9,869 nt of DNA from Promethearchaeota archaeon (GTDB taxonomy: Archaea; Asgardarchaeota; Thorarchaeia; Thorarchaeales; Thorarchaeaceae): positions 851-10,719 of the forward strand of contig JALVPN010000167.1 of the NCBI GenBank assembly GCA_027031765.1, given 5' to 3'. Below are positions 1 through 9,869 of the stretch, piece by piece. The notes beneath the pieces were generated by a model. It searched no databases. It worked only from the letters and a program-made list of their open reading frames with translations, and was not told the DNA's origin. Both the position numbers and the translations under genes were made by a program. Every line of letters begins with the position of its first letter. The stretch's first letter is position 1.

Positions 1-195
1 CCTTATGACAGGGTCGTCACCCCCCAACAGCTCCATTGCCTTTGGCAGGAGGCTCAGGGCCCCTGCTTCGGTCGCGATGAGCCGGCCCCCAGCATCGTAC
101 ATGGTGCCGAGGTCTGGGGACTCAAGGTCAAGGAGCGTCCTGCGCAGCTCCCGGAGGGCCTTTGCCTCTGCCGCTGCCAGTCCCGACGTGTCCAC
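1..195 (-). CDS. Partial (runs off the left edge) hypothetical protein, probably HEAT/ARM-repeat-like
   Basis: Not in the ORF track. My translation from GTG at 195: MDTSGLAAAEAKALRELRRTLLDLESPDLGTMYDAGGRLIATEAGALSLLPKAMELLGGDDPVIR, open to base 1. It starts 14 nt after the upstream stop at 210, with GGCGG just upstream. LLPKAMELLGGDDPVIR resembles the HEAT pattern LLPxLxxLLxDxDPxVR. Confidence 0.7.
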   Translation of the reverse strand, partial: MDTSGLAAAEAKALRELRRTLLDLESPDLGTMYDAGGRLIATEAGALSLLPKAMELLGGDDPVIR

Positions 196-209
196 TGGAG
201 TCCGCCTAC

Positions 210-1250
210 TCACTTGTTGCCGCCCTCCGTATGTGCCGTTGTTTCCGACCGCTCCCGTCGCCTGCGAGTGCCACTCCGGGCACGGGTCTTGGCCTCACGG
301 CGTGTCTTCCCCTTGCGCGCTACGCGTTCTCCGGAGGGCTTCGGACCCCTTTGACTGTCCTTGGATGGCCCAGCCCGGTCGGTACGACCACTATGGGTGC
401 CCTCGTCCTCAAGGAAGACCGTTAGTGGCGCCTGGTCGCCAACACCGCCTTCTGGCTGCACCTGCTCCCCACCGGTGACCCTCCTCCTAGTATCTGCTGA
501 CGACCTCGAAACGGCCTCGTCGACCTCTTCCGGAGCCGTGTCCCCAGTCAGTGTCACCTGCTGCGTCTCATCGAACTCTGGTGCGTGCTGGCTCTCCTCC
601 AGTTCGAGTTCGACAAGCATCAGTTCATATGCCTCCATCAGGGCCTGCGCCCGCGGGTCGTCTGCAGGCAGGGTCTTCTCCACCACCGACTGCTGACGCA
701 GGAGCTCCCGCCCGAGCGTCGTCTTCCGCAGCCGCCCCAGTCCGAGTCGTCCCGTGCGCACCCGGGGACGGGCTCTTCTGAAAGCCTCCAGCCGGGCGCG
801 TCGTAGCGGTGGCACAAGGTACGCGAACCCATCACGCTCGAGACCGCTGTCGACCAGGTGGTCGGTCTTGCCAGCTGCAATCATCTCGGCGGCTGCTCGC
901 GAACAGTGACTGCGTGCCACCCGTCGTCCCTCCTCCCAGCTGTCGGACCCTGTGACGAGTGCTAGGAGCTCCTCTGTGCTGGTGTCTAGAGCGGTGCTCA
1001 GGGACAACATGTCAAGGGCACAGAACACGGCGTCACGGATATGGAGGAGTGCCTCTGCAAGCTCCCCGTCACTGCCGGGGTCCCAGTGCGATGCAATCAG
1101 CCTGTACAGGCGGTGCAGTGGAGTCGCACGCTTGTCCTCCCAGAAGCCCTTCACGAGCTCTATGACTGCCTCTCTGTCGCGCTGTCTGCTCGCCTCAACC
1201 ATCGCGTGCGCCAGGGCGAGCCTCTTCTTTGAACGCCTGCCGCTGCTCAG
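210..1250 (-). CDS. Hypothetical protein (~330-346 aa): helical N-terminal region, acidic linker, basic low-complexity C-terminal tail
   Basis: 330-aa ORF from ATG 1202 with protein-like composition. The frame stays open upstream to a CTG at 1250 that has GGAGGT 8 nt before it, so the start may be 1250 rather than 1202. No family recognised. Confidence 0.75.
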   Translation of the reverse strand: MSSGRRSKKRLALAHAMVEASRQRDREAVIELVKGFWEDKRATPLHRLYRLIASHWDPGSDGELAEALLHIRDAVFCALDMLSLSTALDTSTEELLALVTGSDSWEEGRRVARSHCSRAAAEMIAAGKTDHLVDSGLERDGFAYLVPPLRRARLEAFRRARPRVRTGRLGLGRLRKTTLGRELLRQQSVVEKTLPADDPRAQALMEAYELMLVELELEESQHAPEFDETQQVTLTGDTAPEEVDEAVSRSSADTRRRVTGGEQVQPEGGVGDQAPLTVFLEDEGTHSGRTDRAGPSKDSQRGPKPSGERVARKGKTRREAKTRARSGTRRRRERSETTAHTEGGNK

Positions 1251-1293
1251 GCCTAACTACCTCCGACTACACTCTGCACTGGTGTGACTCGTC

Positions 1294-1306
1294 CTTAACC
1301 CTTTTG
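1294..1306 (-). promoter_or_regulatory. Putative archaeal BRE/TATA promoter for the 210-1250 gene
   Basis: The minus strand reads AAAAGGGTTAAG, an A-rich BRE-like run plus TTAAG, about 45 nt upstream of the proposed CTG start. Confidence 0.4.
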
Positions 1307-1531
1307 TTTCATTGTGTTGCGCACATGATTTCCAGTCTGGTACCAGTACGCGCCATGGTGCCGGGTGGCCCTGATAAACGGCTGGGGTCGACTGGCTGAG
1401 GGCTGGCACCGGCGTGGCCTGGGGCTGCAGTGGCATACGACTGGTGGTCCCGGAGGTCGCCCTGTTCTGGCTCTCACAACTGGAGGGCCCACTCTCGGAC
1501 CGGGGAGAGGGGCGGTCCCGGTGTCCTAGTG

Positions 1532-2017
1532 TCACTGGTCATCATACGACCGTATCTGCTCCTCAATGGCCCCAAGCTGCCTGCGCGTCCCCTCGATTTC
1601 TTTCAGCAGCTTGTGTGCCTCTCTCACGAGCTCGGCTACTGCCCTCCCGTATGCCTCTTGTGTGAGTCGCCCCCGTGCCATTGCCTGGTCGTAGTAGCTC
1701 CTCTTTCTCCGCAGCTGTTGGAGTGCTGACTCAGAGGCACGGAGCCTGACCAGCAGGCGGATCCGCTTGCGTTCCAAGAGCAGACGGTCCGGGGCCCTGG
1801 CAGTTGAAGGGGTGCGTGCTGTTCCAGAGCTTGCCGTGCTCTGCTGTGAACGCGACGCCCTGCGGCTTGCTGGTCTGTCGGCTGTCACAACTGTAGTGTG
1901 ACCCCCAGTGCCGTCACTTTCCTGTGTGTGTCTTCTCATTCGTTCCCGTTCGGCCATGCGCGCAATGGACTCGCGGTACCTAGCAAGTCTCTCTTCCGGA
2001 GTGAGGTGGTCGGTCAT
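1532..2017 (-). CDS. Hypothetical protein (~161 aa) with a C-terminal coiled coil
   Basis: ORF 1532-2023. GAGGT lies 7 nt upstream of the second ATG (2017), which favours MTDHLTPEE as the start. Charged helical ends flank a Ser/Thr/Ala/Arg-rich linker. Confidence 0.75.
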   Translation of the reverse strand: MTDHLTPEERLARYRESIARMAERERMRRHTQESDGTGGHTTVVTADRPASRRASRSQQSTASSGTARTPSTARAPDRLLLERKRIRLLVRLRASESALQQLRRKRSYYDQAMARGRLTQEAYGRAVAELVREAHKLLKEIEGTRRQLGAIEEQIRSYDDQ

Positions 2018-2328
2018 GGTCATAACCTCATGTCTACAGGCCCCGTTGTTCTTGGAGTACTGGTGGTCCCAGTAGAGCGTGTGCGCCCGCCGTATTAAGG
2101 GTTAAGTGGACGGCCCCGGAGGTGGGCGTACTCTCTGTCCCGGGGTAGCGGGTCCTATGGCATGGGGCAATGCTAGGCCCCACGAACGTGTCGGTAGTGC
2201 CCGCCCTGGAACTGTCCACTGGTCACACCATTCCACTGTACGCCCACTGTCCTCCCTAGTGTGGGCTCACCGTAGTCCCAGCTTCATGAGCCCTTCTTGT
2301 ACGTGCTGATGACCGTCCGCGGCACGGC

Positions 2329-3531
2329 TCAGTAGAACGAGGGCTCTGTTTCGCGGACTCTCTCTGGGGCCTTCATCTTCATGGTCTCCTCAGGTGACAG
2401 TACCTCGACCAGCTCGTAGCTGCTGCTGCCCATCCCGAGTCTTTCAGCAGCCCTGACAACAATGTAGGGGTCCTTCATTGGCCCGTGTAGTCTCGCAAAT
2501 GGGTGCAGGTCTGCACTTGGGTCGAGGTCGACGTTCTTCATGAACGGTGGTATCATCTCAGTCATCAGGCCCGCCTTGGCGATGAGGTCGAGGGACGCCT
2601 GTTCGATGGCCACGATGTCCCTGCTACCGAGCACCCCGATGTCGCGCACCACGGGTGGCTGACCGAAACCCCAGCAGTCACAGTAGGCCGTGATGTCGAT
2701 TAGGAAGCTGATGAAGAACCTCTTGTCGTCATTGAAGGTGTCAAGCACCTTCTTTGCACTGAGGGCCATCAGTTCCTGGAAGGCCGAGAAGGACTCGGGC
2801 CTGATCTGGATGCAGCCGACATCCCTGTCCGCCTTGACACACTCCATGCACTGGTTGCACATGTCGAACGAGACCGTCAGCTTGTGCTCTTTCTCGTCGT
2901 AGCTGATGCAGTTCTGGGGGCACACCTCGACGAGCTCCTTTGCGTGCTCTGGGGTGCACTTGTCACCGTCCCAGTAGTCAAAGGCCTGGCCCACCCTGTG
3001 GATCTTGTTCCACCGTGAGTGTGCCTGGTACCCACCGAGTGCAATGTTCTTGATTGCCCCTCCGAAGCCACATGAGTTATGCCCCTTCACGTGCGTGAGG
3101 TCGACCAACACGTCAGCATCGTGGAGCACGCCGCCCATCTCCATGGACTCCACGTTGAGGAAGCCGAACTCGGTCGTGTACGTATACCTGTCCTTGACCC
3201 CCGCCACAGGTATCAGCGGGCAGCCACAGGTCTCGGACGTGTAGCCCCTTTCCACGGCGTTGTACACCGAGGTGGGGTTGTCTGTGATGAAGGGCACTCC
3301 TCCAGCCTTTCTGACTGCCTGCACCACACGCCTTACAAAGAATACTGGCACCGTCTGGTACCCCTCGCGGAAGCCAAGGTGCATCTTCACTGCGACCTTG
3401 TCGCCCCTGTCTATGGTCGAGAAGTCTAGCCTCTCCAGTATTACGTCCACCTTGCGCGCAAAAGATGCAAACCGCGCCCTTGCACCGTGCTGCACCGAGC
3501 CAAAGTATACATCTGCCTTCTTGCCGCTCAT
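2329..3531 (-). CDS. DUF362-family iron-sulfur protein with an inserted ferredoxin-like domain (400 aa)
   Basis: True start is probably ATG 3531 (MSGKKADVYFG); the ORF-track extension to 3855 overlaps the MFS gene and is not protein-like. Family-typical motifs: VAVKMHLG, HVKGHNSCGFGGAIKNIALG, DITAYCDCW, SRDIVAIEQAS. The central segment contains VCPQNC and CNQCMEC. Confidence 0.85.
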   Translation of the reverse strand: MSGKKADVYFGSVQHGARARFASFARKVDVILERLDFSTIDRGDKVAVKMHLGFREGYQTVPVFFVRRVVQAVRKAGGVPFITDNPTSVYNAVERGYTSETCGCPLIPVAGVKDRYTYTTEFGFLNVESMEMGGVLHDADVLVDLTHVKGHNSCGFGGAIKNIALGGYQAHSRWNKIHRVGQAFDYWDGDKCTPEHAKELVEVCPQNCISYDEKEHKLTVSFDMCNQCMECVKADRDVGCIQIRPESFSAFQELMALSAKKVLDTFNDDKRFFISFLIDITAYCDCWGFGQPPVVRDIGVLGSRDIVAIEQASLDLIAKAGLMTEMIPPFMKNVDLDPSADLHPFARLHGPMKDPYIVVRAAERLGMGSSSYELVEVLSPEETMKMKAPERVRETEPSFY

Positions 3532-3743
3532 GGGCCGCAGTGTATGACACACCGCGATATCATTCTTGGGTAACAAGCACTTGGCTGGCGCCTGTCCCGT
3601 TTCCTCCCGTCCACCCCTTCCTTCCACCCTGCTCCGGTGGAGGCCGGCCAGACTGAAAGACGGGCGTCCCCTCCCGCATTGATTGTGACGCTGTGTACCT
3701 GTCGCTGCCGGCTCTGTCCGTGTTTGCTGGCCCCGAACGCATG

Positions 3744-3751
3744 AAATATAG
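3744..3751 (+). promoter_or_regulatory. Putative TATA box of the MFS gene
   Basis: AAATATAG about 40 nt upstream of ATG 3792, in an otherwise GC-rich divergent intergenic region. Confidence 0.35.
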
Positions 3752-3791
3752 GTGTCCCTCCTGTGGGCCATGGGAAAGGACTTGGTACGCA

Positions 3792-5012
3792 ATGGAGTCA
3801 ACACCTGACAACAAAGAGGGCTGGGACCCAACACTCGTGTTCGGGACGGCCTCATTCCTCAATGATACAGGTTCCGACATGATTGCTCCGATATGGCCCA
3901 CGTTCCTGTCGGACAGACTGCACCTCAACCTGTTGCAGATTGGTATTGTCGACGGCATGGCCCTGACAGTGACCTCTCTCGCCAAGCTTGTAGCCGGGTA
4001 CCTCTCTGACAGACTGCGCAAGAGGAAGTCGTTCATCACCTCCGGGTACCTGATGTCGGTGGCTGCCCGTATCGGTTTCGTGCTGTCAGTAGGGTTCTTC
4101 CACATCCTCTTCTGGAAGACTATGGACAGGCTCGGGAAGATGCGTGGCCCACCCCGTGATGCCATCGTGGCTGCGCACGCAGAACAGACCCGTCGTGGTC
4201 GTGCCTTCGGTGTCCTACGTGCAATGGACACTGGCGGGGCTCTTCTTGGCGCCTTGATCACATACCTGCTGTTTGTATGGCTCGGCTACACCGGCATCAT
4301 CCTACTCGCGGCCGTGCCGGGTGCCTGTGCGGTCGTCGTCGTTGCTGCGCTCGTGAAGGAAGAGGCGGGCCGTGAGGTCTTCAAAGGCGTGTCGTTCAGG
4401 GGCCTGAGCCGTGACCTGAAGATACTGCTCGCTGCATCCGTGGTCTTCGCTCTCGGCACGTTCACTTACTCTTTCGTCCTGCTTTTCGGCAGGCAGTTCG
4501 GTATCTCAGACCCCAACGTACCACTCCTCTACATCCTCTTCACCGGAGTGTATGCTGCCAGTGCGTACCCGTTCGGGAGGGCCTCTGACACTGTAGGACG
4601 CCGACCTGTCCTCACTACGGCCTTTGTCCTCCTCATGCTGACCGCGCTCTGGGCACACTTCATCGTCGACTGGGTCGGCGTCTGCATCATGCTGGTCCTG
4701 TTCGGCCTGTTCAACGGAGCGCTCGACCCTGTACAGACCTCCTTCGTTGCTGACCTCGTCGAGGAGGAGCGGAGGGCCAGTGTAATTGGCGCGTTCCAGA
4801 TGGCAGTGGGCTTCGCGGCACTACCTGCCGGTACCATCATGGGCTGGCTCTGGATGAGCGTCGCCCCGCTCGTTGCGTTCCAGTTCTCCTTCGTCATGTG
4901 CGTGATTGCCACCGTACTCCTGATGGCAGTCGGTGTCCGCCCACCAGCCCAGTCCACTTCAGACGCGGCCCCAGAACAGCGGCCACCAGACACCACAGAC
5001 ATCACGGTGTAG
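3792..5012 (+). CDS. Major facilitator superfamily transporter (MJ1317-like), 406 aa
   Basis: About 12 hydrophobic segments. MFS motif A variants GYLSDRLRKRK and FGRASDTVGRRPV. The N-terminal SFLNDTGSDMIAPIWPTFL and the RGPPRDAIVA...RGRAFG motifs are typical of this subfamily. Probable start ATG 3792 (MESTPDN). Confidence 0.9.
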   Translation: MESTPDNKEGWDPTLVFGTASFLNDTGSDMIAPIWPTFLSDRLHLNLLQIGIVDGMALTVTSLAKLVAGYLSDRLRKRKSFITSGYLMSVAARIGFVLSVGFFHILFWKTMDRLGKMRGPPRDAIVAAHAEQTRRGRAFGVLRAMDTGGALLGALITYLLFVWLGYTGIILLAAVPGACAVVVVAALVKEEAGREVFKGVSFRGLSRDLKILLAASVVFALGTFTYSFVLLFGRQFGISDPNVPLLYILFTGVYAASAYPFGRASDTVGRRPVLTTAFVLLMLTALWAHFIVDWVGVCIMLVLFGLFNGALDPVQTSFVADLVEEERRASVIGAFQMAVGFAALPAGTIMGWLWMSVAPLVAFQFSFVMCVIATVLLMAVGVRPPAQSTSDAAPEQRPPDTTDITV

Positions 5013-5207
5013 GCCCCCATCGTGGCGCCGGTCTCACCACTGGCGGCAAGTCTCATTGGTCACGTGTGGTCCCAGACACTTACGTGTAGTGGGGAGAGCG
5101 TTCGTCCACTGCTGAGCGGCCTGCCGTATATCATTAGAACCGTCTGCCGAGCACCCGTCCAAGTCCGCAGTGTGGCCTGCCCCTGGCATGTGCCCGTGAT
5201 GCACGGT

Positions 5208-5759
5208 CTAGAACCCTGTTGCTGGGTCAAGGCCGAAGGCCCGTCTGGTCAGCGCGCCTGTACTCATGCCGCTGAGGACGTACCACGACCAGTAGTAGAG
5301 ACCAAACCCACCCTGGACACGCGTACCAATCCAGCCATCGAAGAACCAGAACACCTCGTGGATGTTGAAGGGTAGTATGGCCACTGGGGTCGTCCCAAAG
5401 ATGTTGGCGAGCAGCGTGAAGACGACCATGAATGGTATCAGGAAGATGAGGTACGGCTTGCAACGCGACCCCGCAATCTCGACATTCATGCGCACGATGC
5501 GTGGCTGTTCTGCCATCAGCTCCTCCATCAGTTCTGCCCTCTCCGGTGTGTCGGGCATCCGCATTGCCCGCATCTGCTTCTCACGCCAGTCCTTGATCTC
5601 TTCTATGTACCCACGCATCTTCTCGACGTCTGTGAGCTTCAGTGTCGCCACGGTCAACAGCAAGGACAGGACCGTGTTCACCGTGAAGACGAACAGTGCC
5701 GACCATGGCATTCGGGTGAGGACGGAGAGTGCGGCATAGAGGTCACTGAACAGATCCAT
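5208..5759 (-). CDS. DUF106 / EMC3-TMCO1-like Oxa1-superfamily membrane protein (183 aa)
   Basis: Topology TM1, then a cytoplasmic coiled coil (DVEKMRGYIEEIKDWREKQMRAM...ELMAEQ), KPYLIFLIPF TM2, and YWSWYVLSGMS TM3, matching DUF106. Start ATG 5759 (MDLFSDL) with GAGGG upstream. Confidence 0.85.
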   Translation of the reverse strand: MDLFSDLYAALSVLTRMPWSALFVFTVNTVLSLLLTVATLKLTDVEKMRGYIEEIKDWREKQMRAMRMPDTPERAELMEELMAEQPRIVRMNVEIAGSRCKPYLIFLIPFMVVFTLLANIFGTTPVAILPFNIHEVFWFFDGWIGTRVQGGFGLYYWSWYVLSGMSTGALTRRAFGLDPATGF

Positions 5760-5800
5760 TTGTCTTTCCCTCTCAGGTGCACCCCGCCACTCGCCATCGG

Positions 5801-5808
5801 AATTTAAG
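5801..5808 (-). promoter_or_regulatory. Putative TATA box of the DUF106 gene
   Basis: The minus strand reads CTTAAATT about 42 nt upstream of ATG 5759. Confidence 0.4.
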
Positions 5809-6186
5809 CCTGTTGGGGCTCTGTCAGTACCCGGACCGGCCACTGGTCACCTGCCGATGGCGGCACCCCCTTTTGCAGCGGTGTGTGGTCGAGACGTTTA
5901 CGTGACACCGGACTGGACACGCTGTCCCCGCCGTCAGGCATGGTGCGGGCTAGCCACCGACCACAACGTCCACAGGCTGACACGGAGTACACGTTGCTTT
6001 TCTGCCGGACCTGTGTGAGTACACGTATACTACGTGCAGGCCCCGCTGACATTACCGTCCGGGTACACGCTGACCGTTTCGCGCCAAACACAGGACGATA
6101 AGTCCACGTCTGTGACGCTATTTTTCCCTAAGTGCAGCAGAATGGGGTACCGGCGGTCACTTCGTGCAGCAACAACAGCCTGCGGT

Positions 6187-6201
6187 TATACAAGTTGTAT
6201 A
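6187..6201. promoter_or_regulatory. Perfect dyad TATACAA-G-TTGTATA, putative operator
   Basis: 7-bp perfect inverted repeat with a 1-nt spacer, AT-rich in a GC-rich background, about 50 bp upstream of the TATA box at 6251. Confidence 0.5.
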
Positions 6202-6250
6202 TCGCTGTGGGCAGCGGGTAGCAAACGTGTACTGACGGGGACCTGCTGGG

Positions 6251-6258
6251 TTTATATT
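6251..6258 (+). promoter_or_regulatory. TATA box of the 90-aa gene
   Basis: TTTATATT, a canonical archaeal TATA, 50 nt upstream of ATG 6308; a GGAGG Shine-Dalgarno-like site lies at 6293-6297. Confidence 0.6.
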
Positions 6259-6307
6259 GCGGTCAACGTGTACTCATCCAAGTCTGCCGCCGGGAGGGCA
6301 AGACACG

Positions 6308-6580
6308 ATGATGATGTTCACACGGATGCTGCGAAGACAGGGATTCTACCGGGTAAAGAACCAGAATGAACCAGTGTTCATGAAACACAATGTCGGACTG
6401 GGTGGCGTCTACGTCCATATCCAGGGGAACAAGGCGCGTCTCATAGTCCGTGACCTTGGGATTGAACAGGAGTTCACCCGGGTCAAGAGGCTTGAGAACT
6501 ATATCAAAGAACTCGATGAACGCGAGTACCGTCAACGATGTCTCTACCTGCACAGGATGCGCAGGGGCACTGGTCAATAG
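6308..6580 (+). CDS. Small hypothetical protein (~90 aa), alpha/beta
   Basis: MMMFTRMLRRQGFYRVKNQNEPVFMKHNVGLGGVYVHIQG.... It has TATA, SD and terminator signals and coding-like codon usage. The start could be ATG 6308, 6311 or 6314. Confidence 0.85.
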   Translation: MMMFTRMLRRQGFYRVKNQNEPVFMKHNVGLGGVYVHIQGNKARLIVRDLGIEQEFTRVKRLENYIKELDEREYRQRCLYLHRMRRGTGQ

Positions 6581-6625
6581 CATGAGGTGCGGTGCGCTCG
6601 GGGTGGGTCGGGCACAGTGTCCCTT

Positions 6626-6674
6626 GAGGGCAGGCCCGGCCACCCCGGGTCGCCCTCCTGTTCTCTTTTTTTTT
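6626..6674 (+). terminator. GC hairpin followed by an oligo-T tract
   Basis: GAGGGC (6626-6631) pairs with GCCCTC (6652-6657), and inner CCCGG (6635-6639) pairs with CCGGG (6645-6649). These are followed by TTCTC and T9 (6666-6674), 46 nt after the stop at 6580. Confidence 0.7.
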
Positions 6675-6832
6675 CCCTGTACTGTCTAGTGTATGTGGCT
6701 GAGGACTAGGTCCAGTGGTGCTGTGACCGCGTCACGGCGGCCGGACATCTGATGTGTGTGCCGTTCCTGACCGGCTGCACTGACAGGGGGTGCCAGTCTG
6801 GAGAGAAGGAGTTGCTGGCAAGGCCCTTCCGC

Positions 6833-7390
6833 TCAAGTACGCATTGCCAGCTCTCGTACAGTCCTACTAGAGAGCTGCCTGTGCGACTTCTGCTCGTAGC
6901 TCACCTGCACCATGTAGATCATGGCCTCAAGACCAAGGTGTGCACAGGCTAGGGCTACAGCACTGCCCGACTGTCCGGCACCGGTCTCGGTGGTGTAGCC
7001 CTCTGCTACCTCCTTGGACGCATAGTACGTCTGTGCTAGGCCGTGTTCAGCTTGTGGGAGCCGGTGGGCGACACGTCCTCGCGCTTGAAGTAGACCAGCG
7101 CGGGGGTCTTCAGGTACTCCTCAGCCGACATGCCCGTTGGAACGGTGTGGGACGACCATACTTCGCATGTGTCTCACGCACATCCTCTGGCACCGGATCC
7201 TCCGCTCTGTGGACACCTCCTGTGCCACACACTCTCGGGGGAACAGTGCTATGAGCGCCTCCGGTGCCACTGGCCTGTCAGCTCCGGGCTCCAGTGGCGA
7301 GGGGAGCGGCTCCTTGAGGAACGGCAGCATGTTGACATACTCCTTCGGGATGTCGTCCACCTCGAGGAGGACTCGCGCATCACTGTTCAT
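6833..7390 (-). pseudogene. trpB2: Tryptophan synthase beta chain 2 (TrpB2) pseudogene, N-terminal ~180 codons only
   Basis: Reconstructed across three -1 frameshifts (~7195, ~7123, ~7038): MNSDARVLLEVDDIPKEYVNMLPFLKEPLPSPLEPG...[77 protein letters not shown]...TTETGAGQSGSAVALACAHLGLEAMIYMVQVSYEQK. It contains the TrpB2 N-terminus, the PLP-lysine motif GSHKxN and TETGAGQ. Homology ends near 6870, with a stop at 6833. GGAGG lies upstream of ATG 7390. Confidence 0.9.
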
Positions 7391-8011
7391 GATAGCCCCC
7401 TCCCCGGTCGGTGACAGGACACACCAGTGTTGTCCCACGGCCGGGACATGGTGCCCTGCTGTCGTGCTGGTCTTATGGGCCCAGCCCAGTATACGCTCCT
7501 GCGGAAACGTCAGTCTGTGAGAAGGGCAAGCCGGGACTCTTCGCAAGAGCCGTGTCCACAAGAATGCTCGGACGGGTCTCTGAGGGCCCTACTCCCATTG
7601 GTAGTTACACACGCTCGTTGCGACACTTCACCTCAGGTGTGGTGTGGGCCGACGACCACTCCACCCACCCATAGACGATACTCACTGGTAGACCTGTAGA
7701 TACACATGTGTACACCGTCGGACGGTCGTATCGTCCGGCATGACCGTGGTCACCGGTCTTCCTACAGACGGCAGACGCGGCGCTACTCGTGGTCACTACT
7801 GGACAGCGCCCTGATGGTTGGCACACCCTCAACACACGTGTCGCCCGGGGACGACGCTGAGTCTCGTCTCTGCAGTACCGCCACAGTACCACAGATGTCG
7901 AGTCCTTCCGACCAGCCTTACGGCAAGCGGTATGACAGTACCGCGTACTATGGACTGGTGCCCTGTACTCTGAGTGGCCGCTATCCTTGGCCGCAGGGAC
8001 TGGGATGGGGC

Positions 8012-9214
8012 CTATCGTCTGAGCCGGGCACGTAGGTAGGCGGGTGCGATGCGCAGGAGCGTGCGTAGGACTCCTCTCTGACCGGTGAGCATCTCGGCCA
8101 CGGCACGCAGGTGGCTGGGTGAACGTACAATGGCATCGCCTACGGTGGAGGAGCCACTGCTGAGGAGTCGGCGCTGTAGCCACAGGCCCCACTTGAGGTC
8201 GCTACCCATCATGGCCTTCCACTTGGTCTCGTACCACCTGAGTCCTGCAGCTCTTGTGTTCCCATGACTGAGGGCACGCACGGCGCCCTCGCCCGCAACA
8301 GTACCTCCAACCATGGAGTAGTAGATCCCCTCACCTGTTATGGGCGAGCAGTGGCAGGCCGCATCACCTGCCAGCAGGACGCGGTCCGCAAAGGACGGGG
8401 TCACGACGCCTGCGAGTGGTACCAGTGCAGCCTCTCTCCCGAGTACCGGGGCGTTGCCGTACTCGCTCCTGACCGGCTCCGTGTCATGCAGCAGGTGCGC
8501 CAAGTAGCCGTACATATCGGCGCGTTCTTCCCTCACCCTGCTGACAAGGCCACCAGTCCCCACGACCACCTCGGACTCACGTGGGAACACCCAGGCGTAG
8601 CCACTTGGAGAGAACTCGTGGCCATAGAAGAAGTCCACCGAGTGACGTGGGGTCTGTCCCTCCGGGCTGCCGAGGATGTACTGCACTGCGTACCCCATCC
8701 TGTCTGTCGGGACCCGCTCCCTCACAAGTCCACACCGCAGGGCCACCGCATTCACACCACTGGCATCTATGACCAGCTCCGCAGTCACCACCTCCGTTTC
8801 GTCACCGCGTCCGAGGATGGCCTTGCAGCCTGTACCGTCAATTGTGAGCCGTCGGACACGGACGCCGGTCTCCACGTTCCTGTCCGCGCCTGGAATCCTC
8901 TCCAAGAAGGCCCTCGCAAGGTCTTCGCGCCGCATGTCGACGCCGATGGGACTGTCGAACTCCACTTCGACGAGCTCCATGCCGGGGAACTTCATCCGGA
9001 CCCGGTCTATCGGGTGGGCCGTCGGGGGCACCGGGATGTCGGCCTCACTGAACACGCGTGCTGGCACGAACCCCCCACACGGCTTGTCACGACCAGGTAC
9101 TGGTGACCGGTCGACAAGCAGGTAGTCAACACCATGCCTGTCCAGCACCATTGCGGCAGAGAGCCCTGCTGGGCCCGCCCCGATGACGAGGACTTCAAGG
9201 TCTGGTCTGACCAT
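8012..9214 (-). CDS. Geranylgeranyl reductase family FAD-dependent oxidoreductase (DGGGPL reductase-like), 400 aa
   Basis: Motifs VLVIGAGPAGLSAA (FAD binding), KPCGG, SPSGYAWVFP (GGR PxxYxWxFP), VLLAGDAA and PITGEGIYYSM. Probable start ATG 9214 (MVRPDLEV). Confidence 0.9.
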   Translation of the reverse strand: MVRPDLEVLVIGAGPAGLSAAMVLDRHGVDYLLVDRSPVPGRDKPCGGFVPARVFSEADIPVPPTAHPIDRVRMKFPGMELVEVEFDSPIGVDMRREDLARAFLERIPGADRNVETGVRVRRLTIDGTGCKAILGRGDETEVVTAELVIDASGVNAVALRCGLVRERVPTDRMGYAVQYILGSPEGQTPRHSVDFFYGHEFSPSGYAWVFPRESEVVVGTGGLVSRVREERADMYGYLAHLLHDTEPVRSEYGNAPVLGREAALVPLAGVVTPSFADRVLLAGDAACHCSPITGEGIYYSMVGGTVAGEGAVRALSHGNTRAAGLRWYETKWKAMMGSDLKWGLWLQRRLLSSGSSTVGDAIVRSPSHLRAVAEMLTGQRGVLRTLLRIAPAYLRARLRR

Positions 9215-9236
9215 AGCGCCCTGGGTCGTACTCGTA

Positions 9237-9244
9237 TCTATTAA
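9237..9244 (-). promoter_or_regulatory. Putative TATA box of the GGR gene
   Basis: The minus strand reads TTAATAGA about 22 nt upstream of ATG 9214, consistent with a leaderless or short-leader transcript. Confidence 0.45.
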
Positions 9245-9459
9245 CATTCGTGCCCAACCTGTCCGCAGGCCCTATCGCTCTGTTCGTGGTCAGGATGCCC
9301 CCTGTGTGTGTTGAAGAGGCACGGCGTACTCCTCCCGACTCGGAGTGGGTGGCTGTCCCCAGTCTGCGCCCCAGTAGCACAGGCAACTTGGACTGAGCAG
9401 TTGGGGCGGAGTGCTGACACAGGACGACCTGGACATGTCCTCTGTCCCGCCGACGCACA

Positions 9460-9828
9460 GTACACGCAGCTCTCAGATTCAGCCTTATTCCGTGGTGCAA
9501 CGTGTACCCGTGACCTCGGCGTACACGCATGGATGGGATAGTTACCGCGATAACTGCGTGTGGATTCGGCTGGTGGTCGGTACACGCATGTGGTACACGC
9601 TAGTCTACATACCTCTCATGAGTAAACGTTTACCGCCAACGGTACACGCTAGAGGTGGCGCACGACGGCGGGCCTGAATGGCACACGAAAAATATCGAGT
9701 ACACGTTGCTCTTTCCTAACTATGGTAACGTGTACTTTCGACCCGTCCGAGTCGCCCGCACACGTGCGGCCCACAGCTACTGGTGTGGCTACCAGTTATC
9801 GTGTCCGCACCGTAGTGGCGTACACGTT
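9460..9828. repeat. Cluster B: ~60-bp-periodic array of the (R)GTACACGYW motif (9 exact copies plus variants)
   Basis: GTACACG at 9460, 9521, 9580, 9593, 9642, 9699 and 9820; CGTGTAC at 9501 and 9729; one-mismatch variants at 9622/9627, 9681, 9758 and 9800. Confidence 0.9.
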
Positions 9829-9869
9829 TGCCTGTTCTCGACCCCATCTGCGAGGTCCCCGGCCCCCGG

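Follow-up and report, generated by a model that had tools for sequence, protein, structure and literature searches.

The window, by which we mean the whole stretch of 9,869 nt analysed here (G000:C167:851-10719), belongs to an assembly of 2.95 Mb in 229 contigs with 59% GC, and its last base, 9869, is the end of the contig. Independent Logan contigs of one hydrothermal vent metagenome run (X1), probably from the source sample, likewise stop at 9869, and no overlap was found between the end of C167 and any other contig end of the assembly. The locus comprises a YidC/EMC3-like gene, a small gene encoding a basic protein of 90 amino acids and a gene of the geranylgeranyl-reductase family, together with two clusters of a short box, one between the first two genes (the sister cluster) and one upstream of the reductase gene (the array). 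The features are as follows:

5208 to 5843, minus strand: YidC/EMC3-like gene, bordering the sister cluster
5987 to 6071, plus strand: three forward boxes of the sister cluster (5987, 6019 and 6063)
6077 to 6088, no strand assigned: E2F-like palindrome TTTCGCGCCAAA, a second conserved element
6224 to 6232, minus strand: box 25 nt ahead of the small-gene TATA box, a position kept in 20 of 21 loci
6251 to 6258, plus strand: TATA box TTTATATT of the small gene, conserved family-wide
6265 to 6273, minus strand: box starting 16 nt past the TATA start, in the interval between TATA box and expected transcription start, as in 21 of 21 loci
6287 to 6298, plus strand: conserved leader CCGCCGGGAGGG, including a Shine-Dalgarno sequence
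6308 to 6580, plus strand: gene for the 90-aa basic protein, without Pfam or NCBIfam family
8012 to 9247, minus strand: geranylgeranyl-reductase-family FAD oxidoreductase gene, downstream of the array
9236 to 9245, minus strand: putative AT-rich TATA-like element of the reductase gene, ~20 nt ahead of the probable start; AAGATTATTAG in relatives
9460 to 9468, plus strand: box GTACACGCA of the reductase-upstream array, pointing away from the gene, i.e. CGTGTAC when read towards it
9499 to 9507, minus strand: box GTACACGTT of the same array
9521 to 9529, plus strand: box GTACACGCA of the same array
9580 to 9588, plus strand: box GTACACGCA of the same array
9593 to 9601, plus strand: box GTACACGCT, outside the 60-bp lattice
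9622 to 9633, no strand assigned: palindromic double box GTAAACGTTTAC, A-variant
9642 to 9650, plus strand: box GTACACGCT of the array
9699 to 9707, plus strand: box GTACACGTT, overlapping the 12-mer GAGTACACGTTG at 9697
9727 to 9735, minus strand: box GTACACGTT of the array
9758 to 9764, plus strand: degenerate copy GCACACG with one mismatch, of uncertain membership
9820 to 9828, plus strand: box GTACACGTT, the last ahead of the contig end

A short box enriched in two intergenic regions

The motif GTACACG occurs 15 times in the window, compared with 1.78 ± 1.28 copies expected from 200 dinucleotide shuffles, none of which reached 15, and the over-representation claimed by the first-pass annotation is thereby upheld. 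Nine copies lie at 9460-9826, five at 5987-6273 and the remaining one inside a gene. All exact copies were found where that annotation had placed them, with forward copies at 9460, 9521, 9580, 9593, 9642, 9699 and 9820, reverse copies at 9501 and 9729 and the one-mismatch GCACACG at 9758, as well as a second cluster at 5987, 6019 and 6063 on the plus strand and at 6226 and 6267 on the minus strand. The flanking bases it reported were recovered too, Y then W following 14 of 14 copies and R preceding 12 of 14. The full box has the consensus aGTA(C/A)ACG(Y)(W) and a length of 7-11 bp. Its GTAAACG variant, which is absent from the first-pass annotation and includes the perfect palindrome GTAAACGTTTAC at 9622-9633, adds boxes to the array at 9460-9828 and brings it to a total of 11 over 370 bp.

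The array is not a tandem duplication, Tandem Repeats Finder returning no result for it, and no box-specific tandem or direct-repeat family longer than ~12 bp was found; one 12-mer, GAGTACACGTTG, is identical at 5985, 6264 (reverse complement) and 9697. The ORFs inside 9198-9867 have no Pfam family, which agrees with the earlier reading that no credible ORF covers the array, and this check of them against Pfam gave no sign of a decayed gene. At the DNA level the array had no match in 40 relatives, and a literature search with the motif and 'archaea' returned incidental primer matches only.

Genome-wide, GTAMACGYW is present in 149 copies, 23 of which are outside long ORFs, and 16 of these 23 non-coding copies fall in the two intergenic regions of the window, in keeping with the intergenic enrichment proposed at first reading. 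Clusters of at least three GTACACG copies exist at four places in the genome, two of them being the clusters in the window; the other two are in coding DNA, in what we read from the translation as purine-synthesis genes, and look like chance.

Conservation at two promoters across genera

In all related genera mapped, with genome GC contents of 37-61%, the same boxes are present at the same two promoters, and the gene order YidC-like gene, small gene, reductase gene recurs in the loci fetched from related genera. GTA(C/A)ACG boxes thus persist at orthologous promoters, the reductase orthologues concerned being 45-50% identical, although the DNA of the array itself cannot be aligned in the 40 relatives. 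A metagenome scan for closer relatives gave a best identity of 51-54%; metagenome orthologues of the reductase carry 4-10 boxes within 500 bp upstream, and none was seen upstream of reductase paralogues (≤33% identity) among the metagenome contigs. Direct box pairs were detected in 48 of 61 family genomes (122 pairs), and around nine in ten of these, counted by eye, are on contigs that carry these genes. In the well-assembled genomes G041, G075 and G049, all direct box pairs of each genome are at this locus. Palindromic double boxes, ACGTGTAC-TA-GTACACGT in relatives and GTAAACGTTTAC here, have two-fold symmetry and would fit a dimeric binder.

Genome G019, from a different genus, has five extra, dispersed modules of 60 bp (L046-L050), at C5:22.3 kb, C6:51.3 and 89.5 kb, and C8:54.8 and 59.7 kb. 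Each is made of three boxes about two helical turns apart, in the order CGTGTACTAG, ~8 nt, CATACGTGTACTAG, 10 nt, CTAGTACACGT. Their intergenic locations are unrelated, convergent genes flank at least two of the modules, and no similarity extends beyond the boxes; the neighbouring genes, among them those for a C-5 DNA methylase, an acyl-CoA synthetase and an aminotransferase, are likewise unrelated. One further module site of this type was found in a related genome.

Promoter geometry of the small gene and its product

The footprint of the small gene reads, in order, box, ~18 nt, TTTATATT, ~8 nt, second box and leader CCGCCGGGAGGG, so that two direct boxes, 40-41 bp apart, flank the TATA box. 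Over 21 loci, the first base of the TATA box is 56-62 nt ahead of the small-gene ATG, the downstream box begins 15-16 nt past the TATA start (21/21) and the upstream box begins 24-25 nt ahead of it (20/21). Given that archaeal transcription starts ~25 nt past the TATA box, the downstream box would span about -14 to -8, a position classical for repressors. The leader is nearly invariant in the 21 loci despite the range of genome GC (37-61%), and CCGCCGGGA strings resembling it recur within the reductase-upstream arrays of some relatives.

The 90-aa protein contains 19 K/R and 9 D/E residues, as counted from its sequence. In 47 of 60 family genomes it is present as a single copy, with 59-77% identity and mostly beside the reductase gene, and it is better conserved than the neighbouring enzyme, its first 17 residues being invariant in eight genera. 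Homologues with the N-terminal signature MF.(R/K).LRR are found in at least eight further Asgard families, and in several of these families their promoters lack boxes, which implies that the boxes are younger than the protein. The source names of its homologues assign the present genome to Thorarchaeota. No family was assigned by Pfam or NCBIfam, nothing above 0.81 came from a language-model atlas, and Foldseek gave nothing at E≤0.001 against the PDB. Its structure was modelled (pLDDT 76) as an alpha-beta4-alpha sandwich, for which the top matches, the C-terminus of Mediator Med17 and frataxin, have Z≤8.6 and are at the noise level of the search; Atlas and VIA-align produced generic alpha/beta sandwiches only, with no classical DNA-binding fold among them.

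The reductase gene and the neighbourhood

The reductase gene at 8012-9247 scores 174 bits for TIGR02032 (cut-off 159), and almost every family genome has one orthologue at 39-50% identity. The ATG at 9215-9217 is its more probable start, since alignments with orthologues begin at residue 11-16. At least five relatives have a box 13-19 nt ahead of a AAGATTATTAG-like TATA element of the reductase gene, with more boxes behind. Unlike in these relatives, the nearest box in this genome is ~190 bp from the putative TATA element, and the array here may act at a distance or may serve a promoter past the contig end. At the distal end of the reductase-upstream region, ATTACAAGGTNCAATATAC is conserved ~25 nt from a box in six loci (L028, L029, L032, L040, L041 and L043). 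Read on the other strand, it resembles a second, divergent TATA promoter with an equal box-to-TATA distance; the equivalent position in this genome would be past the contig end.

Between the small gene and the reductase gene, ~1.4 kb (6590-8035) has no long ORF and shows overlapping plus-strand ORFs in shifting frames only. About half of the relatives have a HEAT-repeat gene of ~450 aa behind the small gene at this place, and 6590-8035 is probably the remnant of a frameshifted HEAT-repeat gene, or reflects indel errors at 7-9x coverage. A suspected likeness of 7121-7561 (minus strand) to a TrpB-type N-terminus received no support from Pfam or a genome search. No regulator gene conserved beside the locus was found among the relatives mapped. 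A 115-aa conserved protein encoded next to one of the G019 modules, which we read as winged-helix from its sequence, was dropped as a candidate binder because no boxes precede its orthologue in this genome, and a gene between the small gene and the reductase gene of G019, in our own reading a Tfx-like HTH gene, is missing from the locus in the other mapped relatives.

An E2F-like site as a second conserved element

The sister cluster is accompanied by an E2F-like palindrome, TTTSGCGCSAAA, at 6077-6088, ~230 bp upstream of the small gene. Full E2F-like sites are also present at G000:C145:2936 and G000:C226:18414; these three are the only non-coding ones in this genome, and each is 150-230 bp ahead of a TATA box and an ORF without a family. 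Of 21 family loci, 17 have the core GGCGCS in the 330 bp ahead of the small gene, where shuffles gave a mean of 2.1 and a maximum of 7; among 14 loci from further Asgard families it precedes the gene in 5 (shuffles: mean 0.6, maximum 4). TTSGCGCSAA outnumbered its reversed control in G041 (11 vs 2), G019 (12 vs 1) and G075 (7 vs 3); no enrichment over this control was seen in G049 or G009.

A candidate protein for this site is encoded on contig C211 (L069:1144-1704, minus strand). The 186 aa of this protein include an E2F/DP winged-helix domain (PF02319, 36-37 bits vs a cut-off of 25.7) and, as read from its sequence, an RRVYD motif followed by a coiled coil; we take RRVYD to be the DNA-recognition motif RRxYD of E2F/DP proteins. 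The PF02319 domain was detected in 48 of 101 sampled Asgard genomes and in none of 14 control genomes. The 186-aa protein and the site TTTCGCGCCAAA make up a putative factor-site pair that can be tested. According to a review, Asgard homologues of E2F have already been reported; no target site for them came to light in it (PMC7617429).

Helical phasing of the boxes

The ~60-bp lattice described at first reading is present in the window, where six of the seven exact forward copies are within 2.5 bp of it; a 20-bp lattice fits equally. When copies were placed at random 5000 times, six of seven fell on some lattice with a period of 40-90 bp in 0.2% of cases; the test is post hoc, having been made once the pattern had been noticed. 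The finer claim of a ~10-bp lattice fared differently in the two data sets. In the window by itself it is not significant, the power at 10.0 bp being 2.4 and 7% of shuffles matching the best period, and it does hold in the relatives, with a period of 10.4 bp (0/2000 shuffles). The 10.4-bp peak in the periodogram of same-strand box spacings has a power of 17.4 vs a null 99th percentile of 9.5, for reductase-upstream arrays only, from 10 genera with one genome each, statistics that overstate independence since the arrays of related genomes are partly inherited from a common ancestor.

Same-strand spacings in the relatives cluster at 20, 29-30, 40, 49-50, 60-63, 70-71 and 80-83 bp. These many spacings imply that the unit is the helical turn and not 60 bp, and the 60-bp period is thus a multiple of the helical repeat in one genome rather than a conserved unit. 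Spacings that range over 20-83 bp at a 10.4-bp period do not support the 60-bp unit of archaeal histones.

Interpretation of the array

The features by which an operator array would be recognised, namely a motif over-represented in upstream non-coding DNA, conserved at orthologous promoters across genera and fixed in position relative to the core promoter, were observed directly, as were its restriction to two promoters and its helical phasing, and the array looks functional. We consider it likely that the array consists of operator boxes for one sequence-specific factor which co-regulates the small basic-protein gene and the reductase-family gene. The protein-loading platform envisaged by the first-pass annotation survives in this form, as a homotypic, promoter-associated cluster of short boxes that are putatively bound by protein and share one helical face. 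In archaea, a protein bound between the TATA box and the start site blocks the recruitment of RNA polymerase; for this reason a factor on the downstream box of the small gene, in the TATA-to-start interval, would most likely repress it. At the reductase gene, 4-11 boxes at whole helical turns would favour cooperative binding to a single face of the DNA, which could thereby be bent, wrapped or looped. Counting against the operator model are the lack of a regulator conserved beside the locus and the ~190-bp gap to the reductase TATA element, and the G019 modules between convergent genes are not accounted for by a pure promoter-operator model.

The 90-aa protein may itself be the binder, forming an oligomer that would repress its own and the reductase promoter. 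This special case of the operator model draws on the very basic character of the protein, on its high conservation as a single-copy gene whose own TATA box is flanked by boxes, and on a local regulon of the kind typical for a regulator encoded on the spot. We nevertheless rate it as rather unlikely: the predicted fold is of no classical DNA-binding type and gave noise-level matches only, and the family is present in Asgard families whose promoters lack the boxes. A bolder extension, to which we attach little probability, would see in the boxes the loading array of a novel Asgard DNA-binding protein, for which the 90-aa protein would be a candidate, that polymerises on phased sites into a wrapped complex; in the G019 modules the system would then serve another purpose, architectural or insulating.

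The 10.4-bp phasing and the size of the arrays, which reach 11 boxes, could also point to an architectural platform, on which a nucleoid protein wraps the phased boxes and so organises or insulates the chromosome locally, the association with promoters being secondary. The 60-bp modules of G019, which share no common gene function and in some cases are between convergent genes, are consistent with such a role. In most genomes, however, the boxes are found only at two promoters and at fixed distances from the TATA box, and one or two sites are too few to organise a 3-Mb chromosome; we regard this explanation as quite unlikely.

It is highly improbable that the boxes, as non-canonical elements, form a secondary replication origin or a centromere-like partition site, possibilities of the kind raised at first reading. 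The intergenic region is long, and the sister cluster has inverted arms (+++ then --) around 160 bp of slightly lower GC. The inverted arms are, however, accounted for by promoter geometry; the dip is mild (52-55% between the arms vs ~60% nearby) and includes the TATA box, and any AT-rich unwinding element there would not be a marked one. Canonical ORB boxes lie elsewhere, beside orc1/cdc6 and PolD on C190, where an ORB-type TTCCACTGGAAC pair at C190:2690-2740, between orc1/cdc6 and the PolD small-subunit gene (PolD-DP1), is likely to be the chromosomal origin; the boxes of the array are unrelated to TTCCACTGGAAC. Both orc1/cdc6 genes of this genome are on contigs other than C167, and in relatives the distance from the locus to each orc1/cdc6 gene is ~500 kb in G075 and 250-290 kb in G041 (250-550 kb overall), with another contig involved in G019. 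The centromere-like reading is further opposed by a syntenic chromosomal locus, flanked by the YidC/EMC3-like gene, the small gene, the HEAT-repeat gene (in about half of the relatives) and the reductase gene, and no initiator or partition ATPase gene, nor any ParA/SegA-like gene, was present among the genes mapped at this locus in the relatives.

The idea of a processed RNA array or a structured non-coding RNA with minimal repeats, suggested by the regular interspacing and unrelated spacers in this genome, is barely credible, given that the repeats measure 7-11 bp, that boxes are on both strands and flank a TATA box, one being upstream of it, that the spacing differs among genera, that the fold z-scores for 9450-9869 are -1.0 on both strands and that Rfam gave no match at E≤1. 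A scan for tRNA and tmRNA found none, and the spacers, for which a viral or mobile-element source had been contemplated, matched nothing in phage or plasmid collections, nor did the array as a whole show similarity to a mobile element there.

Few cis-regulatory elements have been defined in Asgard archaea, which are not yet genetically tractable. Here, a box of 8-11 bp is kept family-wide at essentially two promoters per genome while GC drifts between 37 and 61%. The array offers a ready bait for a Thorarchaeota regulator in DNA pull-down experiments, and it provides a functional link between an uncharacterised, widespread Asgard protein and a geranylgeranyl-reductase paralogue, the latter probably being involved in isoprenoid or lipid saturation.

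Comparison with known systems

Among systems that resemble the array in part, CRISPR arrays share the ~60-bp period and the unrelated spacers, in this one genome. CRISPR direct repeats are 24-48 bp long, share one orientation and alternate with spacers of constant length, whereas the repeat here is 7-11 bp, is found in both orientations and has a period that differs among relatives. Iterons and plasmid centromeres, and the archaeal SegB/AspA system, likewise use phased short direct repeats to load a small basic protein; unlike these, the present locus is chromosomal and syntenic across the family, with no partition ATPase or replication gene among the genes mapped. ORB and mini-ORB elements of Orc1/Cdc6 are similar in being repeated short boxes, partly inverted, in a long intergenic region, but the boxes of the array flank a TATA box and have no linked initiator gene.

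Other parallels are transcriptional. TrmB/TrmBL1 (the Thermococcales glycolytic motif), MDR1, LrpA and Phr act as repressors by binding the interval between TATA box and start. As in the TrmB/TrmBL1 type, where a site just past the TATA box blocks recruitment of the polymerase and one ahead of BRE/TATA can have an activating or assisting role, boxes are found here on both sides of a TATA box; the differences are another motif, a regulon of two promoters instead of a whole pathway, and sites that are multimerised. In Saccharolobus solfataricus, the control region of the Ss-LrpB gene contains three boxes at regular intervals, which Ss-LrpB binds cooperatively, wrapping the DNA. Both operators have copies in promoter regions at whole helical turns, around four turns apart for Ss-LrpB and 40-41 bp at the small gene, a spacing that implies cooperative binding on one face. 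The present boxes differ from those of Ss-LrpB in being 7-11 bp long and mostly non-palindromic, in numbering up to 11 over 370 bp and in that no Lrp-family gene adjoins those of the array. The array is of a known kind, a phased homotypic operator cluster, with a new motif, and is not a new kind of genetic element.
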